A DNA stretch of 64,000 nt from a virus. Under the pieces are notes generated by a model. That model saw nothing but the letters and a program-made list of their open reading frames with translations. It made no database searches and had not been told where the DNA came from. A program made the position numbers and the translations under genes. The stretch is from the IMG/VR virus record IMGVR_UViG_3300021139_001840, positions 1 through 64,000 of that record; one strand, given 5' to 3'. Positions 1 to 64,000 of the stretch are shown here, piece after piece; positions within the stretch are counted from its first letter, which is position 1; each line of letters begins with the position of its first letter.

Positions 1-2928
1 ATTTTGAAAGTTAATTTGACTATAATTATTAACATTGGCAGCAAACTGTACAACAACATTGGATCCCAATGAGGTATACTCGGGAACACCTGCATATAGT
101 GCGCCGTCACCTGTTATTGTGTTACCAATAAAAGTACCATTACCTTCTGGAGCTATAAATCCAGATGCTTGTATTACACCTTGAGCAGTAACATTATTAG
201 CAAAGTAAGCGTTATAACCATTTACATTACCAATACCTGATTGTATAATATTCATGGCCACTACGCTGCCAGTTGTCGAAACTCCGCTGTCGATAGTTGT
301 GTTGGCTGTTACAAATGAGTTAGCTGAGATAACATTGGCACCCGTAATATTACCCCCTGATCCGCCAGTTATAAAGTTAGATGCTGTTACATTACCACTA
401 GCACTGAAATTAATAGCATTAATTGTGTCAAAACCGTTAATACTGAGAGCAGGACTTGCTGTTACAGCGTTAAGATTACCAGGAACAGTTAAATTACCGG
501 TCGTATCAAATATCCATTGTGGATTACTACTTTGAGAATTAGAATTGATTGTAACATTAGCATTTGCCCATAATGCCGCGTCACCCGAATTATTTAAAGT
601 TAATGCCGTAGACTGGTCAACAGAATTTCCGTATATCGTTACGCCAGTAACTGGATTTAGTTGTATTGCGGCATTGTTAGTAAAATTAATATTGCCCGGA
701 GCAGTTAGGTTACCATCAGTATCAAAGACCCAGTTTTGTTGGGTACTATTGGCCAAGGAATCGCTGTTGACCTGAATGGTAATAGCGGAGTTGTCCACAT
801 TCACATAGTTCTGGTCATTGGGTGAACCCATCTGAACTCCTGTGTTGTTGGCATCCTTGAATCTGCTGTAAGGAGCATTGTAGTCCAACTGTCCATTGGG
901 CAAGGTTAGAGTACCATCTGCTCCAAAACTCCAGCCTGCTGTGTTACCGTTACTGATAACTACATTGCTTGAGCTGGCCAACAGGCCATTAATTGTACCA
1001 TTGGCATTGAGAGCACCAACGCCAGCTGTGTATTCTGTTGTAGTTAAGTTACCGTTGCCTGTTGTAGCACCCAATAAAATTGTATTACCAGGGCCAACAG
1101 CAATAGCATATTCGCTGGTAACACCAGGATCCATTCCTACTATACCAGCAAAGCCCTCACCTTCTACTCCTGCATACATTAGACCAGCGCCATGGTTGTC
1201 TACAATACCGCGAATCTCTGTTGTACCAGCACCCATGTAGATTTGACTGCTATAAATTGCTGTGCCATTTGAATAAACTTCTGTGCCAAACTCTGCGGCA
1301 TTGGTATTGCCTATGCCACCTGAATTAAGTTTAGCAATCGTTGGCATGAGCATGTCATCGCCACTGAATACAAAGTTACCAGTGCTGGCATTGCCACCTG
1401 AGATGCCAGTTAAGTAAGCGCCATTGCCATAAAAATAATCGGCAGTAACATTACCAGTAACGGATACCGATACCGATGTGGGTCCACCAGTCTGTGTTAT
1501 AATTACATTGCTGCCGAATATAACTACGTTGCCATTAGTTGAAGTAGAGTATGAGAAACCACCAGCCAAATATAAATTACCGCCAAACGTGTTTCCGGCG
1601 CCACCGATTAACGATACATAATTTCCTACTGCTCCGGGTGCTAGTTGAGGAGTCGTACTAATACTAGTATCGCTAAATGTAATATTGCCAGTTGATCCGC
1701 CGCCAGCTGGACCATAAGTCAACTCAAATGTTGAAGTGTTGTAGTACAATGCGTTTGTTGTATTACCATTATCGTTGCGTACTGGTGCTACATAGAAACT
1801 GTCGGTTTGATTAGCAACACCATCTACTTCAACACCAGTGGCATTTAGAATAATTGTGTTGTTGGCTTGACTATCTAGCCCAGCAAAACTACCAATGGCT
1901 ATGGCATCAGTACCTTGATAATTTGACCCAGCCTCCAAGCCAATGGCGATGGCATTAGTACCTTGATTATAACGTCCAGTGTATTCACCAATTGCTACTG
2001 CATTAACACCTTGATTATTTTGACCAGCCGCAAAACCTAGAGCAATAGCCTGTGTTTCTTGGCCATTAGTCCCTGCAGCGCACCCAATGGCAATAGCATA
2101 TTCTCCCTGGGCATTGCCAGCAGTTTGTCCAATTGCTATTGATATTGGGCCATTATTATTATTAATATTGCCAATGTTGGCCCAGTCAGTGTTGCCGCCA
2201 CCTGATCCGCCATAAGGTTGACCGTTGGCATAGTTAATGCTTGGGGAAGAATAAGGGTAGTCAGGTAATGTTAAATTACCTAGGTTATCAAAGACCCAAT
2301 TATTGAGAATCCTAGCGCCGCTGAAGCGGTTTAATGAAGTAGTAGTAATAACTACAGGACCACCAGCTCCGCCAACGTTACCAACGGCAGTGCCCACGCC
2401 GTATTGAAAAATGGATGCATTACCACCTTGTAAATGCAATGCTCCGCCTTCTGCCAGCACTTGCGAATTGGTATAAGCATAATCACCGGCTTGTAAGTAT
2501 AGGTTAGGACCATTTTGCCCGGCTATAACGGAATTTAACGGCTGAATTTGTATGGGTTCAGTAATAATTGTGCTAATGTTGGCATTGGTAAATGTAATAT
2601 CACCAGTATTACCCCCACCACCGTTGCCTGTGACCACATTAGCACCATCCACTTGTAAAGTACCATTGTCAATAGTAAGTGGAACAGATCCAATGTAAAT
2701 TGTATTGCCTGATACCCACAAGTCTTGCCATTGATTAGTGGCATTACCCAAACTATAAGAGACGTTATCTGATGGAATAACGTCAGTAGTTACATTGAGC
2801 AAATTGCCGTTAGCACCTTGCCATATACCGTTGGGGTAATTACCATTGACGTAAGTATAAACTACCCCGTTTTCAGCAGTAAATGTATCACCCTCGTTGG
2901 GGTTTGGTGGAAAAAATAATGTTGACAT
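1..2928 (-). CDS. Tail fibre/adhesin-like virion protein, partial (runs off the left edge; absent from the ORF track)
   Basis: ATG at 2928 after AGGA SD. Reads MSTLFFPPNPNEGDTFTAENG...; the same frame at the left edge reads ...VVQFAANVNNYSQINFQN. G/N/T-rich with 16-aa AIAIG repeats and modules shared with the neighbouring fibre gene. Frame checked at both ends and at internal segments, not codon by codon. Confidence 0.85.
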   Translation of the reverse strand, partial: MSTLFFPPNPNEGDTFTAENGVVYTYVNGNYPNGIWQGANGNLLNVTTDVIPSDNVSYSLGNATNQWQDLWVSGNTIYIGSVPLTIDNGTLQVDGANVVTGNGGGGNTGDITFTNANISTIITEPIQIQPLNSVIAGQNGPNLYLQAGDYAYTNSQVLAEGGALHLQGGNASIFQYGVGTAVGNVGGAGGPVVITTTSLNRFSGARILNNWVFDNLGNLTLPDYPYSSPSINYANGQPYGGSGGGNTDWANIGNINNNNGPISIAIGQTAGNAQGEYAIAIGCAAGTNGQETQAIALGFAAGQNNQGVNAVAIGEYTGRYNQGTNAIAIGLEAGSNYQGTDAIAIGSFAGLDSQANNTIILNATGVEVDGVANQTDSFYVAPVRNDNGNTTNALYYNTSTFELTYGPAGGGSTGNITFSDTSISTTPQLAPGAVGNYVSLIGGAGNTFGGNLYLAGGFSYSTSTNGNVVIFGSNVIITQTGGPTSVSVSVTGNVTADYFYGNGAYLTGISGGNASTGNFVFSGDDMLMPTIAKLNSGGIGNTNAAEFGTEVYSNGTAIYSSQIYMGAGTTEIRGIVDNHGAGLMYAGVEGEGFAGIVGMDPGVTSEYAIAVGPGNTILLGATTGNGNLTTTEYTAGVGALNANGTINGLLASSSNVVISNGNTAGWSFGADGTLTLPNGQLDYNAPYSRFKDANNTGVQMGSPNDQNYVNVDNSAITIQVNSDSLANSTQQNWVFDTDGNLTAPGNINFTNNAAIQLNPVTGVTIYGNSVDQSTALTLNNSGDAALWANANVTINSNSQSSNPQWIFDTTGNLTVPGNLNAVTASPALSINGFDTINAINFSASGNVTASNFITGGSGGNITGANVISANSFVTANTTIDSGVSTTGSVVAMNIIQSGIGNVNGYNAYFANNVTAQGVIQASGFIAPEGNGTFIGNTITGDGALYAGVPEYTSLGSNVVVQFAANVNNYSQINFQN

Positions 2929-2968
2929 GTGTGTATCCTAGTTTTATATTTATTTAAAATGTACTTCC

Positions 2969-5900
2969 TTATACTGCCGAGTTATCACTGATATAACTCC
3001 AGCGATTGCTTGTTGTGTCCCAGAAAGCTATTCTGCCTCCTGATGTAGGACTGTCTGAAACTGATGCTATTTGTCCCACAGTTCCTGTAATTAAAATTAA
3101 ATTTGCCGCTGTGTAAACTGGTAATTGAGCAAATACTGTGGCTGTGACACCAGCCGATGTTATATTGCCAACCGTAGAAATACTTCCTGGAGCTGTAAAG
3201 TTACCAGTATTATCGAAAGTCCAAGTCTCACCCGGGCCTCCTGATCTTTGATTGTTTGTAATAATTTCTACGTTAGTATTATTAATATAGACTGCACTAG
3301 TACCAAATCCTTTGCCGTCACTGCCATAATTATAAATGCGAACGGCACTATTGTCAGTTGGACCAACGATGTTTAAACCATAGCGCCAGTTAGAACTTGG
3401 TTCTTCAAAAATAGCACTGGTTAACGGTAAAGTCAACGCTCCTGATGAATCATATACCCAATTTGGTGTACCCGCCACACGAATTGTATAGTTGGTAGCA
3501 CCTGCTGTAAACGAGCCAGTCCCGCTACTATTGCGTAAGTCTACATCTGGTGTGTTGTTATTGATAACATAGTTTGTAGCTGATCCATTATTGGCAGCGA
3601 GCAAACTGCCATCATTTTCTATGGTAAGTGACTGCAAGCCGTTTATAATACTGTTGCTGCCAGGTGGACCATATGTCAACTCAAATGTATCTGTATTATA
3701 GTAAAGTGCGTTGACAGTATTGCCTGTGTCATTGCGTACTGGTGCCACTGTGAATGTATTGTCTGTTTGTTGATCTACAATATTACCAGTGGCATTTAAG
3801 ATAATTGAGTTATTGCCTTGCTTGTAATCGCCAGCATGTGCGCCAATAGCTATAGCGTTGGCACCTTGGAAATTATAACCAGCTTGTTGTCCAATTGATA
3901 TGGCCAATGAGTTCTGTCCAGTATGCCCAGAATTATCGCCAATGGCTATGGCACTATTGCCTTGAATAAATGCTCCAGCGGCTACACCAATAGCCACAGC
4001 ATAGTCATGTTGTCCTTCTTGACCTGCCCATTTACCAAGTCCTACAGCACTATTGCCCTGTGTATCTTGCCCAGCAAATTGACCAATTGCAATCGCCGCT
4101 TCGTGTTGAGTATTATTGCCAGCGTAATATCCAACAGCAATACTATTAGCACCTTGCACATTTGAACCAGCATTGGCACCAACAGCTATGTTACTTGGAC
4201 CATATTGATTGTTGATATTCCCAATGTTGGCCCAGTCAGTATTGCCGCCACTTGATCCGCCATAAGGTTGACCATTGGCATAATTAATGCTAGGATTGAC
4301 AGTCTCGACTGCCACAACAGTTAACTCACCGTTGCCAGTACTGCTGGGCTGATTAATAGTTAACTGATCACCCGGCGCATAGCCTTGGCCACGCTGATTA
4401 AGGGTGACACTAGTAATTGAACCAGCGTTGCCACTATCGGCTATGATGTCAACAGTTAGGCCTGTGCCTGTACCTGTGTCAGCAATGGTTGGCACGTTGG
4501 CCGCTGTGGAGTAGCCTACTGTGAGGCCAGCGTTAAGTGTGACAGCAGTAGCCAAGCCAGTTATAGCGCCCGGTAATGTCAAGTTGCCTGTAGCATCAAA
4601 AGTCCATTCAAAATTGTTTGAGCCATCGAATGTTTCTAATACCACAGGATAGTTGGTATTGGCTTGAACGTTAAATTGCATACCATTATCATCAATGCCA
4701 CTACCATTAGGAAAGGTCAATACTCCTTTGTTGCCCCAGGTTAATGTATCGCCCGATACATCTGTTATACTGAGTCCTTGATTGACTCCATTTCCCGACG
4801 GTGATAATACAGTTCCATTAGATAAGACCAAATTGCCGGTATTATCAAATGTCCAAAAGCCATTGTCCGTCTCAACATACGCATTGCCATCTGCAAGATA
4901 AACATAAGATGATCCGTTGCTGTAGCTGTCATTTTCTAACTGTGTATAGCTATTTGGGCCGGTAACAATATTGATACCACCTGTGCCATTGCCGTATATA
5001 CTAATATCTGTGTTGGCTAGATTAGTTGAAATGGTCGTGCTGTTAAATGTAATATTACCGGTATTCCCACTGCCCCCGCCTGGACCTGAAATTCCTGCTG
5101 GACTAGCATCTACCCACTGACTTGTAGTGCCATCATTGTAATAAACATATAAGCGCCCAGCCACTGAATTCCACCAAAGTGTGCTTGGAGTTGGGTTTAA
5201 GGGAGCAGTATCACTTTGTATAATGCTTCCACCGCCACCGCCTGATCCACTAATACCAGCTGGAGCAGCATCTACCCACTGACTTGAGGTACCGTCATTG
5301 TAGTAAACATATAAACGACCTGATACTTCATCCCACCATAAGGTACTTGCTGTAGGGTTTAAGGGAGGAGTTGCGCTTTGAATAATGCTTCCGGCTCCGC
5401 CTGAGAATGGTGTGCCATTGGCATAATAATAGTTGTTGGTTAATATTCCGCCAACTGTAATGTTACCAATCAACGATAAGTTAGCAGTTGGAGCTAACTC
5501 ATAAGCCATGCCAGCTACAACAGCCGAATTGGCGTAATCAGATTGTACAGAATAACCAGATGAATTGGCACGCTGTGACATTACAGCATTATTGGCAAAG
5601 GCAGCTAAATTGGCATTTAGAGCAAATAGTGCTGTATCAGCATTAATAGATTGTGTGGCTAAAGCTGCTAAGTTAGCAGTAGCGGCAGTGCCAGCAAATG
5701 TGGCATAATAAACATTACCAGTAATGGCACTGGCTCTAACATTGCTAATATTACCACCATCACCTGCTAGTATGCCTACTACAGTATTACCATATACAAT
5801 GTTGGCATAAACATTACCAGTTGTGGAAATATCACCAACTGCTGAAATTGAATCTACAGAACCAAATGTAGTTAAATTAGAATAAACGACCGTGGGATTT

Positions 5901-6523
5901 ATTGTAGTGCCTGAGATATTGGCTGCGTCAACATTGGCAGTTACATTAGTCAATTGGCTTCCGTCACCAATAAATGCTGGAGCTGTAACAGGAAGATTTG
6001 TCGTCCACGAATTTGATTCATATGAATAGGTGAAATTGGCATTGGCTCCATCTACCAGTATACCTGCTCCGTCAGCTTGGGCGCCATTAGAAGCGCCACT
6101 AGCCAGTGTAATTGTAGTATTTGATACAGTTAAATTAGAATAGTTAACAGTTACGATATTGCCTGTAACATTTAAATTGCCGTTTACATATAAATTACCA
6201 GTAAAAGTACTGGTATTGGCATTTAAATATTGTGTGTAAACTGTGTTAAAACGATTAGTTGATGTGCCAATTGAACGAACATTTGATAAATCTGGAGCTA
6301 GAGTGGAACGGACAACGACGGCCCCGACACCATTTGGTGCCAGTATCAAATTACCATTGGTATTGGTAGTTATAATGCTGTTATTAACGATTTCAATATT
6401 GCTACCAACAGGGCCAGCGTTGAAAACTTGGTCAAAATTGAGATTTACTTGTGTAAATGCGGTTCGTAAGGGTTCACCGGTTCCATCATTTGCTACATTA
6501 CCTGTGTTTATAATATATTGCAT
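2969..6523 (-). CDS. Long tail fibre protein with T4 gp9/gp10-like N-terminus and YadA-head-like repeats
   Basis: N-terminus INTGNVANDGTGEPLRTAFTQVNLNF; about 8 AIAIG repeats; WTFDxTGNL motifs. Likely ATG at 6523 (track starts at TTG 6538). Confidence 0.85.
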   Translation of the reverse strand: MQYIINTGNVANDGTGEPLRTAFTQVNLNFDQVFNAGPVGSNIEIVNNSIITTNTNGNLILAPNGVGAVVVRSTLAPDLSNVRSIGTSTNRFNTVYTQYLNANTSTFTGNLYVNGNLNVTGNIVTVNYSNLTVSNTTITLASGASNGAQADGAGILVDGANANFTYSYESNSWTTNLPVTAPAFIGDGSQLTNVTANVDAANISGTTINPTVVYSNLTTFGSVDSISAVGDISTTGNVYANIVYGNTVVGILAGDGGNISNVRASAITGNVYYATFAGTAATANLAALATQSINADTALFALNANLAAFANNAVMSQRANSSGYSVQSDYANSAVVAGMAYELAPTANLSLIGNITVGGILTNNYYYANGTPFSGGAGSIIQSATPPLNPTASTLWWDEVSGRLYVYYNDGTSSQWVDAAPAGISGSGGGGGSIIQSDTAPLNPTPSTLWWNSVAGRLYVYYNDGTTSQWVDASPAGISGPGGGSGNTGNITFNSTTISTNLANTDISIYGNGTGGINIVTGPNSYTQLENDSYSNGSSYVYLADGNAYVETDNGFWTFDNTGNLVLSNGTVLSPSGNGVNQGLSITDVSGDTLTWGNKGVLTFPNGSGIDDNGMQFNVQANTNYPVVLETFDGSNNFEWTFDATGNLTLPGAITGLATAVTLNAGLTVGYSTAANVPTIADTGTGTGLTVDIIADSGNAGSITSVTLNQRGQGYAPGDQLTINQPSSTGNGELTVVAVETVNPSINYANGQPYGGSSGGNTDWANIGNINNQYGPSNIAVGANAGSNVQGANSIAVGYYAGNNTQHEAAIAIGQFAGQDTQGNSAVGLGKWAGQEGQHDYAVAIGVAAGAFIQGNSAIAIGDNSGHTGQNSLAISIGQQAGYNFQGANAIAIGAHAGDYKQGNNSIILNATGNIVDQQTDNTFTVAPVRNDTGNTVNALYYNTDTFELTYGPPGSNSIINGLQSLTIENDGSLLAANNGSATNYVINNNTPDVDLRNSSGTGSFTAGATNYTIRVAGTPNWVYDSSGALTLPLTSAIFEEPSSNWRYGLNIVGPTDNSAVRIYNYGSDGKGFGTSAVYINNTNVEIITNNQRSGGPGETWTFDNTGNFTAPGSISTVGNITSAGVTATVFAQLPVYTAANLILITGTVGQIASVSDSPTSGGRIAFWDTTSNRWSYISDNSAV
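5095..5395 (-). repeat. Tandem duplication of a ~50-aa module within the fibre gene
   Basis: GSIIQS..PLNPT.STLWW..V.GRLYVYYNDGT.SQWVDA.PAGISG occurs twice, separated by a Gly linker. Confidence 0.9.
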
Positions 6524-6704
6524 ATAGGTTTTTACCAATCCTTAGTATTTGTTATTATTTAGTTAAACTACCGTATAGCAAGTTTTGGATAAAATTATTA
6601 ATACAATCAGCCAAAATAGTTGTTTTTCTCGGTTAGTTAGCGTATACTGCATATATGTTGTTAACTCAACTACCGTTTATATTAACTATGAAAGGATAAA
6701 CGAA

Positions 6705-6974
6705 ATGAAATTGATTAATCCAGAAAGCAAGACTTTTCGCGTATTTCGCGCACTCCAGTCCGGTCAAGCCTTAACCGCTAGCAAAGCAACTAAACTAGGT
6801 GTTAAGAATTTATCTGCTGAAGTTTCACGCATCAAGCAACATGGTTTTGCCGTTTATACCAACAGCCGCAAAGCAAATAACGGTGTCCAAGTTACTGAAT
6901 ACGTAATGGGCAAGCCAAGCCGTAAAATTGTAGCCCTTGGTTACAAAGCATTGGCCGCAGGAATGACTGTTTAA
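6705..6974 (+). CDS. Small basic winged-HTH-like DNA-binding protein
   Basis: AAGGA SD before ATG 6705; LQSGQALTASKATKLGVKNLSAEVSRIKQHGF pattern. Confidence 0.6.
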   Translation: MKLINPESKTFRVFRALQSGQALTASKATKLGVKNLSAEVSRIKQHGFAVYTNSRKANNGVQVTEYVMGKPSRKIVALGYKALAAGMTV

Positions 6975-7012
6975 AAACCTCGCTGTCCAAATCAAATTGG
7001 ACACATTTCTTC

Positions 7013-7040
7013 AGAAAGGCTGTCAACGACAGTCTTTTTG
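7013..7040 (+). terminator. Intrinsic terminator
   Basis: AAAGGCTGTC-AAC-GACAGTCTTT followed by T-rich tail. Confidence 0.7.
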
Positions 7041-7041
7041 T

Positions 7042-7070
7042 TTGACTTTAAATTCAATTGGTCATATAAT
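7042..7070 (+). promoter_or_regulatory. Sigma70-type promoter
   Basis: TTGACT-17-TATAAT; ATG 6 nt downstream at 7077. Confidence 0.85.
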
Positions 7071-7076
7071 ATGGAT

Positions 7077-7520
7077 ATGCTCAAAAAACTATTTCAGCGT
7101 TTAGGACGCCATAGAATTATATTAGATAGAGAAAGCAACGATCCTTATTTGGAACGATATTATTTGTTCCTAAAAGATCGTAAACGTTTTCCATTTAACA
7201 TATTTCTACACAAATTCCTCAAAGGTGATCGAGACCATTTACACGACCACCCTTGGTCTTACTGCACTTTAATACTTAAAGGTGGATACTGGGAGTGGAT
7301 ACCTGGAAATAATTGTGAAATCCGCAAATGGCGTGGTCCGGGACATTTTCGTATGTGTAGAGCCAATTCCTATCATCGCATAGAATTAGAACCTGGCGTA
7401 ACTGCTTGGACATTGTTCATGCCCGGGCAACAACAACGTGACTGGGGATTTTTGGTTGATGATGTATGGATTCAAAACGAAGAATATTTTAAACAACGCA
7501 AGGAGAATGTAAGTGCCTAA
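7077..7520 (+). CDS. Cupin-fold protein
   Basis: HLHDHPW...ILKGGYWE...YHRIEL cupin motifs. Confidence 0.7.
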   Translation: MLKKLFQRLGRHRIILDRESNDPYLERYYLFLKDRKRFPFNIFLHKFLKGDRDHLHDHPWSYCTLILKGGYWEWIPGNNCEIRKWRGPGHFRMCRANSYHRIELEPGVTAWTLFMPGQQQRDWGFLVDDVWIQNEEYFKQRKENVSA

Positions 7521-8034
7521 CTATTGTGATAACATTGCCACTATTTCTGGACCAGCAGAAGTAATTGGCCAAATTAAAACTATACTGGAAGATCCCAAGG
7601 GTGAGTTGCTAAACTACATGGTTCCAGAACCCAAAGACAATGAAAGCTGGTATGAATGGCGTGTGGAAAATTGGGGCACTAAATGGGATATTTCGGATGT
7701 TTATTTGAACGATGAAGACACAGAAAATAATTCTATAGAATTTGGATTTAGTTCTGCTTGGTCTCCACCAACACAAGCATTTGAAACTTGGGCACGAGGT
7801 CAAGAAGGAGTAACTTTTACCTTAAAATACTTTGAACCTGGTGTGGGATTTTTAGGTGAAGCTACATATGATGGTGAATATTTTGATGATAATTATATAG
7901 ATAGCCAGTCAGATGCTACAGCATATAAAGATTTTGCTCGAGACGAATGGGGCTGGGAAGATGAGGAAGAACCAGAACCATTTACTGAATGGTATAAACA
8001 GGGTGTTGAAGAAAAAGGATTGACAGATGATTGA
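7513..8034 (+). CDS. DUF1281/Api92-like ferredoxin-fold phage protein
   Basis: MPNYCDN...WRVENWGTKWD...FSSAWSPP...YFEPG. Confidence 0.7.
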   Translation: MPNYCDNIATISGPAEVIGQIKTILEDPKGELLNYMVPEPKDNESWYEWRVENWGTKWDISDVYLNDEDTENNSIEFGFSSAWSPPTQAFETWARGQEGVTFTLKYFEPGVGFLGEATYDGEYFDDNYIDSQSDATAYKDFARDEWGWEDEEEPEPFTEWYKQGVEEKGLTDD

Positions 8035-8365
8035 AATTTTAACTGGAATAGTGTTGGGCATAGTTATTGCCATAGTTGTTATCTACTTGTACATTCGTAG
8101 TTTGATTAGGCAAGTTATGATGGACATTGACGGATTAATCGAAGTAGCAAAAAATCAAATAATGCCCGTAACAGTTGAGCGTGAAAACGGTATAATTTAT
8201 TGTTATAATAAAAATGACAATCAATTTATTTGCCAAGGCGCCAATTTGTCCGAAATCAAAGCGGCATTTAAAGCTCGATTTCCCGATTGTACTGCTTATT
8301 TGGATGGTGGTAATCTCGAATTAGTGGAAGAATTGCGTAGTGAATTGAGAAAAGATTTAGTTTGA
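8027..8365 (+). CDS. Hypothetical protein with N-terminal transmembrane helix
   Basis: Hydrophobic N-terminus; overlaps upstream stop. Confidence 0.7.
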   Translation: MIEILTGIVLGIVIAIVVIYLYIRSLIRQVMMDIDGLIEVAKNQIMPVTVERENGIIYCYNKNDNQFICQGANLSEIKAAFKARFPDCTAYLDGGNLELVEELRSELRKDLV

Positions 8366-8390
8366 CAAGCAAATCAACAAGTAGTATAAT
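8362..8390 (+). promoter_or_regulatory. Sigma70-type promoter (perfect consensus)
   Basis: TTGACA-17-TATAAT; ATG 6 nt downstream. Confidence 0.9.
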
Positions 8391-8396
8391 AATAAT

Positions 8397-9293
8397 ATGA
8401 AAATAGCCATTGCTTCCGACATACACCTTGAATTTGGTTCAATTATGTTACACAACGACAAACAAGCCGATGTGTTAATTCTTGCGGGTGATATTTGTAC
8501 AGTTAAAACTTTTAAAAAGAAACCCAAAGAACGGGTGGGACTTATTGATTTTTTTAGTAACTGTTCCGCTATGTTTAAAGATGTTATATACATTTGTGGT
8601 AATCACGAACACTATGATTATGACATTGCTGAAACTTATAAAACACTTAAAAAAGAATTAGCACAATTTCCTAATATTCACATTTTAGAAAAAGAAACTG
8701 TAGATATTGGCAACATTACTTTTGTTTGTGGCACACTTTGGACTGATATGAATAAAAATGATTCATTGACTTTATGGCATTGTGGTCGAGCAATGAATGA
8801 TTTTCAGTTGATTAAAAATAGCTGTCGTATGACACATCATACCAATACAGTTTATGTTAAGAATCCTGATGGTTCGGGCATGAATTTAAAAGATGCCGAA
8901 GGTAACTTAGTTGTAGAACGAGTTGACCATTATGAAAAAGCATCTCGTTGGTCGCCAGAAGATTCAGTCGAAGACCACAAAAAAATGATTGACTACATTG
9001 ATATTGTTACCAAAGATAAAACAAAACAATATGTGGTAGTTGGTCATCATGCGCCATCGACTTTAAGTATAGCCGAATGTTATAAAGGTGATAAGTTAAT
9101 GAACGGAGCTTTCCATTCTGACCTCAGCGAATTCATCATTGATCGCCCGCAAATTAAACTTTGGGTACACGGACACATGCACAATAATAGCAATTATTGG
9201 ATTGGCGAAACTCATGTAGTTTGTAATCCCAGAGGATATGTTGGTTACGAAAGTTCTGCCACTTGGTTTGAATTACAATATTTGGAAATATAA
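8397..9293 (+). CDS. Calcineurin-like metallophosphoesterase
   Basis: SDIHLE, LAGDI, GNHEHY, HHAP, HGHMH motifs. Confidence 0.9.
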   Translation: MKIAIASDIHLEFGSIMLHNDKQADVLILAGDICTVKTFKKKPKERVGLIDFFSNCSAMFKDVIYICGNHEHYDYDIAETYKTLKKELAQFPNIHILEKETVDIGNITFVCGTLWTDMNKNDSLTLWHCGRAMNDFQLIKNSCRMTHHTNTVYVKNPDGSGMNLKDAEGNLVVERVDHYEKASRWSPEDSVEDHKKMIDYIDIVTKDKTKQYVVVGHHAPSTLSIAECYKGDKLMNGAFHSDLSEFIIDRPQIKLWVHGHMHNNSNYWIGETHVVCNPRGYVGYESSATWFELQYLEI

Positions 9294-9547
9294 TGAGTAA
9301 ATCTAAACACAAACCTTATCAATGGATTGACGGAGAAACTGCAGATCGTATTACTAGTCTTAACCTAAAGGACTATCGAGCATATCTCAAAAAAGATCTT
9401 AAGGATTGGAAAAAGAATCCAAAAACTGAATCTAACCCCAATGGCTATTGGTTACATCCAGAAGATGTTGCTAGCCATATTCGTACTATTGATGCATTAG
9501 ATTTAATTATTAGCCACTTTATAGAAACATCAGACGAAATCAAATAA
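9293..9547 (+). CDS. Hypothetical protein
   Basis: Coupled ORF (TAATG overlap). Confidence 0.7.
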   Translation: MSKSKHKPYQWIDGETADRITSLNLKDYRAYLKKDLKDWKKNPKTESNPNGYWLHPEDVASHIRTIDALDLIISHFIETSDEIK

Positions 9548-9559
9548 AAGGAATTAAAA

Positions 9560-9931
9560 ATGAGTGATTATTCACCAGACCGTTGGGTAGTTATAAAAAT
9601 TACTACACCAACTGAACGTCTTTATAAAGTGTTTGCGTCATGGTCAGGTGGCTATGGCGGTTCAGACTCTTGGAAGATAAATTCAGGTATTACACAAGCT
9701 AGGCTTGTTAAGGATCGTTGGGAGTTTGATGGGTACAGCGGCTCTGTTTACAGTTGTCACACTCAGGCCTATGGAACCAACGGTTATGGTGGCAATGTTT
9801 TACAAAATTTTATTGACTGTGCTCCAAGCGAAGGAGCTACAATTGAAATCATGCCAGGCGAGACCAATTGGGCCAGTTTAGACTATGATGCGCTACAGCA
9901 ATTTATTGCTAACGGAGTTAAAAATGATTAA
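9560..9931 (+). CDS. Hypothetical phage protein
   Basis: AAGGA SD; PDRWVV...WSGGYGGSDSWKINSGI. Confidence 0.75.
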   Translation: MSDYSPDRWVVIKITTPTERLYKVFASWSGGYGGSDSWKINSGITQARLVKDRWEFDGYSGSVYSCHTQAYGTNGYGGNVLQNFIDCAPSEGATIEIMPGETNWASLDYDALQQFIANGVKND

Positions 9932-10106
9932 CTGGTTGCGTTATTCCGGGGTCAGTGTTATAATAACATTAAATCCTTTATGGTGGCGATTAGCACCCTG
10001 GGCGCAAAAAGACTATAATGAATGGGCTGGTCCCAATGAATGGACAGGTTCATGCGGCTGGTTGTTTTTAACAATTCGTGTTTGGATTGACGACGGGAGT
10101 TGGTAG
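9924..10106 (+). CDS. Small Trp-rich hypothetical protein
   Basis: GGAG SD before ATG 9924. Confidence 0.6.
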   Translation: MINWLRYSGVSVIITLNPLWWRLAPWAQKDYNEWAGPNEWTGSCGWLFLTIRVWIDDGSW

Positions 10107-10107
10107 T

Positions 10108-10506
10108 ATGGGCATGTTTGATTGGCTAAAATATCAAGGTGAGGAATATCAAACAAAGGATACTCCAGCCCAATCATTAGATAATTATAAAATTGAACAG
10201 GATCAAACATCCGGTCATTGGCATTTATGGCATGAAGATTATGATGCTGAGTGGAAAGAAGATGCTGACAGATTTGGTGGCGGATACATAAAACATTTTA
10301 ATCAACGTTGGGTATGTTGCGAGGAGTTTGACGGTGAAATTCGTTTTTATCGAGAAGACAAAAACAATGGCGGGTACTACAACAACAGATGGATTGTATA
10401 CAAAACATTGTTTATGAATGGACAGATGTTGAAGATTAAAGAAGTTTTTGATGAACCACTTACAAAGTGGTACAAACAAGGTCTAGAAGATAAGGGAATA
10501 AAATGA
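10108..10506 (+). CDS. Hypothetical phage protein (MGMFD...QTKD type)
   Basis: GGAG SD before ATG 10108. Confidence 0.7.
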   Translation: MGMFDWLKYQGEEYQTKDTPAQSLDNYKIEQDQTSGHWHLWHEDYDAEWKEDADRFGGGYIKHFNQRWVCCEEFDGEIRFYREDKNNGGYYNNRWIVYKTLFMNGQMLKIKEVFDEPLTKWYKQGLEDKGIK

Positions 10507-11333
10507 GAGAATATTGGAGCTGTAGTAAATTGGCGGATAAGATTCGTGGTACTATGAAACCTGGTAGTTTAGAGTTGGGTAAATGGGAAGAGTGGGAGGA
10601 GCTAGCAAAAACTAACCACCCCGTTCGTTATTGGATAGTTGAGGAAGGCATGGACGCAGTACAAAAGTTTATTAATTGGCCCGCTGATCAAATTAATAAT
10701 GTTCGATATAGGCTTAATAATCGATTTGTTGCCGGAACCCACCAATTGACTTCGAGGCTTAAACGAGGTGAGTATCACGAATTGGATGAGCGCATACTAC
10801 ATTGTATCTTTGATGAGTTGGTTAATTTTGTTGAAATTGAAAAAGCATGGATGCAAGTTTGTTGGGGAGATGAAGCTACCCGGAAAAAATATCAACTACC
10901 ATTTTGGCGTAAGCAATGGTGGACTCGTTGGTTTATGACTTGGCGCAACCCGCAAGCTGGAATTGATCATTTACTTTGGGAAATGAGTTTGACTAATAAT
11001 GAATATGTAAATGAAACTGATCCAGAATTTGGTAAGCCAACTTATCAATCACTTAGAGCACAAGAAATATTGGACTTGTATCAATGGTGGACTGTAACTC
11101 GTCCAGCTCGTCCTGATCCATATGAGGCCAGCGGGTGGACAGCGTACTGCGAAGCCAGTCGCGAAGCCAATGGCGGCAAGTTGGGATGGAGCGGCAGTAA
11201 GGATAATGCTACACTTAAGAAAATGTCTAAAGAAGCGCACAAAAAATTAAACAAAATAGAAGTGGCGTATGATAAAGAAGATGAAGAAATGTTGATTAAA
11301 TTGATTAAGATTCGTAAAAATCTTTGGACTTAA
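10503..11333 (+). CDS. Hypothetical protein
   Basis: 276-aa ORF; ATGA overlap. Confidence 0.75.
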   Translation: MREYWSCSKLADKIRGTMKPGSLELGKWEEWEELAKTNHPVRYWIVEEGMDAVQKFINWPADQINNVRYRLNNRFVAGTHQLTSRLKRGEYHELDERILHCIFDELVNFVEIEKAWMQVCWGDEATRKKYQLPFWRKQWWTRWFMTWRNPQAGIDHLLWEMSLTNNEYVNETDPEFGKPTYQSLRAQEILDLYQWWTVTRPARPDPYEASGWTAYCEASREANGGKLGWSGSKDNATLKKMSKEAHKKLNKIEVAYDKEDEEMLIKLIKIRKNLWT

Positions 11334-11873
11334 ATGGGATTAGTACTACCACCTAATGACCCCGCCAACCCCAAGCGTAATAAATCTAACGTAGCTAATG
11401 GACGCGACAGCAAAGATATGGAAGTGGGAGATAATTTAGTTGCATTTATTAATCGTAATGTTAGTCCTTATCCTGTAGATGTAGGTGGTCCTAGTTTTGA
11501 TCTTATTCCCATCGAAAAACAAAAGGATCAGATGGTCAACGTGGCACGTATGCATGCCCGACAGGAATATAGTCGCATTATGGAGTTAGTAGCAGTATTA
11601 CAGCGTCAAGCGGATGAAGTGCGCAAACGAGTAGATATTACAGACTTAGTTCATGCCGCAAAGTATGCGTTTCAGATTTATCATGGACAATGTTATTGGT
11701 TAGTAAGGGACCATAAACGAGGTGGAACTATTTTAGTACAAACAGGGCCGGATGAATGGACAACTACTCCCCCGGAATATTATGAGTATATTTGCCGTGT
11801 CAAGTGGTTAGGTGATTATACATGGATCGAAGTGGATAACGAGGGTAATGATGTCTGGACAAACCGTTTTTGA
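11334..11873 (+). CDS. DUF2452-like protein
   Basis: Recalled resemblance: LQRQADEVRKRVDITDLVHAAKYAFQIYHGQCYWL. Confidence 0.55.
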   Translation: MGLVLPPNDPANPKRNKSNVANGRDSKDMEVGDNLVAFINRNVSPYPVDVGGPSFDLIPIEKQKDQMVNVARMHARQEYSRIMELVAVLQRQADEVRKRVDITDLVHAAKYAFQIYHGQCYWLVRDHKRGGTILVQTGPDEWTTTPPEYYEYICRVKWLGDYTWIEVDNEGNDVWTNRF

Positions 11874-12111
11874 GCAAATAGCAACACATATGGCGGAACG
11901 TAACGATACTACATTAAAAGTATGGTCAGGTAAGATTGACATAGAAGAATACCTACAATGGAAGAAAGACTTTATTTGGGAAGCGTTACATGGACAACGC
12001 TATGGGCAAAGTTTTTGTAATCGTTTTGGCATACACGACAATCATTTGTTTTATAATACAGGTGGTATAGAATGGGCAGACGAATATATTAAAAAGACTT
12101 ATTTTGCTTGA
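11851..12111 (+). CDS. Hypothetical protein
   Basis: GAGGG SD; part of coupled operon. Confidence 0.65.
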   Translation: MSGQTVFEQIATHMAERNDTTLKVWSGKIDIEEYLQWKKDFIWEALHGQRYGQSFCNRFGIHDNHLFYNTGGIEWADEYIKKTYFA

Positions 12112-12322
12112 TCCAAAATTTACTCACTCTGTTAGAATTACCATGGTACATAACGATGATATTTTGGCGTGGGATGAAATATGCTACAAGACTATAGAAT
12201 TATTTGGACTGCCAGGCGACAGATATATAACTGATATCAGCTACAAATGGATGGATTGGATATTTCGAGATGCTAAAGATGCGCTGATATTCAAATTAAA
12301 GTTTAGTGAGGTCACCGTATGA
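12104..12322 (+). CDS. Small hypothetical protein
   Basis: C-terminal F.DAKDALIFKLKF motif, similar to the next gene. Confidence 0.65.
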   Translation: MLDPKFTHSVRITMVHNDDILAWDEICYKTIELFGLPGDRYITDISYKWMDWIFRDAKDALIFKLKFSEVTV

Positions 12323-12552
12323 TTCTAGAACAAGGCGATTTTATACAACCAAAACAAGGATTTAATCATGCCAAAATGATTACCAAATCGTTTGGCGTAA
12401 TTGAAGAAATATTAGATTGGTGTAAACGTGAATTATCAAATGAATGGCGCTGGCAACTTAAAGAAGTTAGTACACATACTCGTAATGGTGAATACATATT
12501 TTATTTTGATTCCGAACGAGACTACTTGACTTTTTTAATGAAATGGGCATAG
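12319..12552 (+). CDS. Small hypothetical protein
   Basis: C-terminal FDSERDYLTFLMKW motif; ATGA overlap. Confidence 0.65.
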   Translation: MILEQGDFIQPKQGFNHAKMITKSFGVIEEILDWCKRELSNEWRWQLKEVSTHTRNGEYIFYFDSERDYLTFLMKWA

Positions 12553-12553
12553 T

Positions 12554-12582
12554 TTGACTTTTAATCATTTTTCAATTATAAT
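12554..12582 (+). promoter_or_regulatory. Sigma70-type promoter
   Basis: TTGACT-17-TATAAT. Confidence 0.8.
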
Positions 12583-12614
12583 ATAAACTGCTATAGTCAA
12601 TTAAGGAGTAAAAA

Positions 12615-12968
12615 ATGAAATCATATAGATTCTTGGGAGAAGAAGCCGAAGTATTAGGCAATAGACTTGACCATGCTCGTAAGATATTATTCGAAACAAC
12701 AACACCATGGGCTAAAAATTACTGGGGCCAAACAGTGGAACGTTTACTATTTCAATGGCGCCAACTACCTATTCTTCATGATGGAGATGCTCAAATAACT
12801 ATCATACCCAAATGGACAATCAGTTATGAATTTTATGAAAGTCAACAAGAAGGCAACTTGTACGGAGTAAGTGATCGTTTATACGATAAAGTGTTTAATA
12901 GCAAAAATGCCGACTTAACTGCCAGTTGGGAAGCTCATAGAGCACAAAGATTGGCAAGGGCTCAGTAA
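12615..12968 (+). CDS. Hypothetical protein
   Basis: AAGGAG SD. Confidence 0.75.
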   Translation: MKSYRFLGEEAEVLGNRLDHARKILFETTTPWAKNYWGQTVERLLFQWRQLPILHDGDAQITIIPKWTISYEFYESQQEGNLYGVSDRLYDKVFNSKNADLTASWEAHRAQRLARAQ

Positions 12969-13162
12969 TGAACGAACGTATTCGACAATTTGCTGAACAA
13001 TCTGGATGGTTAGCCAACGAACGTGATGTTGGTGATCAGTATCGTTTCTTCAATCAACTAAAATTTGCCAAATTAGTTGCCAAAGAATGTGCTGCTATAG
13101 CCGAAGAAGGAAGAGCAGTGGCTGTTGATATTGCTATTAAAAAATATTTTGGAATTGAATAA
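12968..13162 (+). CDS. Small phage protein (MNERIRQ...FAKLVAKEC type)
   Basis: TAATG coupling. Confidence 0.7.
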   Translation: MNERIRQFAEQSGWLANERDVGDQYRFFNQLKFAKLVAKECAAIAEEGRAVAVDIAIKKYFGIE

Positions 13163-13341
13163 TGAATATTACAAGAAAGCGTTTTAAATCACATGATGGA
13201 AAACTTTTCCATGTTAGAGAAGTTTCAATGGGTAGCGACAACAAACTTTGGGTGTACTATAATGAAGTTGACAAAGAGCATGAATATTCTTGTTTGCTAG
13301 AAGCATTTACTGATAGATTTACGCTAACGGAAGAAGAATGA
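13162..13341 (+). CDS. Hypothetical 59-aa protein (not in ORF track)
   Basis: MNITRKRFKSHDGKLFHV...; coupled by TAATG upstream and ATGA downstream. Confidence 0.7.
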   Translation: MNITRKRFKSHDGKLFHVREVSMGSDNKLWVYYNEVDKEHEYSCLLEAFTDRFTLTEEE

Positions 13342-13529
13342 CTGAAGAAAGATTGATGATTGTCGAAGCTGTATTCAATGGGCTTATTGGGCAAGAACAT
13401 TTGACCCAAGACGAAATCGATGAGTTTATGGAATTGGTATGTGATGCCGCCATTCAAAAAGAATTAGATGCGGCTGTGGAACGCGGTTGCGCAGTCTTTA
13501 GTGGATACGAGGACGAATCAATACATTAG
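13338..13529 (+). CDS. Small acidic hypothetical protein
   Basis: ATGA overlap. Confidence 0.65.
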   Translation: MTEERLMIVEAVFNGLIGQEHLTQDEIDEFMELVCDAAIQKELDAAVERGCAVFSGYEDESIH

Positions 13530-13591
13530 TTGTTATTAAAAAAATCAATAACGTTTATTAAAATTATTATTGGAAAAATTAATAAAAACCC

Positions 13592-13620
13592 TTGATCTTA
13601 TTATTAAATACTATTACAAT
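13592..13620 (+). promoter_or_regulatory. Sigma70-type promoter of the rubrerythrin operon
   Basis: TTGATC-17-TACAAT. Confidence 0.65.
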
Positions 13621-13645
13621 ATTACTTTACTTTAAGGAGATGTCA

Positions 13646-14095
13646 ATGAGTATTACTATTAAGAATTTGGAGGCGGCATTTGCAGGTGAAAGCCAAGCGT
13701 TTACCAAATATATGTATTTTGCTAAGATTGCTAGAGCAGAAGGATATGAGGAAGTAGCTAAACATTTTGAGCATACAGCTTCGCAAGAACTATTGCATTC
13801 GCATGGTCACTTGGAATTGATTGTGGGTAAACCCTCTACTAAAGAATGTTTGCAAATGGCCATTGAAGGTGAAACATACGAATTCACTACGATGTATCCA
13901 GAATTTTTAGACAAAGCCATGGAAGAAGGCGACTATGCGGCAGCCAAAGAAGCAAAAACACAAATTGCCGAAAGCAGAGAACATGCTAGTGAATTCGTAA
14001 CTATGCTGAAAAAAGCTGAAAAACGATTTGCTGCATTATCTCGAGTAGAAAAGCGTCATGCTGAGGCTTATTCAAAAGTGCTGGAGACTCTATAA
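13646..14095 (+). CDS. rbr: Rubrerythrin (short form, no fused rubredoxin)
   Basis: NLEAAFAGESQA...YFAKIARAEG...QELLH...EGETYE...MYP...ESREH; AAGGAG SD. Confidence 0.9.
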   Translation: MSITIKNLEAAFAGESQAFTKYMYFAKIARAEGYEEVAKHFEHTASQELLHSHGHLELIVGKPSTKECLQMAIEGETYEFTTMYPEFLDKAMEEGDYAAAKEAKTQIAESREHASEFVTMLKKAEKRFAALSRVEKRHAEAYSKVLETL

Positions 14096-14226
14096 TGAAA
14101 CAAGTTTATCGTTGTATCGTTTGCGGACATACATTAACCGTAGAAGAATATAATTCTATGCCAGAGGACTATACCTGTCCAGATTGTGGAGTAGGTAAAT
14201 CAGATTATGAATTGGTAGATTTTTAA
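14095..14226 (+). CDS. Rubredoxin (43 aa; not in ORF track)
   Basis: MKQVYRCIVCGH...PEDYTCPDCGVGKSDY, two CxxC motifs; TAATG coupled to rubrerythrin. Confidence 0.9.
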   Translation: MKQVYRCIVCGHTLTVEEYNSMPEDYTCPDCGVGKSDYELVDF

Positions 14227-14249
14227 TCCAATTGTAATATTTGAGTTAG

Positions 14250-14325
14250 TAAATACTCTGCGGGCACAAGATAAGGTGTCGCTGGATCCGTAACCAGTAC
14301 TAAAGGACCTTTTGGTCCTTTTTTT
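14250..14325 (+). ncRNA. Candidate small structured RNA between a TAAATA promoter and a terminator
   Basis: TAAATA at 14250; hairpins GCG(G)GCAC/GTGTCGC and CTGG/CCAG; terminator AAAGGACC-TTTT-GGTCCTTT plus T run. Confidence 0.5.
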
Positions 14326-14396
14326 ATTGTAATAATTTTCTGGTTGATTTTTGCTATATACTATGTTACAGTTATATTACAAAAGGAGGATTGGCT

Positions 14397-14555
14397 ATGA
14401 AACAAAAAAAATTAATTTCCAAATTGTATCAGGCTTGTCTAGACCACAACGTCGAAAAGGTTCAAGAACTCAAGAAAAAAGAGTTTGAAAAAATCTTTAA
14501 ACACAAGGCCCAAGGCAAACAATTTGATACTAAGTGGCATGTAGTTACGGTGTAA
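14397..14555 (+). CDS. Small basic protein (52 aa; not in ORF track)
   Basis: AAGGAGG SD; [17 protein letters not shown]... Confidence 0.7.
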
Positions 14556-14600
14556 CAGGAGTGTAATAACGTTTTCTCTGGCAACGCAGTAAATAGTATT

Positions 14601-15359
14601 ATGCCAGAGAAAACTTACCGTTCAATCTTCATCTCAGACATACATCTCGGGACCCGTGACTGTAAGGCAGAAGCTCTCAATAACTTTCTCAAGCACAACA
14701 CCTGCGAAACACTTTATCTTGTAGGCGATGTGATAGATGCCTGGAAAATACAGCAAAACAAATGGCGTTGGAAACAGAGCCATACCAATGTTGTACGCAG
14801 AATCTTGGGCCATGCCAAGCGCGGCACTAGAGTGATTTATGTGGCTGGAAATCACGATGAATTCCTCCGCCCGCTTATTCCTTATGGTATGGGTTTTGGC
14901 GCAGTAGAAATTGTTAATCAAACGGAACACATTGGATTAGATGGTAAACACTATCTAGTTACACACGGCGATCTCTTTGATGGCATTACACGCTTGGCTC
15001 CCTGGCTGAGTTTCCTAGGAGATAAATTATATGACTTCGTTCTCGATCTTAACAGCAGGTTTAATTGGATACGCCACAGGATGGGTTTTGGTTATTGGAG
15101 TTTGTCTAAGTTTCTCAAGCATAAGGTCAAGAAAGCCGCTGACTTTATGTTTCAGTTTGAGCTTAATCTTGCTGGTTATTGCCGCAAGCGCGGTTATGAT
15201 GGCGTTATCGTAGGTCATATTCACTCGGCCGAAATAAAAGAAATAGATGGCATTATCTACATGAATGACGGTGACTGGGTGGAGTCAATGACCGCACTAG
15301 TGGAACATCACGATGGTCAGTGGGAAATTGTGTCTTGGACTAAAACAAGTGACAAATAA
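14601..15359 (+). CDS. PlcP/LpxH-like metallophosphoesterase (putative phospholipase C)
   Basis: SDIHLG, LVGDVID.W, GNHDEFLR, HGDLFD, GHIH, NDGDWVES. Confidence 0.85.
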   Translation: MPEKTYRSIFISDIHLGTRDCKAEALNNFLKHNTCETLYLVGDVIDAWKIQQNKWRWKQSHTNVVRRILGHAKRGTRVIYVAGNHDEFLRPLIPYGMGFGAVEIVNQTEHIGLDGKHYLVTHGDLFDGITRLAPWLSFLGDKLYDFVLDLNSRFNWIRHRMGFGYWSLSKFLKHKVKKAADFMFQFELNLAGYCRKRGYDGVIVGHIHSAEIKEIDGIIYMNDGDWVESMTALVEHHDGQWEIVSWTKTSDK

Positions 15360-16260
15360 CGACAAATTATATGTAGTAACTAGCATATTCAATCCTCAAG
15401 AATATCAATCAAGATATCGGTTATACAATAATTTTGCTGATTATATTAAACAATTTGAAAATGTTGAATTGTGGACTGTAGAACTTATATTTGAAGGGCA
15501 AAATTTTGTAGTTACACAATCAGATTGTCCGCAACATATACAGCTCAAGACTGATGAAATTTTATGGTATAAAGAAAATTTACTTAATATCGGCATCCAA
15601 CATCTTCCTGTTGAGGCCAAATATATTGCTTGGATAGATGCTGACATTGTATTTGAAAATCCTAATTGGTCAGTTAACACTATAGCCGCATTAGACCAGT
15701 ATCCTTTTGTGCAAATGTTTGAAGAAGCTCTTGACCTTGGCCCTGACGGCGAAGTTGTTGGGCGAGATAAAAGTTTTATATACAAATGGTTAAACGGCAA
15801 TGAAAATCCTAAAAAACGGGGCCGTTCGGGACTAGCTTGGGCCGCTACTCGTGATGCTTTAGATTGTGTTGGCGGGTTAATTGATTGGGGTATCGTAGGA
15901 TCAGGTGACTGGTTTATGGCATTTAGTTTAACAGAGCAAGTAACGGATTCTAGTTTAAATAGAAAGAGCGGCGGATTCAGCGGCCAAGCTATACAAGCGT
16001 GGGCGGACTTATGTAAAAAATGCGTGGCAGGTAATGTAGGATATGTTACTGGATCAATAAAACATAACTGGCACGGTAAAAAATCAAACCGTGGTTATAA
16101 TTGGCGTTGGAAAATATTAAGCGAAAATAAATTTAATCCCATTGAAGATTTAGGATATAAAGAAAATGGATTGATTAAACTTAAATCGCACAAACCTCAA
16201 TTATTAGAAGATATACAACAATACTTTCAATCTAGAGATGAAGACGATACAGAAAAATAA
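15349..16260 (+). CDS. GT-A fold glycosyltransferase-like protein
   Basis: KENLLNIG, WIDADIVF (DxD), GSGDW, HNWHG. Start uncertain (GTG 15349 or ATG 15313). Confidence 0.7.
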   Translation: MTNNDKLYVVTSIFNPQEYQSRYRLYNNFADYIKQFENVELWTVELIFEGQNFVVTQSDCPQHIQLKTDEILWYKENLLNIGIQHLPVEAKYIAWIDADIVFENPNWSVNTIAALDQYPFVQMFEEALDLGPDGEVVGRDKSFIYKWLNGNENPKKRGRSGLAWAATRDALDCVGGLIDWGIVGSGDWFMAFSLTEQVTDSSLNRKSGGFSGQAIQAWADLCKKCVAGNVGYVTGSIKHNWHGKKSNRGYNWRWKILSENKFNPIEDLGYKENGLIKLKSHKPQLLEDIQQYFQSRDEDDTEK

Positions 16261-17260
16261 ACTTAAAACAATTTTAATAGTTACAGACAATGTTACAAAT
16301 CAAATTAACGGAGTGGTCACAACTTTCAAAGCCTTGGAAGATTGCGCTAATGATGCTGGGTATAACATTGTTTATTGTGATCCCGGGCAGTTCCCTCATA
16401 TTGATTGTCCTGGTTACCCTGAAGTTAAACTTTCCTGGCCACACGGCATTTCTAAAAAGATTAAGGCGTTACAGCCGGATTATATTCACATTGCCACCGA
16501 AGGGCCAGTAGGATTCTTTGCTCGTTGGTGGTGTGAGCGTAATAGCATTCCATATAATACAAGTTATCATACAGATTTTCCTAAGTTTTTAAAAACAATG
16601 TATGGCATACCTAAATCTTGGACTTATTGGTATTTGCGTTGGTTTCATAAAAACAGTCATCGAGTATTAACTACAACCAAAAGTATTAAAAAAGATTTAG
16701 AACTACACGGATTTAAAAATTTAGTAGTATGGACTCGTGGGGTGGACAGAACTATATTTAATAGCACACATCGTGGAGAAACTGTAGCAGGCCGACCTAT
16801 ACTATTAAATGTTAGTCGTGTTAGTAAAGAAAAAGGCTTAGATGATTTTTGTCGTTTAGATTATCCTGGCGCAACTAAAATCATAGTAGGTGACGGTCCG
16901 TATCGACGAGAGTTAGAACAACGTTATCCCAAGGTTCATTTTGCTGGAGCCAAACGAGGAATACAATTGGCACATTATTATGCCCAAGCTGATGTATTTG
17001 TATTTCCAAGTCGTTCCGATACGTTTGGTGTAGTTAACATAGAAGCCATGGCTTGTGGAACTCCTGTCGCTGCTTATCCCGTTCCTGGTCCCATTGACAT
17101 TATCGAAGAAGGAATAACGGGTAGTTTAGATAATAATCTAGCATTGGCTATTGCTCGTTGTTTGCTACTCAATCGTTCTCAAGTAGAAGATGCCAGTTTG
17201 AAATGGACATGGGATAAATGCTGGCATATATTCCAAAAAAACCTTGTGTCTATTGTATAA
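16238..17260 (+). CDS. GT4 glycosyltransferase, Agt-like
   Basis: QINGVV, IHIATEGPVG, TSYHTDFP, FPSRSDTFGVVNIEAMACGTPV. Confidence 0.9.
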   Translation: MKTIQKNKLKTILIVTDNVTNQINGVVTTFKALEDCANDAGYNIVYCDPGQFPHIDCPGYPEVKLSWPHGISKKIKALQPDYIHIATEGPVGFFARWWCERNSIPYNTSYHTDFPKFLKTMYGIPKSWTYWYLRWFHKNSHRVLTTTKSIKKDLELHGFKNLVVWTRGVDRTIFNSTHRGETVAGRPILLNVSRVSKEKGLDDFCRLDYPGATKIIVGDGPYRRELEQRYPKVHFAGAKRGIQLAHYYAQADVFVFPSRSDTFGVVNIEAMACGTPVAAYPVPGPIDIIEEGITGSLDNNLALAIARCLLLNRSQVEDASLKWTWDKCWHIFQKNLVSIV

Positions 17261-17278
17261 AAATAAAATTACTTTTGG

Positions 17279-17307
17279 TTGATTCTTTATTACCAAACTG
17301 TTATAAT
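17279..17307 (+). promoter_or_regulatory. Sigma70-type promoter
   Basis: TTGATT-17-TATAAT; ATG 6 nt downstream. Confidence 0.8.
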
Positions 17308-17313
17308 CACAGT

Positions 17314-17544
17314 ATGAAAAATAAAGAATTAGCACATTACGTCAAGTGGGTAGCAACCACAATTACCCTTTCGGGCGCAGTATTAGCTTCATTAAACATT
17401 TATCCCTATAGTGCCGTCACGCTAAACATTGGAGCGGGGTTATTCTTAATCTGGGCTATTTTGGTTAAAGATCGTGCTATGATCACAGTAAATCTTGGGT
17501 TATTACTAATATATTCAACGGGATTAGCTATTAAATCGTTGTAA
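17314..17544 (+). CDS. Small three-TM membrane protein
   Basis: Three hydrophobic segments. Confidence 0.7.
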   Translation: MKNKELAHYVKWVATTITLSGAVLASLNIYPYSAVTLNIGAGLFLIWAILVKDRAMITVNLGLLLIYSTGLAIKSL

Positions 17545-17622
17545 AAATACAACATCTATTTTGGTTGACAAGTTATTCATTTGGAACTATACTGCATGTA
17601 TAGTAATTAATTAGGAGCAAAT

Positions 17623-17835
17623 ATGTTTGAAACTTGTGTAGATCAGTTAGTTAAAGTAACACTAACCAATGAACCCATTAAAACTGAATGGTTTAATGGT
17701 ACACTATTTGTTAGCACTATTAACGAAGCTCAAGCTCGTAGTGTGTTTCATAGATTGAGCCAAACTTTAGGATTGGGCAAGGTTCAAATAAGTCCAATTG
17801 GTGATACAGGCGAATATGCCTACGATTTTGTTTAA
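17623..17835 (+). CDS. Hypothetical protein
   Basis: AGGAG SD; upstream TTGACA-17-TATACT promoter. Confidence 0.75.
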   Translation: MFETCVDQLVKVTLTNEPIKTEWFNGTLFVSTINEAQARSVFHRLSQTLGLGKVQISPIGDTGEYAYDFV

Positions 17836-17850
17836 TTAAGGAGCGATAAC

Positions 17851-18237
17851 ATGGCTTATATTAATAAAAATGATGTGGCACAAATCCGTAATGAACTTAA
17901 AGCGGCATTCCCTAAATTTAAATTTGGGGTACGCAAAGACAACGGATTGGCAGTAGACGTGACCATCAAATCCGGTCCTACCAACTTTGACGCAATTTTT
18001 ACTCATGGTAAAGGGTATGCTCAGATTAATCAATATTGGTTAGGAAACTATGGTGACCATAGTGAGTTTTTAACCAAAGTATTAGATATTATCAAAACGG
18101 CTCCAAGTCGTGGCGAAGGATTCCACAAAGGTTCTGGCTGGTTTGATGAATCAGACGCAATGACTGACTACTTCCATACAGCATACTATATTCATTTGAA
18201 TATTGGTAGCTGGAGCAAACCATACGAGGTGAAGTAA
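17851..18237 (+). CDS. LPD29-like early protein
   Basis: IRNELKAAFPKFKFGVR...SDAMTDYFHTAYY; AAGGAG SD. Confidence 0.65.
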   Translation: MAYINKNDVAQIRNELKAAFPKFKFGVRKDNGLAVDVTIKSGPTNFDAIFTHGKGYAQINQYWLGNYGDHSEFLTKVLDIIKTAPSRGEGFHKGSGWFDESDAMTDYFHTAYYIHLNIGSWSKPYEVK

Positions 18238-18416
18238 TGATTAATCCAATTCCACGCAGTGGGTTGTTTGTCACTCCAGATAGCTTTGAAGAGCTAATGA
18301 AAATGACTGAAGGATGTAGTGGCAGTGATCAAGAACGTAGATTAGTTTTTCTAGGAGCTATGATGGCACTTAATCTAGCACATAAATTGGTTGAAGAATC
18401 TAAAGAGGTAGCATAA
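18237..18416 (+). CDS. Hypothetical 59-aa protein (not in ORF track)
   Basis: GAGGTG SD; TAATG coupling. Confidence 0.65.
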   Translation: MINPIPRSGLFVTPDSFEELMKMTEGCSGSDQERRLVFLGAMMALNLAHKLVEESKEVA

Positions 18417-18565
18417 TGACACAAATTAAAACTCGCACAGACGCAGAATTAGATGCGTTTGAATACTTAAGATTTGAAATGGAGTATGAAGACTGGTGTA
18501 AAAAATATACTCCAAATTACATCATTGAAAATGAGGATGATGTTTTGGATAACCAAAATAACTAA
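18416..18565 (+). CDS. Hypothetical 49-aa protein (not in ORF track)
   Basis: GAGG SD; TAATG coupling. Confidence 0.6.
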   Translation: MTQIKTRTDAELDAFEYLRFEMEYEDWCKKYTPNYIIENEDDVLDNQNN

Positions 18566-18662
18566 AGTGGTTGATTTCAAAAGCAAATTCAGCTATAATA
18601 GTAGTGTAGTAAGTAGTATAGGCATCAAAATTAACTTAAATAGGCAACTAGAAAGGCATCAA

Positions 18663-18992
18663 ATGAAACAAGAACTTTTATTTACAGTAGCAGGTACTTC
18701 AAACCGTCAAGGCGAAGTTAAAGTACGTTTTGCCAATGACTTGGTAAGTCGTATTAAAGCATTACATCGTGCTGGTCACGCCGACATTAACTTGGTTGAA
18801 CTTCCAAAGCCAATGTCTAAACTTGAAGCGTTGCAATATCTTCAAGCACAAGGTATTACACAAGGTGACGCAGGTTATGCTGTGGCCGCTAAAGTGGCTG
18901 AGAAGACTAAAGTCGCCAAAAAAGGCGAAGTTAAAGTTAAAGCAACTGGTGTAAAAGCCACTGCTAAAACTGGTCAAGCTCAAGCGGTATAA
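18663..18992 (+). CDS. Hypothetical protein with Lys/Ala-rich tail
   Basis: AAAGG SD; TTGATT-17-TATAAT promoter near 18570; hairpin TTAGGGAC/GTCCCTAA follows the stop. Confidence 0.75.
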   Translation: MKQELLFTVAGTSNRQGEVKVRFANDLVSRIKALHRAGHADINLVELPKPMSKLEALQYLQAQGITQGDAGYAVAAKVAEKTKVAKKGEVKVKATGVKATAKTGQAQAV

Positions 18993-19022
18993 TCATTTAG
19001 GGACTTTGGTCCCTAATTATAT

Positions 19023-19084
19023 TTAAACACATTGACCCGAACCAAGTTATTGGTAGCAAAGCGAAAGCTGGTTAATGTGTTTAA
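19023..19084 (+). ncRNA. Candidate three-way-junction RNA
   Basis: 15-bp closing stem (one G-U) enclosing CCAA-GTTA-TTGG and AGC-GAAA-GCT hairpins. Confidence 0.55.
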
Positions 19085-19108
19085 TTATAAATTTTTAGAA
19101 AGAATAAC

Positions 19109-19468
19109 ATGAGTAAGCCAGTATTTTCAGATTTATTTAAATTTAGCGGTCGTCGTAATCGTCAATCTTATATTTTATTAAAATTGTTTTATTTTTTAAT
19201 ATTTTGGATTGCGGTGGCATTATCGACCACAATGATTATGACAGTGCCTGTACTTGGATTCATTCTTTGGATGGCCATAGGCATTGGTTTAATTGCCGCA
19301 GCAATTTCTGTTATAGCGGCAACAACACAACGTATTCGTGATTTTGGGCAAAGCGGGGTATGGGTATTGTTGTTGTTAATCCCATATGTTGGGTTAGCGT
19401 TTGCTCTTGCTCTTTGGTTCATCCCCAGTTCAAAAGGCGATAACAAATACGGATCAAGCTGTATTTAA
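19109..19468 (+). CDS. DUF805 (YhaH-like) inner-membrane protein
   Basis: FSGRRNRQSY...QRIRDFGQSG.W...LIPYVG...NKYG. Confidence 0.85.
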   Translation: MSKPVFSDLFKFSGRRNRQSYILLKLFYFLIFWIAVALSTTMIMTVPVLGFILWMAIGIGLIAAAISVIAATTQRIRDFGQSGVWVLLLLIPYVGLAFALALWFIPSSKGDNKYGSSCI

Positions 19469-19496
19469 AATACAAAGGGCCGAGCCCTTTGTATTT
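19468..19496 (+). terminator. Perfect 13-bp hairpin, probable terminator
   Basis: AAATACAAAGGGC-CGA-GCCCTTTGTATTT. Confidence 0.7.
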
Positions 19497-19514
19497 GTAT
19501 AGAAAGGCATTAGC

Positions 19515-19640
19515 ATGGAAAACATCATTGAAAAAGCAAAACAGTTTTTAGAAACTGATAAGGGTAAAGCGGTAGGCATCGCAGCCGCAATTATAACAGC
19601 CTTAATTGCTATAAAACTGTACAATAAAAATAAAAAATAA
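19515..19640 (+). CDS. 41-aa single-TM protein (not in ORF track)
   Basis: AAAGG SD; ...GIAAAIITALIAIKLYNKNKK. Confidence 0.65.
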   Translation: MENIIEKAKQFLETDKGKAVGIAAAIITALIAIKLYNKNKK

Positions 19641-19732
19641 TTAGCATATTCACAGCGGTTAATTTATAGCCTTAAAAAGCAAATTTAACTGTTAGTTTTT
19701 TACAAATATTCATTAAGGGCATAATTAATATT

Positions 19733-19978
19733 ATGTCCCGCGAAGATGAAATAGAACAAGAAGTTAGAATATTAATCATGGAACTCATGATGGTGTTATA
19801 TAATCATAACATTACAGAAATTCATGTTGGTGCTCTCATGCGACTTATAGGAGTCGAGGATGATAAAGCCACAGAATCAGACGATGAGCGTATTCAAATA
19901 GATGAAAGATTCAGTAAATATATAAAGCAAATGGTCGACTTGACGTTAGACACAGATCATGATCAAACTTTACATTAA
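19733..19978 (+). CDS. Hypothetical protein
   Basis: ORF 5 nt after TAATTA motif. Confidence 0.7.
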   Translation: MSREDEIEQEVRILIMELMMVLYNHNITEIHVGALMRLIGVEDDKATESDDERIQIDERFSKYIKQMVDLTLDTDHDQTLH

Positions 19979-20220
19979 TGACACTTCCTATTTTTAAAAA
20001 CGGTGATGCGCTTTATACTATCATTTACAGACAAGAAGACGCTAGAAGTCGACTACTAAAATGGCTTAATTCTAGCCGTTCAATACAAGCCCGAGTAGAA
20101 GATAACAAGTTATATCTTTACGATTACAATAGCTTATCCGTTTTTATTTTAAATTGGTCCTTTGGTTGGGACAATTTATTAATTTGGGACTGTTACGCCA
20201 AAAGACACATTAACATCTAA
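19978..20220 (+). CDS. Hypothetical protein
   Basis: TAATG coupling. Confidence 0.7.
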   Translation: MTLPIFKNGDALYTIIYRQEDARSRLLKWLNSSRSIQARVEDNKLYLYDYNSLSVFILNWSFGWDNLLIWDCYAKRHINI

Positions 20221-20292
20221 GAAAATTTGACTTATACATTAATTCATGTATAATTAAGTATGTATTAAGACACCAATCATAAAGGAATAACA

Positions 20293-20481
20293 ATGTCAAC
20301 ACATGAACAACTATTAGCAGCAATTGAAACATACAAAGCCGAAAATGAAAAATTTACAGGCAAAGGCGTTAAAGCCGCCGCCGCTCGTGCTCGTAAAGCA
20401 CTACAAGAAATCAGCAAAGGTTGTAAGGCACGCCGTGCTGAAATTACTGAAGAAAAAAACTCATTAGCAGCCGCAAAATAA
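20293..20481 (+). CDS. Histone H1-like (Hc1-type) nucleoid protein
   Basis: EKFTGKGVKAAAARARKALQEI..CKARRAE; AAGGA SD. Confidence 0.8.
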   Translation: MSTHEQLLAAIETYKAENEKFTGKGVKAAAARARKALQEISKGCKARRAEITEEKNSLAAAK

Positions 20482-20482
20482 T

Positions 20483-20653
20483 ATGACTCGCTACGAGTGG
20501 ATACAAGCTCTTGTTGAGGATCCAGAGCATCCAGGTGAATTATTACTGGACCTCGGCAATGAGTTGTGTGAATACCTTGATTGGAAAGAAGGTGACACAC
20601 TGGATTGGATTGATAATAAGGACGGTACATGGACGATACGAAAGAAGACTTAA
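20483..20653 (+). CDS. AbrB/SpoVT-like small protein (56 aa; not in ORF track)
   Basis: GELLLDLGNELCEYLDWKEGDTLDWIDNKDGTWTI swapped-hairpin pattern. Confidence 0.65.
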   Translation: MTRYEWIQALVEDPEHPGELLLDLGNELCEYLDWKEGDTLDWIDNKDGTWTIRKKT

Positions 20654-21219
20654 ATTTAGATATAAAAGAACTGCTAGACAAACTTAGGACTGTTGACGTG
20701 AACAAAAGTGCTTCTTCATCAGCAGATGTATCCACAAATGATGCCTGTTATGATAGCAGTCCATACATTTATAATAATGCGTCTGATACTATTACCTTAA
20801 GTGGGAGTGAGTTAACTAATGGTGGGTCAACAATACTAAATCCCGGCGGGCTTACAGGATCATACGGGCAAGTTTATACCGCAAGCTCTGGTCTTGGTGG
20901 TACTTACAGTAATACCTCGCCCTGGGCAACCAGCACAGGCACTGCAAGTCCTTGGGTCACTAATACCACTCTAAAAGGCGGACAACTAGAACTCGAAGGC
21001 AAAGATGCCGATATTATTATAGATGGTAAAAGTTTGCTTGATACACTGGCAGCCTTAGAAGAACGATTAAACCTATTGGTTCCCAATCCTGAAATGGAAA
21101 AGGAATGGGACCAACTTAAACGGTTAGGTGACCGGTATCGTAAGTTAGAAAAAAAACTTAAAGAACAAAGTGACATGTGGAACAAACTAAAATCCATGCC
21201 ACCTCCAGAAATATATTAG
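20629..21219 (+). CDS. Hypothetical protein (S/T/G-rich middle, coiled-coil C-terminus)
   Basis: 196-aa ORF. Confidence 0.7.
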   Translation: MDDTKEDLNLDIKELLDKLRTVDVNKSASSSADVSTNDACYDSSPYIYNNASDTITLSGSELTNGGSTILNPGGLTGSYGQVYTASSGLGGTYSNTSPWATSTGTASPWVTNTTLKGGQLELEGKDADIIIDGKSLLDTLAALEERLNLLVPNPEMEKEWDQLKRLGDRYRKLEKKLKEQSDMWNKLKSMPPPEIY

Positions 21220-21289
21220 TAGTTAATAGCAAAAAGACATCGAAATGATTGCTTTTTTACAAGTTCTGTAATAAAATTAGTAAGTATTA

Positions 21290-21570
21290 ATAGTAGCGAA
21301 CACCGGACGGGCTTGATGCCGGAATATAAATGTAAGTCACGCCCAGTTAATAAGGTTTGTCCAAGTCTTATTAACTGTTCGAAAGAGGACTTCGGAACTC
21401 CTCTTCGTTGACAACTTAGAATTGTTTACACTCACTACAATTTATCGGACACAAGTGTAAACCAGGAAGAAGTATGCCAAAGAAGGCCGAGGTCTCGTAT
21501 CTACACTTCTCCTTTTTAATTTGTCAATGTGCTCATCCTGAGCATCCGCCGAAACGGTCCGGTTGAACCG
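21290..21570 (+). ncRNA. Candidate large structured RNA or 5' leader (~280 nt)
   Basis: Non-coding, at least six stems with two possible loop-loop pairings; preceded by TTGCTT-17-TAAAAT and TAAGTA. Confidence 0.6.
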
Positions 21571-21583
21571 AAGGAGAACGACA

Positions 21584-22267
21584 ATGAAGAATATCTTATT
21601 ATCGTTATTAATAGCATTAGGCAGTACCGCAGTAGTAGCACAAGAATACCAAGTAGCAGATTTAAAAGCAGAAGTAACATTTAAAGATCACGTGATTAAC
21701 CAAGCCACAAGTTTTGTGGAATCAACAGTTAATATGATCGCAACACCATTCTTATCCGACAAGGATGTAGAATGTTTAGCTCGTAATATATTTTATGAAG
21801 CTGGCGGCGAACCTATAGAAGGCAAAGCAGCAGTTGGAATAGTTACACTTAACCGCACTCAAGATGACAGATATCCACAAACCGTATGCGGTGTAGTTAA
21901 ACAACGTACTGTATTATCAGTACCACATCGAGTAAAAGAAGTTAAAACTATTAAAACTGATTGGCTAAGCCCTCCAAAACAAGTTGTTGAAGTTAAAACA
22001 ACTTGGGTACAAAAAACCATTTATCAATTTAGTTGGGTTGGACAACGCAATATCAAAATTCGTGAAGACGATCCACGCTGGATAGAATCCCGAGCAGTAG
22101 CCGAAGAGTTAGCTCGTGGTGGATATGAAACGTGGCAAGAAAAATATGAAAATGCAAAAAATTTCCACGCGGTTTATGTACATCCGGGCTGGAAATTAAA
22201 GCGTATTGGCCGGGTAGGTAACCATATCTTCTACGAAGGCACAACTCCTATTCAGCGGGGCGGTTGA
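21584..22267 (+). CDS. SleB-like cell-wall hydrolase (Hydrolase_2) with signal peptide
   Basis: CLARNIFYEAGGE...V.LNR...YQFSW...GNHIFY; AAGGAG SD. Confidence 0.9.
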   Translation: MKNILLSLLIALGSTAVVAQEYQVADLKAEVTFKDHVINQATSFVESTVNMIATPFLSDKDVECLARNIFYEAGGEPIEGKAAVGIVTLNRTQDDRYPQTVCGVVKQRTVLSVPHRVKEVKTIKTDWLSPPKQVVEVKTTWVQKTIYQFSWVGQRNIKIREDDPRWIESRAVAEELARGGYETWQEKYENAKNFHAVYVHPGWKLKRIGRVGNHIFYEGTTPIQRGG

Positions 22268-22292
22268 CAATAAATCCCAAGTTTGTTATAAT
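22264..22292 (+). promoter_or_regulatory. Sigma70-type promoter (perfect consensus)
   Basis: TTGACA-17-TATAAT. Confidence 0.9.
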
Positions 22293-22324
22293 AGTAGTAT
22301 GAATAGCAAATTTGGATTGATTTG

Positions 22325-22720
22325 ATGACGATGCATTTGGAAGGGCCGTGGTTAAGCACTACAGGCAAACAAAAGACCAAACGTAAGTGGACAAGTTCTG
22401 AAGCTAAGAAGTTAGCTGAAAAACGACAAGCTGAGTGGGATCGCAAGTTAGTTGAGTTTGATAAACTTGCTCCCAAATTCAGCACTGGGCCTTACAATGC
22501 TCCCCGAAAAACTATGGCAGATTTCATGCCCAAAACTCCCCCGGGTCGTGAAACTCCTCGAGTTCAATCACAGGACACAGGATGGGTGGCTTGTGTAAAA
22601 GTTAAGGATAACGAATATACTGGTGATGCTGTAGTCGGAATAGCGCAAATGGCAAAATCTAATGCAGTCCCTGTATTTGACTCTGACCATATTGTAGAGA
22701 TCGCTAGGATGCGGCGATAA
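22325..22720 (+). CDS. Hypothetical phage protein
   Basis: MTMHLEGPWL...KSNAVPVF...IARMRR. Confidence 0.75.
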   Translation: MTMHLEGPWLSTTGKQKTKRKWTSSEAKKLAEKRQAEWDRKLVEFDKLAPKFSTGPYNAPRKTMADFMPKTPPGRETPRVQSQDTGWVACVKVKDNEYTGDAVVGIAQMAKSNAVPVFDSDHIVEIARMRR

Positions 22721-22763
22721 TATTTACACAGGTAATAAGATGATAGGGATAAATAAAGTTACT

Positions 22764-23654
22764 ATGAGTAAACCATTTAAACCTACCACACTTTATATCA
22801 AGACCCATAATGTTACGGGACTTAAATATTTTGGCAAAACAACAGGAAACCCATTTGAATACCGCGGCTCCGGGATCTATTGGACGGCACACCTTAAAAA
22901 ACATGGCAATGATATTACTACAGAAATTCTAGGTTATTATACTGATAAAGACGAATGCATACAAGCCGCTAATTTGTTCTCTACTGAAAATAATATTGTT
23001 AAGGCCGTGAACGAAAATAATAAAAAGATATGGGCTAATCAAATTATCGAAAACGGCATCGATGGAGGAGCAACTTGGTTCGGCCCGCGCCCAAGAGAAA
23101 TGGTGGAAAGAATCGCCGCGAAACAACGAGGAGTACCAAAATCATTACCTCCTGAAGTAGCTAAAGCCGCCGCAGAAAAGGGATTGGCTACACGAGCAAA
23201 AAATGGAACTCTTCGAAAAAAAGGTGAGTGGAAATTCCCTGAAGCAAGTAAGCAAAAGTTAAGAGACGCTAATTTAGGCAAAAAACAATCCAAAGAAACT
23301 ATTGAAAAGCGCCGAGCTAACTTAATAGGAAAAAAACGTCCCGAAGTGGCAGCAAAGTTACGTGGCAGAACACATACACTAGAAGCTAGAGCTAATATGA
23401 AAGCGGCCCAACAAAATAAAGGGCCGTTAACTAAAGAAACCAAGCAAAAAATAAAAGCGGCACGAGCAAAACAGCAGAATGTTAAATCGTGGGGCGAACA
23501 AAATCAAGGCAAAGTAATAGTTATCGATAAAGAAGGAATAATGAGTCGAATACCAAAAGAACAGTATTATGCTCAAACGGGTCCAAAAAATGATTGGGAA
23601 TGGTTAAGTCATAAATCAGCCGATGCTAACGCTCGTAAGCTAAGTAAAATATAG
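22764..23654 (+). mobile_element. Free-standing GIY-YIG homing endonuclease with NUMOD3-like repeats
   Basis: LYIKTHNVTGLKYFGKT...YRGSG; repeats GKKQSKETIEKRR and GRTHTLEARANM; TAAATA promoter at 22750. Confidence 0.85.
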
Positions 23655-23665
23655 GGAGAATAACG

Positions 23666-23884
23666 ATTTCAAAAGACAATATTATTAAAATGGATGGTGT
23701 AATCACCGAGGTGCTACGCAACACTAACTACAGAGTTAAACTAGACAATATGGAAACTCCTATACTGGCTACATTATCCGGTAAAATGCGTATGAATAAT
23801 ATTAAAGTATTAGAAGGCGACGTTGTAGAATTAGAGCTCAGCCCATATGATTTAACTAGAGGCAGAATTTCTCGCCGTAGATAA
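23666..23884 (+). CDS. infA: Translation initiation factor IF-1, probable ATT start
   Basis: SGKMRMNNIKVLEGDVVELELSPYDLTRGRI; GGGAG SD 7 nt before in-frame ATT gives 72 aa. Confidence 0.92.
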   Translation: MSKDNIIKMDGVITEVLRNTNYRVKLDNMETPILATLSGKMRMNNIKVLEGDVVELELSPYDLTRGRISRRR

Positions 23885-23892
23885 ATAACTTT

Positions 23893-24444
23893 ATGAACAC
23901 ACTACGCAAAGACATTAATTTAGTAGAGGCTACTACTAAACCAGCCAAATTAGAAACAACCCCACTGCCTTATACACACAAGGCGCTTGAACCAGTAATG
24001 TCAGCTGAAACTATAGAATATCATTTTGAGCATCTTGCCAAAGGATACGCTAAAAAATACAATGCTGGGGAAGGGAATCCTGACTTTAATCGTGCGGGCA
24101 GTTTCTTGCACAACAAGTTTTTCCCACAACTTCGTGCGCCCAAGGGTGCTAATCGCCCTAAAGGTGCTGTGTTAGAATTAATTGAAACTAATTTTAAAAC
24201 TTACGAAGATTTTAAAATAGCATTTAAAAAGGTGGCCATGGCCATCCAGGGAAGTGGATGGTCCTATCTCTCTACATCGGGCACGATTAAAACCATCCCA
24301 AACCATCAGGTGCGGACAGATGTCGCTCTTTTGCTTGATATGTGGGAGCATTCGTTCGTTTTAGACTATCTCTGGGACAAAGAAAAATATATAGATAACT
24401 TCTGGAAAATAGTAGACTGGAATGTCGTAAACGAACGGCTTTGA
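23893..24444 (+). CDS. sod: Fe/Mn superoxide dismutase
   Basis: LPY...LEP.MS.ETIEYH, LHNKFF, GSGW, DMWEH, DWNVVNERL. Confidence 0.9.
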   Translation: MNTLRKDINLVEATTKPAKLETTPLPYTHKALEPVMSAETIEYHFEHLAKGYAKKYNAGEGNPDFNRAGSFLHNKFFPQLRAPKGANRPKGAVLELIETNFKTYEDFKIAFKKVAMAIQGSGWSYLSTSGTIKTIPNHQVRTDVALLLDMWEHSFVLDYLWDKEKYIDNFWKIVDWNVVNERL

Positions 24445-24474
24445 CATAAATACTTGTGGGAACACACAAGAACA

Positions 24475-25122
24475 ATGTCAAAAAATTATAGAAAAGTATT
24501 TGAACGTTATCATCAATGTTGTTTATTACCGGGTGTAGATATACATCATATAGACGGCGATCATAACAATAACCATCCTGAAAATTTACAAGCAGTTACA
24601 TTACAAGAGCATTATGATATTCATAAATCTCAAAATGATCATTATGCCTGTTACATGATTGCTACTCGTATGGATATTAAACCAAACGATTGGATAGAAA
24701 TGGCAAGGATCAATGGCCGTAAGTCAGCTATTAAAAACAAAGATAACGGAATTGGATTATTATCTTGGATAAAAAACAATCCTGAATTAGCACAAAAACA
24801 AAGATCAGATAGCGGAAAAGTTGGCGGCAAAAAATGTGCTGATGAAAAGATTGGATTCCATGGGTTATCTAAAGAACAAAAATTAGAAATAGCATCGCAA
24901 GGTGGTAAGAAAGCCGCTGAACTTGGATTGGGATTTAAGGCAGGACACGCATCTCAGGCAGGTAGAGTTGGTGGTAAGAAAGGCGGGCAATGGGCCAAAG
25001 AAAACAAGTCAGGAATTTTTGCTCTCACACCTGAGCAAATAAAAGCAAAAAATCAAAAAGCGGCAATAACTAAACTTATTAAAAACGGCAAAGCCTGTCG
25101 TTATCCAAAGGAAACCATATGA
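24475..25122 (+). mobile_element. Free-standing HNH endonuclease with Gly/Lys repeats
   Basis: DIHHIDGDHNNNHPENL....EHYDIH; GGKK repeats; TAAATA at 24447. Confidence 0.85.
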
Positions 25123-25445
25123 TTACTATTACAGAATCCGCTAATGCTAAGATTAAAGACATTATAGCTGAAGAAAACAACCCTGATTTAAAATTAAGGG
25201 TGTTTATACAAGGTGGTGGATGTTCTGGATTTCAAACAGGCTTTACTTTAGATGATACCCAAGCAGAAGACGATTGGGATTTTGAAGCTGATGGGGTCCA
25301 CGTGCTTGTAGATTCCATGAGTGGCGGCTATTTGGCGGGCGCTACAGTGGATTACAAAGAAGATATACACGGTGCGGCGTTTACAATTACCGGTATGGAC
25401 GCTAAAACAACTTGCGGTTGCGGCTCCAGTTTTTCACCCTTTTAA
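25119..25445 (+). CDS. erpA: A-type Fe-S carrier (ErpA/IscA/HesB family)
   Basis: [12 protein letters not shown]...TTCGCGSSF. Confidence 0.9.
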
Positions 25446-25503
25446 CTCCCAAAATTACAGATATACTAATTTAGCTAAATACTTGTAGCTAAAGAGGAAT
25501 GGT

Positions 25504-26439
25504 ATGTCTCAACAATACATTAATGTAGGTGCTTCGGCAAACGACGGTTTGGGCGATCCTATACGCACAGCATTTCAAAAAACTAACGAAAATTTTAGTG
25601 AATTATACGCAAATAGTGGCGGCAATGCTAACACTGGTAATATTACATTCAGTGATACCACTATCAGCACAACCAACAATAATTTAATCCAGTTTACACC
25701 AAACGCAGCACTTCCAAATCTCACTTGGGCTATGGGAGATGTATCTAGTGATGTAAGCCTTTTGGTAGCCCCTACCAGCGATAGTGCTCAGATTGGAGCT
25801 TTTTTTATGCCAGGTAGCAACGGCACAGGAATACTTGCTTGGTCAAATGTTAATCCTTATTATGATACTGTTCTATTAGAAAGCTCGAAAAACATAACTT
25901 TAGTAACAAATTCCAATGGGCCAGGTCAATTACCTTGGATATTTGATAATACTGGTGTGTTAACATTACCAATCACCGCAGGCTCGGGCTTTAGTGTCAT
26001 AGCGGCAGCCAATTCTTATCCAGAATTATTGGCCTATGGATCAAGTGGCGATGGTGGCCCAGAATTAGACTGGATGGATGCCGATGATCCTGCTAATACC
26101 TTTAGCAATGTCAACACTTATCGCAATACTTTGTATATCAACAGTACTGGGTTATATGTTGGGTTAAATGAAAACGGCAATGCTAATCATTTCACAGGCA
26201 ATTTAACTTTAAGCAGCACCAACGGAGATTTGACTGTTCCTGGAAATATTGTTGCCAGTGGCACAATAACCACTAGTGGGACATTTAGACTCCCAAGTTA
26301 TACTACTAGTCAAATTGCTAATTTAACTGCCGTTGGCGGAGATATGGTTTATAATACAGATCTTCAAACTATACAGGGATATCAATTTAATTCAGTCACA
26401 AGCGTAATGGGATGGGTAAGCTGGGTTGTAGCCCCTTAA
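25504..26439 (+). CDS. Virion fibre/baseplate protein with gp9/gp10-like N-terminus
   Basis: INVGASANDGLGDPIRTAFQKTNENFSELY; TAAATA promoter; GAGG SD. Confidence 0.75.
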   Translation: MSQQYINVGASANDGLGDPIRTAFQKTNENFSELYANSGGNANTGNITFSDTTISTTNNNLIQFTPNAALPNLTWAMGDVSSDVSLLVAPTSDSAQIGAFFMPGSNGTGILAWSNVNPYYDTVLLESSKNITLVTNSNGPGQLPWIFDNTGVLTLPITAGSGFSVIAAANSYPELLAYGSSGDGGPELDWMDADDPANTFSNVNTYRNTLYINSTGLYVGLNENGNANHFTGNLTLSSTNGDLTVPGNIVASGTITTSGTFRLPSYTTSQIANLTAVGGDMVYNTDLQTIQGYQFNSVTSVMGWVSWVVAP

Positions 26440-26461
26440 CAATAAAGAGATCTATTAATCT

Positions 26462-29400
26462 ATGGCAACGCAACCTGTTTGGATTACTCCTGCTGGTAGT
26501 TTAGGAACTGTTCCAGAAGGCGCTTTTTATCAAGTGCCATTGCAAGTTACTGACTCTGTCACTATTGCCATAACAAGTCTAGTTTCAAATGGAAATACAG
26601 TTACAGTTACGTACGGTGCTTTAACATCTATACCATTTCAACGCGGTGATACTGTTGTTGTAGCTTCAGTAAATCCTTCAGCATACAACGGAAATTATAC
26701 AGCAACGTCTAGTAGCCTTACACAAACAACATTTACCTGCTCAGTCACTGATGCTTGGATTGGTGGTGGAACCGTATCCGATATTCCCAGCACAGTTTAT
26801 TTTGAACCTGTAGCTGGCGCACTACCTTCAGGAATTGAATGTACTCTAGATGGCGTGATACAAGGTGTGCCAAATAATATTGTTACTGTTGCTGACGAAG
26901 TAGTCATAGCAGGGCGCAATGTTACTAGTAAATTTGCCATACGAGCTTATACCGAAACGGTAGTGAATAATATTATAGTTGTTAACCGACTAGCGGATCG
27001 TACATTTACTATAACAGTTGCGGGTCAAAATGCTCCGCAGTGGATAACACCGCCTGGTCGTATTGGTGAGTATTGGGACGGAGAATTATTAGAACCTGGG
27101 CTACAACTGCAATATGTCAACGACAATAACACAGGTGTGCCTCCAGCCATTAGTCTTGTGTCAGGAAGGTTACCGCCCGGATTGACTTTAAGTTCAACTG
27201 GGTTGATATCAGGATACATTGGACTTAACCCTATTATATCGACAACTCCAGGATTTAGTAGAGCGGGGCAAGGGTTTTCAGTTTATCCTTTTGATTTCAA
27301 TGCAGAAACTCAAAACGCCAATTATGAATTTGTTTTACGAGTAACCGATGGAAAAACTTCGGCTCTACAAACTTTTTCAATGTTTGTTTGGAGTACCGCA
27401 ACATTTACTGCTGACACTACATTGATTACTGCTGATGATTCATATTTAACAGCATCAATTGCCAATGTAAATGTGCCAGTATTAAACAACATACAGGGAA
27501 GTATTGGCAGTGCTCCTAGTGATACATTCTTTGCTTATAAATTTACTGGTGAAGACATCAACGGAGATGAAATTAGATATAGTGGACTCAATATTCCACC
27601 TGGATTATATTTAGACCCTGTCAGCGGCTGGCTATCAGGATACTTGCCCGGTATCGGTCTAACTGAAACTGTTTACAACTTTAAAATCCAAGTGTATATC
27701 TACGCAACACCTTCAGTTATCAGCGATCCTTATCAATATAGTTTGACGTCAATTGGTCCTATATCAACCGAAGTTATTTGGGTTACACCATCTAATTTGG
27801 GATCTATAGTTAATGGCGGAACTAGTTTATTTTATGTTGAAGCAACTACTACAGCCGGATTACCATTAGAATATCGATTAGAATCTGGATCGGATTCTAC
27901 GTTGCCGCAAGGTTTGACACTTTTACCATCAGGAAATATAGTAGGACGAGTAAGTTTTAACATATTTACTTTAGACAGTGGCGCTACTACAATTGACAGA
28001 AATAGCACTACCTTTGATCTCACATATACATTTACGGTAAATGCTTATAGCGTTAATGGATATGTTAATGTGTTTAAATCTTTTACTATTAATGTTGTGC
28101 CTGTATATAACACACCCTATAACAATTTGTATATTGAATGTATGCCGCCCGTTCCAGACCGTCAACTTATTGGAAATTTGTTGCAAAATATTTCCATATT
28201 TACTCCATCATTAATATACAGACCTGATGACTACAATTTTGGCGTAAGCGACAACGTAATTTATTATCATGCGTATGGACTAAACGCTGTTAGTTTAAAT
28301 TACTATATTGAGTCACTACAACTTAATCATTATTGGAAAAATTTGACATTGGGCAAAATTAAAACAGCACAAGCTGTAGATCCAGTTACCGGCAAAGTTA
28401 TTTACGAAGTAGTGTATAGTGAAGTTATAGATAATTTAGTTAACAATAACGGAGTCAGTGTTGGCAAAGAGGTAGTACTACCATATGCTATTACTGAAAC
28501 CATATCTTGGATTTGGGATCCTGCCAAAGTTGGTCCAAACATAATTTTAAGCAATAATAATTTAACTGCCGCCGCAAATAGCAGTGATAATGAGTACGAT
28601 TCTGTGCTGGGAAATTATGCAATTACTCCTGGTACCAAAGTCATGTTTAGCTTAACACAAGAAGCTTGGGCACCTGAGTTTGAATCCACTGGCATTGGCA
28701 TTGGCAATGCGTCAACAAATATTCAAGCATGGGTTGGGTATGATAATAATTCTGGTGGATTTTACGATGATGGAACATATTGGACCAACGGCAATAATCT
28801 TATTAGTGGATATCCCGCATTTGAAATTAGTCCATTAATTATAGATGTGGCGGTTGACCGTGTAAACAATTTGATGTGGATAAGAGTTAATGGTGGACTT
28901 TGGAATAATAGTACAGTAGCAGACCCAGGTGCTGCTTTAGGTGGAGTTGATATCTCCAATATTGCCGGTGATGTTTATCCTTGTTATACTCCTTATTATT
29001 ATGCTGGTATAGGAAGTCAGGCAACTATAAATCCTTCCGCATTATACGGTGTGCCACTAGGTTATACATTTATAGCCGTATCTACATCAACAGATGTAGT
29101 ATATCCAAATGCTTTAACTAATATGCGTGATCAAGTTATTGATGTAGTGGGCCAAGAAAGTGATATGCTACCGTTGTGGATGCTATCTACCCAAAGTAAT
29201 GGGCATATATTAGGATTTACTCCGGCTTGGGTTATAGCATATACAGTACCAGGAGCCAGTGGTCAAATACAATATAATATAGAAACACAATTTGGTACTC
29301 AATTAAATCAAATTGATTTTGAAGCTGACCGTTATGAATTAGATAATGCCTTAACACAAAATTGGGACGCTGATACACAACAATGGATTCCAACGCCTCC

Positions 29401-30055
29401 AACATCAACTACGTTTGACATAAATTATCATTATACTGTTTTTGTACAATCAGCAGGGACAGGATATAGAGTTGGGGATCGAATTAAAATTTTAGGTACC
29501 AGTTTAGGCGGAGCTAGCCCGTACAATGATGCCGTTATGACTGTGGATACAGTAAACAATGCGGGCGGGATTGTCAATGCGTTTTACGAAGGAACAGCTT
29601 CTGTATTAGCATATAATAATAGTTATACTAATATAGCAGGGATAAACATTACAGGCACAGGATCAGGAGCACGTTGGGATTTAATAATTGTTCCAGGATT
29701 GGGTGCTACGATTCCTGCATATGTAGTTTGGAATAACGATAACAACCAACAATTAGGATGGTATAATAATTATTTTGAAATTGTTAATTGGGGATCCAGT
29801 ATTGGAACTACTGTATTTGATACACAATTTGACGGAGGCAGTTTAACCTTTACTGCCCCTGCTGATCGAGATACTAATACTAATGCCTATGACAAATATT
29901 TGTTATTCCCTAAAAAGAATATTTTACAAAGTTTACCACAAACTGGAGTTGGCCCTTACCCAGGCCCTGGCGTAGTTTATTGGATCAATGAATATAATGA
30001 ACTTATATCATGGGTAAATAACCTAAATCAGCCAATACCTTGGGCACACACTTAA
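26462..30055 (+). CDS. Large baseplate/structural protein with Ig-like (LPxGL) repeats and SPRY/ConA-like insert
   Basis: Repeated W.TP.G.LG and LPPGLTL...G.ISG; insert WDPAKVGPNIILSNNNLTA. Confidence 0.7.
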   Translation: MATQPVWITPAGSLGTVPEGAFYQVPLQVTDSVTIAITSLVSNGNTVTVTYGALTSIPFQRGDTVVVASVNPSAYNGNYTATSSSLTQTTFTCSVTDAWIGGGTVSDIPSTVYFEPVAGALPSGIECTLDGVIQGVPNNIVTVADEVVIAGRNVTSKFAIRAYTETVVNNIIVVNRLADRTFTITVAGQNAPQWITPPGRIGEYWDGELLEPGLQLQYVNDNNTGVPPAISLVSGRLPPGLTLSSTGLISGYIGLNPIISTTPGFSRAGQGFSVYPFDFNAETQNANYEFVLRVTDGKTSALQTFSMFVWSTATFTADTTLITADDSYLTASIANVNVPVLNNIQGSIGSAPSDTFFAYKFTGEDINGDEIRYSGLNIPPGLYLDPVSGWLSGYLPGIGLTETVYNFKIQVYIYATPSVISDPYQYSLTSIGPISTEVIWVTPSNLGSIVNGGTSLFYVEATTTAGLPLEYRLESGSDSTLPQGLTLLPSGNIVGRVSFNIFTLDSGATTIDRNSTTFDLTYTFTVNAYSVNGYVNVFKSFTINVVPVYNTPYNNLYIECMPPVPDRQLIGNLLQNISIFTPSLIYRPDDYNFGVSDNVIYYHAYGLNAVSLNYYIESLQLNHYWKNLTLGKIKTAQAVDPVTGKVIYEVVYSEVIDNLVNNNGVSVGKEVVLPYAITETISWIWDPAKVGPNIILSNNNLTAAANSSDNEYDSVLGNYAITPGTKVMFSLTQEAWAPEFESTGIGIGNASTNIQAWVGYDNNSGGFYDDGTYWTNGNNLISGYPAFEISPLIIDVAVDRVNNLMWIRVNGGLWNNSTVADPGAALGGVDISNIAGDVYPCYTPYYYAGIGSQATINPSALYGVPLGYTFIAVSTSTDVVYPNALTNMRDQVIDVVGQESDMLPLWMLSTQSNGHILGFTPAWVIAYTVPGASGQIQYNIETQFGTQLNQIDFEADRYELDNALTQNWDADTQQWIPTPPTSTTFDINYHYTVFVQSAGTGYRVGDRIKILGTSLGGASPYNDAVMTVDTVNNAGGIVNAFYEGTASVLAYNNSYTNIAGINITGTGSGARWDLIIVPGLGATIPAYVVWNNDNNQQLGWYNNYFEIVNWGSSIGTTVFDTQFDGGSLTFTAPADRDTNTNAYDKYLLFPKKNILQSLPQTGVGPYPGPGVVYWINEYNELISWVNNLNQPIPWAHT

Positions 30056-30089
30056 ACATAAATATATTAAACTATTTTAGGATAAAAAA

Positions 30090-31868
30090 ATGACGGTACC
30101 ATATACTTTTGCCAATCAAACTGGTCCAATACCTTTAGCGGAACTTGACGCTAATTTTGCTGCAGTTCCCAATTACGCTAATGCAGCTGGAAGGGTTGTA
30201 GAAAATTCGCAACCAAATATTACATCTGTTGGTACGCTGACATCAGTTACGTCAACTGGAAATATTACAGGAAATTATTTTATTGGAAACGGCAGTCATT
30301 TAACAGGGGTAATTGCGTCTGGAGGAACTATTGATTGGGCCAACATTGGTAATATTTCTAATCAAAATGGACCAAGTTATATATGGATTGGCACAAATGC
30401 TGGTGACGTCTCTAACGTTGCTATTGATACTATTGCCATTGGAAATTCTGCTGGTAATAATTTTCAAGGTACGAATGCTATATCACTTGGTTCATTTGCA
30501 GGGTCAAACACACAAGGGGTTTATTCAATAGCAGTAGGACGTCTTGCTGCCAGCACGGCACAAGGTGGAAATTCTATTGCTATTGGACACTCCGCCGGTA
30601 ATAATAATCAAGGTGCTAATGTAGTTTCCATTGGTTATTTGTCGGGTAATTTAAACTCGGGTGACGATAGTATAGCCATAGGGACCCAGTCTGGGTACAA
30701 CACTCAAGGTAACGGTGCCGTTGCAATTGGACGTTTTGCTGGGAATAACACACAAGGGGCTAATTCAGTAGCACTAGGTCGTAACTCAGGCAACCTATTT
30801 CAAGGGAACGAAGCAGTAGCAATTGGACATAGCGCAGGTAACAATAATCAAGGATTTGGAGCAGTTGCTATTGGAGCATATGCTGGTAATAATTTTCAAG
30901 GGGCGAATTCTATTGCCATAGGAGCTTATGCTGGCTATCCAACAGTAGCCAATAATTCTATTATAATTAATGGATTAGACGTACCATTTGCCGCCACAAA
31001 TGCAGGGCTATACATAGCGCCAATAAGAAATATTACGTTATCTAATATAAGTGTTTTACAATATAATTCAGTGGATTCAGAAATAGTAGCATCTAATTCT
31101 CTTGCTTTGTCAGGTAATGTAAGTGCTAATTATTTTATTGGAAACGGCAGTCAATTAACTGGCATTAGTGCTGGAAACGTTGTCGGGGCTTATGGAAATT
31201 CTAATGTAGCGGCATATATGCCAACATATAATGGAGCGTTGGGATCAGTTAGTACTGTTACAGCAACTGGCAATATAGTTGGTTCAACTATATTATCTAC
31301 AGGAGTTGTTAGTGCTAACGGAAATGTTCGCGGTGGAAATATTAACACAACCGGATTAATAACTGCTACTGGCAACGTAACTGGTGGTAACATAACCACT
31401 GTGGGTCTCGTAACAGCTACTGGCAATATCGCTGGTAGCTATTTTATTGGAAACGGAGCATTTTTAACTGGGGTTTCTAATGTTGGAATGGCCAGTAGAA
31501 CTCAAATTACAATTACTACACCTAGTTTAGCTGCCAATGCTGCCGCAAATATTATTGTAAATGGATTCAAAGGATATGCTCTTTACAGCATACAATCAAA
31601 TGCTGGCGCTTGGGTTACTGTGTATACCTCAAATGCGGCGGCAGTTTCAGATTATACACGCACTATAAACACTGATCCTACCCCAGGATCAGGAGTAATA
31701 GCCGAAGCCGTCAGCAACGTTGCTGCCACAACAAACTTTACTCCCGGAGTTCTTGGATTTAATCTTGAATCCCCTCCAACTACGGCCATTCCCATAAAAG
31801 TAGTTAATAATGATAGCGTAACTGGAAATATATCAGTAACATTTACTTTATTACAGACTGAACAGTGA
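30090..31868 (+). CDS. Tail fibre protein with ~12 YadA-head-like repeats
   Basis: 16-aa AIAIG..AG...QG repeats; YFIGNGSQLTG and ATGNI repeats. Confidence 0.8.
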   Translation: MTVPYTFANQTGPIPLAELDANFAAVPNYANAAGRVVENSQPNITSVGTLTSVTSTGNITGNYFIGNGSHLTGVIASGGTIDWANIGNISNQNGPSYIWIGTNAGDVSNVAIDTIAIGNSAGNNFQGTNAISLGSFAGSNTQGVYSIAVGRLAASTAQGGNSIAIGHSAGNNNQGANVVSIGYLSGNLNSGDDSIAIGTQSGYNTQGNGAVAIGRFAGNNTQGANSVALGRNSGNLFQGNEAVAIGHSAGNNNQGFGAVAIGAYAGNNFQGANSIAIGAYAGYPTVANNSIIINGLDVPFAATNAGLYIAPIRNITLSNISVLQYNSVDSEIVASNSLALSGNVSANYFIGNGSQLTGISAGNVVGAYGNSNVAAYMPTYNGALGSVSTVTATGNIVGSTILSTGVVSANGNVRGGNINTTGLITATGNVTGGNITTVGLVTATGNIAGSYFIGNGAFLTGVSNVGMASRTQITITTPSLAANAAANIIVNGFKGYALYSIQSNAGAWVTVYTSNAAAVSDYTRTINTDPTPGSGVIAEAVSNVAATTNFTPGVLGFNLESPPTTAIPIKVVNNDSVTGNISVTFTLLQTEQ

Positions 31869-31869
31869 T

Positions 31870-31989
31870 ATGTCTTTATTGACTGATCTTAATACCCCAA
31901 TAATGATCAGTGTATATCTTAAAAGAGATACACATGATACAAGACCTTCTACGGGGCAAACTTTCCCCAGAGTAAACAACTTTTATTAA
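31870..31989 (+). pseudogene. 39-codon ORF, possible deletion remnant
   Basis: MSLLTDLNTPIMISVYLKRDTHDTRPSTGQTFPRVNNFY, directly after the fibre stop. Confidence 0.3.
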
Positions 31990-32043
31990 TTTTGTTTAGA
32001 TACTAAAATAACTAAATACAGCAACAACTAGGAACAGTAAAAA

Positions 32044-32922
32044 ATGACTTCACAAATTAACCCGAATAACATTAATGGCGCTTACCCAGTAGCTGGTCAG
32101 GACAATAATTCGCAAGGTTTTCGTGATAATTTCACGAACACTTCAACAAATTTTCAATACGCTGCAAATGAAATTACTGATTTGCAAAACAAAGCTATTG
32201 TAAACGCTCAATTGACAGGCGGTAGCGCATTGACTACACAAAATAACATGTTAAATTCGCCGTTGCTTAATGCCTTAATTAGTGATTTTGCCGCTACTAC
32301 TGTAAATTTGGGAGTGTTGTCAGGTACTGTTACAATTAACTATGTTTCAGGGCATTATCAAACTGTTACTACTGGGGCCAGTTTAACTTTAGGTTTTACT
32401 AATTTCCCCATCGCAGGCCAAATGGGATTGGTAACTGTACAAATTACCGTAACTGACATTGCTTATACTGTAACTTTCCCCACTGCCGTAAGTGTTAATA
32501 CAACAGGTGTTCAAGGATTAGATCCTGCCACAAACATAATGGAATTTGCGGCTACAGGAGTTTATACATTTACATTTGTAACTTCCGATGGCGGAACTAC
32601 TGTTACACTTTCACAAGCCAACCAATCGCTAACACCATTTAATGCCAGTAGTGAAAGTTTAGCTAGTGCCGGAGCTGCAAACTTGGCTGTTACCACAAGT
32701 TATTTTACCACAGCTGGTACAGCTACACTAGCCAATGGTGTTGAAGGACAAATCAAAGTGTTTACACAAACTTTTGCAGGTTCAATGGTAGTTACTGTTG
32801 CCACCCCAGGATGGGGCGGAGCCGGTCACATTACTTTAGGTTCAACTGGAACTGGTTGTACACTTCAATATACCAATTCAGCTTGGTGGTGTATTGGCAA
32901 CAATGGTTGTGTGTTTGCCTAA
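32044..32922 (+). CDS. Virion structural protein
   Basis: YPVAGQDNNSQGFRDNF...EITDLQ; beta-rich; TAAATA promoter. Confidence 0.7.
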   Translation: MTSQINPNNINGAYPVAGQDNNSQGFRDNFTNTSTNFQYAANEITDLQNKAIVNAQLTGGSALTTQNNMLNSPLLNALISDFAATTVNLGVLSGTVTINYVSGHYQTVTTGASLTLGFTNFPIAGQMGLVTVQITVTDIAYTVTFPTAVSVNTTGVQGLDPATNIMEFAATGVYTFTFVTSDGGTTVTLSQANQSLTPFNASSESLASAGAANLAVTTSYFTTAGTATLANGVEGQIKVFTQTFAGSMVVTVATPGWGGAGHITLGSTGTGCTLQYTNSAWWCIGNNGCVFA

Positions 32923-32966
32923 TCAAAACTATTGATTTACTGACAAAAATCCTATACAATTAGGAT

Positions 32967-33200
32967 ATGGACTACCCCGAACACCCACTAATTCCTAGCC
33001 TTGATGCTCTCACTACCGAAGAGCTCAGTGAAAAAATCACTGAATTAAATAAAAAACTTGCAATTGCTTATCGTATTGGCAATAATGATTTATGTAATCA
33101 ATTGCGTATGTCATTGAACACTTATCAAACCAAATACACACAAAAAATGCGTACCGATCAAACCGGTACCGATTTTAATGGAATCATAGATATTTCATGA
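32967..33200 (+). CDS. Hypothetical coiled-coil protein
   Basis: TTGATT-17-TACAAT (32932-32960), ATG 6 nt downstream. Confidence 0.7.
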   Translation: MDYPEHPLIPSLDALTTEELSEKITELNKKLAIAYRIGNNDLCNQLRMSLNTYQTKYTQKMRTDQTGTDFNGIIDIS

Positions 33201-33814
33201 ATGTGAGAATACAATTCCCTGTAAACTTTACAGCAGGCATTTTTTATAATGGAAAAATGCAAATGAACAATTACACAGCTAAAATTTACATGATGACTAA
33301 TACTCCAGATGGAGATGCCAACAATGTAGCATTTGAACGTGTAAAGCATTTTATCTACAATGAACTTGATAGTTCTATTTTTATTAGCAGTGAGTATGAA
33401 GAGCAATGTAAAAAATATTTAGAAGCTGGAATTAAAATTACTACGTTTCCCGGAGATCCTGTAGACCAACTAGTGGGTATTATGCTGCATTTTAAATTAT
33501 CTGCCATTGCGGAAGAACGACTCCTTGTTGGCGAGGTGGAATTAAGCAGCGTACTTGGTGATGGATTGATTTATGTACACAGTGAAATTGAAAATATAAA
33601 TGATGTAGAAGTACCTGAATGGTGGGATACTGTGGATTTGGTACATTGTGACACGGACTTGATTGATTCCGATAAAATTGTTACAATGCATCACAGTAGC
33701 GTTTGGCGTGAATTAGACCTACAATGGCCCGATATCAAAGACGTTGCCATTGATAAAGAGGAAGAAAACACAGTGGTATTTGCTGATTTTAAACGAAAAG
33801 ATGAAACAGAATAA
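33197..33814 (+). CDS. Hypothetical protein
   Basis: ATGA-coupled 205-aa ORF. Confidence 0.75.
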   Translation: MNVRIQFPVNFTAGIFYNGKMQMNNYTAKIYMMTNTPDGDANNVAFERVKHFIYNELDSSIFISSEYEEQCKKYLEAGIKITTFPGDPVDQLVGIMLHFKLSAIAEERLLVGEVELSSVLGDGLIYVHSEIENINDVEVPEWWDTVDLVHCDTDLIDSDKIVTMHHSSVWRELDLQWPDIKDVAIDKEEENTVVFADFKRKDETE

Positions 33815-34319
33815 TTACGGTGAAATGATTTTTGACAACAACGATGTAGCTGATTTGCTTATGCAAGGTCGTGAAGTTGAATCATTAAATGGCATGTTAG
33901 TAGACAGCACAGTTAATATTGAAAAAATAGTTGAATTTGTAGAAGACTTTCCCAACAAATTCGTTTATTATAATTATGTTGATGATGCACTTATTCCAGA
34001 ATGGGATCATGTACAACAACAAAACTGGCATATGCCACAAGCGTACAAAGATTTAGACATTGCCGAATATATTTTGTCTTTATGTAGTAATGAAACAGAG
34101 TTACAAAGATGCGCTGAAGAATTGCTATTATATCAGGAACGTGATTTATTCAATTTACTCAAATATTTGAAGTATTTGGTAGATTTAATGACCAAAAATC
34201 ATGTAATTTGGGGAGTTGGTCGCGGTAGCTCCACAGCTTCATATGTACTTTATAAATTAGGCGTACATAAAATTGACTCAATTTTTTACAAATTAAATAT
34301 CAACGAATTTTTACGTTAA
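33801..34319 (+). CDS. Short DNA polymerase III alpha (DnaE) palm-like protein
   Basis: WGVGRGSSTASYVLYKLGVHKID resembles DnaE GPGRGS..GSLV.Y.L.IT.ID. Confidence 0.75.
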   Translation: MKQNNYGEMIFDNNDVADLLMQGREVESLNGMLVDSTVNIEKIVEFVEDFPNKFVYYNYVDDALIPEWDHVQQQNWHMPQAYKDLDIAEYILSLCSNETELQRCAEELLLYQERDLFNLLKYLKYLVDLMTKNHVIWGVGRGSSTASYVLYKLGVHKIDSIFYKLNINEFLR

Positions 34320-34346
34320 ATACAACGAGAATTTAGGAGAAAGATT

Positions 34347-34736
34347 ATGACACAAAAAATTTACAAAAGTTCCAGAGGTAAAACAATTGATATGGGCGCT
34401 CTACGTCTTCAAAATGAACACGTTCGTGCTGTTGGTAATATGAGTGTTAATGCCCGCGGAGATCGTATTGACGCCCAAGGCAAAGTAATAGATTCAAAAA
34501 GTCAGCAAGTAACACGACGTATTCAACGTCAAACTAATGTAACCGAAGGACCGGTACATACAAGCAGTCGCGATGCTGCCGCACATCAACCTGCTCCTAC
34601 AGTAGTAAAAGCTCCTGTTGCTCCTGTAGTAGAAAATATTCCCGTTGAATCGGTCTCTGATTCAACGGATCCTAAAGAAACTGGCGGCTTGGCTGGTGCC
34701 ATTGCTCGTTCCAAAAAACAAAAAGAAACAAAATGA
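34347..34736 (+). CDS. Hypothetical protein
   Basis: AGGAG SD; TAAATA; AVGNMSVNARGD. Confidence 0.75.
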   Translation: MTQKIYKSSRGKTIDMGALRLQNEHVRAVGNMSVNARGDRIDAQGKVIDSKSQQVTRRIQRQTNVTEGPVHTSSRDAAAHQPAPTVVKAPVAPVVENIPVESVSDSTDPKETGGLAGAIARSKKQKETK

Positions 34737-35128
34737 AACCAGCATTTTCACCACACAAGTTACGCAAGGAACAAATTGTAGCAGTAAAAGATCATATCCT
34801 AGTTTCAGATATGGCATTCGATGTGCGTATTACTAACGGTGGTATTTGGTTGCCAAACGATAACGGCAAAGGACATGGTATTCGCCCACGATGGGGTCGC
34901 GTTTATGCCGTGGGTCCTAAACAACAAGATGTAAAAGTTGGGCAATGGATTCTAGTTGAACATGGGCGTTGGACTCGTGGCTTGGAAATCGAAGATGAAA
35001 CGGGCGAGCGTACAATTCGCAAGGTTGATCCAAAATGTATTATGATGGTGTCCGATGAAAAAGAATGCCCAGACGTTGAAGGCATCTCTAGTGCGGTACA
35101 CATCGAAAAACAAGAAATGCCAACTTAA
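34733..35128 (+). CDS. GroES/Cpn10-like co-chaperonin
   Basis: DHILV...TNGGIWLP...GRVYAVGP....VKVGQWILV. Confidence 0.8.
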   Translation: MKPAFSPHKLRKEQIVAVKDHILVSDMAFDVRITNGGIWLPNDNGKGHGIRPRWGRVYAVGPKQQDVKVGQWILVEHGRWTRGLEIEDETGERTIRKVDPKCIMMVSDEKECPDVEGISSAVHIEKQEMPT

Positions 35129-35174
35129 CCAAAGTTTATTGTAAAATAGGGTATTAGACAATATAATATACTTT

Positions 35175-35441
35175 ATGAAACAAGAAAAATGTACAGCTTG
35201 TGGGCAATTTCCAAAAATTAATTGTAATTGGAAACAAGGTCGATGCCCACATTTGCCACCATTAATTAAAGGAACTGTTATGAATCATAGAAATATTAGC
35301 CTCATTAAAAGTGTATTTAGAATTGTGGCTGGTCTAGCACTTGCTGGCGGTGGGTGGCTAGAAATGAATCCATATATTCAAGCGGCTGGGTACATACTAG
35401 TGTTTGCTGAAATTTTAGGAATTGCCGAGGAATTGGTTTAA
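35175..35441 (+). CDS. Small membrane protein with Cys-rich N-terminus
   Basis: TTGTAA-17-TATAAT promoter. Alternative start at 35280 (AAGGA SD). Confidence 0.6.
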   Translation: MKQEKCTACGQFPKINCNWKQGRCPHLPPLIKGTVMNHRNISLIKSVFRIVAGLALAGGGWLEMNPYIQAAGYILVFAEILGIAEELV

Positions 35442-35617
35442 TGGCTTTAGGTGGTGATGGCGGCAAAGGTCATGGGCGCAGACCACAGCTTGCGCCAAAT
35501 GACGTAGTTGAATCAAACTGGGAAAAAATATTTGGAACTAAAAAGCCCGACCCTAATAATAAAAAACAACCGCATAAGGAAAATATAAATGCAATCCCTT
35601 TGGACAGAAAAATTTAG
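35441..35617 (+). CDS. Small protein (58 aa; not in ORF track)
   Basis: GAGGA SD; GGKGHGRRP...NWEKIFG. Confidence 0.6.
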   Translation: MALGGDGGKGHGRRPQLAPNDVVESNWEKIFGTKKPDPNNKKQPHKENINAIPLDRKI

Positions 35618-36509
35618 ACCTAATACCACAGAAGGTTATGTGTTTACAGACGAAAGTCAACGGCAACAAGTTTTAGCATGGATTAAACAAGGTAGTATTC
35701 CTCACTTGTTATTATCCGGCAGTCCTGGCACAGGCAAAACTACATTAGCCAAACTTCTAATCAACGAGTTAGGTGTAGATGAATATGATGTTATGTCTGC
35801 TAATGGATCTAAAGATGCTCGCAAAGTTGAATGGATTGACAAACTAATTGGATTTTGTAGTACTATGCCATTTGGTAAGTTTAAAGTGGTACTAATTGAT
35901 GAAGCTGACTATATGAATATTAATTCTGTACAGCCAGCACTTCGTAACTTAATGGAAGACTATGCTGAATCAGTTCGTTTTATATTAACTTGTAATTATC
36001 CCAACAAAATTATGCCGGCCATACATAGTCGTTGTCAAGGTTTCCATATTGAAAAAACAGATATTACAGAGTTTACTGCTCGTGTAGCAACTGTATTAGT
36101 GACTGAGGAAGTTGAATTTGATTTAGACACACTAGATTCTTATGTGCGTGCCACTTACCCAGACTTGCGCAAATGTTTAAATTTAGTACAACCCAATAGC
36201 ATGACCGGCACTTTAGTTAAACCAGGCGACAATGATCAGTCAGTTAAAGATTGGAAGCTAGACGCTGTAGCATTATTTAAAGCTGGTAAAATTATAGAAG
36301 CTAGGAAACTGATGTGTAGTCAAGCAAGTACTGAAGACATGGATTCCATGTTTAGATGGATGTACGATAATTTGGATTTGTGGAGCACGGATACGCACAA
36401 GCAAGATCAAGCAATTATAATCATACGCAATGGTCTAATAAATGTGCCTCTAGTCAGTGATCAAGAAATTAATATTTCGGCAACACTTACGGAATTATGC
36501 CAACTATGA
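35589..36509 (+). CDS. Clamp-loader AAA+ subunit (RFC small/T4 gp44-like)
   Basis: LWTEKFRP, GSPGTGKTT, IDEAD, ILTCNY, SRC. Confidence 0.92.
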   Translation: MQSLWTEKFRPNTTEGYVFTDESQRQQVLAWIKQGSIPHLLLSGSPGTGKTTLAKLLINELGVDEYDVMSANGSKDARKVEWIDKLIGFCSTMPFGKFKVVLIDEADYMNINSVQPALRNLMEDYAESVRFILTCNYPNKIMPAIHSRCQGFHIEKTDITEFTARVATVLVTEEVEFDLDTLDSYVRATYPDLRKCLNLVQPNSMTGTLVKPGDNDQSVKDWKLDAVALFKAGKIIEARKLMCSQASTEDMDSMFRWMYDNLDLWSTDTHKQDQAIIIIRNGLINVPLVSDQEINISATLTELCQL

Positions 36510-36796
36510 GATATTTGTTTTTAACATACTATACGCAAGCTTCGGGTAAAATTGACGAAGCCATGACTGTGTCTAATAAAATTCGCACTCGAGACTGGCA
36601 AACAGTCAACGTTATATTAGATTTCAAGGAACAAAAAGTTATTAAAGCAGGAGTTAAAGATACTAGTATACCAAAAGATTGGGATCGTATTGTAGGATAC
36701 TATTATCCTTTTTACACTAAAATCTTTGAACGATTGTTTGAAGAAAACGGCCATGCCCTTAGTATTAAAGCAGATGCGCCTACAACAGAAAGTTAG
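36506..36796 (+). CDS. Hypothetical protein
   Basis: ATGA-coupled ORF. Confidence 0.7.
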   Translation: MRYLFLTYYTQASGKIDEAMTVSNKIRTRDWQTVNVILDFKEQKVIKAGVKDTSIPKDWDRIVGYYYPFYTKIFERLFEENGHALSIKADAPTTES

Positions 36797-36814
36797 TAAA
36801 CACTAACATATCGT

Positions 36815-36843
36815 TTGACTTTTAATTCATTTTACATTATAAT
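36815..36843 (+). promoter_or_regulatory. Sigma70-type promoter
   Basis: TTGACT-17-TATAAT; ATG 6 nt downstream. Confidence 0.85.
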
Positions 36844-36849
36844 AGTAAT

Positions 36850-37461
36850 ATGAAATCAAAATATAGAAACAGAAAAAAATTAATCCTAACTGATGCTGAC
36901 GGCTGTTTGCTGGATTGGGAGTGGGCTTTTAATGTATGGATGCAAGAACATGGTTTTGAAGAAGTTGCTGGGTCCAAATTAAACTATGACATGGCTATAC
37001 GCTATGGTATTCCTAGAGAACAAGTAGTAAAGCTGATACGCATTTTTAATGAATCTGCGGCTATTGGATTTCTTCCTGCCCAGCGCGATGCTATGTACTA
37101 TGTCAAACGGTTAGTCGAAGAACACGGATATAAATTCCATTGTATTACTTCGTTAAGTCTAGATCCTAATGCGCAAAGACTTCGTGAGATGAATCTAAGT
37201 AAGTTGTTCGGTGAACATACATTTGAACGTATCGTATGTTTAGATACCGGAGCGCACAAAGATGACGCACTAGAAGAATATGAAGGCACTGGCCTCGTTT
37301 GGATTGAGGACAAGCCAGAGAATGCTGAGGCCGGATATAAGTACGGATTAAATTCCCTACTTATAGAACATGGTCATAATTTTGAATATGCCCATCCGCA
37401 TATTAAATTAGTTAAAAATTGGAAACATATTTATAGTATAATTACAGGAGAACAGGGTTAA
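36850..37461 (+). CDS. HAD-family 5'(3')-nucleotidase-like protein
   Basis: DADGCLLDW, ITS, K, WIEDKPEN. Confidence 0.85.
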   Translation: MKSKYRNRKKLILTDADGCLLDWEWAFNVWMQEHGFEEVAGSKLNYDMAIRYGIPREQVVKLIRIFNESAAIGFLPAQRDAMYYVKRLVEEHGYKFHCITSLSLDPNAQRLREMNLSKLFGEHTFERIVCLDTGAHKDDALEEYEGTGLVWIEDKPENAEAGYKYGLNSLLIEHGHNFEYAHPHIKLVKNWKHIYSIITGEQG

Positions 37462-38071
37462 GTTTGCAATTATCATTGTGCCATCGTACTAAGTGACTTG
37501 GTTGAAACATTCCGTTACAATGAATACACTTAAATCGTTCTCTGTTTTTTGCTTTATTGCTAAGTACAGCCCGATATTCTACCGATGATCTTGACTCTGC
37601 TTGTTTCTTAATATAATCTGGATCATTCCATAGAGCTTTTACGGAATTAGTAATATTATTAATTATCACTTTTCCAGCAGGAGTAGTATATCGAGTTTGC
37701 CTTTCAATTTTCATAGTGTTGTATTGATCTGTATCCTGCCAACGGGCTATAGCACTTTTATGTTGAAGATAACTTGATTGCTCAGTTGAATTATAACTTC
37801 TGCCAGTTCCACCTGATCGTAAATTATAACAGAGCGGATTGGATAAGTTTTCGTTAATAACTTTAATTTCCTGTTGATAGGCCTCACCCTCATTGTCAAA
37901 CTCAAACAGAGTTTCACGAACAAAGTTGTCTTTTCCGTATTTTTTGATTGCTTTTGCTAATAACGATCCAGACCCGTAATATCCGTCAAATGATTCTTTA
38001 GATTGATTATGTTTGCCAATGTAAAATTTTCCATTGACTAAATTTGTAGTTTTGTATATAATAAATATCAT
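37442..38071 (-). mobile_element. Free-standing GIY-YIG (Seg-like) homing endonuclease
   Basis: IYKTTNLVNGKFYIGKH...YYGSG...AIKKYG; C-terminal CIHC...WHNDNC. Confidence 0.9.
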
Positions 38072-38139
38072 TGCTGATTGCTCCTTTAAAGCGTTAGAGT
38101 CCCTGGGTGTTTCAGCACCGCGAGGGACATCTTTATTTA
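38072..38139 (-). ncRNA. Structured 5' leader, copy 1
   Basis: TAAATA, then GUCCCU-CGC-GGUG-CUGAAA-CACC-C-AGGGAC, then CUAACGCUUUAAAGGAGCAAUCAGC. Confidence 0.75.
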
Positions 38140-38143
38140 GTGC

Positions 38144-38875
38144 TTAATCGTACATCTTTAAGATATGCGTTATCATATGATGACGCTGAATATCCTTAGA
38201 TTCAAACTCGCATAGACTAATGCCCTTTACACCCCCTTTCTTAAGTCTGGTTAGGATGTCGGCTAAGCCGTTTTTTGCGCCGGTTCGATCGGTCTGTTCG
38301 GTGTCCCCTGTCACTACTATCTTACTGCCTTCGCCAATGCGTGTTAGAAGCATGACCATTTGAGCAGGGGTCATATTTTGAGCCTCGTCAGCGATGATAA
38401 ATGCTTTTTTTAGTGATCTGCCTCTCATAAACGACAACGGAGCAATTTCAATTTTCTGATCTTCGATCATCGCTGCAATGTCTTGCGGACGATAATACTC
38501 TCTCAGTATGTCTGTAATTGGTTTAATCCACGGGTCCATTTTTTGATTTAAGTCACCCGGTAAAAATCCGTGATTTTCGTTTTCAACAGAAACTGCTGGT
38601 CTAGTTAGTACTATGCGATCTACTTCTCCTTCTCTAAAGGCTTTTATTGCCGCCAGGACGGCAAGATATGTCTTGCCTGTGCCTGCCGGACCCGCTGTTA
38701 CGACAATATACTGACTATCGTCTTGTAAAGCCAATACTAACTTTTCCTGATTTCTAGTTCTGGGAACTATGTCAATCGGGCGTTGTTTTACTGGTTTAAC
38801 TTGGTCGAAGCGTATTGTGTTTTCTGGTTGTGCCATTTGGCGTTTTTGTGATTTTACTGCTCTGTGTCTACTCAA
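38144..38875 (-). CDS. phoH: PhoH-family ATPase
   Basis: GPAGTGKT, LTRPAV, GFLPG, FMRGR, DEAQN, GDTEQTD; GGAG SD before TTG 38875. Confidence 0.95.
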   Translation of the reverse strand: MSRHRAVKSQKRQMAQPENTIRFDQVKPVKQRPIDIVPRTRNQEKLVLALQDDSQYIVVTAGPAGTGKTYLAVLAAIKAFREGEVDRIVLTRPAVSVENENHGFLPGDLNQKMDPWIKPITDILREYYRPQDIAAMIEDQKIEIAPLSFMRGRSLKKAFIIADEAQNMTPAQMVMLLTRIGEGSKIVVTGDTEQTDRTGAKNGLADILTRLKKGGVKGISLCEFESKDIQRHHMITHILKMYD

Positions 38876-39053
38876 TTTATACTCCATTGTAGTTGAGTTA
38901 CTTCCGACAGCACCTTGCTGTCCAAAGTATTTACGACCCATGATTTTTATATTCTATGGGTGTTAATAAGTGTAATAGATAGCATAAGTACATACCCAGG
39001 CCCCAAAAATTCAAAATAACCCTAACCTTTCCATTTAACTAAATAATAGTACC

Positions 39054-39644
39054 ATGGCAAACAAACCTTTCGACTCGGACATATTTAAAGACCATCAAGA
39101 TTATTGGCAGGTCGCTAAGAATATTAAAGATATCTACATGTCTGAAGGATCTTTATTAACTTTGCTGGATTTTGAGCGGGTTTTAGATTCGCTTGATTTA
39201 TATGCTTTTAAGAACTGGGATATTGGCGAGCTAGTTCAAGGCCCAACAATTACTAGATATAATGTGTCCTGTATATTTTTGTGGCCTGAGAATTTAATGC
39301 CCGATCCACGTGGCGCACGTAGATTACTTCCATTTGATTGCGAAGTAAAGTTTAAAAAAACTAACATGAAGATTCCTATTAAAATTGAGGATCCTACCGA
39401 CTATCGCCCAGGTACTAAGATTGCTAGAATTACCGAAAAGAAAATATGGCTAGTTGAAATTACTATGCCCAAGAGTTTAATGAGTGATATACGCACTGGC
39501 AGTATTGAAATGGAAGAACAAGAAATTGATTTGGCAGCTTTAGATAAAGCCTATACTCAAAATTTTGGAAAAGACCAACAACCTGATGAAACAGAAAATG
39601 AACAACAACCAGCACAACCACCAGCCCAACCACCAGCCCAATAA
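39054..39644 (+). CDS. Hypothetical late protein
   Basis: TAAATA promoter; LLDFERVLD...MPDPRG. Confidence 0.75.
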   Translation: MANKPFDSDIFKDHQDYWQVAKNIKDIYMSEGSLLTLLDFERVLDSLDLYAFKNWDIGELVQGPTITRYNVSCIFLWPENLMPDPRGARRLLPFDCEVKFKKTNMKIPIKIEDPTDYRPGTKIARITEKKIWLVEITMPKSLMSDIRTGSIEMEEQEIDLAALDKAYTQNFGKDQQPDETENEQQPAQPPAQPPAQ

Positions 39645-40188
39645 CCCCAACTCTAATTTTATATTTGAAACTTTAACATATAAAGATATGGAAGGGTTGT
39701 TAAAACCTACAATTCATGTTGACGAGTTTACTTCCAAGATGGGCGAAGATGACGACATTATTGTTGTGTCATTTTTTGTTCGTGACGAAAAAGCCGCCAA
39801 AGACCTAATGAATTGGTTTGAAAAAGGCTATGATTTTGTTATTGACGCTGACCGTTCGCCAGGTGAAATTAAACCTAATCGTTACTTAGTATACGTTGAA
39901 ATTCGTCGACGCAGTACAGCAGGAGCACATGTACAACAATTATTAGATGATCTGGCAACGCTTACAGAATTTGAAGCAAAAGATTGGTCTATGATATATG
40001 GTGGCAAAGAAACGCCATTTAGTCAAGAAGAATTTGAGCGCATAGTTCCACTATCGCCAAAAGAATACCGTAAAGAACACGATGAAGATTTAAATGAAGT
40101 GCGTGTTGCTGCCGGGTTACCTCCTCGAACATTTTACGAGCAGGATGAGGACATTAAGGCTCTTCAAAGCGCCGCAGGAATATTATAA
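39598..40188 (+). CDS. Hypothetical late protein
   Basis: IHVDEFTSKMGEDDD...FEKGYDFVIDAD. Start uncertain. Confidence 0.75.
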   Translation: MNNNQHNHQPNHQPNNPNSNFIFETLTYKDMEGLLKPTIHVDEFTSKMGEDDDIIVVSFFVRDEKAAKDLMNWFEKGYDFVIDADRSPGEIKPNRYLVYVEIRRRSTAGAHVQQLLDDLATLTEFEAKDWSMIYGGKETPFSQEEFERIVPLSPKEYRKEHDEDLNEVRVAAGLPPRTFYEQDEDIKALQSAAGIL

Positions 40189-40189
40189 T

Positions 40190-40243
40190 ATGAAAATTGG
40201 TGAAATTTTAAGAACTATAGCAGATGCTATGGAACAAGCATAA
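40190..40243 (+). CDS. 17-aa micro-ORF (MKIGEILRTIADAMEQA)
   Basis: AGGA SD; immediately after upstream stop. Confidence 0.4.
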   Translation: MKIGEILRTIADAMEQA

Positions 40244-40272
40244 AACAGTACAAAAATGTAATAATGCTTAAC

Positions 40273-40299
40273 TAAATAGTAGATAATACTATCTACTAT
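40273..40299 (+). promoter_or_regulatory. TAAATA promoter overlapping a hairpin that occludes the endolysin start codon
   Basis: ATAGTAGATA-ATAC-TATCTACTAT(G). Confidence 0.7.
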
Positions 40300-40912
40300 G
40301 CCGATTACAGAACAACAATTACAGCAGTTTTTACCCAATAATTCCTATATTGCAGAGTGGTGTAACACTTTGAATACGTATTTTCCAACATATGAAATTG
40401 ATAATACTTACAGAATAGCACAATTTTTAGCTCAAACTTATGTTGAATCAGAAGCATATACAGCACTAATAGAAAATTTGAATTATAGTGCTCAAAGTTT
40501 GATGCGGGAATGGCCCAATTATTTTCCTACTATTCAAATAGCCAATGAATATGCACATCATCCAGAACAGATTGCTAATCGTGCCTACGCTAATAGACTA
40601 GGAAATGGCGATGAAGCATCTGGAGATGGATGGCGTTATATAGGACGTGGGTTAATTCAAATTACTGGTAAATACAATTATAATTTATTTGCGCAAAACA
40701 CTGATATGGATATTACACAAGTGCCAGCGTACTTACTTACATTTGATGGGGCAGTAGAAGTAGCATGTTGGGTTTGGTCGACAAACAACTTAAATCAATA
40801 TTCAGATACTCAAAATACTAAGGAAGTAACTTATCTTATTAATGGTGGGTATACAGATTTACAACAACGCGAAGCTGCTTACAGCAACGCATTAACTATA
40901 TTGGAGCAGTAA
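40298..40912 (+). CDS. GH19-family endolysin
   Basis: AQFLAQ...ES, ENLNYS, GDGWRYIGRGLIQITGKYNY, INGG. Confidence 0.9.
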   Translation: MPITEQQLQQFLPNNSYIAEWCNTLNTYFPTYEIDNTYRIAQFLAQTYVESEAYTALIENLNYSAQSLMREWPNYFPTIQIANEYAHHPEQIANRAYANRLGNGDEASGDGWRYIGRGLIQITGKYNYNLFAQNTDMDITQVPAYLLTFDGAVEVACWVWSTNNLNQYSDTQNTKEVTYLINGGYTDLQQREAAYSNALTILEQ

Positions 40913-41383
40913 ATGTTTACATTTTACGTTAATCATGTCTTAGCATATATTCCTACTTGGATGTGGCCAATTTTGGCAGGGGGTGGAGTAGCGGCTTTTT
41001 TCTTGGCAGGAGTTGGAAGTTATGTTCCAGCATTATCTCCGTATGCTAACTTCATTAAACCTATTAGTTTTATAACAATTTGTGTTAGTTTTTTCATGTG
41101 GGGCGGGGCTGGAGTACAGGATGTGTATCAAGCAGAAGTTAATGAGCAAAAAGCTAAAGCCGACGCAGCCGAACAAGCCAGTAAAGATACTAATAACCAA
41201 CTTCAAAAAACATTGGTATCACAAAATCAAATCATTTTGCAAAAAACTAAAACACTAAATGACATCATAGCAAGCGAAGGCAATAGAATTAATAAAAACT
41301 GCACTATAGACAGCGCCACAGTTAATTTATATAATAACATTGTAACAAATAGTATAACCACACCCGCAGGAGTAAAAAAATAA
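40913..41383 (+). CDS. Putative inner-membrane spanin (Rz-like)
   Basis: TM segments followed by coiled coil; directly after endolysin. Confidence 0.6.
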   Translation: MFTFYVNHVLAYIPTWMWPILAGGGVAAFFLAGVGSYVPALSPYANFIKPISFITICVSFFMWGGAGVQDVYQAEVNEQKAKADAAEQASKDTNNQLQKTLVSQNQIILQKTKTLNDIIASEGNRINKNCTIDSATVNLYNNIVTNSITTPAGVKK

Positions 41384-41652
41384 TGAAAAAATTTTTATTG
41401 AGTTTTTTATTAGTTTTGTCAGGTTGTGCTACTCATGTAGCGGCTCCAGGAGAAAATTGGCCAGCGGCGCCTGATACTTTATTAGATCCAGTTCCAAATT
41501 TAACTGTATTGCCAGAGGGTGATTCAAAACTTACCGATCTACTCTCTAATGTTAATCAAAATTATTCCGCATATTATTTGTTAAAAAATAAATTTGAATT
41601 ATGGCAGCAATGGTACAACCAACAAAAACAAATTTATAAACAATCACAATAA
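41383..41652 (+). CDS. Putative outer-membrane spanin lipoprotein (Rz1-like)
   Basis: Lipobox LSGC; Pro-rich mature N-terminus. Confidence 0.65.
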   Translation: MKKFLLSFLLVLSGCATHVAAPGENWPAAPDTLLDPVPNLTVLPEGDSKLTDLLSNVNQNYSAYYLLKNKFELWQQWYNQQKQIYKQSQ

Positions 41653-42071
41653 TGAAAAAAATATTTTATATAATTTTACTATTGAATTGCTTGGTTGGAT
41701 GTGCTGTGTATGATAATTATTTCAAAGCTGGTTATGATAATCAAGAATATGAACATATTGTTGAAATAAGACTGTTGGCCAGACAAGGAGTTCAGATGTG
41801 TGGAAATCCCTATAAAGTAACAAAAAGTAAAACAGCGGAGATTATAAGCCAGATGCTTGATAAAGCTGAATTATTTGAAATTTATGAAGAACATAGGCCA
41901 AAAAATGATTCAGAATATGATGCCGCTGTTAAACTACGCGAAATTATAGAAAGTTTTAATAACCGATATCAAAAAGGATCAGTATCCTATTTTTATTGTA
42001 AAACTAAATTTGAAAGCATAGATTCTAGCGCAGGAGTTATACAATCAGTTATAGGAAATAGACCCAAATGA
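41652..42071 (+). CDS. Lipoprotein
   Basis: Lipobox LVGC. Confidence 0.7.
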   Translation: MKKIFYIILLLNCLVGCAVYDNYFKAGYDNQEYEHIVEIRLLARQGVQMCGNPYKVTKSKTAEIISQMLDKAELFEIYEEHRPKNDSEYDAAVKLREIIESFNNRYQKGSVSYFYCKTKFESIDSSAGVIQSVIGNRPK

Positions 42072-42334
42072 CAATGGATGAAATTAAGCATACTTTGAAT
42101 GCTTTACACACTTGCGGAGATCCAACATTTGAAAGAGCCGCAGAATATATACAACAACTCATACAGCGAATTCAAAGCTCTCAATTAAGTCAACAAGATG
42201 CCGCAGAATTATTGTTAGACGTTCAAAGACAGTTACAAATAGTACAAGATTCTCAAGAATTACACCATAAAGAATCATTGAATACTGCCATCACTAGTTT
42301 ACTATCTATACTGACATTAGGCAGCAACACATAG
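42068..42334 (+). CDS. Hypothetical helical protein
   Basis: ATGA-coupled ORF. Confidence 0.7.
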   Translation: MTMDEIKHTLNALHTCGDPTFERAAEYIQQLIQRIQSSQLSQQDAAELLLDVQRQLQIVQDSQELHHKESLNTAITSLLSILTLGSNT

Positions 42335-42361
42335 TTATAAATACAAGTTACAAAGGATTTT

Positions 42362-42928
42362 ATGGAAAAAGCACAGCACCATAGAAAAAATCGTGATGAA
42401 AATGATTACGTAGATGCGTCAGACGCTTGGATTTATACCAAATGGCGTCCAATGATGGCTTGGATGTATTTGGTAGTTTGTTTATTTGATTTCGTGCTTT
42501 TTCCAATTGGCTGGAGTTTTTTACAAGCTCTAGAACACGGGCAAATAGCCTCTCAATGGCAGCCATTAACATTGCAAGGAGGCGGATTATTTCATATTGC
42601 CATGGGATTAATATTAGGTGTAAGTGCTTATGGCAGAACTAAAGAAAAAATAGCTGGTGTAGCATCTCCGGGGTATTTAAATGATTTCTTTGGTGCTAAC
42701 GCTGGCACCACTTATATTCCGCCAGGACAAGGGCAGGCTAATGTAAACAACACTAACCAGCCACCATATAATAATAGATTTTATCATTCAGACAATCGCT
42801 ATGATCCAGACGAAAATGGTAATTATGTAGCTCCGCCATTATTTGGTACAGCACCCAATAACACAACAAATAGTAAACCTGATTCAACTCCAGCTGGACC
42901 ACCGATCCCCCCGTTCCCAGAAAAATAA
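42362..42928 (+). CDS. Putative holin (GTA 3TM-holin-like) with Pro/Asn-rich tail
   Basis: KWRPMMAWMY...FDF..FP...LG..AYGRTKEK. Confidence 0.7.
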   Translation: MEKAQHHRKNRDENDYVDASDAWIYTKWRPMMAWMYLVVCLFDFVLFPIGWSFLQALEHGQIASQWQPLTLQGGGLFHIAMGLILGVSAYGRTKEKIAGVASPGYLNDFFGANAGTTYIPPGQGQANVNNTNQPPYNNRFYHSDNRYDPDENGNYVAPPLFGTAPNNTTNSKPDSTPAGPPIPPFPEK

Positions 42929-42961
42929 TTGCAGTGACTTTAAAAATACATAATTAGTAAT

Positions 42962-43741
42962 ATGTCAGATCATTATCAAACACTAAATGTTCCCCGCGGA
43001 GCAACGCAAGAAGAAATTAAAAAGGCTTATCGCAAATTAGCCGGGCAATATCATCCAGATAAAGGTGGTGATAAAGTAAAGTTTCAGGAAATTCAAGCCG
43101 CATACTCTGTATTAGGTGATGATCAAAAAAGAGCACAATACGATAATCCTGGACAAAATATTCATTTTGAATTTGGCAGTCCCGGAGGTTTTGATTTTAG
43201 TTCCATTTTTAGTATGTTTGGACAGCAAGTTCATCAACAATCACATCGTCAAAGTCATACACGCATGAGTTTGTGGGTAACACTACAAGATGTCGCACAA
43301 GGCGGAAAACGCCCAGTTACTGTTGGTACTAGCCACGGTACTATGAATATTGAAATTGAAATTCCTTTGGGCATTGAAGATGGGGATAATGTTCAGTATC
43401 CAAAATTGGGGCCCGGCGGTACAGATTTAATTGTTAATTTCCGCATACATCCTAATCCTAAATGGGCACGAGCTGGGTTACATTTAACCACTGAACATTC
43501 TATTAGTATTTGGGACTGTATGGTTGGTGGCACAACAGAAATACGTGATATATTAGGCAACCAAATTAATCTTACCATTCCTGCACTTACACAGCCTGGC
43601 AGTTTATTGCGTTTAAAGGGCAGAGGGTTATCATCGCGTCAAGGAATCACAGGTGATTTATTGGTTAGAATTCAAGCCAAAATGCCATCAAATATTAGCA
43701 CAGAATTATCCGAACTTATTAAACAAGAACAAAAAAAATAG
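42962..43741 (+). CDS. DnaJ/CbpA-like J-domain chaperone
   Basis: J domain with HPD; C-terminal DnaJ domain; no zinc finger. Confidence 0.92.
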   Translation: MSDHYQTLNVPRGATQEEIKKAYRKLAGQYHPDKGGDKVKFQEIQAAYSVLGDDQKRAQYDNPGQNIHFEFGSPGGFDFSSIFSMFGQQVHQQSHRQSHTRMSLWVTLQDVAQGGKRPVTVGTSHGTMNIEIEIPLGIEDGDNVQYPKLGPGGTDLIVNFRIHPNPKWARAGLHLTTEHSISIWDCMVGGTTEIRDILGNQINLTIPALTQPGSLLRLKGRGLSSRQGITGDLLVRIQAKMPSNISTELSELIKQEQKK

Positions 43742-43804
43742 CCATAACAGTTGTGTTTGCGACAAAATTGCTATATACTATTACAGTACCAAGCAAAGGA
43801 AAAC

Positions 43805-46084
43805 ATGCAGAATAATAAAGAAATTGAACAAATTGTTGCGCAGGCTGTCAAAATAGCTAAAGATCTTCAACACGAATACGTGTTAACCGAACATGTTTTA
43901 TTGGCGCTAATACGTCATGCTCCATTTCAGACTGTGATGGAAAATTTTGGTATCAATGTCAATATGTTAGACATGGAACTTGATGCTTATTTGCAAAGTT
44001 TAACAAATTTAGTCACTGACAAAAAAGATCACCAGCCTAGAAAAACAAATGCGTTGGAACGCTGTTTTAATCGAGCAATGACACAAGTTCTTTTTACTGG
44101 TCGTCGCTCTATGACTACTGGAGATTTATATCTTGCTATTATGGCCGAAACCAATAGCCATGCTCAATATTTCCTTTTAAAATATGGTGTTAAAAAAGTT
44201 GAGTTTTATGATTATTGGCAACAAAATTATAAACATGATGACATTAAACTTACAGGCACACAAGCGGATGAAATATTAAATGAATACTGTGTAAATTTGA
44301 CTCGTTTGGCAACAGAAGATAGACTAGAGCCAATGATTGGACGCAGTGAAGAATTAGATCAAATGATTACAGCACTGGCAAGGCGTTTTAAAGCCAATGT
44401 ATTAATGGTAGGCGATCCTGGCGTGGGCAAAACTGCTATTGTAGAAGGACTTGCTCAAGAAATTATTGCTAATCGTGTTCCTAAATTCCTTATTGGACAC
44501 GAAGTATGGTCGTTAGAAATTGGATCATTGCTTGCTGGCAGCAAATACCGCGGTGAATTTGAAGAAAAATTTAAACAAGTTATTGGTGCGCTTGAAGCTA
44601 AGAAAAATTGTATTTTGTTTATTGACGAAGCACATACAATGAAAGGTGCTGGTGCTAGTTCACAAAGTACTTTAGACTTTGCCAATATGTTGAAGCCAAG
44701 CATTACTAAAGGCACACTCAAAGTTGTAGCGTCAACAACATGGGAAGAATATTACGAATCATTTGAAAAAGATCGTGCTTTAATGCGTCGTTTCCATCGT
44801 GTGGCTATTGATGAGCCAAGTCCAGAAGTTACGGAACAAATTCTTATTGGATTAAGCCCACGTTTAGAATTATTTCACAATGTTATGATTGAAACAGAAG
44901 CCATTAAAACTGCTGTGGATTTAAGCGGCCGTTATATACATGACCGTAAGAATCCGGATAAGTCAATTGACTTATTAGATGGTGCTTGTGCTCGTGAACG
45001 TGTTAAAGATGCAGGCAATGTGCCTATTACTAAAGATTTAATTATGGCTCAGTTAAGTCGTGTAACTGAAGTGCCAATAGATAGACTACAAAACGAACGT
45101 TCTGCCAGCATAGTAGAGTTAGAAAGCAATATTAAAGAAAAACTATATGGGCAAGACGAAGCAGTAGATTCAGTACTTGAACGTGTCTACATTAACTTTT
45201 CAGGCATTGGCAACGATTCTCGCCCCATTGCTTCATTTTTGTTCTTGGGTCCAACAGGTACTGGTAAAACGGAACTTGCTAAATTGCTGGCCAAGAATTT
45301 AGATATGCAATTATTAAAGTATGACATGAGTGAATATCAAGAAAAACATACTGTTAGCTCATTAATTGGTGCTCCGCCTGGTTATGTAGGATTTGAAGAT
45401 GGCAATGTCGGAGGTGGAAAACTTATTTCGGACATTTCAAAGAATCCATATTCAATTATTTTGTTTGACGAAATTGAAAAAGCACATCCAGATGTTATCA
45501 ACATTATGTTACAAATGCTTGATGAAGCTCGCATTACATCAGCCAATGGAAAAACAGTTAATCTCAAAAATACCATTATCATTATGACATCAAATTTAGG
45601 ATCTCGTGATAATGAAAATAATAATATTGGGTTTGGGCAAGACTTAGAAAAAACTGGATCAGAAGAAAAAGCAATGAAAAACTTCTTCAAGCCTGAACTA
45701 CGCAATCGTATTGACCAAATATGTAAATTCAAAAAACTTGATACATTGGCCATTAAGAAAGTTGTACTTAAATTTGTTGAGCAATTACAAACAAGTTTAA
45801 CTACAAAAAATATCAAACTTAATTTATCCGAATCAGTTATTGACATGTTAGCTGAAAAAGGATATGACAGTAAAATGGGGGCTCGTCCTTTGAATCGCAA
45901 AATTGATGAACTTATTCGTGTACCATTAAGTAAGAAAATTTTATTCGAACGGTTAACTGACTGTGTAATTAATGCTATAATGGTAGATGATAAAATTGAT
46001 TTTACAATTATACCAACAACTACATTTCCAGCTTTAGATAGTTCCGGAATAATTGTGCTGAATAATGAATCCCCTAACATTTAA
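43805..46084 (+). CDS. clpA: ClpA-like Hsp100 ATPase
   Basis: Clp N-domain; GDPGVGKT and GPTGTGKT; IGAPPGYVG; IGF loop; MGARPL; no ClpB middle domain. Confidence 0.92.
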   Translation: MQNNKEIEQIVAQAVKIAKDLQHEYVLTEHVLLALIRHAPFQTVMENFGINVNMLDMELDAYLQSLTNLVTDKKDHQPRKTNALERCFNRAMTQVLFTGRRSMTTGDLYLAIMAETNSHAQYFLLKYGVKKVEFYDYWQQNYKHDDIKLTGTQADEILNEYCVNLTRLATEDRLEPMIGRSEELDQMITALARRFKANVLMVGDPGVGKTAIVEGLAQEIIANRVPKFLIGHEVWSLEIGSLLAGSKYRGEFEEKFKQVIGALEAKKNCILFIDEAHTMKGAGASSQSTLDFANMLKPSITKGTLKVVASTTWEEYYESFEKDRALMRRFHRVAIDEPSPEVTEQILIGLSPRLELFHNVMIETEAIKTAVDLSGRYIHDRKNPDKSIDLLDGACARERVKDAGNVPITKDLIMAQLSRVTEVPIDRLQNERSASIVELESNIKEKLYGQDEAVDSVLERVYINFSGIGNDSRPIASFLFLGPTGTGKTELAKLLAKNLDMQLLKYDMSEYQEKHTVSSLIGAPPGYVGFEDGNVGGGKLISDISKNPYSIILFDEIEKAHPDVINIMLQMLDEARITSANGKTVNLKNTIIIMTSNLGSRDNENNNIGFGQDLEKTGSEEKAMKNFFKPELRNRIDQICKFKKLDTLAIKKVVLKFVEQLQTSLTTKNIKLNLSESVIDMLAEKGYDSKMGARPLNRKIDELIRVPLSKKILFERLTDCVINAIMVDDKIDFTIIPTTTFPALDSSGIIVLNNESPNI

Positions 46085-46778
46085 TCCTGTTCCTAAAGAC
46101 AAATATTTTTACGACAAATATCGATATTGTATAGCGTTTGCTTTAGATGAAGTAAGTGCTATGAAAACACTCGACCATCAATATATTGATGCTGTTATTG
46201 AACGTAGAAAAGTTTGGCGCGAAGTCGCACAACAACGCTGGGTCAATGGGAAAAAAGGTGGTATTACTAGATCAATGCCTTCCATAGCAGGATATCGTTG
46301 GAAGGAAATTACAGATAAAACTGTAGAAAATTTACACGAATTAGCCGACATATTAATGAAAACTTCTATAGATTTTAAATTAGTTACATCAGTTAATCAA
46401 GGTTGGGTGTATACAAATAGTGTTACATTAATTAAACGATTAACTTCCGTAAGTTTTCTTAAAGATATAGAGTATACCGAGTCAATAATTGTACGTCCTA
46501 GAAATACTATTAAGTTAACAAATCCTACGCACACTCATCGTAGTTATTTTAAAGGTACAAAATTAACCGCCCAAGATAAAACAAATCTCAATAACTTTTT
46601 TATCAATCAAACAGAATATATACGAATTAGCCCTGCTTTGAGCAAATGGTTAGAAAATCCCTATACCCGTACTCAAGATTATTTCTTTATAGATCATACA
46701 GGTGAAAGCTGGTTAATAATGTTATCTTTAGTTAGAGCAGGATTAGTGAGGAAAACTGCTGAAATTATACCAGCATAA
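46065..46778 (+). CDS. Hypothetical protein
   Basis: 237-aa ORF. Confidence 0.75.
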   Translation: MNPLTFNPVPKDKYFYDKYRYCIAFALDEVSAMKTLDHQYIDAVIERRKVWREVAQQRWVNGKKGGITRSMPSIAGYRWKEITDKTVENLHELADILMKTSIDFKLVTSVNQGWVYTNSVTLIKRLTSVSFLKDIEYTESIIVRPRNTIKLTNPTHTHRSYFKGTKLTAQDKTNLNNFFINQTEYIRISPALSKWLENPYTRTQDYFFIDHTGESWLIMLSLVRAGLVRKTAEIIPA

Positions 46779-46788
46779 ATACTTGACT

Positions 46789-47154
46789 ATGACTTTAACT
46801 ACAGAAACACTATTACCCACAACCGTTTATGGTACCCCCTCGGGAAACTATGATGGATCTAGTACTACTTTTATTGGCAACGCTATTCCGGCTGCTAACT
46901 TTTACGGTGGACAAGGTTCCGCGCAAACTGCTATAATTGAAGTAACAGGTCTACTAGCCAATATTACAATACAAGGCAGTTTAAATGATTGGACCGAACA
47001 GGCTGTATGGTTTGACATTGAACGTTATGGTAATACTACAGTTCCAGTCACTGAAACAACTGCTATTAATATGGTGGGTAATTTTGTTTGGCTTCGAGCC
47101 GCTGTTACAGATTTTACCGCAGGCACCGTCAATTCAGCTAACGTAATATATTAA
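46789..47154 (+). CDS. Small beta-rich putative virion protein
   Basis: TAAATA promoter; GNFVWLRA. Confidence 0.65.
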   Translation: MTLTTETLLPTTVYGTPSGNYDGSSTTFIGNAIPAANFYGGQGSAQTAIIEVTGLLANITIQGSLNDWTEQAVWFDIERYGNTTVPVTETTAINMVGNFVWLRAAVTDFTAGTVNSANVIY

Positions 47155-47167
47155 GCTAAATATTACA

Positions 47168-47992
47168 ATGCGTACTATTGTAATTTACCCCGGTCGTTAT
47201 CAACCCCCACACAAAGGTCATAAATCTTCTTATGATTATTTGACAAAAAAGTTTGGTGAAAATAACGTTTTTGTAGCCACGTCAGATGTTGTTGCTCCAA
47301 TGACTAGCCCTTTTAGTTATCCAGATAAAGTAGAAATGCTTGCCAAATTGGGAATTCCAGCTAGTCACATTGTGCAAGTTCGGAACCCATATCAAGCGCA
47401 GGAAATTACACGTGATATTTCTAATCCTGAAGATACAGCATTGGTATTTGCTGTATCTGAAAAAGATATGACTGATGAAAAGCCACGTTTTACGTTTGGA
47501 GTGAAGAAAAACGGTGAGCCATCTTACATGCAACCATATCCAGAAAATGGTAAAAAATTGCAACCATTAACTAAACACGGTTATGTTATGGTAACTCCGA
47601 CTACTACATTTAAAGTTAAAGGAAAAGACGCCAATTCTGCTACAGCAATACGCAAACTGTATATAGATGGAAATGACAATGACCGTAAACAAATTATCCA
47701 TGATTTATATGGTGTCGATGATTCAGCAATTAAAGATATTTTTGACAAGAAATTAGGCGTAGCTAAAAAGACTAAAGAAGTAGTATTACAACCGCCTCCA
47801 CTTGATGCCAATGTATTAGATACCCCGGCGCCATTGCAACGTGAAAATAAAAAATACCAAGCAAAAAAAGCACGTTTATTAGAATCAACTATACTAGCTG
47901 AACGTAAAGCTGCACATTGTTATCGTTCCTATGACGAAGATTTAATACCTAATTACATAGACGAAAAAACAGGCAGAAAATTTTACCGGTGA
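47168..47992 (+). CDS. Cytidylyltransferase-like (HxGH) nucleotidyltransferase
   Basis: YPGRYQPPHKGH...SPF...SATAIR. Confidence 0.8.
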   Translation: MRTIVIYPGRYQPPHKGHKSSYDYLTKKFGENNVFVATSDVVAPMTSPFSYPDKVEMLAKLGIPASHIVQVRNPYQAQEITRDISNPEDTALVFAVSEKDMTDEKPRFTFGVKKNGEPSYMQPYPENGKKLQPLTKHGYVMVTPTTTFKVKGKDANSATAIRKLYIDGNDNDRKQIIHDLYGVDDSAIKDIFDKKLGVAKKTKEVVLQPPPLDANVLDTPAPLQRENKKYQAKKARLLESTILAERKAAHCYRSYDEDLIPNYIDEKTGRKFYR

Positions 47993-48037
47993 TATAACTT
48001 CTGTTAAATATTAGGACATATTTTAACAGAGGAAAAA

Positions 48038-48997
48038 ATGGTATCCACAAATCAAGCAGTAGAAGCAAAAGCCCCCGAAGTAACTCCAACAACAGAAGCC
48101 CCAGCTCAACAGGCACCTGGACCCGGTCAAGTACAAATCAATATTGATTTCTTAAAAACTACTAGAGTACACATCTGTATGCCCTGTTACGGTGGAATGT
48201 TAACAGAATCAACTTTCATGAGCTATATTAAATGGGCTAATACTGCTCGTCAATTGGGCATTGATTGGACTATGGAAACCATGACCAATGAGAGTTTAAT
48301 CTCTCGTGCCCGTAATACTCTCACAGCCAAATTCCTCTCAAATCCAGATTCCACACATTTAATGTTTATTGATGCTGACATTGGTTGGGAACCATGGCAT
48401 TTGCTAGTTATGTTAAATCGTGATGTGGATGTTATTGGTGGACTATACCCGATGAAATCACTGCCAGTTAAATGGTGTGTAAACGGCTTTGAAGGTGCCG
48501 AAGAAGGTCCAGATGGTTTACAAGAAGTTACTAAAACAGGCACAGGTTTCCTCTTAATGAAACGTGGAGTATTTGAAAAATTAAATGCTCACCCAGCAGT
48601 TAAACCATTTAACTCCGATATTGGTCTCCCACCAGAGTTAAATGTGTATATGAAAACTTATTTTGACACAGCAGTTCGCGAAAATCGCTATTATAGTGAA
48701 GATTGGACATTCTGCGAAAACTGGCGCGATCTAGGTGGTAAAGTTTGGGTAGATAAACGAGTATTGCTACGTCATACTGGAACTTATGTATTTGACTTTG
48801 CTACCCAAGATCAACTGTACAAAGATTTACATGAAATTGTGGTTAACAATCAAGCACAAGCACAGACTGTAGCACAGGCTACTGGTGCGGCTCCGGCACC
48901 AGCAATGGCAGCCCCAGTTGATACTACCGCTGTTCCTGCTCCGGCTGCTCCGGCTGCTCAGGTTATAGCAAGTAGTAAGGGAAAAAAGAAAAAATAA
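48038..48997 (+). CDS. GT-A fold glycosyltransferase-like protein
   Basis: ESLISRARN, FIDADI, GTGF, SEDWTFC, HTG. Confidence 0.75.
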   Translation: MVSTNQAVEAKAPEVTPTTEAPAQQAPGPGQVQINIDFLKTTRVHICMPCYGGMLTESTFMSYIKWANTARQLGIDWTMETMTNESLISRARNTLTAKFLSNPDSTHLMFIDADIGWEPWHLLVMLNRDVDVIGGLYPMKSLPVKWCVNGFEGAEEGPDGLQEVTKTGTGFLLMKRGVFEKLNAHPAVKPFNSDIGLPPELNVYMKTYFDTAVRENRYYSEDWTFCENWRDLGGKVWVDKRVLLRHTGTYVFDFATQDQLYKDLHEIVVNNQAQAQTVAQATGAAPAPAMAAPVDTTAVPAPAAPAAQVIASSKGKKKK

Positions 48998-49019
48998 ACT
49001 GAATAGTTTATAAACGGGC

Positions 49020-49058
49020 AAAGCCGCTATCAGCAATGTTAGCGGTTTTGTTTTTTTG
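49020..49058 (+). terminator. Intrinsic terminator
   Basis: AAAGCCGCTA...TAGCGGTTTT plus T run. Confidence 0.7.
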
Positions 49059-49072
49059 CACTAAATATATTA

Positions 49073-50815
49073 ATGAACATTCAAGAACTTAAATCTTATA
49101 ATCTAGCCGATGCAGTAAAGTTTCATGACCATCTTAATCCTTTATTGTGGGATAGGCAAGAACATTTACACCCCGAAATAAAGGATCAATTATTAGCCAT
49201 TGCCGCTGATTTTAGCGAATTTTTGGGAGTTAAAGATTTAGAACTTAAAGACATAACAATATCTGGTAGCAATGCCGCTTATTCTTATACGCCACACTCA
49301 GACATAGATTTACACTTAATTGTTGATTTATCCAATGAAGCTAATAACGAAGTTTATCGCGAGTTATTTGATGCTAAGAAATTTATATATAATAGCGAAA
49401 ATAAAATTACCATAAAAGGTATTCCAGTTGAGTTATATGTACAAGATGCTGGACAGGCGCATCATAGTCAAGGAATTTATAGTATTTTAAATAATAATTG
49501 GATACAAGTACCTCGTAGAAAACATGCTGACATAGATGACATGAGTGTTCGTAGCAAATATCGAGATTTAAGCAAACGTATTCGAGAAGCTATCAAAACT
49601 AATTCTACAGAAAAAATGTCCGAGGTTATGGATAAAATAAGAGCTTTGCGTCAAACTGGTCTTGCTGAACATGGAGAATTTGGTGCTGAAAATTTAGCAT
49701 TCAAACTGCTCCGCAATAAAGGTGATTTAGAAAAATTATCCAAAGCTCGTAAAGCAGCAAAAAGTCAAGAATTAAGTTTAAAAGAACGCGAACGTACGCC
49801 TACCCCAGTTGTATATGGATATAAATCTGATCGAGATTACATTGATGAAGTAGGTATTACTCCTGATGGTACTGATCCTAGCACTTGTGAATTTACCAAT
49901 GAAGGACAATTAAACGAAGTAGGTATTACGCCTGATGGTACTGATCCTAGCACTTGTGAATTTACCAATGAAAATGATAATAATCAATCAGAAACAAATA
50001 TCATTGATGACTTTGTAAAATTTTGTATTGACAAATTAAAATTAGATAATCCTCCTAAATTAAGATTACGCCGAGATCCAACATGGTCACAACGCAATAA
50101 AACATTTGGAAGATTTAATCCTCAAACAGGTGAGTTAGAGGTGGCGGTAGGATCTAGACATATTATGGATACTCTTCGTACCCTGGCACACGAACTTACA
50201 CACCAACACCAGCACGAAACTATCGATATGCCAGATACAGCAGGAGAAACTGGAAGCGAGTTTGAAAATGAAGCTAATGCTCGCGCTGGCATAATTATGC
50301 GCGACTATGGTAGTATGCATCCTGAATTGTTTACTGACAATATTATTGACGAAGGATACGGAGCCATTACACCTGCTGGCGAAAAAATTGTTAAATGGCA
50401 ACAAGATAAACTTGCTGGAAAAGAATTTGCCATTCAAGGTTATAGAATTAAATTTACTGATAAAGGTCTTTTGATTTTTAAAGGTGCTGATTTAATTTTT
50501 AAAAAACCCGGAGATTATTCCAATCCTACTAATTTGGATATGACCAAGGCTAGGCGATATATTACTAATTTGTCTAGAAATTGGAAACCAGATCCTATAG
50601 TAAATGAAGCTACTGGCTATATCCCCACTGCCGCAGAAGCACATGATCCACGTTTTGAAATGGCACTTACTGTAGATATACGCCCAGGTGCGCTTGGCAA
50701 AAATGCCAATAAGTTATTATTAGATACTGATAGCCAAGGTCGTCCACAAGAACTACGTCCAGATGGCATAGTACATCGTATGATGGAAGAATTAGAATTG
50801 TTTAAAAGGAATTAA
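49073..50815 (+). CDS. Multidomain protein: Pol-beta-type nucleotidyltransferase, HExxH metallopeptidase-like domain and small modules
   Basis: SGSNAAYSYTPHSDIDLH...VELYVQ; LAHELTH...ENEANA. Confidence 0.8.
   Translation: MNIQELKSYNLADAVKFHDHLNPLLWDRQEHLHPEIKDQLLAIAADFSEFLGVKDLELKDITISGSNAAYSYTPHSDIDLHLIVDLSNEANNEVYRELFDAKKFIYNSENKITIKGIPVELYVQDAGQAHHSQGIYSILNNNWIQVPRRKHADIDDMSVRSKYRDLSKRIREAIKTNSTEKMSEVMDKIRALRQTGLAEHGEFGAENLAFKLLRNKGDLEKLSKARKAAKSQELSLKERERTPTPVVYGYKSDRDYIDEVGITPDGTDPSTCEFTNEGQLNEVGITPDGTDPSTCEFTNENDNNQSETNIIDDFVKFCIDKLKLDNPPKLRLRRDPTWSQRNKTFGRFNPQTGELEVAVGSRHIMDTLRTLAHELTHQHQHETIDMPDTAGETGSEFENEANARAGIIMRDYGSMHPELFTDNIIDEGYGAITPAGEKIVKWQQDKLAGKEFAIQGYRIKFTDKGLLIFKGADLIFKKPGDYSNPTNLDMTKARRYITNLSRNWKPDPIVNEATGYIPTAAEAHDPRFEMALTVDIRPGALGKNANKLLLDTDSQGRPQELRPDGIVHRMMEELELFKRN
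49847..49972 (+). repeat. 57-bp direct repeat x2 (69-bp period)
   Basis: EVGITPDGTDPSTCEFTNE twice, one synonymous mismatch. Confidence 0.95.
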
Positions 50816-50817
50816 CA

Positions 50818-52158
50818 ATGAAAGCTCGTGAATTTATTATCGAATCTGCACAGACAACACTAGGTGGATTTAAAGTCACTCCGTTACATATTGAAGATCA
50901 AGGTGTTGAAGAATCTGACATTAGTGGGTTATTAGCAGCCGGCCAATTTAATAAACAATTTAGAATTACAGCAAATATATACGGTGTCATAAAACACTTT
51001 AAGGTCAAAGCTCAGAGCGCACGAATCGCACAACATAAAGTTGAGATTCACCACCCCGGGGCTAAAATTTTAAATGTAGAAGAAATTACAAATGAAGCTA
51101 TTGGGTTAAATGCTCCACATCGCCGAATGAGTCGCGATGAGTTACAAGGTTATACCGATCGTATTAAAACTGGTACTAAGACAAAGAAAGATAGATTTGC
51201 TCCAATCATACACGGTAGCAATATCAAAGCAATTACTAAAGATGACGAAGGTACCGAATGGGATTTAGATGATTTAGCCCGACAAATCACTACCCGCCCT
51301 CGTTCATTATTAGGCACTAATGCTAAAATGAGTAAGAGTGCTACAGAAGGCGAAATTGTTTATGACTTAACATTGCCAGCATTAAGCGGTGTTGTTGTGG
51401 ACGAGGAAACAGGCGATTTTGTAGAAATTACTACTTGCCCTGGTGCTGGTGGTTGTCAATTATTTTGTTACGCTCGTAAAGGTGGATATGTAATGTTCCC
51501 TGCTAGTAGTATGTCAGCTGCACAAGCATTAAACTTTTTAGTCAATGACCCTGCTGGATATATGGCCATGGTTAACAAAGAAATACAAGGTCTTAAAGGC
51601 AAAGCAGACAAGCATGGTATTAGATTAGTTGTACGCTGGCATGATGCTGGAGATTTCTTTAGTAAAGAATATTTAGATCTAGCATTTAACGTTGCTCGTA
51701 CTAATCCAGATGTAAAATTTTATGCTTATACAAAAATAGCCGCGGCTGCGACTGCCAACAAACCAGATAATTTTATTGTTAACTTTAGTTCGGGAAGTAA
51801 ACGCGGTGAAGAAAAGCAAATTGAACTACACAAAGCTCAAGGAAACGCAGTGAAAGATGCTGTAACATTACCCAAAGACTTGTTCCGCACATTGTTTGTT
51901 ACGGATGCTAAAGGCAAATATGTTAAAGATACCAAAGGTCGTACACAAGTTAAAAGTCCTGAAGCATGGGAAGAATTTAAAAAAATGCTGGCCACTAGGT
52001 ATAAAATTGATCCAGCATCAATTATCACATACGATCAAATGTTAACAATTCCTGAAGGCCCTCAACCTAAGTGGAATGTGGTTATATTTCCAGCAGGACA
52101 CGGAGACCGTGCTGCCAACAGATTGGATGTAATTAACAGTTTTTTAATGTTCCACTAA
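50818..52158 (+). CDS. Gp88-like (radical-SAM-like Cys motif) protein with N-terminal modules
   Basis: TCPGAGGCQLFCYA, VRWHDAGDFFS, FYAYTK. Confidence 0.7.
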   Translation: MKAREFIIESAQTTLGGFKVTPLHIEDQGVEESDISGLLAAGQFNKQFRITANIYGVIKHFKVKAQSARIAQHKVEIHHPGAKILNVEEITNEAIGLNAPHRRMSRDELQGYTDRIKTGTKTKKDRFAPIIHGSNIKAITKDDEGTEWDLDDLARQITTRPRSLLGTNAKMSKSATEGEIVYDLTLPALSGVVVDEETGDFVEITTCPGAGGCQLFCYARKGGYVMFPASSMSAAQALNFLVNDPAGYMAMVNKEIQGLKGKADKHGIRLVVRWHDAGDFFSKEYLDLAFNVARTNPDVKFYAYTKIAAAATANKPDNFIVNFSSGSKRGEEKQIELHKAQGNAVKDAVTLPKDLFRTLFVTDAKGKYVKDTKGRTQVKSPEAWEEFKKMLATRYKIDPASIITYDQMLTIPEGPQPKWNVVIFPAGHGDRAANRLDVINSFLMFH

Positions 52159-52159
52159 A

Positions 52160-53035
52160 ATGATTTTAAACGATTTTATCCAACCTAAACTAAAGTTTAG
52201 TCGTGAAAAACTAGACGCAGTTCTTGTTGAGCTTTGCGATATGGTTATCGAAGGTCAACAAGATAATCCAGACTTTTATGGTATGGTAGCTGCCGCGGTA
52301 TTAGATCCTCGAGGTAGATTAGTCACTGGTGTAAATTATCTATATGGAAATTCAAGAATCCATGCTGAACGAGCAGCCATAGACAAGTATGAAGAAGAGT
52401 ATGGAGAATTGCCAAAAGGCAGTATTGTAATTACTACACTGAGCCCATGCTGTGAAGATACTGGCGATAATCGCTATGGTGTTAGCTGTACAGATTTATT
52501 AAATGAAAAACATGTCAAATTAGCCTATTGTGGGTATCAAGATCCCACACAGGACAGTAAAAATAGTTTTATAGTTATTGTCACTGAAAATGAAAAATTA
52601 AAATCACTCTGTAAAAAATTTGCTGATACATTTTTGGACAAAGGCATTACTGAAAGTGCTGAATCAAGTCGTGCCCAACAGTTTATTGACAGCGTATATA
52701 GTCAGTATCCAGATTGGCCTTATGGCCAAGCAGATAAAGTTATGGTATGGGGTGAGGGCGAAGATCAACAATTTGCCGCGTTCAAACTTAAACCTGGAAC
52801 GGCACCTGACACAGTAGAAATAGATTGGATTATGGCTGGCCCCGAACAGCGCAAAGGCGTTGGTAGTCGCGCTATTAAAGAATTACAGCGACAAGCAAAA
52901 GAGGCCGGTATCAAATTAACATTATACCCTTGGGCTAAAGGCAATGTAAGTCAAGCATCACTGACTAGGTTATACAAACGTCATGGATTTAAACCTGTCG
53001 CAAAAGGTGCTAAGCCAATGCGCTGGAACTGCTAA
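52160..53035 (+). CDS. Zn-dependent deaminase (CDA/RibD-like) fused to GNAT acetyltransferase
   Basis: HAE...TLSPC...C; QRKGVGS...LYKRHGF. Confidence 0.8.
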   Translation: MILNDFIQPKLKFSREKLDAVLVELCDMVIEGQQDNPDFYGMVAAAVLDPRGRLVTGVNYLYGNSRIHAERAAIDKYEEEYGELPKGSIVITTLSPCCEDTGDNRYGVSCTDLLNEKHVKLAYCGYQDPTQDSKNSFIVIVTENEKLKSLCKKFADTFLDKGITESAESSRAQQFIDSVYSQYPDWPYGQADKVMVWGEGEDQQFAAFKLKPGTAPDTVEIDWIMAGPEQRKGVGSRAIKELQRQAKEAGIKLTLYPWAKGNVSQASLTRLYKRHGFKPVAKGAKPMRWNC

Positions 53036-53638
53036 ATGAGATTTTTTGAAATAGCCCGCATACCAAAAAGCCAATTAGATGGGTGGGGCGATGCAGATAC
53101 CATAACCCCACAGCAAGAACCTGTAGGTTCAAAACCCTTGCCAGGTGGTAGTGGATACAAATATCACGTAAATCGCAAAGGCAACGATAATATAGAAATT
53201 ACTTTGTATGACAAAGGAGAAATTATTGCCGAATTAGATTTAGAAGAATTAGGAGCTCCCATTCCACTTTGGCGAGTTGAAACTGTTGTTGCTACTCCCG
53301 AATATCAAGGTCGAGGCTTAGGTATGGCATTATATGGTATAGCATTAAGTATATTAAAATTAACTCTAGTAGCAGGCGAAACACAAACTCAACACGGTGC
53401 TCGCCAATGGCTTAAACTAAGTCAGATACCCGGTGTAGAAGTTATGGGTATGAAAACTGCTCCTAAAAAAGATTATAACCCTGGACCAGATAATCAAGTA
53501 TTATGGTCGGGACCTGAATACCATACATATACTTTCCCTGTAGCACAAGGATCTAAATCAATGAAAAGTGCCCAGCGCGGTAATGGAATATATAATTCAG
53601 CTGGCGCATCTATGATTGCCAAATGGACTGGCAAATAA
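53036..53638 (+). CDS. GNAT acetyltransferase
   Basis: PEYQGRGLGMALY...QTQHGARQW. Confidence 0.8.
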   Translation: MRFFEIARIPKSQLDGWGDADTITPQQEPVGSKPLPGGSGYKYHVNRKGNDNIEITLYDKGEIIAELDLEELGAPIPLWRVETVVATPEYQGRGLGMALYGIALSILKLTLVAGETQTQHGARQWLKLSQIPGVEVMGMKTAPKKDYNPGPDNQVLWSGPEYHTYTFPVAQGSKSMKSAQRGNGIYNSAGASMIAKWTGK

Positions 53639-53667
53639 TACTAAAAATATAATACGCTAAATACAGT

Positions 53668-53955
53668 ATGACAAAACAATTTGTTCGCATACTGAGTAAT
53701 ATTGACTGTGATTGGGAAGGTTTATCTCCCACATACAGACTATATGTTAACGATGAGTTATTTTCTGAACGTACTTGGCGCTGGACCGATAAAGTTTTAC
53801 AGGAAAATTTACAAGTTGAGGCAGAACCTGGAATTTATGAATTAAAATATGAGCTGGTACCTCCTCATTTAGCCACTTTTAAAGTGGGCAGTTTATCTGT
53901 AGCTTATGGGCCAGCTGAGATCGTCGACAACACACATTTTAGGATTACAGCATGA
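53668..53955 (+). CDS. Hypothetical late protein
   Basis: TAAATA 4 nt before ATG; YRLYVNDELFSERTW. Confidence 0.7.
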   Translation: MTKQFVRILSNIDCDWEGLSPTYRLYVNDELFSERTWRWTDKVLQENLQVEAEPGIYELKYELVPPHLATFKVGSLSVAYGPAEIVDNTHFRITA

Positions 53956-54158
53956 GATTACATGAATTTGTTAATTTGCAAGAAGAGGCATCAGTTGGGG
54001 CAACTGCTAGCGGCAGTGTTGCCACTGTAGCAATGCCGCTAGGCGCTGTACAAAGAAGAATACCAGCAGATTCATTTTTTATCGGAGTTGAAACTATAGA
54101 TTCTACTCCTAATACTCCTAAAGAGTATAAAACATATAAGGAAAAATCTAAAGTTTAA
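53952..54158 (+). CDS. Small protein with capsid-targeting-like N-terminus
   Basis: MRLHEFVNLQEE-ASVGATASGSVA. Confidence 0.65.
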   Translation: MRLHEFVNLQEEASVGATASGSVATVAMPLGAVQRRIPADSFFIGVETIDSTPNTPKEYKTYKEKSKV

Positions 54159-54534
54159 CCAATTTATTTCTTGATTTATTTCTTTGTATTGAACCAACAC
54201 CACGATAATACCCCTCAGGGCATCTATCTGATTTAACACTATCTCTTCCTTTAACGCCGCCCGGCCCTCCCCCTGTTTCAGGTATACGATTTGCCCAATT
54301 ATTGCTTTCGGCAACATTCCATAATTTGCTGTAGTATCTTCCAGCAGATTTCATTTCTTCTTTATTATCAGTTTCTAATAAAATTTCGGTATCGACGTCA
54401 TAACCATAATCTTGTATATGCAAAGTCCAATCAACACCCGAACCTTCATATTTAAATGGATTTTTAGATGGTTGACCTAAATATTGTAACCCTGTTATTC
54501 TGCGAGTCTTTTTGTAGAGATAGTAAATACTCAT
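54148..54534 (-). mobile_element. Short, possibly degenerate GIY-YIG endonuclease
   Basis: LYKKTRRITGLQYLGQ...YEGSG..W..H...WAN; clearly related to the 22764 protein but without the NUMOD3-like region. Confidence 0.8.
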
Positions 54535-54601
54535 GCTGATTGCTCCTTTAAAGCATTAGGGTAGTTGGGGATTACAGTCCCGCGAACTACACTTCTATTT
54601 A
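54535..54601 (-). ncRNA. Structured 5' leader, copy 2
   Basis: TAAATA, then GUAGUU-CGC-GGGA-CUGUAA-UCCC-C-AACUAC, then CUAAUGCUUUAAAGGAGCAAUCAGC. Confidence 0.75.
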
Positions 54602-54643
54602 GTTAATTTAACTAAATAATAGATAATATATAAAGGATTTATA

Positions 54644-55084
54644 ATGCTTGCTGAATTATTAAAAGTGCTACTTGCTTCTACATTTACTTATTACCTTAAA
54701 GCACACTTTTTTCATTGGTCAGTAGAAGGCAAAGACTTCTATCAATATCACAAATTCCTACAAAAAATCTACGAAGATGCTTACGGGGCTGTAGATACTA
54801 TTGCGGAATTTATTCGCACACTAGACGAATATGCCCCGGGAAGCCTAACTCGTTATCAAGAACTATCACGTATTCAAGATCAAACTAAAGTGCCAAGAGC
54901 ACAACTAATGATAGAAGAGTTATTGCATGACTCACATATTATGATTGAACTTCTCAATGAATGTTTTGCTGCTGCCACAGCAGAAAATAAACAAGACATC
55001 GCAAATTTTATTGCTGAAAGATTAACTGCTACTAATAAGTATATCTGGATGCTATCAAGTTTTTTAAAAGAATCTAGAGAGTGA
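54644..55084 (+). CDS. dps: Dps family ferritin-like protein
   Basis: KAHFFHWSVEG.DFYQYH...D.IAE.IR.L...K..WML. Confidence 0.92.
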   Translation: MLAELLKVLLASTFTYYLKAHFFHWSVEGKDFYQYHKFLQKIYEDAYGAVDTIAEFIRTLDEYAPGSLTRYQELSRIQDQTKVPRAQLMIEELLHDSHIMIELLNECFAAATAENKQDIANFIAERLTATNKYIWMLSSFLKESRE

Positions 55085-55085
55085 T

Positions 55086-56315
55086 ATGGATAATGAATTT
55101 TACAGCATAGTAGAAAAATTAGCTATTCTTGAAGGACGTATTGCTCCCAAGGATAAAGAAACATTGTCTGCGGCAAAACAAAAGAAGCCAGCACTTTTTA
55201 ATAATTTAAAAAAAGCTGATGAAAATGTTATACCTGATGTTGGCGGCGTTCCTGTTGCTGAAGCTAATATGGAAGAAGATGTAGTATCCAAAGTAAAAGC
55301 ATCACTAGCTGATTATTTAAAATCTGCCGAAGAAGAATTAAAACAAGATTCAGATTTAATCAAAAAGAAAAAACAAGATTTAGATCTAAAGAAAAAAGAA
55401 TTAAAGGATTTAGACTTACAACAAAAAGCTCATCAAGAAGTTGACGAAGCTGATGAAGACGATGAAGACGATGAAGAAGGTGATGACGATTTATTCTATG
55501 TTGTTTTACATGACCGCGATGATGACTCAACATTTGTTGGCGAAATTTATAAGCAAGATGGCCGTTGGCGCGAAGGCAATGTCAGTGGAAATCCTCCATA
55601 TAATTGGGGTGGATCACACACTTATATGAGTTATTTGACACCTCAAGATATCTGGCAACATATTCAAAATGATTTCCGTCGCGGGTTTGATATTGCTGGC
55701 CCATTTAGCGACCAGCAAAAAGCATTAGACTACGCAGAATATGAATTTGGAACTGAAGAATTAGACGAAGACCACAGAAAACTTGAAGTAGGCGACCGCG
55801 TTATGGTTATGGGACCAAATCATTATCAAGGTGAATTTGCTAAGGTTGAAGAATTTAGTCCGTCAGGTAAATTTGTTGTAGTAAAATTTGACAATGGCGA
55901 TGAAGCAAGTATGCATTTATCAGATGTTGAATTTCACAATGATCAAGAAGATGTCGAAGATTGGGAAGAAGAATTGGATGAAAACCCAACAGAAGCTCCT
56001 CCGCAATCAGCTTCAGGTGGTGGAGGGAATCCCACATACGCAGAAAGTACTACAGCGCCAGTAAAAACAGTTCATGTACCAGTGGAATGTGGCGATACTG
56101 CTATTGGCGGAGCAGGTGGAGCAGGCGGTGGCACACTATTAGTTGAACTACATGGTGATGAACGTGATGGATTTTGTATTAAACGTGCTGGACGAGAATT
56201 ACCAACAAGATTTAAAACATTAGCAGAAGCTGAATTAGCATTAGAAATGTATGTAGCGCATCGTAAGACCAAACACGATGCTGAACAATCTACTGATTAT
56301 CTTGAAGAAAAATAA
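55086..56315 (+). CDS. Acidic modular protein with KOW/SH3-like module; possible internal head protein
   Basis: Very D/E-rich; LEVGDRVMVMGP module bounded by EELDE sites. Confidence 0.7.
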   Translation: MDNEFYSIVEKLAILEGRIAPKDKETLSAAKQKKPALFNNLKKADENVIPDVGGVPVAEANMEEDVVSKVKASLADYLKSAEEELKQDSDLIKKKKQDLDLKKKELKDLDLQQKAHQEVDEADEDDEDDEEGDDDLFYVVLHDRDDDSTFVGEIYKQDGRWREGNVSGNPPYNWGGSHTYMSYLTPQDIWQHIQNDFRRGFDIAGPFSDQQKALDYAEYEFGTEELDEDHRKLEVGDRVMVMGPNHYQGEFAKVEEFSPSGKFVVVKFDNGDEASMHLSDVEFHNDQEDVEDWEEELDENPTEAPPQSASGGGGNPTYAESTTAPVKTVHVPVECGDTAIGGAGGAGGGTLLVELHGDERDGFCIKRAGRELPTRFKTLAEAELALEMYVAHRKTKHDAEQSTDYLEEK

Positions 56316-56317
56316 AC

Positions 56318-58231
56318 ATGAATATATTTGATTTGTTCGAAGGCGACTCTGCTCGCGATAAATGGAATAAAGAATCCGCCAAACGTGATGCGGCCGCTAA
56401 AAAGCGTGAAGAAGAAATGACAGCACGACATAATCGAGGCAAAGAAGATATGTCAGGCGCAATTGATCGTTTAGAAAAACATTTAAATACTCCTGTTAAA
56501 GAACATGATATGTCGGAAGGCTGGAGTGACGCGATTGTTAGTCAAAGAACCGGCCGACCACGCACACCCTACTCAGTGTATATCAAAGGTAAGAAGTGGC
56601 GAGATTTTGAAAACGAAGATCATGCAGAAGCTGTAGCAAATAAATTACGAGCCAAATTCAAAGCTGACGGTCGTGACGCCAGTGTTATTACTATTGCCCC
56701 TACTGACTATGATAAAGATATAGTAAAAAAAGAAGCAGCAGTAAACGACGTAAACTTTGGTCATACAGTAACTAAAGGTGCTTGGATTGTACACCAGGAT
56801 GGCAAGAAACCAATTAGATTTAAGACACACATCGGCGCTAAAAAATATGCTGAAAAAAACGGCGGCAAAGTTTACTCAAGTGAGTTCTACGCAGACAAGA
56901 TTCAATCACAGGTTGATGAGCATGGTGGTGGTGTAAACGCTATGAATAAATATATTTCATGGCGCAATAGTGCTAACAAAGAACGTGGAATCACAAAATA
57001 CCAACCTGTAGGCAAACCTGCCGAAAGTTTACGAGAGTTTGCCCTAGGTGATGAAGGTGAGGAAGATACTTTACTCAAGTTTGCTCGCTTATGGTGGAAT
57101 GGTGACGAAGCTACACAAAATAAAGTTGAAGAAGTATTAGCCAAGATGGGTTGGACTATTGGTGAAAATGAATCTGGCGATGAAAACGATGCTTGTTTTG
57201 TTGTTCGCAATGGTGACATGAACGGCGATAGTTATATTGCGTTTGGCAAAGAAGATTTAAATGAAGGTTCAATGTCCACTGCCGCACATCATCATGCTGG
57301 TCCAGAATTTCCAGGATATTGGAAAGGAACTGACTCTGCTAGTTTATCACGTAGACGTATGGTGGGTGATGATATAGAAGAAGGTATTGAAGGTAACATG
57401 ACCGTTAAGTCCTCACCACTATCAGAGCCATTACGTAAACGTAATTTTGTTGCTAAAAATTCTCCCATTACCGGTGCTGGAAAACACACCAATCAGTTAA
57501 AAAAAGCCATGGCAGCAGGCCGCAATGCCAAGCATAAAGCACAAACTATTCCATTCGATGAAAGTATGAATTTTATGGAGTGGGCAGTAAACAATGACTA
57601 TAATTTTGCAAAAAATCCCGCTGTTTACAAAGAAGCCAAAGAAGCATTTAAAAAAAAAATAAACGAAATATCTAAAGATAAAATTGAAAAGTACTACACT
57701 GATGTTATTAAAAAACAAGCTGACAACATTGGTATCCAGCCTAATATGTATAGCAAGCTAGAACCAAAACATCAACGTGGTATTGATAGAGCAAATAATC
57801 GTTTATACAAAAATAATGAAGAGCGCGGACCAATAGCGCCGCACGAAACATATTATGGCGCAATGGATGAAGCCAAAGGTTTAGGTACACAAGTTAAAAT
57901 CATCAAAGGCAGTGATGCGGGCAAAATTGGATGGATTAGAGAAATTAAACTTGGTTCTTTTAAAGGAGCTCCAAAAACTTATTATATTGATCTCGAAGAT
58001 GGTGGGCAAGCAAATAATTTACCTGGCACTGCATTACGCATAATTAAAAACAAAGTAGATGAAAGTTTACAGCCAGGCGAATACTATGTTTGGACCGTAT
58101 ACTTTGATAATGGCGGTAAACAAAATATTAAAGTAACCTCAGATAATTTTGATCCAACAGCATATTATGCCAATCAAAACAAAGCGGTAGTAAATGTAGA
58201 TTATAATTGGGAGAAACATAATGAAATTTAA
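56318..58231 (+). CDS. Modular string of small domains; possible internal head polyprotein
   Basis: MNIFDLFE start; about ten segments separated by hydrophobic-x-E. Confidence 0.7.
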   Translation: MNIFDLFEGDSARDKWNKESAKRDAAAKKREEEMTARHNRGKEDMSGAIDRLEKHLNTPVKEHDMSEGWSDAIVSQRTGRPRTPYSVYIKGKKWRDFENEDHAEAVANKLRAKFKADGRDASVITIAPTDYDKDIVKKEAAVNDVNFGHTVTKGAWIVHQDGKKPIRFKTHIGAKKYAEKNGGKVYSSEFYADKIQSQVDEHGGGVNAMNKYISWRNSANKERGITKYQPVGKPAESLREFALGDEGEEDTLLKFARLWWNGDEATQNKVEEVLAKMGWTIGENESGDENDACFVVRNGDMNGDSYIAFGKEDLNEGSMSTAAHHHAGPEFPGYWKGTDSASLSRRRMVGDDIEEGIEGNMTVKSSPLSEPLRKRNFVAKNSPITGAGKHTNQLKKAMAAGRNAKHKAQTIPFDESMNFMEWAVNNDYNFAKNPAVYKEAKEAFKKKINEISKDKIEKYYTDVIKKQADNIGIQPNMYSKLEPKHQRGIDRANNRLYKNNEERGPIAPHETYYGAMDEAKGLGTQVKIIKGSDAGKIGWIREIKLGSFKGAPKTYYIDLEDGGQANNLPGTALRIIKNKVDESLQPGEYYVWTVYFDNGGKQNIKVTSDNFDPTAYYANQNKAVVNVDYNWEKHNEI

Positions 58232-58796
58232 AAATATTGTAGCAATGACGCTAGTAGTATTTGCAGGCGCAGTTTCAGCCGAGCCATTACACATTTGCAA
58301 AAACATTGACTATGCACTTTGTGCTGCTAGTCCAACAACACCAACAGGTAAAACTATGAAGGTTGATGGCAAAACATTCAAAGAAGGTATGGCAGTTTGT
58401 CCCATACTTCACGGCGATGCTGTAGCCAATTTGAGTTTAATGAATGGATCGTGTGATGTTCCTGGACCAGGTAAAATTTGGAGTTTGTTTGGAGTTCCGG
58501 CTCAAACAAACTATCCGCAACAACCAACATGGGCAGTAGCCCCAGCCGCATTTAGAAGTTTTACAATTGGCACAACATCAACAACCGGTATGAGCAATAT
58601 GTGGAGTTTTCCATGCGATATACAAGCACAAAAAGTCAATGGCGTAAAATTGGCATCTTGCTACGGTCCTATCATGGAAAGTCCTTGGACAAATGACCAT
58701 GTCAAACCAGGCCAAATTGGATTTACGCAAGCCGCCGAAGGTGTAACATATCCTGTTGGTGGTAATGCTCCTGCTAATATCGTAATTAAAAAGTAA
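58221..58796 (+). CDS. Secreted Cys-containing protein
   Basis: Signal peptide (..AVSA-EP); six Cys. Confidence 0.75.
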   Translation: MKFKNIVAMTLVVFAGAVSAEPLHICKNIDYALCAASPTTPTGKTMKVDGKTFKEGMAVCPILHGDAVANLSLMNGSCDVPGPGKIWSLFGVPAQTNYPQQPTWAVAPAAFRSFTIGTTSTTGMSNMWSFPCDIQAQKVNGVKLASCYGPIMESPWTNDHVKPGQIGFTQAAEGVTYPVGGNAPANIVIKK

Positions 58797-58797
58797 T

Positions 58798-58875
58798 ATG
58801 AATCCAAACGAGTATCCGGTATACCCAGAAGATGATGGGTATGACACTCCAAAAAATCCATTTTCTCCAGTTTAG
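58798..58875 (+). CDS. 25-aa Pro/acidic micropeptide
   Basis: MNPNEYPVYPEDDGYDTPKNPFSPV exactly fills the gap between the upstream stop and the next promoter. Confidence 0.45.
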   Translation: MNPNEYPVYPEDDGYDTPKNPFSPV

Positions 58876-58909
58876 TTGACTAGTCAAGATAAATATGCTA
58901 TCATAGCAT

Positions 58910-60274
58910 ATGACACTTAAATCTACTAAACGAATTGGTATACTGGTTGCCCGCACTAACTTTGTTTATCGCGGGGTAGGTGCTTATGCTAAAAGTATTA
59001 TTGATTGGGCATTAAGTTTAGGATACCACGTTGATGTCATTTCTGATGCTCCTGTAAGACGTGATGGTTTATTTGATCAATATGAATTACGGGTTCAGTG
59101 GATTAGTCCTCCTACTACCATAGATGATAATGTTTACAAAGAACTGGCTTCTTTTTCAAAACCATTTGATACCACACTGAGCATTAATTTTCGTAACGCA
59201 TTAGTTTACGCATTGCGTCATCATACTTACGATATGATAATTACAAATACTGGCGAAGCATTGGATGCTGTAACTGGTATTGGTGTACACAAATATTGCA
59301 CAGTACTACATCCTACGCATCATGAATCCGAAGCTGGAGTTAAAGTTAAACATGACATTTTTGCTCCTGGTGTAACCGATCGTTATCGCGCTTTATGTAA
59401 CTTACCCGATGTACTACTGGCTTGCCAAAGTGATTGGATACAAGAAAATGCTCAAACACAATATCCTGACAAAGTGACTGAATGTTTAGTTGTGCCTCCA
59501 TTAGTTCCAGAAAAAGAATTACTTGATTTTAGCACATTGCCAACAGAACGTTGGGGAGTAGGATTTGTTGGCCCTTGGGAACCACGTAAAAATCCCGAAG
59601 CATATATTGCCGCACTTAAAGCCTCGGGATTACCTGGCGTAGTACTGGTGCCATCAGAAACATCTGCTAAGAAATTTAAGGAACGTTTTAAACAAGAAGG
59701 TATTGAGTATAAAATTCACGTGGGTGTCACTGGCGCGGAAAAAACAAGAATTATACAAAGTTTGGCGGCTGCATATCATCCAGCAGTTAGTGAAACTTTT
59801 GGATTAGGAGCATTAGAAACTGCTCACAGTTGCCCTACTGTATTACTATCTAAACATGATTGGAGCTACGCACATAAAGACTATGCTGTTATAGTGGAAG
59901 AAAGTGAAGCCGCTGATGTACTTAAATCAGTATATGGAGCAGGAGTTATCAAAGAAGTACAAGACATATTAACAGCACGTCATAAAACTATTAGTGAGCA
60001 ATTAGTCAAATTGGCTACCCGAAAAAAAATCACAACCGTTCACAAAAATAACTTTCACACAGAATTGGGAACCGTGGGTTTAATAAATCATAAAGAATTT
60101 ACTGATACTCATAATTCTTTTTGTACAGATGAAATATATAAAATGTTACGACTACCGGCGGTAGAAGCTGTAGAAGTGTTACATAGTTATAACGAAACAT
60201 ATTATAGAAATCGAGGAAGTAACTTGTTGCCGGAGGAAAAATCAGATCCTAGCAGTTTGTTTACTTTCGAATAG
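58910..60274 (+). CDS. GT-B fold glycosyltransferase
   Basis: RGVGAY, FVGPWEPRKNP, HPAVSETFGLGALE; TTGACT-17-TATCAT promoter 58876-58904. Confidence 0.8.
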   Translation: MTLKSTKRIGILVARTNFVYRGVGAYAKSIIDWALSLGYHVDVISDAPVRRDGLFDQYELRVQWISPPTTIDDNVYKELASFSKPFDTTLSINFRNALVYALRHHTYDMIITNTGEALDAVTGIGVHKYCTVLHPTHHESEAGVKVKHDIFAPGVTDRYRALCNLPDVLLACQSDWIQENAQTQYPDKVTECLVVPPLVPEKELLDFSTLPTERWGVGFVGPWEPRKNPEAYIAALKASGLPGVVLVPSETSAKKFKERFKQEGIEYKIHVGVTGAEKTRIIQSLAAAYHPAVSETFGLGALETAHSCPTVLLSKHDWSYAHKDYAVIVEESEAADVLKSVYGAGVIKEVQDILTARHKTISEQLVKLATRKKITTVHKNNFHTELGTVGLINHKEFTDTHNSFCTDEIYKMLRLPAVEAVEVLHSYNETYYRNRGSNLLPEEKSDPSSLFTFE

Positions 60275-60277
60275 AAT

Positions 60278-60364
60278 GGCCTTAGGACCGGTAATTCGTT
60301 ACCGTAGGCTGGGCGGCTACTGCCTTGAGTAATCCGATTCGCTACCGGAACCTCTAAAAGTAGC
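60278..60364 (+). ncRNA. Candidate structured RNA
   Basis: GC-rich island; UUCG hairpin within an outer stem; further stems; GCUAC/GUAGC pairing. Confidence 0.55.
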
Positions 60365-60427
60365 ATTACCAATTTACTACAATTTAATTAATTAATCGTG
60401 TATAATACTACATCAAAGGAGATTTAA

Positions 60428-60688
60428 ATGTCAGACAGAATTTTTACCGCAGAACAAACTAATAAACTTACTCAAGTCATTAATGAAGGCATGCAGGTTA
60501 TGCAAGAAATTGAAACACTGACTGGCGGATTAAGTGACACTGTCAAAGCAGTTGCTGAAGAATTGGAAATCAAACCCAACATTCTCAAAAAAGCCATTCG
60601 CTTGGCACATAAATCTGAATTTGGTCGTGAACAAGATGACCATGCTTTACTTGAACAAATTCTCACACAAGTTGGTAAGACACTATAA
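60428..60688 (+). CDS. T4 DsbA/GapR-like dsDNA-binding protein
   Basis: AAGGAG SD; LSDTVKAVAEELEIKPNILKKAIRLAHK. Confidence 0.65.
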   Translation: MSDRIFTAEQTNKLTQVINEGMQVMQEIETLTGGLSDTVKAVAEELEIKPNILKKAIRLAHKSEFGREQDDHALLEQILTQVGKTL

Positions 60689-60706
60689 ATATTATAGTTA
60701 GAAGTA

Positions 60707-60760
60707 AGAGTCGTTCACTTAAAGAACATGAGACACGGCTTACCGGCCATAAACGGAGAA
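60707..60760 (+). promoter_or_regulatory. Structured leader of the DNA polymerase gene
   Basis: GUUC/GAAC hairpin, then GGC-UUACCG-GCC with loop CCG complementary to CGG overlapping the SD. Confidence 0.5.
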
Positions 60761-60764
60761 TAAT

Positions 60765-63422
60765 TTGAGTTATGTAGATTGTCTATACGATCGCGAACAT
60801 GATCGTATCCATGTTGTAGAACGTGTCAACGGCGAACGTGTTTACAAAGAATATCCAGCTGATTATATCTTTTACTACAACGATCCGCGTGGTAAATTTA
60901 CTTCAATATATGGCACTCCTGTTGCTCGTTTTTCCAGTCGCAACGCCAAAGAGTTTCGAAAAGAAGTTGCTATCCAACGTGGCAAACAACTTTATGAATC
61001 GGATATCAATCCTATATTCCGTTGTTTAGAAGAAAACTATAAAGGCAAAGATGCTCCTGAGCTTCAAACAGCGTTTTTTGACATTGAAGTAGACTTCCAC
61101 AAAGACAAAGGATTTTCTCCTACCACTGATCCGTTCAACGCCATTACTGCCATTTCAGTTTACCTACAATGGATGAATCAACTGGTTACTTTAGTTGTTC
61201 CGCCCGCACATATGAGTTTGGCAACAGCGCAGGAAGTTGCCGCTGACTTTGAAAATTGTATTGTGTTCGAGCATGAAGCTGATATGCTTAAAACATTCCT
61301 TGACTTAATTGAAGATGCTGATGTTATATCCGGCTGGAATAGTGAAGGATATGACGTGCCATATACTATCAATCGTATTACTAGAATACTAAGCAAAGAC
61401 GACACCCGTAGATTTTGTTTATGGGGCCAATACCCTAAACAACGAGAATTCGAACGCTTTGGCGCCACTAGTACAACTTATGATATTGTTGGTCGTGTAC
61501 ACATGGACTACATGCAATTATATCGCAAATACACATACGAAGAGCGACATAGTTACAGTTTAGATGCTATTGGTGAATATGAATTAAGTGAAAGTAAAAC
61601 AGCATACGAAGGTACGCTAGATCAATTATATAATCAAAATTTTAAAAAGTTTATTGAATATAATAGACAAGATACATTGTTACTTGACAAGTTAGATAAA
61701 AAGTTGCGGTTTATCGAATTAGCAAATGAATTAGCTCACGCCAATACTGTATTACTTCCAACTACAATGGGAGCGGTGGCTGTAACTGAGCAAGCTATTA
61801 TTAACGAAGCACATGAACGTGGGCTTGTTGTGCCAAATCGTAAACAAAGATTAACTGATGATGAAACTGCGGCTGCTGGTGCCTATGTTGCGTATCCCAA
61901 AAAAGGAACACATGAATGGGTAGGTGCTGTAGACATTAACTCTCTATATCCAAGTGCTATCCGCGCACTAAACATGGGAATGGAAACAGTAGTTGGGCAA
62001 CTAAGACCTGTAATGACTGAACGTTATATCGACGAATTAGTATCTAAAGGAAAAACATTTGCCGCGGCTTGGGAAGGTGTATTTGCCAGTTTGGAATATA
62101 CAGCAATCATGGAACAACAGCGTGGCACTGAAATTACTATTGACTGGCAGGACGGGGAACATTCAGTACATTCTGCTTCTGAAATATGGGAAATGATTTT
62201 TAATAGTAATCAACCTTGGATGTTAACAGCCAATGGCACTATCGTTACTTACGAAAAGAAAGGTGTCGTTCCTGGATTATTAGAGCGTTGGTATGCCGAA
62301 CGAAAAGAAATGCAAGAAAAGAAAAAAGAAGCTACCGATCCTAAAGAAATTGCATTTTGGGATAAACGACAACTTGTAAAAAAGATTAACTTGAATAGCC
62401 TATACGGGGCAATTCTTAATCCGCATTGTAGATTTGCGGACAAACGTATTGGACAATCAACCACATTATCTGGACGCAGTATTGCTCGGCATATGGCAGG
62501 TTATATCAACGAATGTATTACCGGCAAGTTTGATCATTTGGGTGATGCTATTGTATATGGCGATACAGACTCGTGTTATTTTAGTGCCTGGCCCGTTCTC
62601 AAAAAAGAAGTTGCGGCAGGCAATATGGAATGGAGCAAAGAAATTTGTATTCAATTATATGATTCAATTGCTGAACAAGTAAATTTATCGTTTCCAGCAT
62701 TTATGGAACAAGCGTTCCACTGCCCTAGAGAAGCTGGTGAATTAATCAAAGCCGGTAGAGAATTAATAGCATCTAACAGTTTGTTCATTACTAAAAAACG
62801 TTATGCTGTATTAATTTATGATTTAGAAAATAAACGTCTTGACATTAATGGGTCACATGGCAAAATTAAAGCTATGGGCTTAGATTTAAAACGAAGCGAT
62901 ACACCAAAAGTTATTCAAGAATTTTTGTATGAAATTTTAGAAAAAGTATTGACAGGTACTACGAGAGATGAAATCGTAGACCGTATTCGAGAATTTAAAT
63001 ATGCGTTTGCTGAGCGTCCAGCCTGGGAAAAAGGAACTCCTAAACGTGTCAACAATTTAACCAAATATGGAAAAGCCGAAGAAGCTGAAGGCAAAGCAAA
63101 TATGCCAGGGCATGTTCGAGCAGCATTGAACTGGAACAATATGCGTCGCATGAACAGCGACAATTATTCTATTGCGGTAGTTGACGGAATGAAAACCATT
63201 GTGTGTAAATTAAAACCCAATCCCATGGGATGGACTAGTATTGGATACCCAACTGACGAACAACGATTACCGGATTGGTTTAAAGAATTACCCTTTGACG
63301 ATGGATTAATGGAAGCTACTATTGTAGATCAAAAAATTGACAATTTATTAAGTGTATTAAACTGGGATTTAGCAAGTGCTACTAACACAGAAAATACATT
63401 CCAAACATTATTCGAGTTCTAA
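60765..63422 (+). CDS. polB: Family B DNA polymerase
   Basis: FDIE, GWNSEGYD, DINSLYPS, KINLNSLYG, YGDTDS, KKRY; TTG start with GGAG SD. Confidence 0.97.
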   Translation: MSYVDCLYDREHDRIHVVERVNGERVYKEYPADYIFYYNDPRGKFTSIYGTPVARFSSRNAKEFRKEVAIQRGKQLYESDINPIFRCLEENYKGKDAPELQTAFFDIEVDFHKDKGFSPTTDPFNAITAISVYLQWMNQLVTLVVPPAHMSLATAQEVAADFENCIVFEHEADMLKTFLDLIEDADVISGWNSEGYDVPYTINRITRILSKDDTRRFCLWGQYPKQREFERFGATSTTYDIVGRVHMDYMQLYRKYTYEERHSYSLDAIGEYELSESKTAYEGTLDQLYNQNFKKFIEYNRQDTLLLDKLDKKLRFIELANELAHANTVLLPTTMGAVAVTEQAIINEAHERGLVVPNRKQRLTDDETAAAGAYVAYPKKGTHEWVGAVDINSLYPSAIRALNMGMETVVGQLRPVMTERYIDELVSKGKTFAAAWEGVFASLEYTAIMEQQRGTEITIDWQDGEHSVHSASEIWEMIFNSNQPWMLTANGTIVTYEKKGVVPGLLERWYAERKEMQEKKKEATDPKEIAFWDKRQLVKKINLNSLYGAILNPHCRFADKRIGQSTTLSGRSIARHMAGYINECITGKFDHLGDAIVYGDTDSCYFSAWPVLKKEVAAGNMEWSKEICIQLYDSIAEQVNLSFPAFMEQAFHCPREAGELIKAGRELIASNSLFITKKRYAVLIYDLENKRLDINGSHGKIKAMGLDLKRSDTPKVIQEFLYEILEKVLTGTTRDEIVDRIREFKYAFAERPAWEKGTPKRVNNLTKYGKAEEAEGKANMPGHVRAALNWNNMRRMNSDNYSIAVVDGMKTIVCKLKPNPMGWTSIGYPTDEQRLPDWFKELPFDDGLMEATIVDQKIDNLLSVLNWDLASATNTENTFQTLFEF

Positions 63423-64000
63423 ATGCCTTTAAGCGATATTGTACTTGTAAAAACACAATTAGATAAATTATCGGCTATTCCAATTCAAAAAGTAGCTGTT
63501 CATTCATTAAATGAAATTACACAATTATCCAACAGACTGAATGATACAAAACAAACCATAGAACAAGCATTTGATAATTTTGAACATGAGCTTGACCAAG
63601 TTAAATTAGGAATAAAAAAAGACATAGAAGAAAGTGAAAAACACTGGTTTCAAGAAAGTTATAAATCTTATAAAGAAGTAATTGAATGGGAGTTATCTGA
63701 AGATCCTGATACTATATTTAAAATTAGAAAAGGGTATGTTGAGGATATGGAATTGTTGCGTAGTAGATTACGATTATACGTAGATTGGAAATATGCCGCT
63801 ATCGTTATTCATCCAGGACAAGAAGAATTTATAGAAGATATGGTAGGATTTGATCCATTATACATAATAGACGTAAAACACGATTTACTGTTATCAGCAT
63901 TAGGAAAATTCCCTGAACAATATCAAAATCGATTACGCTCTTATACCATTACTGAAAATTTTGATAAAGATATTTTAGATAAGATACCCGATAGTCAATT
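63423..64000 (+). CDS. Hypothetical protein, partial (runs off the right edge)
   Basis: ATG directly after the pol stop; MPLSDIVLVKTQLDKL... Confidence 0.65.
   Translation, partial: MPLSDIVLVKTQLDKLSAIPIQKVAVHSLNEITQLSNRLNDTKQTIEQAFDNFEHELDQVKLGIKKDIEESEKHWFQESYKSYKEVIEWELSEDPDTIFKIRKGYVEDMELLRSRLRLYVDWKYAAIVIHPGQEEFIEDMVGFDPLYIIDVKHDLLLSALGKFPEQYQNRLRSYTITENFDKDILDKIPDSQ

Follow-up and report, generated by a model that had tools for sequence, protein, structure and literature searches.

The locus lies in a fragment of a jumbo phage, IMG/VR record IMGVR_UViG_3300021139_001840. The record is 96.8 kb in length (28% complete), its viral nature is marked by a T4-type DNA polymerase and a tail-fibre gene, and the full genome is about 340 kb. 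The window analysed is the stretch of 64,000 nucleotides at positions 1 to 64,000 of this record. It contains three tightly overlapping open reading frames on the plus strand, at positions 14601–17260 (Table 1). The first two genes share 47 nt if the longest reading frame is taken, and 11 nt if the second gene starts at GTG 15349; the latter is the probable true start, because it fits homologues of about 302 aa. The overlap of the second and third genes is 23 nt. These frame overlaps point to co-expression of plcP and the glycosyltransferase genes. An earlier reading, made from the sequence alone, described a metallophosphoesterase, a GT-A protein and a GT4 enzyme in this order, and the cluster is confirmed by the ORF list, by Pfam matches of the first and third genes, and by a fold model of the second. 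Every motif string on which that reading was based (SDIHLG, GDVID, GNHDEFLR, QINGVV, IHIATEGPVG and TSYHTDFP) is found in the translations. No tRNAs were found in the window. Sugar-nucleotide and deazaguanine genes are present elsewhere in the record.

Table 1. Features of the three-gene locus and of its surroundings (positions are those of the window)
Feature	Position	Strand	Basis and remarks
Second metallophosphoesterase, role not assigned	8397–9293		
Terminator-like hairpin and T run, 3′ of rubrerythrin gene; likely upstream edge of the transcription unit	14302–14321	+	Consensus scan alone
Sigma-70-like promoter match TTGCTA-16-TATATT, 5′ of the small ORF and plcP	14351–14378	+	Consensus scan alone, 9/12 matches
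Conserved 54-aa ORF directly 5′ of plcP	14391–14555	+	ORF list; no Pfam match
PlcP-family metallophosphoesterase (LpxH-like phospholipase C type, predicted)	14601–15359	+	252 aa; Pfam Metallophos, identity, tree
GT-A-fold glycosyltransferase ‘MID’, unnamed, mostly viral family	15313–16260	+	315 aa; fold model, invariant D109/D111
Agt-clade GT4 (GT-B), predicted diacylglycerol glycosyltransferase	16238–17260	+	340 aa; Pfam, identity, motifs
Small hydrophobic DUF6552 protein, downstream	17311–17544	+	Pfam DUF6552, 36.5 bits
PhoH	38144–38941	−	Found in the window

Promoter and terminator scans of the region give counts similar to those of shuffled sequence, with terminator-like sites no more numerous, and the sigma-70-like site is a consensus match only. 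Regulation of a phage copy probably differs from the Pho-box induction by phosphate limitation that characterizes PlcP. The T4-type late promoter word TATAAATA shows no enrichment and has 0 copies near the locus. A tblastn search recovers the 54-aa ORF, with 49–89% identity and at the corresponding position, in more than 30 viral loci related to this one. The downstream DUF6552 gene has its own promoter-like match at 17279–17307 (consensus scan), and in four loci (L058, L078, L114 and L116) a homologue is encoded no more than a few kb from plcP; it is only loosely associated with the module.

The first gene product matches Pfam Metallophos with 42.9 bits and retains all metal ligands (D13, H15, D43, N84, H122, H206 and H208), which are invariant across the family. 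It is 53.5% identical to the PA3219-type PlcP of Pseudomonas aeruginosa and 45.7% identical to the Sinorhizobium meliloti type, compared with 23% over 120 aa for Escherichia coli LpxH. The PlcP references are orthologues from other strains of the two species; their mutual identity of 46.6% is close to the published 46% for PA3219 and the S. meliloti PlcP, and this serves as a check on the identity of the references. The sources of the named references are chromosomes that PLSDB lists among its plasmids, together with E. coli K-12. In the P. aeruginosa reference (L295), plcP is found directly upstream of an agt1-type gene. Relative to its relatives, the phage protein lacks only a C-terminal tail, variable and about 20 aa long, and its structural model has a confident LpxH-like core with a helical insert.

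Several lines of evidence separate this protein from LpxH. With the LpxH profile models it scores 36–48 bits overall, where cut-offs are 134–190; the individual values (equivalog models TIGR01854/NF003743) are 37.7 bits against 190.35 and 47.9 bits against 134. In 31 gammaproteobacterial genomes, true LpxH proteins score 177–344 bits and a second paralogue 32–46, and the phage protein, with 36, falls in the latter range. Six of these genomes, Photobacterium among them, have both a true LpxH and the PlcP-like paralogue. In the phylogenetic tree, E. coli LpxH and the LpxH proteins scoring above the NCBIfam cut-off fall into a clade of their own (SH-aLRT support 100%), and both reference PlcPs are on the phage protein's side of the LpxH branch. 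The motif GNHD is present in the phage protein and in at least 95% of the PlcP-like sequences, and GNRD in at least 90% of the LpxH sequences, including that of E. coli. Grouping with true LpxH was the outcome that the sequence-only reading had named as speaking against it; instead, identity, tree and motif all place the protein with the PlcPs of the two reference species. The gene product is therefore assigned, at the level of sequence, to the PlcP family of metallophosphoesterases, and an LpxH identity is contradicted by the sub-cut-off scores, the GNHD motif and the fully supported separate clade. Homologues were found in 146 of 401 alphaproteobacterial genomes in a class-level search, and a search with the Pelagibacter phage Mosig protein gives matches in Kordiimonas, Croceicoccus and others, with no characterized strain among them.

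The third gene has the GT-B architecture of GT4 enzymes (Pfam Glyco_transf_4, 65.3 bits; Glycos_transf_1, 78.4 bits). Its product shares 38.7% identity with P. aeruginosa Agt1 and 39–40% with cellular GT4s encoded next to plcP, but only 14–24% with 17 further GT4 paralogues from those genomes. The enzyme and the PlcP-adjacent GT4s are split from these 17 paralogues with 89% SH-aLRT support in a tree that was made by a quick search and has several outgroup sequences on very long branches. Members of the Agt/GTcp clade show less than 25% identity to other GT4s. Mutagenesis of the SAR11 enzyme GTcp has defined the motifs that are needed: a His-Asp dyad, with Asp in place of the usual Glu, GRVAxEKN, FPSxTDTFG, Thr-Arg and a C-terminal Trp. 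The phage enzyme has H111, T166-R167, SRVSKEKG, FPSRSDTFG (with Asp261), E269 and W325, and their spacing matches that of H104, T162-R163, R190/K195, D256, E264 and W320 in GTcp, whereas the other GT4 paralogues have Glu at the dyad and no Thr-Arg. The earlier assignment to the Agt type thus holds, and the gene is placed in the Agt clade of GT4 enzymes as a predicted diacylglycerol (DAG) glycosyltransferase. It should be pointed out that some related phage GT4s have Glu rather than Asp at the dyad position. As the Glu substitution lowers GTcp activity by more than 90% (GTcp study), phage copies need not all act like Agt.

The second gene, MID, has no match in Pfam, NCBIfam or PHROG. There are 491 homologues, all annotated as hypothetical, and PF00535 is found in two of 120 homologues among the matches listed. 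The AlphaFold model (pLDDT 94.3) nevertheless displays a GT-A fold. Structure searches return Foldseek E-values of about 1e-7 and VIA-align Z-scores of 12–14 over 180–220 residues, both with GT2-type enzymes, and the latter with heparosan synthase, SpsA and TarP. The D109-x-D111 motif is invariant in 89 homologues. Comparison of the family with a phage GT2 by hhalign gives a weak match (51% probability) around the DxD motif. From the model and the motif, MID can be described with confidence as a predicted glycosyltransferase with a GT-A fold, from a family found mostly in viruses.

Phage genes of this type are widespread. The plcP gene is found at 83–94% identity in more than 599 IMG/VR contigs, and the module is widespread in one freshwater jumbo-phage clade. 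Homologous proteins are also found on contigs of 317–513 kb. Purifying selection on the module is strong: dN is 0.05–0.13 with synonymous sites saturated, which gives an omega of at most about 0.04 for plcP (0.03–0.04) and of 0.07–0.20 for the GT4 gene. A blastn search of GenBank phages with the three genes gave no match. At the protein level, however, the first gene product matches proteins of Pelagibacter phage Mosig (48% identity) and Synechococcus phage S-SRM01 (35%). No paper on a phage plcP was found in the literature.

A glycosyltransferase gene follows within about 2.6 kb 3′ of plcP in 82 of 86 loci with a phage-type PlcP. The gene directly after plcP is a GT4 in 42 of the loci and a GT2/GT21-like gene in 29; in other cases there is a RimK-like gene and then a GT4 (six loci), a homing endonuclease gene and then a GT4 (two loci), MID and then a GT4 (one locus), or MID alone (one locus). 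Three of the remaining four loci are too short to judge and one has an unknown gene. The same plcP–GT4 order is found in cells, i.e. in Sphingomonadales, other Alphaproteobacteria and Holophagaceae (loci L005–L024) and in P. aeruginosa (L295); the phage gene order is the bacterial one.

The interpretation as a PlcP–Agt-type pair is supported for both families by comparison with characterized references. In several bacteria, PlcP and Agt act together under phosphorus stress in formation of the glycolipids MGDG and GADG (PMC4796936, PMC8528852, PMC9239053, PMC13691135). The module is best viewed, with a probability of roughly 0.7, as a phage-encoded version of this lipid-renovation pathway that is run during infection. 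The PlcP-type enzyme would cut the phosphorylated head group from host glycerophospholipids, leaving DAG in the membrane, and the Agt-type GT4 would glycosylate this DAG from a UDP-sugar, by analogy with characterized Agt enzymes, the donors of which are UDP-glucose or UDP-glucuronate. The bilayer would thereby be maintained with a phosphorus-free glycolipid in place of phospholipid. The freed head groups could then supply the nucleotide pool for a genome of about 340 kb, assuming a further phosphatase step that yields phosphate. Substrates and products are predicted from homologues of 39–54% identity, and the timing of expression and the benefit of phosphorus recovery are likewise inferred.

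In phage Mosig, the plcP-like gene is found beside a putative phosphate transporter gene, which points to phosphorus. The sequence-only reading invoked PhoH and a nucleotidase in the window as fitting phosphorus stress; PhoH is indeed present, but the nucleotidase was not borne out, as the 96.8-kb record (28% complete) has no NT5C match. A PstS-type binding protein was not found in this record either. PhoH alone says little about phosphorus stress.

The role of the middle enzyme is a separate question. MID is a lineage-specific insertion between plcP and agt, probably co-expressed with them, and it may give rise to a second glycolipid or attach a second sugar. A more far-reaching proposal can be made only tentatively, with the odds against it: the MID subfamily would represent a new viral lipid glycosyltransferase acting on PlcP-derived DAG or on the Agt product. 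Phages, jumbo and other, would assemble interchangeable cassettes of PlcP plus a glycosyltransferase (GT4, GT2/GT21-like or GT-A, sometimes with a RimK-type ligase) that yield phage-specific phosphorus-free glycolipids, and the ‘lpxH’ genes of viromes would reflect widespread mining of membrane phosphorus. There is an even chance, however, that MID has nothing to do with lipids and is a mobile, stand-alone viral glycosyltransferase with another target, which landed by chance in an insertion-prone gap. The gene is missing from 115 other PlcP loci, and the plcP–agt gap elsewhere holds unrelated inserts, i.e. a RimK-like ligase and a GIY-YIG endonuclease. Its closest relatives (in L266, L149 and L150) do not adjoin a PlcP gene. 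In addition, 80 viral loci with MID homologues, giant-virus MAGs included, show no PlcP or GT4 gene within 5 kb, and the neighbours in these loci have no family in common, so that no support for a lipid role comes from that side. Two loci nonetheless argue against a chance landing. In a second contig (L267), MID is again situated between plcP and a GT4 gene with overlapping reading frames. In an independent contig (L269), a homologue with 66% identity directly follows a divergent PlcP gene (56% identity) with no GT4 present, and thus occupies the slot held by Agt or a GT2-like enzyme in other phages.

Perhaps the same chemistry serves another end, where the glycolipid alters the envelope and recovery of phosphorus is not the purpose. 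The change might block superinfection, modify sensitivity to membrane-active agents or grazers, or stabilize the membrane through a long jumbo-phage infection. The evidence on enzyme identity counts equally for this reading, and the gene pair spans the whole phage clade, as far as is visible, and not only contigs from phosphorus-poor sites. In published work, phage attachment (PMC9938194), phage susceptibility of P. aeruginosa (PMC9804370) and predation (PMC9457565) are reportedly tied to the lipid composition of the membrane, and glycolipids have been linked to protection from a last-resort antibiotic (PMC8528852). But a change in inner-membrane lipid would be an indirect block to adsorption on the outer surface, and the gene neighbour in Mosig speaks for phosphorus. 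An envelope benefit as the sole purpose is thus rather unlikely; the two benefits are not mutually exclusive, and no evidence separates them in either direction.

Far less probable is a phosphoesterase that acts as a membrane-degrading lysis or takeover factor, with the glycosyltransferases used for glycosylation of DNA or virion proteins. The sugar-nucleotide and deazaguanine genes of the record do offer other possible uses for the glycosyltransferases. This reading does not fit with the pairing of plcP with glycosyltransferases of three families, the presence in the GT4 of residues implicated in DAG binding by GTcp, or the overlapping frames that suggest joint expression with the phosphoesterase. 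That the first gene encodes a UDP-2,3-diacylglucosamine diphosphatase (LpxH) in a cluster that modifies lipid A or LPS is barely credible, although JGI (for homologues), GenBank (for Mosig and S-SRM01) and PGAP (for bacterial homologues) all use the LpxH name and virome surveys count ‘lpxH’ as an auxiliary gene of the LPS pathway, given the profile scores, tree position and motif described above, the genomes that have both proteins, and a partner gene that is of the Agt type and not a lipid A gene.

The phage-encoded lipid-renovation pathway favoured here would have several implications. Among the ways in which bacteria cope with scarce phosphorus, the exchange of phospholipid for glycolipid is a major one, and thus far it has been regarded as a property of cells. 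In the freshwater jumbo-phage clade, which is itself widespread, both enzymes are encoded and strongly conserved, and there are homologues in a phage of SAR11 and in a cyanophage. Each copy of the genome, at about 340 kb, contains by simple arithmetic about 680,000 phosphorus atoms. A cell the size of E. coli has roughly 2 × 10^7 phospholipid molecules; if this number is right, the membrane is a meaningful phosphorus reserve relative to the need of the genome. If the reading is true, membrane lipid joins the resources that are re-routed by phages, and the reading accounts for a gene so far filed as ‘lpxH’ under LPS synthesis in annotation pipelines and virome studies. Genes of the plcP type on viral contigs would then mark infections under phosphorus limitation. 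New glycolipid-forming enzymes may be sought among the variable partner genes, which form a natural candidate set.

Comparison with known systems shows what is shared and what is particular to the phage. LpxH (PDB 5B49, 5K8K, 6PH9) is the nearest solved structure to the model of the first gene product (Foldseek E 1e-10, TM 0.55–0.6), and the two have superfamily, overall fold, a helical insert over the active site and metal ligands in common. They differ in sequence (17–24% identity) and in the block of residues 220–227, which is YMNDGDWV in the phage. Mesorhizobium loti and Agrobacterium have a processive GT21-type DAG glycosyltransferase, Pgt (cited in PMC4796936), with a counterpart slot in sister phages, where in the 29 loci a 237-aa GT2/GT21-like gene replaces the GT4 gene right after plcP; this parallels bacterial plcP loci with other glycosyltransferases. 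The likeness to Pgt is a Pfam GT2/GT21 match at the domain level alone and concerns the sister phages, not the window.

The closest known counterparts are the bacterial PlcP–Agt systems: P. aeruginosa PA3219–PA3218, S. meliloti SMc00171, SAR11 HTCC7211 PB7211_983 and PB7211_960, and those of Phaeobacter sp. MED193, M. trichosporium OB3b and B. cenocepacia (BCAL2364–2365). Phage and bacteria have the same two families, with plcP 5′ of the GT4 gene in both. The phage enzymes are 39–54% identical to characterized PlcP and Agt members, which are 46–51% identical among themselves, and they retain the catalytic and substrate-binding motifs. The bacterial systems are cellular, whereas the phage version is jumbo-phage-borne and known here from genes alone. 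In addition, the phage module has the extra GT-A gene between plcP and the GT4 gene, lacks the dagK partner found in Burkholderia, and, unlike the bacterial system, has an unusually conserved PlcP (83–94% across hundreds of contigs).

The Mosig gene (Mosig_00120) and the S-SRM01 gene are in the same PlcP-like clade as the gene described here and are also phage-borne, but they are annotated as LpxH and belong to phage lineages other than the jumbo phage of the record. Mosig_00120 is head-to-head with a putative phosphate ABC transporter gene and has no adjoining glycosyltransferase gene. The genome papers for the two phages do not discuss the PlcP-like gene.

Phosphate-stress auxiliary genes are known from marine phages (cyanophages and pelagiphages), namely pstS, phoA and phoH, the last of which is also found in the window. 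The logic is the same, i.e. to raise the phosphorus supply of the infected cell. These genes, however, act on uptake or on dissolved organic phosphorus, whereas the plcP module would mine the host's own membrane and replace its lipid.

Three open reading frames with overlapping ends form a cluster on the plus strand of the window (see table), and every motif that the sequence-only reading had quoted for them was found. By their sequences, the two flanking enzymes are clear members of known families, the phospholipase C-type metallophosphoesterase PlcP and the diacylglycerol (DAG) glycosyltransferase Agt. PlcP frees DAG from phospholipids, and under phosphate stress Agt forms glucosyl- and glucuronosyl-DAG (PMC4796936, PMC8528852, PMC9239053, PMC13691135). 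By analogy, it is most likely that the same conversion would be run by the phage inside the infected cell.

The source record in IMG/VR is 96.8 kb in length and 28% complete by CheckV; its first 64 kb form the window, in which there are genes for a Lon-like protease, a tail-fibre protein and a DNA polymerase (T4-type, family B). Proteins nearly identical to the gene 1 product are carried on contigs of 317–367 kb, and the record is therefore taken as one piece of a ~340-kb jumbo phage genome.

Coordinates of the three-gene cluster, its surroundings and related loci
Feature	Sequence	Position	Strand	Remarks
Second metallophosphoesterase	window	8397–9293		298 aa
Rubrerythrin	window	13643–14095		just 5′ of the cluster
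Small ORF	window	14391–14555		54 aa; no family match; directly upstream of plcP; 49–89% identity in >30 viral loci
Three-gene cluster	window	14601–17260	+	overlapping ends
Gene 1, plcP	window	14601–15359	+	252 aa
Gene 2, middle GT-A	window	15313–16260	+	315 aa
Gene 3, GT4	window	16238–17260	+	340 aa
DUF6552 protein	window	17311–17544		small, hydrophobic; after GT4; homologues near plcP in 4 other viral loci
Fe/Mn superoxide dismutase	window	23893–24444
DnaJ-like chaperone and adjoining Lon-like ATP-dependent protease	window	42962–46084
Sugar-nucleotide gene row (L293)	G000, full record	75500–79770		outside the window
GT2/GT21-like gene	L053	6752–7465		in place of GT4
GT2/GT21-like gene	L110	6686–7447		in place of GT4
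RimK-family ligase	L052	6095–6988
GIY-YIG endonuclease	L072	1278–2141
GIY-YIG endonuclease	L075	6267–7130
Gene 2 homologue	L267	1867–2810		split over two frames near 2090
Locus with PlcP and gene 2 homologue	L269, Ga0209777_10006970	3165–6925		no GT4
PlcP-like gene and phosphate ABC transporter gene	L118, phage Mosig, MT647606.1	93031–94866		head-to-head

Gene 1 is classed as PlcP and not as LpxH, the lipid A enzyme UDP-2,3-diacylglucosamine diphosphatase. Its Pfam match is to the general Metallophos domain only, and it falls below the cut-offs of two NCBIfam LpxH equivalog models, with 37.7 bits where 190 are required and 47.9 where 134 are. Across 31 gammaproteobacterial genomes, LpxH-model scores are bimodal: true LpxH proteins score 177–344 bits, and a second paralogue, present in six of the genomes, scores 32–46 bits; the phage protein scores 36. 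In one Photobacterium genome, LpxH occurs alongside a homologue that shares 45% identity with gene 1. Similarity to E. coli LpxH is 23% identity over 120 residues only, and identity to the P. aeruginosa and S. meliloti reference PlcPs is 53.5% and 45.7%, respectively. In maximum-likelihood trees, the LpxH sequences form one clade with 100% SH-aLRT support, from which the two reference PlcPs are separated together with every phage protein. Gene 1 keeps all seven metal ligands, and following the Asn ligand it has GNHD, the motif of PlcP-like proteins, where LpxH has GNRD. An LpxH identity was thus rejected on the sub-cut-off scores, the position in the tree and the GNHD motif, and these, together with the identities, all agree with the PlcP assignment made earlier.

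Chromosomal sequences that PLSDB lists as plasmids supplied the named PlcP references. The S. meliloti replicon CP090106.1 (L294, 3.72 Mb) is listed there as ‘plasmid pSymB’ and is chromosome-sized, and P. aeruginosa ‘plasmids’ of 96–167 kb contain the chromosomal plcP–agt1 region. The P. aeruginosa homologue of gene 1 is directly upstream of a glycosyltransferase gene, and the PA3219–PA3218 arrangement in this species is plcP followed by a glycosyltransferase (PMC8528852). S. meliloti has one chromosomal homologue, which adjoins a LuxR-type regulator. The two references are 46.6% identical, which matches the published 46% for PA3219 and S. meliloti PlcP and therefore supports the labels.

In the AlphaFold model of the gene 1 product, the core is confident and residues 128–197 form an insert of two helices. 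With this model as query, Foldseek matches at ranks 1–25 are all LpxH structures, which fits a predicted lipid-handling enzyme of the same superfamily. Relative to its 274-aa relatives, the protein is without a variable, non-conserved C-terminal tail; nothing else is missing.

Gene 3 is assigned to the Agt-type GT4 enzymes, as had been proposed. In the clade of GTcp, a characterised SAR11 enzyme, a His-Asp dyad has Asp where GT4 enzymes usually have Glu, the motifs GRVAxEKN and FPSxTDTFG are present, and a Thr-Arg pair and a Trp are implicated in DAG binding; these features are backed by mutagenesis (SAR11 study). Gene 3 has H111, T166-R167, SRVSKEKG, FPSRSDTFG, E269 and W325 at matching spacing, and these signature residues are at least 95% conserved in 65 GT4s of phages and of PlcP-adjacent cellular loci. 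Gene 3 shares 38.7% identity with P. aeruginosa Agt1 and is 39–40% identical to PlcP-adjacent GT4s, versus 14–24% to 17 other GT4 paralogues of the same genomes, which have the Glu and lack Thr-Arg. Gene 3 and the PlcP-adjacent GT4s split from these paralogues with 89% SH-aLRT support. In two loci (L068 and L002), the GT4 has Glu (WETFG) at the Agt-clade Asp position (DTFG); in GTcp, the D256E change lowers activity by >90%.

Gene 2 shows no matches in Pfam, NCBIfam or PHROG, and all 491 of its homologues, mostly viral and including those of giant viruses, are annotated as hypothetical. Its predicted fold (pLDDT 94) matches GT2-type enzymes with Z scores of 12–14 and a Foldseek E-value of ~1e-7, and D109-x-D111 is invariant; gene 2 is accordingly classed as a GT-A glycosyltransferase, from a viral family that has no name. 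No gene 2 homologue was present in any of the 115 other PlcP loci of the initial set. The plcP–gene 2–GT4 order is repeated in L267, a 5-kb metagenome contig, with 93–94% identity for plcP and gene 2; the split in its gene 2 homologue reflects a frameshift or else a fault in the assembly. In L269, a divergent PlcP (56%) is followed directly by a 66%-identical gene 2 homologue, and genes for ThyX and a Gram-negative porin continue the row. A 2OG-oxygenase gene is also nearby, and no genes beyond PlcP and gene 2 are shared with the available part of the window phage; L269 is probably another phage with host-like membrane genes. The pairing with PlcP in L267 and L269 has to be set against 80 viral loci with gene 2 homologues, where neither PlcP nor GT4 is nearby and no neighbour recurs. 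Thus, a lipid role for gene 2 is possible but not established.

Several other genes in the record deserve mention. The rubrerythrin gene recurs near plcP in several relatives, and, with that of the superoxide dismutase, is an oxidative-stress gene of the phage. The L293 row encodes a C-methyltransferase, a cupin, an SDR, an NAD epimerase/dehydratase and a short 257-aa protein of the UDP-glucose/GDP-mannose dehydrogenase family, and could provide donors for the phage glycosyltransferases. Expression signals at the cluster show nothing beyond consensus matches.

What might the phage gain? Head-group phosphorus may be recovered for the phage genome, which by arithmetic needs ~680,000 P atoms per copy, or the properties of the envelope may be changed. 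In the Pelagibacter phage Mosig, a PlcP-like gene annotated ‘putative UDP-2,3-diacylglucosamine hydrolase’ adjoins a putative phosphate ABC transporter gene. The two look like a phosphorus-stress pair, and this arrangement leans towards phosphorus. The sequence-only reading had named PhoH and a nucleotidase as phosphorus-stress companions. PhoH is indeed present in the window, and its role in phages is unsettled; an NT5C nucleotidase was not found in the partial record, nor was PstS. The ‘nucleotidase’ may be the second metallophosphoesterase, which has no NCBIfam match.

Literature searches that joined phage and lipid-remodelling themes found no report of a phage plcP, and none of the papers searched combined plcP with auxiliary metabolism. 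The PlcP-like gene goes unmentioned in the Mosig genome paper. Deposited phage PlcP-like genes are annotated as LpxH, and virome papers count ‘lpxH’ as an auxiliary gene of the LPS pathway. The new features here are that a phage carries these enzymes, that conservation is extreme, that the partner glycosyltransferases are interchangeable and that a GT-A gene has been inserted.

PlcP at 83–94% identity is encoded on >599 IMG/VR contigs. Phage-type PlcP (82%, inside the viral clade) is also found on one contig each of a Haliscomenobacter MAG (L002) and a Gammaproteobacteria MAG (L003); both contigs are probably phage DNA that was binned with bacterial genomes. When the window is compared with its nearest relatives, synonymous sites are saturated, with dN of 0.05–0.13 for plcP and 0.10–0.28 for GT4; omega is ~0.04 or less and 0.07–0.20, respectively, and these low values indicate that both genes are under purifying selection in phages.

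Downstream of plcP, 42 of 86 loci have GT4 directly and 29 have a 237–253-aa GT2/GT21-like glycosyltransferase. A RimK-family alpha-L-glutamate ligase precedes GT4 in six (L048, L052, L057, L076, L090, L097), and a GIY-YIG (LEM-3-like) homing endonuclease in two; the plcP–GT4 gap looks like a hot spot for insertions. The ligase scores 217 bits with TIGR00768, above the cut-off, and might modify a glucuronosyl head group. Gene 2 followed by GT4, gene 2 alone and an unknown 243-aa gene are each found once. One Mosig-like contig (L229), with only 1.4 kb after plcP, shows no match, and three loci are too short to judge. That three different glycosyltransferase families occupy one position behind PlcP argues strongly, from context, for a phosphoesterase that supplies a glycosylation step, as it does in bacteria. 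The GT2/GT21-like partner of the phages recalls bacterial plcP neighbourhoods with Pgt-type glycosyltransferases.

Follow-up and report, generated by a model that had tools for sequence, protein, structure and literature searches.

The 365-nt gap between an open reading frame at 20629-21219 and a cell-wall hydrolase gene at 21584-22267 raises the question of whether phage DNA upstream of a lytic enzyme can encode a structured RNA, and what such an RNA would do. The window, meaning the whole 64,000-nt stretch of DNA that was analyzed, is part of a 96.8-kb phage fragment (CheckV 28%) with T4-type DNA polymerase and clamp-loader genes aboard. A preliminary description had listed a series of stems, all of which fall inside this gap, and had interpreted them as a novel noncoding RNA or a complex leader. 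Each listed stem is present in the sequence at the coordinates it was given, and nearly all of them show compensatory changes among relatives. The inventory was sound for the elements it contained, but it overlooked a second pseudoknot, PK2, and a complementarity between the loops of P3 and P6. From 5' to 3', the window architecture consists of a 5' box, the pseudoknot PK1, the hairpins Px and P3, a three-way junction of P4, P5 and P6, the hairpin P7, and PK2, with the Px loop kissing the P5 loop. All of these features are placed on the + strand.

Known RNA classes do not account for the region. The preliminary description had found no resemblance to tRNA, tmRNA, RNase P or an intron, and had proposed an Rfam search and a collection of homologs as checks. 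Rfam 15 (4227 models) returned no match at the gathering score for the whole window, no match at E<=10 for region 21100-21700, and no match at E<=1 for the leaders of 13 relatives. ARAGORN detected no tRNA or tmRNA anywhere in the window, in line with that assessment. BLASTN of the leader region against 50,697 phage records also gave no match.

Homologs were recovered through the hydrolase and through the RNA itself. A protein search with the hydrolase yielded one IMG/VR relative, whose upstream gap aligns with that of the window in blocks, the hairpins between them being altered. A pattern built on the P3 hairpin matched 30 viral contigs. A two-anchor pattern matched 33 viral contigs together with metagenome matches which, among those listed, came mainly from lake samples; after 28 chance matches were discarded, at least 126 copies were left. 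About 25 additional, divergent members came from two further patterns that rely on neither the P3 loop nor the CCGAGG motif. Together, the pattern scans yielded at least about 150 copies, carried by contigs of uncultured phages from lakes for the most part, and the structure is kept in them with compensatory changes. Five phage records were searched whole with a covariance model of the 3' part, including the window's own fragment and three 100%-complete genomes of 320-344 kb, and each contained exactly one copy.

A scan of 185,579 species-representative genomes gave no host copy and returned only one 2.4-kb contig and two chance matches. A typical copy of the leader, scoring 85 bits, sits on L197 (CAITCX010000170.1, 2370 nt) in a Dehalococcoidia MAG bin, and mis-binning of a phage contig is the probable explanation. 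On the genome scans done, the RNA is a phage element. Judged by sequence comparison, it represents an uncatalogued family of pseudoknotted RNAs of about 200-300 nt, present once per genome in a clade of giant freshwater phages. The gene that follows the leader is of the SleB/Hydrolase_2 type in every locus examined, divergent loci included, and the RNA was never seen apart from such a gene in these loci. All copies examined adjoin the Shine-Dalgarno (SD) sequence of that gene, which supports the initial interpretation of a novel RNA or complex leader preceding a wall hydrolase.

Taken by itself, the window RNA departs only mildly from expectation in folding energy (z -2.8, + strand; z -3.6, - strand), and the case for structure therefore depends on comparison with relatives. 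In alignment A6, which holds 17 diverse members with the window included, 76% of cells are paired overall, against 36-47% when the partners are slid. Alignment A3, comprising 87 full-length copies, contains 20 pairs with compensatory change, against 1-6 with slid partners. The covarying parts of A3 are an optional 5' domain (a closing helix plus a hairpin), both PK1 stems, P3, the base of P5, and P7. Alignment A5 (100 model-aligned copies, 81 distinct) covers the region nearest the gene; there, P7 and PK2 are 95.8% paired, against 21-44% with slid partners, and 11 of the 14 pairs show compensatory change. The 5' domains are modular and are gained or lost among relatives, and the part proximal to the SD is always kept.

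The same alignments bear on a coding explanation. An upstream open reading frame running through the leader might be translated, either into a small protein or irrespective of its sequence, and its stop near the hydrolase start (a UUGA overlap) would then couple translation and unfold the structure. One frame is indeed open for 100-120 codons from MVKTYQNLELL... in about 50 of 87 relatives (~58%), and in about 25 of those ~50 it ends at a TGA overlapping the TTG start. Against this stand 30 distinct sporadic stop sites in that frame, compared with 38 and 38 in the other two, and column entropies of 0.121, 0.121 and 0.160 at codon positions 1, 2 and 3, which reveal no codon periodicity. The ATG is unconserved (ATA in the window, ACG in others) and has no SD before it, and stem changes preserve pairing rather than amino acids. 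The window itself lacks such a frame, with stops flanking the anchor at 12 nt upstream and 30 nt downstream. Translation of the leader was accordingly rejected as the main explanation on the strength of the stop sites, the missing periodicity, the unconserved ATG and peptide, and the absence of a window frame; ribosome transit stays a minor alternative, one that we consider highly improbable.

Transcription would begin close to the first conserved element. A sigma-70-like promoter, TTGCTT-17 nt-TAAAAT, lies at 21249-21277, immediately upstream of the RNA. It scores 8/12 and is therefore missing from the consensus scan list. Two relatives (L059 and L125) carry TTGCTT-17-TATAAT at the same position, and most relatives have the consensus TTGACW-17-TATAAT about 75 nt upstream of the box. 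In the window's subgroup and some others, the -10 element directly precedes the box. The preliminary description had placed early-type and late-type promoter motifs before the RNA. The sigma-70-like element is weak in the window and of consensus quality in most relatives. The sole T4-late-like motif, TATAAATG at 21325-21332, falls inside the A-rich loop of PK1; it is confined to the subgroup and absent from typical members. Between the upstream gene and the box there is also a conserved element, UUAAUGGCAAAAA..UAUCAAAAA.., which reads GUUAAUAGCAAAAAGACAUCGAAAUGAUUGCUUUUUU in the window (21225-21262) and there resembles a weak terminator that overlaps the -35 element.

The 5' box, AGUAAGUAUU (consensus ACUAAGUAUUUUAG), occupies 21279-21288 and is the first conserved element of the RNA; its UAAGUAU is invariant in A3. 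Since the window version has no optional 5' domain, its RNA begins at the box, directly after the weak promoter. The box was also considered as a general promoter motif and dismissed, as it is not enriched in the window (24 near-matches vs 26 expected).

The structured 5' end, where the RNA opens with a conserved A/U-rich box, could serve chiefly to protect or process the transcript; as a 5' stabilizer or an RNase III/E site, it would govern the half-life of the mRNA and not its translation. Promoters at variable distances would give one mature 5' end if cleavage took place at the box. A simple 5' hairpin would suffice for such a role, however, and the two covarying pseudoknots, the conserved junction nucleotides and the strict abutment of PK2 and the SD would be left unexplained. 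We regard a role limited to transcript stability as quite unlikely.

PK1 is an H-type pseudoknot at 21303-21344. Its first stem, S1, pairs CCGG (21303-21306) with CCGG (21319-21322), followed by an A-rich loop 3 at 21323-21332. S1 is paired in 98.5-99.6% of cases, the lower figure coming with two compensatory positions from the 17 members of A6. Its variants include CGG/CCG, GGG/CCC and CAG/CUG, as well as CUCGG/CCGAG, CUUGCA/UGCAAG and UUGG/CCAA; the last three occur in divergent members, where the A-rich loop always comes next. The second stem first proposed, GGGCUUGA (21309-21316) with UCACGCCC (21337-21344), is present with 7 of 8 pairs, but its register is ambiguous, and relatives favor CUUG (21312-21315) with UAAG (21333-21336). 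Two other pairings involving this region were discarded. CCGGAC (21304-21309) with GUCCGG (21558-21563) is unconserved among relatives, and a conserved UCCG proposed to pair with the ACGGA of PK1 does not covary where ACGGA varies (L100, L150 and L142).

The hairpin Px (21344-21377; 11-12 bp, loop UUUGUCCAAG) is an addition of the window version and is found in the window's subgroup only. Relatives have a hairpin of other sequence in its position, with the loop UUGUCC kept. Within the Px loop, UGUCC (21358-21362) forms the 5' half of a kissing contact, Kx, whose complement is GGACA (21447-21451) in the loop of P5. This loop-loop contact, already noticed in the preliminary description, is 97.5% paired across 17 sequences. 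Its variable flanking pair is U-A in 8 of them, U.G in 7 and C-G in 1 (L172, CGUCC/GGACG). A kiss between the loop of a D1 hairpin and the P5 loop was entertained for typical members and dropped, as the D1 loop is unconserved.

P3 (21384-21404) is a hairpin with stem AGAGGA/UCCUCU (strands 21384-21389 and 21399-21404) and loop CUUCGGAAC. It is 100% paired, with three compensatory pairs (AGAGAC/GUCUCU, AAAGGA/UCCUUU). UCGG in its loop is complementary to CCGA in the loop of P6. A contact between the two loops is possible on sequence grounds: the core UCGG/CCGA is almost invariant, also in independently found members, and its flanks vary without a clean pattern.

The three-way junction is closed by P4, in which UUGACAA (21408-21414) faces UUGUCAA (21521-21527). 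The long-range pairing first reported here is paired in 84-91% of relatives, but it shows zero compensatory and a few disruptive changes, which leaves P4 conserved in sequence and unproven as a helix. P5 (21424-21462) pairs GUUUACACU with AGUGUAAAC (strands 21424-21432 and 21454-21462) and presents the 3' half of Kx in its loop; it is 97.8% paired in A6, with compensatory change in 8 of 9 pairs. P6 (21464-21513) is a composite arm. Its outer stem, P6a, joins AGGA(A)GAAGU to ACUUCUCCU and corresponds to the AGGAAGAAGU/ACUUCUCCU stem (21464-21473/21505-21513) identified previously, which covaries in relatives. The inner stem, AAGG/UCU, surrounds CCGAGG at 21487-21492, and GGCC(C)GAGGUCU is near-invariant. 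Individual folds and inspection reveal joint changes in P6a (CAGU/ACUG, GAGU/GCUC, AGAGU/ACUCU and AGAGU/AUUCU). The low count of P6 in A6 (43%) arises because MAFFT misaligns this arm.

The most consistent part of the family lies next to the gene. P7 (21529-21544) pairs UGCUCA with UGAGCA (21530-21535/21539-21544) around a UCC loop. Across the 81 distinct copies it is 96.8% paired, with compensatory change in 4 of 5 pairs. A UCC pyrimidine motif complementary to the SD follows at 21545-21547; it is more than 90% conserved within a linker of variable length. PK2, an H-type pseudoknot, spans 21548-21570, with S1 formed by GCCG (21548-21551) and CGGU (21560-21563), and S2 by CGGU (21555-21558) and ACCG (21567-21570). 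S1 is paired in 81 of 81 distinct copies, although it was deliberately excluded from the covariance model. Five variants of it occur, namely CUG/CAG, GUG/CAC, CCG/CGG (the window form), CGG/CCG and, in the divergent L179 group, CGU/ACG. S2 is 91.6% paired, with all five of its pairs compensatory. The many G.U pairs, as at the first pair of S1 in 79 of 81 copies, identify the + strand as the RNA strand. The SD itself, AGGAG at 21572-21576, begins 1 nt after PK2 and is aligned in all copies; the distance from the end of PK2 to the SD is 1-4 nt in every copy. No terminator was found between the RNA and the SD. Together, these comparisons establish the fold (PK1, the Px-P5 kissing loop, P3, P5, P6, P7 and PK2), its conservation, and its fixed position relative to the SD.

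With somewhat better than even confidence, we read 21279-21583 as a 5' leader on the mRNA for the SleB-like hydrolase, acting in cis on translation initiation. The leader probably gates hydrolase translation. It would be transcribed on the + strand from the sigma-70-type promoter. PK2 and a pairing of UCC/CUCC with GGAG of the SD would be mutually exclusive, an argument from geometry: in the coaxial stack of an H-type pseudoknot, the 5' end of stem 1 is at the far end from the 3' end of stem 2, which is 1-4 nt from the SD. With PK2 folded, the ribosome binding site would be open and the gene ON. With stem 1 of PK2 unfolded, the anti-SD would close the ribosome binding site and turn the gene OFF. 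The large upstream domain would set the balance between the two states, the input being a ligand, a protein or folding kinetics.

Several features of the relatives relate to this proposal. The pyrimidine motif reads CUCC in half of them, and 32 of 41 CUCC copies have a weak TTG start. For many relatives, the minimum free energy structure from RNAfold has CUCC paired to GGAG, enclosing the S2 hairpin. In RNAfold ensembles of 87 relatives, computed without pseudoknots, the median unpaired probability of the SD is 0.28, and it is below 0.3 in 52% of them. In the window, the anti-SD amounts to just 3 bp (UCC:GGA), and the same type of prediction leaves the SD mostly open (P unpaired 0.74); according to this model, the switch effect may be weaker there. 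As the SD is fixed, covariation is uninformative on its pairing with UCC.

Synteny is kept on both sides of the RNA, so position alone is no proof of a tie to the gene that follows. The gene before the RNA is syntenic as well, the C-terminus of its product reading ...LKAMPPP in relatives, and TBLASTN with this 196-aa protein against 50,697 phage records gave no match and no T5-like homolog. Such conservation would also suit a stable, stand-alone noncoding RNA, acting in trans or within a ribonucleoprotein, that lies between syntenic genes and either contacts the SD incidentally or is cut from the mRNA. The size of the RNA and its ornate fold, with two pseudoknots, a kissing loop and a three-way junction, are typical of RNAs that function by themselves, and the two promoter distances from the 5' box would allow that box to be a processing site. 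Yet PK2 sits 1-4 nt from the SD in all copies with neither terminator nor spacer, the SD-proximal part is retained while the 5' domains vary, and no locus examined has the RNA away from a SleB-type gene. A stand-alone RNA is therefore an unlikely reading in our judgment, and a cis-acting leader remains the preferred one.

A more specific version of the leader model can be put forward tentatively, and we hold it doubtful as it stands. The RNA would be a new riboswitch class restricted to giant freshwater phages, in which an aptamer of about 200 nt flips the PK2/anti-SD platform and so times an exported peptidoglycan hydrolase. PK1, P3 and the three-way junction with its kissing loops would make up the aptamer, and the sensed input would be a host metabolite, a second messenger or a cell-wall precursor.

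Comparison with known systems places the cis-acting leader among several partial analogs. The preQ1-I/II, SAM-II and SAM-V riboswitches and the S15 rpsO operator each have an H-type pseudoknot at the ribosome binding site. PK2 is likewise a covariation-supported H-type pseudoknot located directly at the SD (S1 100% paired, S2 compensatory throughout), and control through 30S access is proposed here as well; a further likeness is the A-rich loop crossing a stem, found here in PK1. The preQ1, SAM-II and SAM-V aptamers are 34-80 nt long and hold the SD within the knot, whereas in the phage RNA PK2 S2 ends 1-4 nt before the SD, at least 200 nt of further conserved structure stands upstream, the conserved RNA measures 200-300 nt, and Rfam gives no match. 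By analogy, these riboswitches and operators are the nearest functional counterparts.

In terms of biology, the closest analog is the T4 gene e (lysozyme) mRNA, in which one simple hairpin sequesters the ribosome binding site in early transcripts and an internal late promoter is present. Both cases combine a phage wall-degrading enzyme with mRNA structure, which here may likewise restrain translation; RNAfold predictions, made without pseudoknots, pair the SD in about half of the relatives and leave it mostly open in the window. The present fold, in contrast, is pseudoknotted, extends over about 300 nt and lacks a conserved internal late promoter. GOLLD and ROOL are large, ornate phage RNAs that form stand-alone genes, usually near tRNAs; the RNA described here differs from them in having no Rfam match, in adjoining an SD, and in a window without tRNAs.

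By gene context, the nearest analogs are bacterial. The c-di-AMP riboswitch (ydaO-yuaA, RF00379) and the orphan lysM-Actino, lysM-Prevotella, lysM-TM7 and M23 motifs occur upstream of cell-wall hydrolase genes in bacteria (PMC5737381; PMC9960051). They share with the phage RNA a large structured 5' leader before a peptidoglycan hydrolase gene, and the lysM and M23 motifs share its orphan status. The RF00379 model matched neither the window nor the leaders of relatives, even at E<=10 for 21100-21700. The c-di-AMP riboswitch is pseudo-twofold symmetric with two ligand sites, whereas the present fold (PK1, P3, junction, P7 and PK2) is asymmetric. The lysM and M23 motifs are bacterial, and in the collections searched this RNA occurs on phage contigs only. 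The RNA is a member of none of these groups, be it the pseudoknot riboswitches at ribosome binding sites, the c-di-AMP riboswitch, the lysM/M23 motifs or the T4 gene e type. The glutamine (glnA) riboswitch of the OM43 phage Melnitz illustrates that large virulent aquatic myophages can carry ligand-sensing RNAs (PMC9004378). Phage-borne riboswitches of that sort are copies of bacterial classes, while no bacterial counterpart of this RNA appeared in the collections searched.

Should the RNA prove to be a regulator, it would rank among the largest and most intricate viral cis-acting RNAs known, and it would be the first RNA class devoted to gating a phage peptidoglycan hydrolase. One copy per genome, at least about 150 naturally occurring variants and five forms of a PK2 stem found in nature provide a compact, testable system. 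With it one could ask how wall degradation is timed or dosed in giant phages, and whether phages evolve their own sensors. Should its role be no more than passive tuning of translation, the RNA still constitutes a new, well-supported family fit for Rfam, one that would improve the annotation of apparently empty gaps in jumbo-phage genomes.

The gene behind the leader encodes a SleB-like cell-wall hydrolase of 227 aa with a signal peptide and an ATG start (21584-22267, +; Pfam PF07486 Hydrolase_2, 4e-16; PHROG endolysin families). Two types of hydrolase follow the leader among relatives. The first, to which the window belongs, has about 220 aa and a signal peptide. The second has about 186 aa, is anchored in the membrane by its N-terminus and usually starts with TTG; a membrane protein of 104 aa comes after it. 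Both types occur in tandem behind one leader, with the membrane protein, here of 108 aa, next in line, at L017:5520-7096 and L008:4877-6474. In the membrane-anchored type, the TTG start lies within a conserved hairpin (L009:3093-3158, L012:3199-3300), either UUGAAG/CUUCAA or, at a different offset, AUUGA/UCAAU, and this hairpin may be a second layer of translational masking. A T5-like phage with a SleB-type endolysin has an upstream gap of just 64 nt; with this short gap and the missing T5-like homolog of the upstream protein, a link to a T5-type module of a protein plus an RNA of about 357 nt was dropped.

Downstream of the hydrolase, the window encodes a basic 132-aa protein, MHLEGPWLSTTGK..., at 22322-22720 (phrog_27048), which has no Pfam match. 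Almost every relative encodes it after its one or more hydrolase genes, and it may be a partner of the leader. A gene for a 304-aa homing-endonuclease-like protein (22740-23654; phrog_314, 3.8e-10) lies between the 132-aa gene and a gene for IF1. Relatives have IF1 directly after the 132-aa gene, which suggests that the homing-endonuclease-like gene is a mobile insertion. Positions 23666-23884 of the window, when translated from the ATT at 23666, encode a full 72-aa IF1 (Pfam PF01176, 9.9e-21); relatives have the same 72-aa IF1 with an ATG start. A second, unrelated endolysin is encoded at 40298-40912 of the window (phrog_181, 4.4e-64), and the SleB-like enzyme is thus not the sole wall hydrolase of this phage.

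Follow-up and report, generated by a model that had tools for sequence, protein, structure and literature searches.

The infA gene of the jumbo phage studied here, which specifies an initiation factor IF1 of the bacterial type, appears to be translated mainly from an AUU codon at positions 23666..23668, a reading to which we would assign a probability of about 85% from the comparison of related alleles. This AUU-started phage IF1 would represent a non-canonical start on an initiation-factor gene and form part of a family-wide rule of weak infA starts.

Genomic setting

The window, by which we mean the whole 64-kb stretch of DNA that was analysed, was the first part of a 96.8-kb IMG/VR virus record with an estimated completeness of ~28%, and no close DNA relative of it was found by blastn against an annotated phage collection. 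It encoded a family B DNA polymerase, a clamp loader, baseplate and tail-fibre proteins and a Lon-like protease, and the relatives bearing the same gene block measured 320-353 kb, four of them being 93-100% complete. The window (38% G+C) covers a fragment of the genome of a T4-like jumbo phage, a large freshwater phage.

In most relatives infA was directly preceded by a conserved phage gene of 132 aa (phrog_27048, C-terminus MRR-stop), which was found in the window at 22322..22720 on the + strand; here, a predicted free-standing homing endonuclease gene (22740..23654, + strand) lay between the two. A gene for a Fe/Mn superoxide dismutase (23893-24444) was located downstream of infA, and a TAAATA motif on the + strand (23882..23887) overlapped the infA stop codon and ended 5 nt before the superoxide dismutase ATG.

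The infA start region and the identity of its product

The infA frame was closed upstream by a TAA at 23645-23647 and was open from 23648, the in-frame codons after this stop being AAT ATA GGG AGA ATA ACG ATT. No ATG, GTG or TTG was found in this frame between that TAA and the internal ATG at 23690..23692 (+ strand), which corresponds to Met9 and is the codon chosen by gene callers, giving a 64-aa product. The ATT at 23666..23668 (+ strand), put forward as the start in the initial annotation, was exactly as described there: it was in frame, lay behind a Shine-Dalgarno sequence GGGAG (23654..23658, + strand) with a spacer of 7 nt (23659-23665), and opened a gene of 72 codons plus a TAA stop at 23882-23884 (infA, 23666..23884, + strand). 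The predicted pairing of this Shine-Dalgarno sequence with the 3' end of 16S rRNA was -9.0 kcal/mol, and its first G was shared with the TAG stop codon of the endonuclease ORF (23652-23654). A TAAGTA sequence (23641..23646, + strand), a variant of the late-promoter-like motif TAAATA, was located 19 nt before the ATT and may function as a promoter. The leader was predicted to be open, as the start region folded less stably than shuffled controls (z = +1.67), and a search for conserved RNA structure around the infA start found none.

The product matched the IF-1/eIF-1A domain (PF01176) from residue 7 to residue 71 with 73.6 bits against a cut-off of 30.2, and twelve distinct IF1 sequences of the PDB matched it with E values from 5.5e-19 to 4.5e-9. 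The bacterial IF1 chains of known structure (1AH9, 1HR0, 5LMN, 2N8N), which are 71-73 residues long, aligned to residues 2-71 or 5-71 of the window protein, whose residues 2-71 were paired with residues 2-70 of these chains. Because the solved chains align from residue 2, the N-terminal octapeptide is, as judged from the alignments, homologous to the tail of bacterial IF1. A start at Met9 would drop the first two positions of the PF01176 domain. The initial annotation had held that the ATG at 23690 truncates a conserved N-terminus and that the longer product resembles bacterial IF1 in length and in its first residues, and both statements agreed with these alignments, which extend across the length of the solved chains. 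Taken as a whole, the ORF would quite likely be a functional phage-encoded IF1 that is translated from the AUU at 23666.

The exact sequence of the 64-aa product that begins at the ATG of 23690 was recorded, at the protein level, on 9 contigs from three sources. A one-off or private assembly error is unlikely, because the identical 64-aa call was found on all of these.

Evidence for initiation at the AUU codon

The window allele was compared with 82 unique related alleles from viral contigs, to which a further one (L208) was added by a metagenome scan. Six other unique phage alleles had ATT (L004, L022 and L024), ATC (L023 and L208) or ATA (L043) at the same codon, and no canonical in-frame start was found upstream of it in any of these six. 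In L022 and L208 position 9 was occupied by Leu, not Met, and the first canonical in-frame codon was number 34 in L022 and number 13 in L208; initiation at codon 34 of L022 would remove half of the fold. In the absence of Met9, a full-length product of these two alleles needs the ATT or the ATC. The first two bases, AT, were constant across all the ATT/ATC/ATA alleles and the third base alone varied, as might be expected for a codon that is read by the initiator tRNA. A GGAG-type site was present 5-8 nt upstream in 7/7 ATT/ATC/ATA alleles, the window included. When viral contigs were scanned for GGAG followed after a gap by ATTTCAAAAGA, most of the matches were due to chance and the L022 contig alone was recovered.

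The pattern of substitutions pointed in the same direction. L023 (ATC) and L024 (ATT) differed by a dS of ~0.68 with a dN/dS of ~0.06, and their codons 2-8 specified the same peptide despite synonymous changes, which indicates that the N-terminal extension is translated within the ATT/ATC lineage. When the window was compared with L002, an allele with ATG, residues 2-72 were identical (71/71) at a dS of ~0.72, the whole IF1 being 99% identical. The low dN/dS (~0.06) and the complete identity with L002 (71/71 at a dS of ~0.7) argue that IF1 is under strong purifying selection, and binding to the 30S A site, with a role in initiation, is predicted for it.

The proposal of the initial annotation that initiation takes place at the ATT of 23666 was thus supported by comparison (six relatives, the ribosome-binding site and the selection on codons 2-8), but the ATT itself was not conserved: the closest relative, L002, had ATG. 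As the initial annotation had foreseen as a possible objection, most relatives do have ATG or TTG at this position. Its suggestion that the ATT would then be a single mutation or a sequencing error was not borne out, because the whole start module differed from that of the ATG relative and matched that of three contigs. Codons of the ATT/ATC/ATA type recurred in at least three separate sequence contexts. We infer the actual use of AUU, and the level of expression that it allows, from sequence comparison.

A mosaic start module next to a homing endonuclease gene

The ORF located immediately upstream of infA in the window (304 codons, 22740-23654) matched homing endonucleases (phrog_314, E=3.8e-10) and gave a weak match to NUMOD3 (E=0.005); no Pfam nuclease domain above threshold was found in it. 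Its conserved start is probably the ATG at 22764, and the ORF is predicted to be a free-standing homing endonuclease gene. In L002 this ORF was absent and infA began with ATG AGT without a ribosome-binding site, versus ATT TCA behind a ribosome-binding site in the window. L023 and L024, whose infA genes start with ATC and ATT, respectively, shared the endonuclease gene with 84-85% amino acid identity to the window, their flanking genes being only 60-76% identical. L004 had a homologous ribosome-binding site and ATT TCA module, and the endonuclease gene was absent from it; in all, three other contigs had a module homologous to the start module of the window.

Nucleotide identities to the window changed from segment to segment. 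The homing endonuclease gene was 83% identical in L024 and absent from L004 and L002. The junction (23640-23674) was 85% identical in both L024 and L004, and 73% identical in L002 over only 22 aligned bases. For codons 4-72 of infA the identities were 66% with L024, 66% with L004 and 88% with L002. Because the endonuclease gene and the junction resembled L024, the IF1 body resembled L002 and the module was found again in L004, the start module is, on these segment identities, a recombinant mosaic piece with a breakpoint near codon 3. The IF1 body of the window would then derive from an AUG-type background, and the start module would be linked to the endonuclease gene, with which it most likely arrived by co-conversion of flanking DNA. 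The start module predates the insertion of the endonuclease gene or can outlive it.

We also considered whether the start that infA originally had was taken over by the endonuclease gene, as both genes begin with ATG AGT AAA. This was rejected: the endonuclease of the relatives begins with MGK or MKQ and has its own conserved upstream element.

Start designs across the family

Among ~80 jumbo-phage infA alleles the start codon was TTG in ~55%, ATG in ~37% and ATT, ATC or ATA in ~7% (6/82 unique viral alleles, or 7 when the metagenome contig L208 is counted). The pattern was specific to infA among the genes of the same loci. There, infA started with ATG in 30 cases, TTG in 44, GTG in 1 and ATT/ATC/ATA in 6, and the flanking genes had ATG in 97-100%: the upstream 132-aa gene in 67/69 (TTG in the other 2, GTG and ATT/ATC/ATA in 0), the superoxide dismutase gene in 75/75 and the downstream 108-aa gene in 67/67.

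Each class of start codon had its own type of upstream region. The ATG alleles showed a mean pairing energy with the 16S rRNA of -1.0 kcal/mol, 0/30 reaching -6 kcal/mol or stronger, and a ribosome-binding site was present in 0/29. For the TTG alleles the mean was -5.5 kcal/mol, 49% being at -6 or stronger, and the site was either absent or located 11-14 nt away (20/20 of those with a site). The ATT/ATC/ATA alleles had the strongest pairing (mean -9.0 kcal/mol, 6/6 at -6 or stronger) and a site 5-8 nt away (7/7). ATG and a well-placed ribosome-binding site were combined in no infA allele out of ~80; for comparison, 22% of the ATG genes of the window had a pairing of -6 kcal/mol or stronger.

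The promoter-like motif TAA(A/G)TA was located 5-9 nt before the start codon in 23/24 of the ATG alleles that bore it, at least 22 nt upstream in the motif-bearing TTG alleles and at least 17 nt upstream in the ATT/ATC/ATA alleles. TAAATA was strongly enriched upstream of window genes (17 observed versus 1.4 expected), which was not the case for TAAGTA, and five window genes had TAAATA 4-7 nt before their ATG. Since the motif lies so close to the ATG both in these alleles and in the five window genes, the ATG alleles look leaderless or nearly so.

We propose that the infA start exists across this jumbo-phage family in three interchangeable designs, none of which would be fully strong: an AUG that lacks a ribosome-binding site and follows a promoter-like TAA(A/G)TA at a distance of 5-9 nt; a UUG with the ribosome-binding site absent or 11-14 nt away; and, as in the window, an AUU, AUC or AUA preceded at 5-8 nt by a strong site. 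In the last of these the initiator tRNA would read AUU thanks to the strong, optimally spaced Shine-Dalgarno sequence in an unstructured leader. The AUU design can be regarded as the variant whose handicap sits in the codon. The likely effect would be a modest output of IF1. The simplest reading of the pattern is that the infA start region looks to be held weak or conditional by selection. The allele counts are not phylogenetically independent, and the superoxide dismutase tree, which was poorly resolved, implied at least 16 changes of start class among 65 rows, only 2 of which were forced by well-supported branches.

Alternative explanations and dependence on host initiation factors

Translation could instead begin at the AUG of 23690 and give an IF1 of 64 residues that lacks the N-terminal tail; the eight codons before this AUG would then be a recent relic of an ancestor started with ATG or TTG. 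The AUG of 23690 is the sole canonical in-frame start, gene callers choose it, 64-aa calls are common in the protein collection and the cost to the Pfam domain is only two positions; as Met9 is present in the window, part or all of the product could start there. However, 23690 is not preceded by a ribosome-binding site, whereas GGGAG is placed for 23666, L022 and L208 lack Met9, codons 2-8 have been kept at the protein level across a dS of ~0.7 in the ATT/ATC lineage, and many IF1s of phages and bacteria have Leu, Ile, Ser, Val or Gln at position 9. We consider this reading highly improbable. Somewhat less improbable, though still unlikely, is that the AUU is a mildly harmful passenger, a foreign start module dragged in by endonuclease homing through co-conversion, which would leave infA under-expressed and carry no regulatory meaning. 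A breakpoint at about codon 3, an endonuclease gene better conserved (84-85% in amino acids) than the genes that flank it (60-76%), and a closest backbone (L002) with ATG and no endonuclease gene are all compatible with such a passenger. Against it, ATT/ATC/ATA starts also occur in contigs that lack the endonuclease gene (L004, L043, L022 and L208), a strong ribosome-binding site at 5-8 nt has been kept in every one of these alleles, and IF1 shows strong purifying selection in the endonuclease-linked lineage; moreover, no allele of the family is fully strong, so a weak start would be the norm and not a defect.

Two further readings concern the way in which the AUU might be used. Ribosomes that finish the endonuclease ORF, whose stop codon is 11 nt upstream, might re-initiate at the AUU through the adjacent site. 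This translational coupling, which would complement the explanation that we favour, is a tentative possibility suggested by the overlap of the endonuclease TAG with the infA ribosome-binding site and by upstream ORFs that end 9-19 nt before the ATT/ATC/ATA codon in L004, L023, L024 and L043; the nearest upstream in-frame stops in L022 are, however, 27 nt away with an AT-rich spacer, and infA could have a transcript of its own from the TAAGTA that lies within the last part of the endonuclease gene. More doubtful is a dedicated feedback sensor, proposed in the initial annotation by analogy with infC, in which the AUU would let phage IF1 rise when the proofreading by host IF3 and IF1 falls and drop when it is high. 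Leaderless AUG starts, which the ATG alleles probably have, are likewise antagonised by IF3, and no IF3 gene was found in the four relatives that are 93-100% complete, so that host IF3 would be what is sensed. The start codons themselves speak against such a sensor: ~55% of the alleles have UUG, which IF3 accepts, leaving an IF3 sensor at the level of the family unsupported; ATT/ATC/ATA is not conserved (~7% of the family), even between phages with identical IF1; and the close relative L002 has a plain ATG allele for an IF1 whose 71 residues beyond the start are all the same. As the ATT/ATC/ATA alleles form a minority and ATG is the start codon of the closest relative, AUU itself is not required for function.

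What has been published on initiation factors bears on the AUU start. IF3 treats AUG, GUG and UUG as canonical and discriminates with the support of IF1 against some non-AUG codons, AUU, AUC and AUA being rejected in this way, and the AUU or AUC of infC is the target of IF3 autoregulation (PMC5499595), as the initial annotation had stated. When the start region was optimised, translation of an AUU mRNA in vitro came to 0.74 of that with AUG, and extra IF3 selectively depressed it (PMC5499595). Because AUU, AUC and AUA are proofread by IF3 with the help of IF1, an AUU-started IF1 is plausibly responsive to the host factors, and the output of the window infA probably depends on host IF3/IF1 activity as well. 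Sensitivity to IF3 is a possible extra property of the AUU design within the broader weak-start rule. A wider version, in which both the AUU-type and the leaderless-AUG designs are sensitive to IF3/IF1, phage IF1 is made inversely to host proofreading and homing endonucleases shuffle the start modules, seems rather unlikely to us. No publication describing a phage infA with a start other than AUG was found in our literature search.

Comparison with known systems

A close parallel is infC of E. coli and other bacteria, likewise an initiation-factor gene with an AUU-type start that is proofread by IF3 with IF1 support (PMC5499595). The two differ in that the odd codon of infC is a reported target of autoregulation, whereas in the phage infA it is one of three designs and occurs in ~7% of the relatives; in addition, the product of infC is the proofreader itself and that of the phage gene is IF1, for which an infC-like response is only conjectured.

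Bacterial infA genes were examined in 80 genomes, with ATG as the start codon in 60, TTG in 13 (mostly Clostridia), GTG in 5, ATC in 1 (a Gemmatimonadota MAG) and CTG in 1 (a deltaproteobacterial MAG). The metagenome scan recovered mostly cellular infA genes and few close phage relatives, and served as a bacterial comparison set; two of its contigs had infA starting with ATC (L230) and CTG (L224). Non-ATG starts thus amounted to ~63% in the phage family versus 25% in the bacterial sample, and the start region of the phage infA was far more changeable between close relatives than the bacterial one. Phages are not alone in having weak infA starts, but in this jumbo-phage family such starts are much more frequent and more changeable.

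Stand-alone IF1-like proteins with 49-54% identity were also found in Lak Prevotella phages, Sinorhizobium phage Phosso and Bacteroides DAC phages, which belong to other lineages and have gene neighbourhoods different from that of the window phage. The IF-1 of Phosso is annotated with a TTG start, and the IF1 of DAC16 starts with ATG and is extended by a long stretch at its N-terminus; an ATT/ATC/ATA start was found in neither of the two true phage records that were checked. The record of Acinetobacter phage MD-2021a, with an ATG start, is probably bacterial DNA.

The arrangement of the endonuclease gene resembled that of the Seg/Mob-type homing genes of T4-like phages, intergenic genes that are present or absent between near-identical backbones, are more conserved than their flanks and travel with a short flanking tract. 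The window would differ from these in that, with cleavage and homing at a target site as predicted, it is the start codon and ribosome-binding site of the neighbouring gene that the co-converted tract would replace. With regard to the leaderless and split-site starts of T4-like phages, the ATG alleles (5-9 nt after a late-promoter-like motif) and the TTG alleles (with the site 11-14 nt away) were similar to them; the window allele had neither feature and was conventional in its leader, optimal in its spacing and unconventional in its codon.

Implications

Gene finders trim the IF1 of the window to 64 residues and do the same with several relatives, or they overlook the true start, and the family is consequently wrongly annotated in public collections. 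The three natural start designs lend themselves to a direct comparison in reporters. It seems that a mobile endonuclease gene can exchange the translation start module of the gene next to it, a little-noticed route by which selfish elements may alter gene expression. Finally, an infA that never combines ATG with a well-placed site, surrounded by neighbours that almost always start with ATG, is an unusually clear example from nature of selection acting against strong initiation, suggesting that an initiation factor made by the phage has to be kept at a low or conditional dose.

Gene order and insertions around infA

The jumbo-phage family retains a block formed by the 132-aa gene, infA, the superoxide dismutase gene and a 108-aa gene (window 22322-25445; loci L002-L081, which carry related infA alleles), and the three intergenic gaps of this block were found to be insertion hot spots in both the window and these loci. 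In the window, the gap 5' of infA holds the homing endonuclease gene (22740-23654) and the gap 3' of the superoxide dismutase gene holds an HNH endonuclease gene (24454-25122). Other inserts of 0.5-2.5 kb occupy the same gaps in relatives. A second homing endonuclease gene, 43% identical to that of the window, lies in the gap 5' of infA in another relative (L075, 2102-3000). Its insertion point is slightly farther upstream, the 3'-end of the upstream gene is duplicated with the copy placed after the endonuclease gene, and infA keeps its native TTG start module undamaged.

Sequences flanking the infA start codon

Analysis of the region 5' of infA in the TTG alleles L084, L085, L105, L107 and L147 showed that the upstream gene supplies the infA ribosome-binding site through its two final Arg codons, the terminal MRR-stop being written ATG AGG AGA TAA. 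In infA alleles lacking the site, ATG and TTG alike, these Arg codons were instead CGN/AGA (e.g. CGT AGA or CGT CGC), so that the synonymous choice at the end of the upstream gene sets the infA ribosome-binding site.

When the Ser2 codon of the window (23669-23671) was compared with the homologous codon in relatives, TCN was found in 5/6 of the phage ATT/ATC/ATA alleles having Ser at this position, and AGT or AGC in 28 of the 29 ATG or TTG alleles that encode Ser2. TCN also predominates at Ser2 in bacterial infA genes. Its presence in the ATT/ATC/ATA alleles could reflect common ancestry of the start module, or it could reflect a preference for U at +4 following a weak start codon.

Apparent non-canonical starts were also detected in cellular infA genes on four bacterial contigs. 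L312, from a Gemmatimonadota MAG, has ATC, as does L230, a contig with a similar infA N-terminus; L321, from a deltaproteobacterial MAG, has CTG, as does L224, a contig whose infA N-terminus matches that of the Actinomycetota MAG L361. In all four, a ribosome-binding site precedes the ATC or CTG and there is no canonical alternative nearby. TTG is the start of most Clostridia infA genes.

TAAATA motifs and the infA and superoxide dismutase products

The late-promoter-like motif TAAATA was strongly enriched just 5' of window genes (17 observed, 1.4 expected; e.g. 23882-23887, 47157-47162, 49062-49067 and 53658-53663). In five genes, including that of the superoxide dismutase, only 4-7 nt separate the motif from the ATG, which suggests late transcripts that are leaderless or near-leaderless.

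The Fe/Mn superoxide dismutase (23893-24444) covers the whole C-terminal domain but aligns with only positions 5-44 of the 82 in the N-terminal hairpin domain, a region that may be truncated or may have diverged in this protein. IF1 of the window (23666-23884) and IF1 of L002, an ATG allele (3001-3216), are identical at 71/71 residues after the start despite a synonymous divergence of about 0.7, indicating from this pairwise comparison that purifying selection on IF1 is unusually strong for a phage accessory gene.

Follow-up and report, generated by a model that had tools for sequence, protein, structure and literature searches.

A portable cassette at the 5′ ends of selfish nuclease genes in uncultured T4-like phages conserves an antisense-strand fold and carries a predicted outward late promoter

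Two homing endonuclease genes in a 64,000-nt stretch of viral DNA (hereafter the window) are each headed by a copy of a portable ~90-base cassette, an element that uncultured T4-like phages carry at the start of hundreds of unrelated selfish nuclease genes. The stem-loop structure conserved in this family fits the antisense strand, opposite the gene. We consider it probable that the element is a bidirectional late cassette from which a small antisense RNA, complementary to the nuclease 5′ UTR, restrains the nuclease. Large lytic phages have homing endonucleases as their main mobile elements, and the sole regulatory logic known to us for them is that of a handful of T-even genes that use late promoters, RBS-hiding hairpins and autorepression. 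A portable antisense cassette would represent a second, transposon-like way of preventing a selfish nuclease from harming its carrier.

The window forms the first 64 kb of an IMG/VR viral record that is 96.8 kb long (G+C 38%, CheckV completeness 28%) and encodes a T4-type family-B DNA polymerase, baseplate-wedge-like pieces, PhoH, a Lon-like protease and a ferritin/Dps-like protein. Nearly all of its genes lie on the plus strand, and both cassette-bearing nuclease genes lie on the minus strand. Copy 1 (minus strand, 38140–38073) reads CTAAATA-AAGAT-GTCCCT-CGC-GGTG-CTGAAA-CACC-C-AGGGAC-T-CTAACGCTTTAAAGGAGCAATCAGC-A-ATG, and copy 2 (minus strand, 54602–54535) reads CTAAATA-GAAGT-GTAGTT-CGC-GGGA-CTGTAA-TCCC-C-AACTAC-C-CTAATGCTTTAAAGGAGCAATCAGC-ATG. 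In both copies CTAAATA is followed after 5 nt by a hairpin, whose 6-bp and 4-bp stems are separated by a CGC/C interior and capped by a 6-nt loop, and then by a 25-nt tail that ends in CAGC adjoining the ATG. The features of the two copies, with those of the genes they precede, are as follows.

37442–38071, minus strand: homing endonuclease gene 1 (GIY-YIG, 209 aa), whose codons 2–4, ATA TTT ATT, are cassette
38061–38067, plus strand: copy 1, predicted outward (antisense) late promoter ATAAATA, the reverse complement of TATTTAT
38068–38072, plus strand: copy 1, 5-nt spacer of the antisense promoter, with the predicted +1 at the G at 38073
38073–38140, plus strand: copy 1, predicted ~68-nt antisense RNA (fold −21.7 kcal/mol, z −2.4), in the order unpaired G, P2, linker A, P1, U-rich tail AUCUUUAUUUAG
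38074–38097, plus strand: copy 1, hairpin P2, with loop UCCUUUA complementary to the Shine-Dalgarno (SD) sequence
38081–38086, minus strand: copy 1, SD sequence AAGGAG of the nuclease mRNA, opposite the antisense P2 loop and 3′ arm
38099–38128, no strand assigned: copy 1, hairpin 1 (P1), whose outer stem of 6 bp and inner stem of 4 bp flank a C-G-C versus C interior, with a loop of 6 nt
38128, minus strand: copy 1, predicted sense +1, the first G of hairpin 1
38134–38140, minus strand: copy 1, sense late-promoter-like box CTAAATA, followed by the 5-nt spacer
54148–54534, minus strand: homing endonuclease gene 2 (short GIY-YIG-like, 128 aa; PHROG 314, E 1e-7), whose codons 2–4, AGT ATT TAC, are part of the cassette
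54523–54529, plus strand: copy 2, predicted antisense late promoter GTAAATA, with spacer 54530–54534 and predicted +1 at the G at 54535
54535–54602, plus strand: copy 2, predicted ~68-nt antisense RNA (fold −17.8 kcal/mol, z −1.8), comprising P2 (54536–54559), P1 (54561–54590) and tail ACUUCUAUUUAG
54596–54602, minus strand: copy 2, sense late-promoter-like box CTAAATA, back to back with the box at 54612–54618 (plus strand)

The preliminary description, made from the window alone, had reported a covarying leader common to these two GIY-YIG genes, and our analysis bears this out. The layout is as it was given, with coordinates correct to within 1–2 nt. The copies differ at five base pairs, three of the outer stem and two of the inner, and each of these differences is compensatory. 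The tail is identical at 24/25 positions and occurs exactly twice in the window compared with no occurrence in 100 shuffles. The element is longer than had been claimed, however, as it continues into the ORFs with TATTTAT/C in codons 2–4 (38061–38067 and 54523–54529). At copy 2 the match to the covariance model spans 54498–54612 on the minus strand and scores 108 bits. The product of gene 1 matches Pfam GIY-YIG and SegE_GIY-YIG as well as PHROG 314 homing endonuclease (E 1e-34). It was also rightly observed that the two proteins are divergent (39% identity over 62 aa) and that a third GIY-YIG gene, with its ATG at 22764, lacks the leader; this gene begins with gATAAATAaagttactATG, a late-promoter-like box in a nearly leaderless arrangement with no hairpins.

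Boxes of the form [A/C/G]TAAATA are found 5–40 nt upstream of the ATG at many window genes, and a sharp TAAATA-N5-ATG class occurs at 14589, 23881, 47156, 49061, 53657 and other positions. This class places the transcription start ~6 nt past the box, and transcription from T4 late promoters likewise starts ~6 nt after the box. The CTAAATA at 54612–54618 on the plus strand, which adjoins copy 2, serves the ferritin/Dps-like gene at 54644–55084. A search with T4 gp55, the late sigma factor, detected homologues in 4/5 large cassette-bearing contigs (E 4e-26 to 7e-6), and no homologue of T4 gp55 or gp45 was detected in the window's own record, which is itself 28% complete.

The cassette is present in at least 188 IMG/VR viral loci. 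The exact 20-nt tail retrieved 19 viral contigs from IMG/VR, a hairpin pattern (GTAGTTCRCG-N8-18-CCAACTAC) matched at least 120 viral loci, and a tail pattern that leaves the hairpin free (CTCTAA-N16-24-CAGC-N5-TATTTAT) matched at least another 120 viral loci. The preliminary description had suggested searching viral metagenomes with a covariance model and comparing the element with Rfam. The covariance model, R1, when run with cmsearch confirmed 113 and 83 cassettes, respectively, among the pattern matches listed. No described Rfam family matches the window element, as a scan of the window gave no match at gathering thresholds and the E-value mode around copy 1 returned only snR13 (E 7.7). 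Two complete carrier genomes hold 13 copies in 360 kb and 8 copies in 194 kb. Among cultured phages, blastn of two cassette copies against 50,697 records gave no match, and R1 gave no significant match on T4 (best E 0.37) or on the whole S-PM2 record (best E 3.3). In prokaryote genomes the tail pattern yielded one real copy among the 120 matches listed, the other 119 being chance matches; because the sole real copy lies on a 2.2-kb Bacteroidetes MAG contig, it allows no host assignment. A literature search with the motif sequences returned chance primer matches only.

The position of the cassette is always the 5′ end of an ORF. The ORFs below it encode GIY-YIG nucleases with NUMOD3, HNH (PF01844), HNH_3, DUF7487/TnsA-like and unknown proteins. 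The nuclease gene is inverted relative to both of its neighbors in 51/87 cases. The upstream neighbor is divergent in 109/174 cases and co-directional with the nuclease gene in 65/174, which include copy 1 with phoH. Where the neighbor is divergent its ATG lies at a median distance of 72 nt, and most divergent neighbors have their own promoter between the cassette and this ATG, either a sigma70-like TTGACA-N17-TATAAT or a TAAATA box.

The hairpin structure is real. Alignment A2 was drawn from the tail-pattern set and is thus unbiased for the hairpin, for which 13 pairs were modelled. Double-sided changes were observed in 13/13 of these pairs (321 cells), and 96.9% of the cells are paired compared with 66.4% after shuffling and 27–43% when the partners are slid. 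Among the outer-stem variants that occur, each with its own complement, are GTAGTT, GTAGGT, GTAGAT, GTGAGT, GTCCGT, GTCCTT, GTGTAT, GCCGAT and GTAACT. The covariation initially noticed between the two window copies is thus also present in a larger alignment.

The variation within the family is not symmetric with respect to strand, and it demonstrates that the conserved stem-loop structure belongs to the antisense strand. When the 13 pairs are read on the sense strand, the non-Watson-Crick cells consist of 24 A·C and 5 G·U. The middle base of the C[G/A]C bulge and the single 3′ C/T combine on the sense strand as G-C (45), A-U (12) and A·C (21), an extra pair that is 100% pairable on the antisense strand only, as G-C, A-U or G·U. 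The combined sense tally is 45 A·C versus 5 G·U, where every sense A·C is an antisense G·U. Hairpin 1 is also the stabler on the antisense strand in 52/78 cases, with a mean of −10.7 kcal/mol compared with −9.3 kcal/mol on the sense strand (Wilcoxon p 2e-5).

The flanks of the tail exhibit the same preference. TCTAAY, which follows hairpin 1, and RYCAGC, which precedes the ATG, pair on the antisense strand only (5′-GCUGAU...GUUAGA-3′), with a pairability per position of 100/100/100/96/97% on the antisense strand versus 96/100/1/90/57% on the sense strand. The flank helix contains one invariant antisense G·U, which is a sense A·C in 123/124 copies. It exhibits the compensatory change from CAGC/TCTAA to CAAC/TTTAA 7 times, and further compensatory variants are TCTATG/CACAGC, TCTATT/AACAGC, TCTATA/TACAGC and TCTAAC/GTCAGC. 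In the antisense-oriented alignment A3, whose lower P2 helix was found by folding and then counted across the family, 96% of cells are paired over 19 pairs and double changes occur in 17/19; in the 11 pairs of P1 98.9% of cells are paired, and 10/11 have no unpaired cell at all. Neither a symmetric DNA palindrome nor a sense RNA would produce such a pattern. Both window copies are entirely Watson-Crick and fold about equally well on either strand (sense z −3.2 and −2.0), so the strand assignment is a property of the family and is not read from the window.

Several readings made from the window copies change in the light of these data. The element had been interpreted as a portable cis-regulatory RNA, and it is indeed portable, covarying and joined to several nuclease families, but a sense leader as the structure under selection is not supported, since the fold fits the antisense strand. 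A mini-hairpin had been placed around the SD sequence; its GCU/AGC part covaries but the rest does not, and GCU/AGC forms the top of a longer antisense hairpin. A pseudoknot between CUG in the loop and the CAG before the ATG is rejected, as CUG occurs in the loop in 15/78 and 22/128 copies (only 17–19%) and the CAG is part of the antisense helix.

Conservation extends into the coding sequence. TATTTA lies 4–6 nt past CAGC in 115/128 hairpin-anchored copies. Since the ATG follows CAGC at an offset of 0, 1, 2 or 3 nt, TATTTA falls in all three reading frames, and the proteins accordingly begin with MxIY (85 copies), MYL (19 copies) or MIF (14 copies). Even in the few copies with an ATG upstream of CAGC the spacing of TATTTA is kept. 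In proteins of the MxIY class, codon 2 ends in T in 67/67 copies (background 32.5%) and the Ile codon is ATT in 67/67 (background 39%), and there is thus constraint at the nucleotide level inside the ORF. Several of the proteins have their true GIY motif only 5–10 residues further on, which together with the fixed synonymous sites indicates that the first 3–4 codons are part of the cassette and not of the enzyme.

Read on the opposite strand, TATTTAY becomes RTAAATA, the core of the late promoter. From this box to the G opposite CAGC there are 5 nt, a distance equal to that between the sense box and hairpin 1 and to the TAAATA-to-ATG spacing at near-leaderless genes. The sense N-TAAATA box itself is present in 126/128 copies and lies 5 nt before hairpin 1 in 104/128. 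As the nuclease genes are inverted in 51/87 cases, read-through sense transcripts cannot account for the element inside the ORF. The core match, the fixed N5 spacing and the frozen synonymous sites lead us to predict that codons 2–4 hold an outward late promoter.

We propose that the element is a self-contained bidirectional late-expression cassette that travels with free-standing homing endonuclease genes of gp55-bearing T4-like phages. On the gene strand, N-TAAATA would start the nuclease mRNA ~6 nt further on, where the first base of hairpin 1 lies, with the SD sequence and the AUG coming next. On the opposite strand, the late box in codons 2–4 would direct an outward transcript from the G opposite the last C of CAGC, and this transcript would fold from nucleotide 2 into P2 and then P1, followed by a U-rich stretch that overlaps the sense promoter. 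The predicted P2 comprises 5 bp, an optional bulge and 3–4 bp closed by the 7-nt loop UCCUUUA, which is the exact complement of the SD region, and the predicted tail past P1, A-C/U-UUU-UAUUUAU, is the reverse complement of the spacer plus the sense promoter. From this geometry the predicted RNA of ~65–70 nt would span the whole nuclease 5′ UTR with full complementarity and with the SD sequence opposite the P2 loop.

Pairing of the antisense RNA with the mRNA would then block ribosome binding or trigger cleavage, and nuclease output would be capped while the phage DNA copy number climbs, in the style of the IS10 RNA-OUT. On this model both boxes may be active promoters, P1 may terminate the outward transcript and the RNA may act as a repressor; analogy with known systems likewise points to repression of nuclease synthesis by the predicted RNA. 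The U-tract past the antisense P1 is interrupted, with a mean of 6 T in 10 nt and a longest run of usually 3, and a consensus terminator scan called no terminator in either window copy, so the transcript may run into the neighboring gene. With late-type promoters on both the sense and the antisense strand, the regulatory logic, whether ratio or copy-number sensing, is conjecture.

The outward promoter and the structured RNA could instead serve the adjoining phage gene as a kind of repair kit for the insertion site, with no part in nuclease control. P2 would then be a 5′ stabilizer of the read-out mRNA, or P1 a terminator or insulator against phage transcripts that cross the inverted nuclease gene in antisense. 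In favor of this, the nuclease gene has the opposite orientation to both neighbors in 51/87 cases, the upstream neighbor is co-directional with the antisense transcript in 109/174 cases at a median of 72 nt to its ATG, the U-tract is weak, and T4 provides a precedent in the promoters for downstream genes that are embedded in seg and mob genes (PMC2988022). We nevertheless regard this explanation as unlikely. At the 65/174 loci where the neighbor is co-directional with the nuclease gene, including copy 1 with phoH, a read-out transcript would be useless, yet the cassette is equally conserved there. Most divergent neighbors moreover keep a sigma70-like or TAAATA promoter of their own, such as the CTAAATA at 54612 in the window, and a role purely as terminator or insulator leaves P2 and the embedded promoter unexplained.

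It is quite unlikely, in our estimation, that selection acts on the gene strand through an mRNA leader in which hairpin 1 is a 5′-terminal stabilizer or protein site and hairpin 2 tunes access to the SD sequence. The 45 sense A·C mismatches versus 5 sense G·U argue against such a leader, as do the conserved TCTAA...CAGC flanks, which pair on the antisense strand only and carry an invariant sense A·C. It also leaves unexplained why TATTTA is fixed in three frames 5 nt past CAGC, and the loop-CUG pseudoknot is not conserved. What speaks for a leader is that the predicted sense start coincides exactly with the first base of hairpin 1 (5-nt spacer, 104/128), the same geometry as that of the 5′-terminal stabilizing stem-loops reportedly described by Emory, Bouvet and Belasco in 1992, and that the sense strand folds well in most copies, with z values of −3.2 and −2.0 for the window ones.

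A third explanation follows the T4 paradigm, whereby the promoter sequence AUAAAUA in read-through RNA would pair with UAUUUAU past the AUG and block initiation, with late transcripts remaining translatable. The two elements are exact complements, and the principle is established for I-TevI/II/III, segB and Aeh1 mobE (PMC2988022). However, the mean predicted pair probability of this helix is 0.165 and exceeds 0.5 in just 15% of copies. The helix is not extended by its flanks (−1/+1 p 0.02 with C never opposite G; −2/+2 not significant), it does not need the fixed CAGC-N5-TATTTA spacing, and for most cassettes the upstream gene is divergent and would supply no read-through sense transcript. A TAAATA:TATTTA occlusion helix is therefore rejected on the basis of low pair probability, no flanking covariation and wrong gene orientation, and we consider this explanation very improbable. 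Little credence is likewise due to an element that acts as DNA, with a single-stranded hairpin or cruciform on the non-coding strand serving recombination, homing or replication: DNA hairpins too tolerate G·T wobble, so strand asymmetry by itself cannot tell RNA from single-stranded DNA, but the promoter-like box suitably spaced from the first paired base, the loop complementary to the SD sequence and the constant location at ORF 5′ ends fit a transcript.

If the antisense RNA is made as proposed, its action need not be confined to the gene that encodes it. Each phage carries 2 to 13 or more copies, and P2 is near-identical within a genome: 24/25 nt are shared in the window, and TCTAGAAC...GTTCCAGC occurs in 5/7 copies of the 194-kb phage. 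P1, by this reading, is free to vary. With such near-identity every small RNA could target all nuclease mRNAs. The cassettes might thus form a genome-wide trans-acting antisense network in which the RNA of each copy could silence every nuclease mRNA, a speculative possibility to which we assign a rather low probability. Such a network would represent a copy-number-sensing joint repression of all homing endonucleases, and, when related phages with the same cassette variant co-infect, it might provide immunity to their nucleases or a means of competing with them.

Among known systems the cassette is best filed under cis-antisense control, here applied to phage homing endonucleases. In IS10 the antisense RNA is RNA-OUT, 69 nt long, which base-pairs with the region where transposase translation starts, keeps ribosomes from binding and leads to multicopy inhibition (PMC5006887). 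The cassette is similar to the RNA-OUT/RNA-IN system of IS10/Tn10 in that control would be exerted over a selfish element's nuclease or transposase gene, and in that an outward promoter, predicted in our case, lies inside the 5′ end of the ORF and faces the gene's own promoter. The predicted stem-loop antisense RNA of ~69 nt is likewise complementary to the translation initiation region, and the cassette is also a multi-copy element for which dosage-dependent (‘multicopy’) inhibition is possible. Unlike IS10, to which it has no sequence or structural homology, the cassette has promoters of the phage late type (TAAATA) and a two-hairpin RNA, is joined to many unrelated nuclease families and supplies their first 3–4 codons.

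I-TevI/II/III, segB and mobE of T-even phages and Aeh1 combine a late promoter with a sense hairpin that sequesters the RBS (PMC2988022). The cassette shares with them a T4-type late promoter directly before a homing endonuclease gene (the late box, TATAAATA, is directly upstream of the nuclease ORF in 126/128 copies), an RNA structure around the RBS and, as we would presume for the cassette, the purpose of restricting nuclease expression. In the T-even scheme the promoter lies inside the 5′ arm of the sense hairpin that hides the SD sequence. No promoter inside an SD/AUG-sequestering sense hairpin is found in the cassette, whose promoter lies outside the hairpins and whose hairpin 1 starts past the promoter and is off the SD sequence. 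The T-even genes are also part of co-directional read-through units, whereas the cassette genes are mostly inverted (51/87) and not embedded co-directionally in an early/middle polycistronic unit, and their selected fold is on the other strand.

In cyanophage S-PM2, experiments have detected CfrI, an RNA antisense to a gene for a homing endonuclease (PMC2984593, citing Millard et al. 2010). Both cases involve antisense to a homing endonuclease gene in a T4-like phage, with CfrI detected and the cassette RNA predicted. CfrI is ~225 nt long, links the nuclease with psbA and is confined to a single locus, whereas the cassette is short, multi-copy and portable. CfrI is a different molecule, and R1 has no significant match in S-PM2 (E 3.3).

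Hairpins with TATAAATA upstream of free-standing endonucleases (‘fractured genes’) in ocean metagenomes were described by Dassa et al. 2009 (PMC2677866). These hairpins are similar to the cassette in that they come from phage-like loci of environmental DNA that encode GIY-YIG and Vsr-like nucleases, a T4 late-promoter box is present, and two conserved, mutually complementary motifs lie in the 5′ hairpin (PMC2677866). The text interprets the structure as a sense translational hairpin and describes no strand test, antisense promoter or antisense helix (PMC2677866). Compared by description and not by motif sequence, the hairpins of Dassa et al. may be the same element or a sister element.

The literature that could be searched contained neither the antisense reading nor the embedded promoter nor the antisense-only helix, and no established name for the cassette was found. 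PeSL (promoter-early stem-loop) elements are said to have been described by Arbiol et al. in 2010 as mobile regulatory cassettes of T4-type phages. Like the cassette, they are reportedly small repeated modules of a promoter and a stem-loop located by accessory genes and spread by recombination. Unlike PeSL, which reportedly consist of sigma70-type early promoters and intergenic terminators, the cassette is tied to nuclease ORFs and has an antisense layout.

The cassette provides the opening codons of hundreds of unrelated nucleases and recurs up to 13 times per phage genome, and in uncultured T4-like phages the predicted antisense RNA would rank among the most abundant of the structured small RNAs, while missing from Rfam. 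It offers a compact, testable model for bidirectional T4-type late promoters as well as a practical annotation marker for free-standing nuclease genes and their true start codons.

As a minor observation, an intein fragment is present near one cassette-bearing locus, but it does not flank the nuclease gene.

At the cassette copy that heads nuclease gene 1 (a GIY-YIG gene at 37442-38071, minus strand), two further features are present:

38034-38062, plus strand: near-consensus sigma70-type promoter, TTGACT-17-TATAAT (11/12)
38144-38941, minus strand: PhoH-like gene

The promoter falls within the 5' part of nuclease gene 1, on the antisense strand. Its -10 hexamer shares bases with the late promoter predicted for the antisense RNA of copy 1, so host polymerase might also make that RNA early. 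The PhoH-like gene is directly upstream of nuclease gene 1 and, as no third gene in that stretch is on the minus strand, the two may form a single inverted module. Promoters of the sigma70 type also recur beside the cassette elsewhere, as many loci carry a sigma70-like early promoter (TTGACA-N17-TATAAT) no more than ~10-20 nt past the cassette's U-rich end, serving the divergent neighbouring gene (L028, L093, L103, L070, L030, L063 and L012). This pairing of U-rich end and adjoining early promoter resembles PeSL modules, in which T4-type phages combine a promoter with a stem-loop.

The two hairpins of the predicted antisense RNA, P1 and P2, behave differently within and between genomes. The P2 stem sequence differs between the cassette loci of two complete phage genomes, the 194-kb G003 (L369-L375) and the 360-kb G001 (L356-L368); in G003 it reads TCTAGAAC...GTTCCAGC in 5 of the 7 copies, with much longer loops. 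P1 is free to vary among copies inside either genome. A genome-specific P2 with a variable P1 would fit either homogenisation inside each genome or cross-talk in trans.

Two sequences show a partial resemblance to the cassette:

22740-23654, plus strand: third GIY-YIG gene
88477-88588, minus strand, in G000 (the full viral record) outside the window: weak match to R1, the cassette covariance model (30 bits, E 0.003)

The third GIY-YIG gene carries gATAAATAaagtt, whose spacer matches the cassette consensus, with its ATG 3 nt further on; hairpins, SD and TATTTA are all missing, so that it resembles a relative that lacks the cassette or has lost it. The R1 match (GATATAAAC...GTAGCGTGATA...TATCTAACCAC-TCTAAAAC...TATATTTAG) is nearly identical to L088:2812-2923, lies within a small plus-strand ORF or on the strand opposite it, and looks like a decayed cassette relic.

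One further viral locus has the cassette near an intein fragment:

L053:10397-11380, plus strand: ORF with an intein C-terminal splicing region and a family-B DNA polymerase fragment

This ORF and a TnsA-like nuclease gene headed by the cassette are ~800 nt apart. An intein fragment near a nuclease gene recalls the 'fractured gene' loci of Dassa et al. 2009 (PMC2677866), but the L053 nuclease gene is not between intein halves.

Across the window and the rest of G000, [A/C/G]TAAATA stands exactly 4-5 nt before the ATG of at least nine genes (for example CTAAATAATAGTATG), a spacing that points to late mRNAs without leaders in this T4-like phage. A longer box is also repeated:

14589, 23881, 47156, 49061, 53657, plus strand: TAAATA box 4-5 nt before ATG
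G000 81224, 88388, 91910(-), 92914: TAAATA box 4-5 nt before ATG
6556(-), 39039, 40272, 54596(-), 54612: longer box TTAACTAAATA(A/G)TAG
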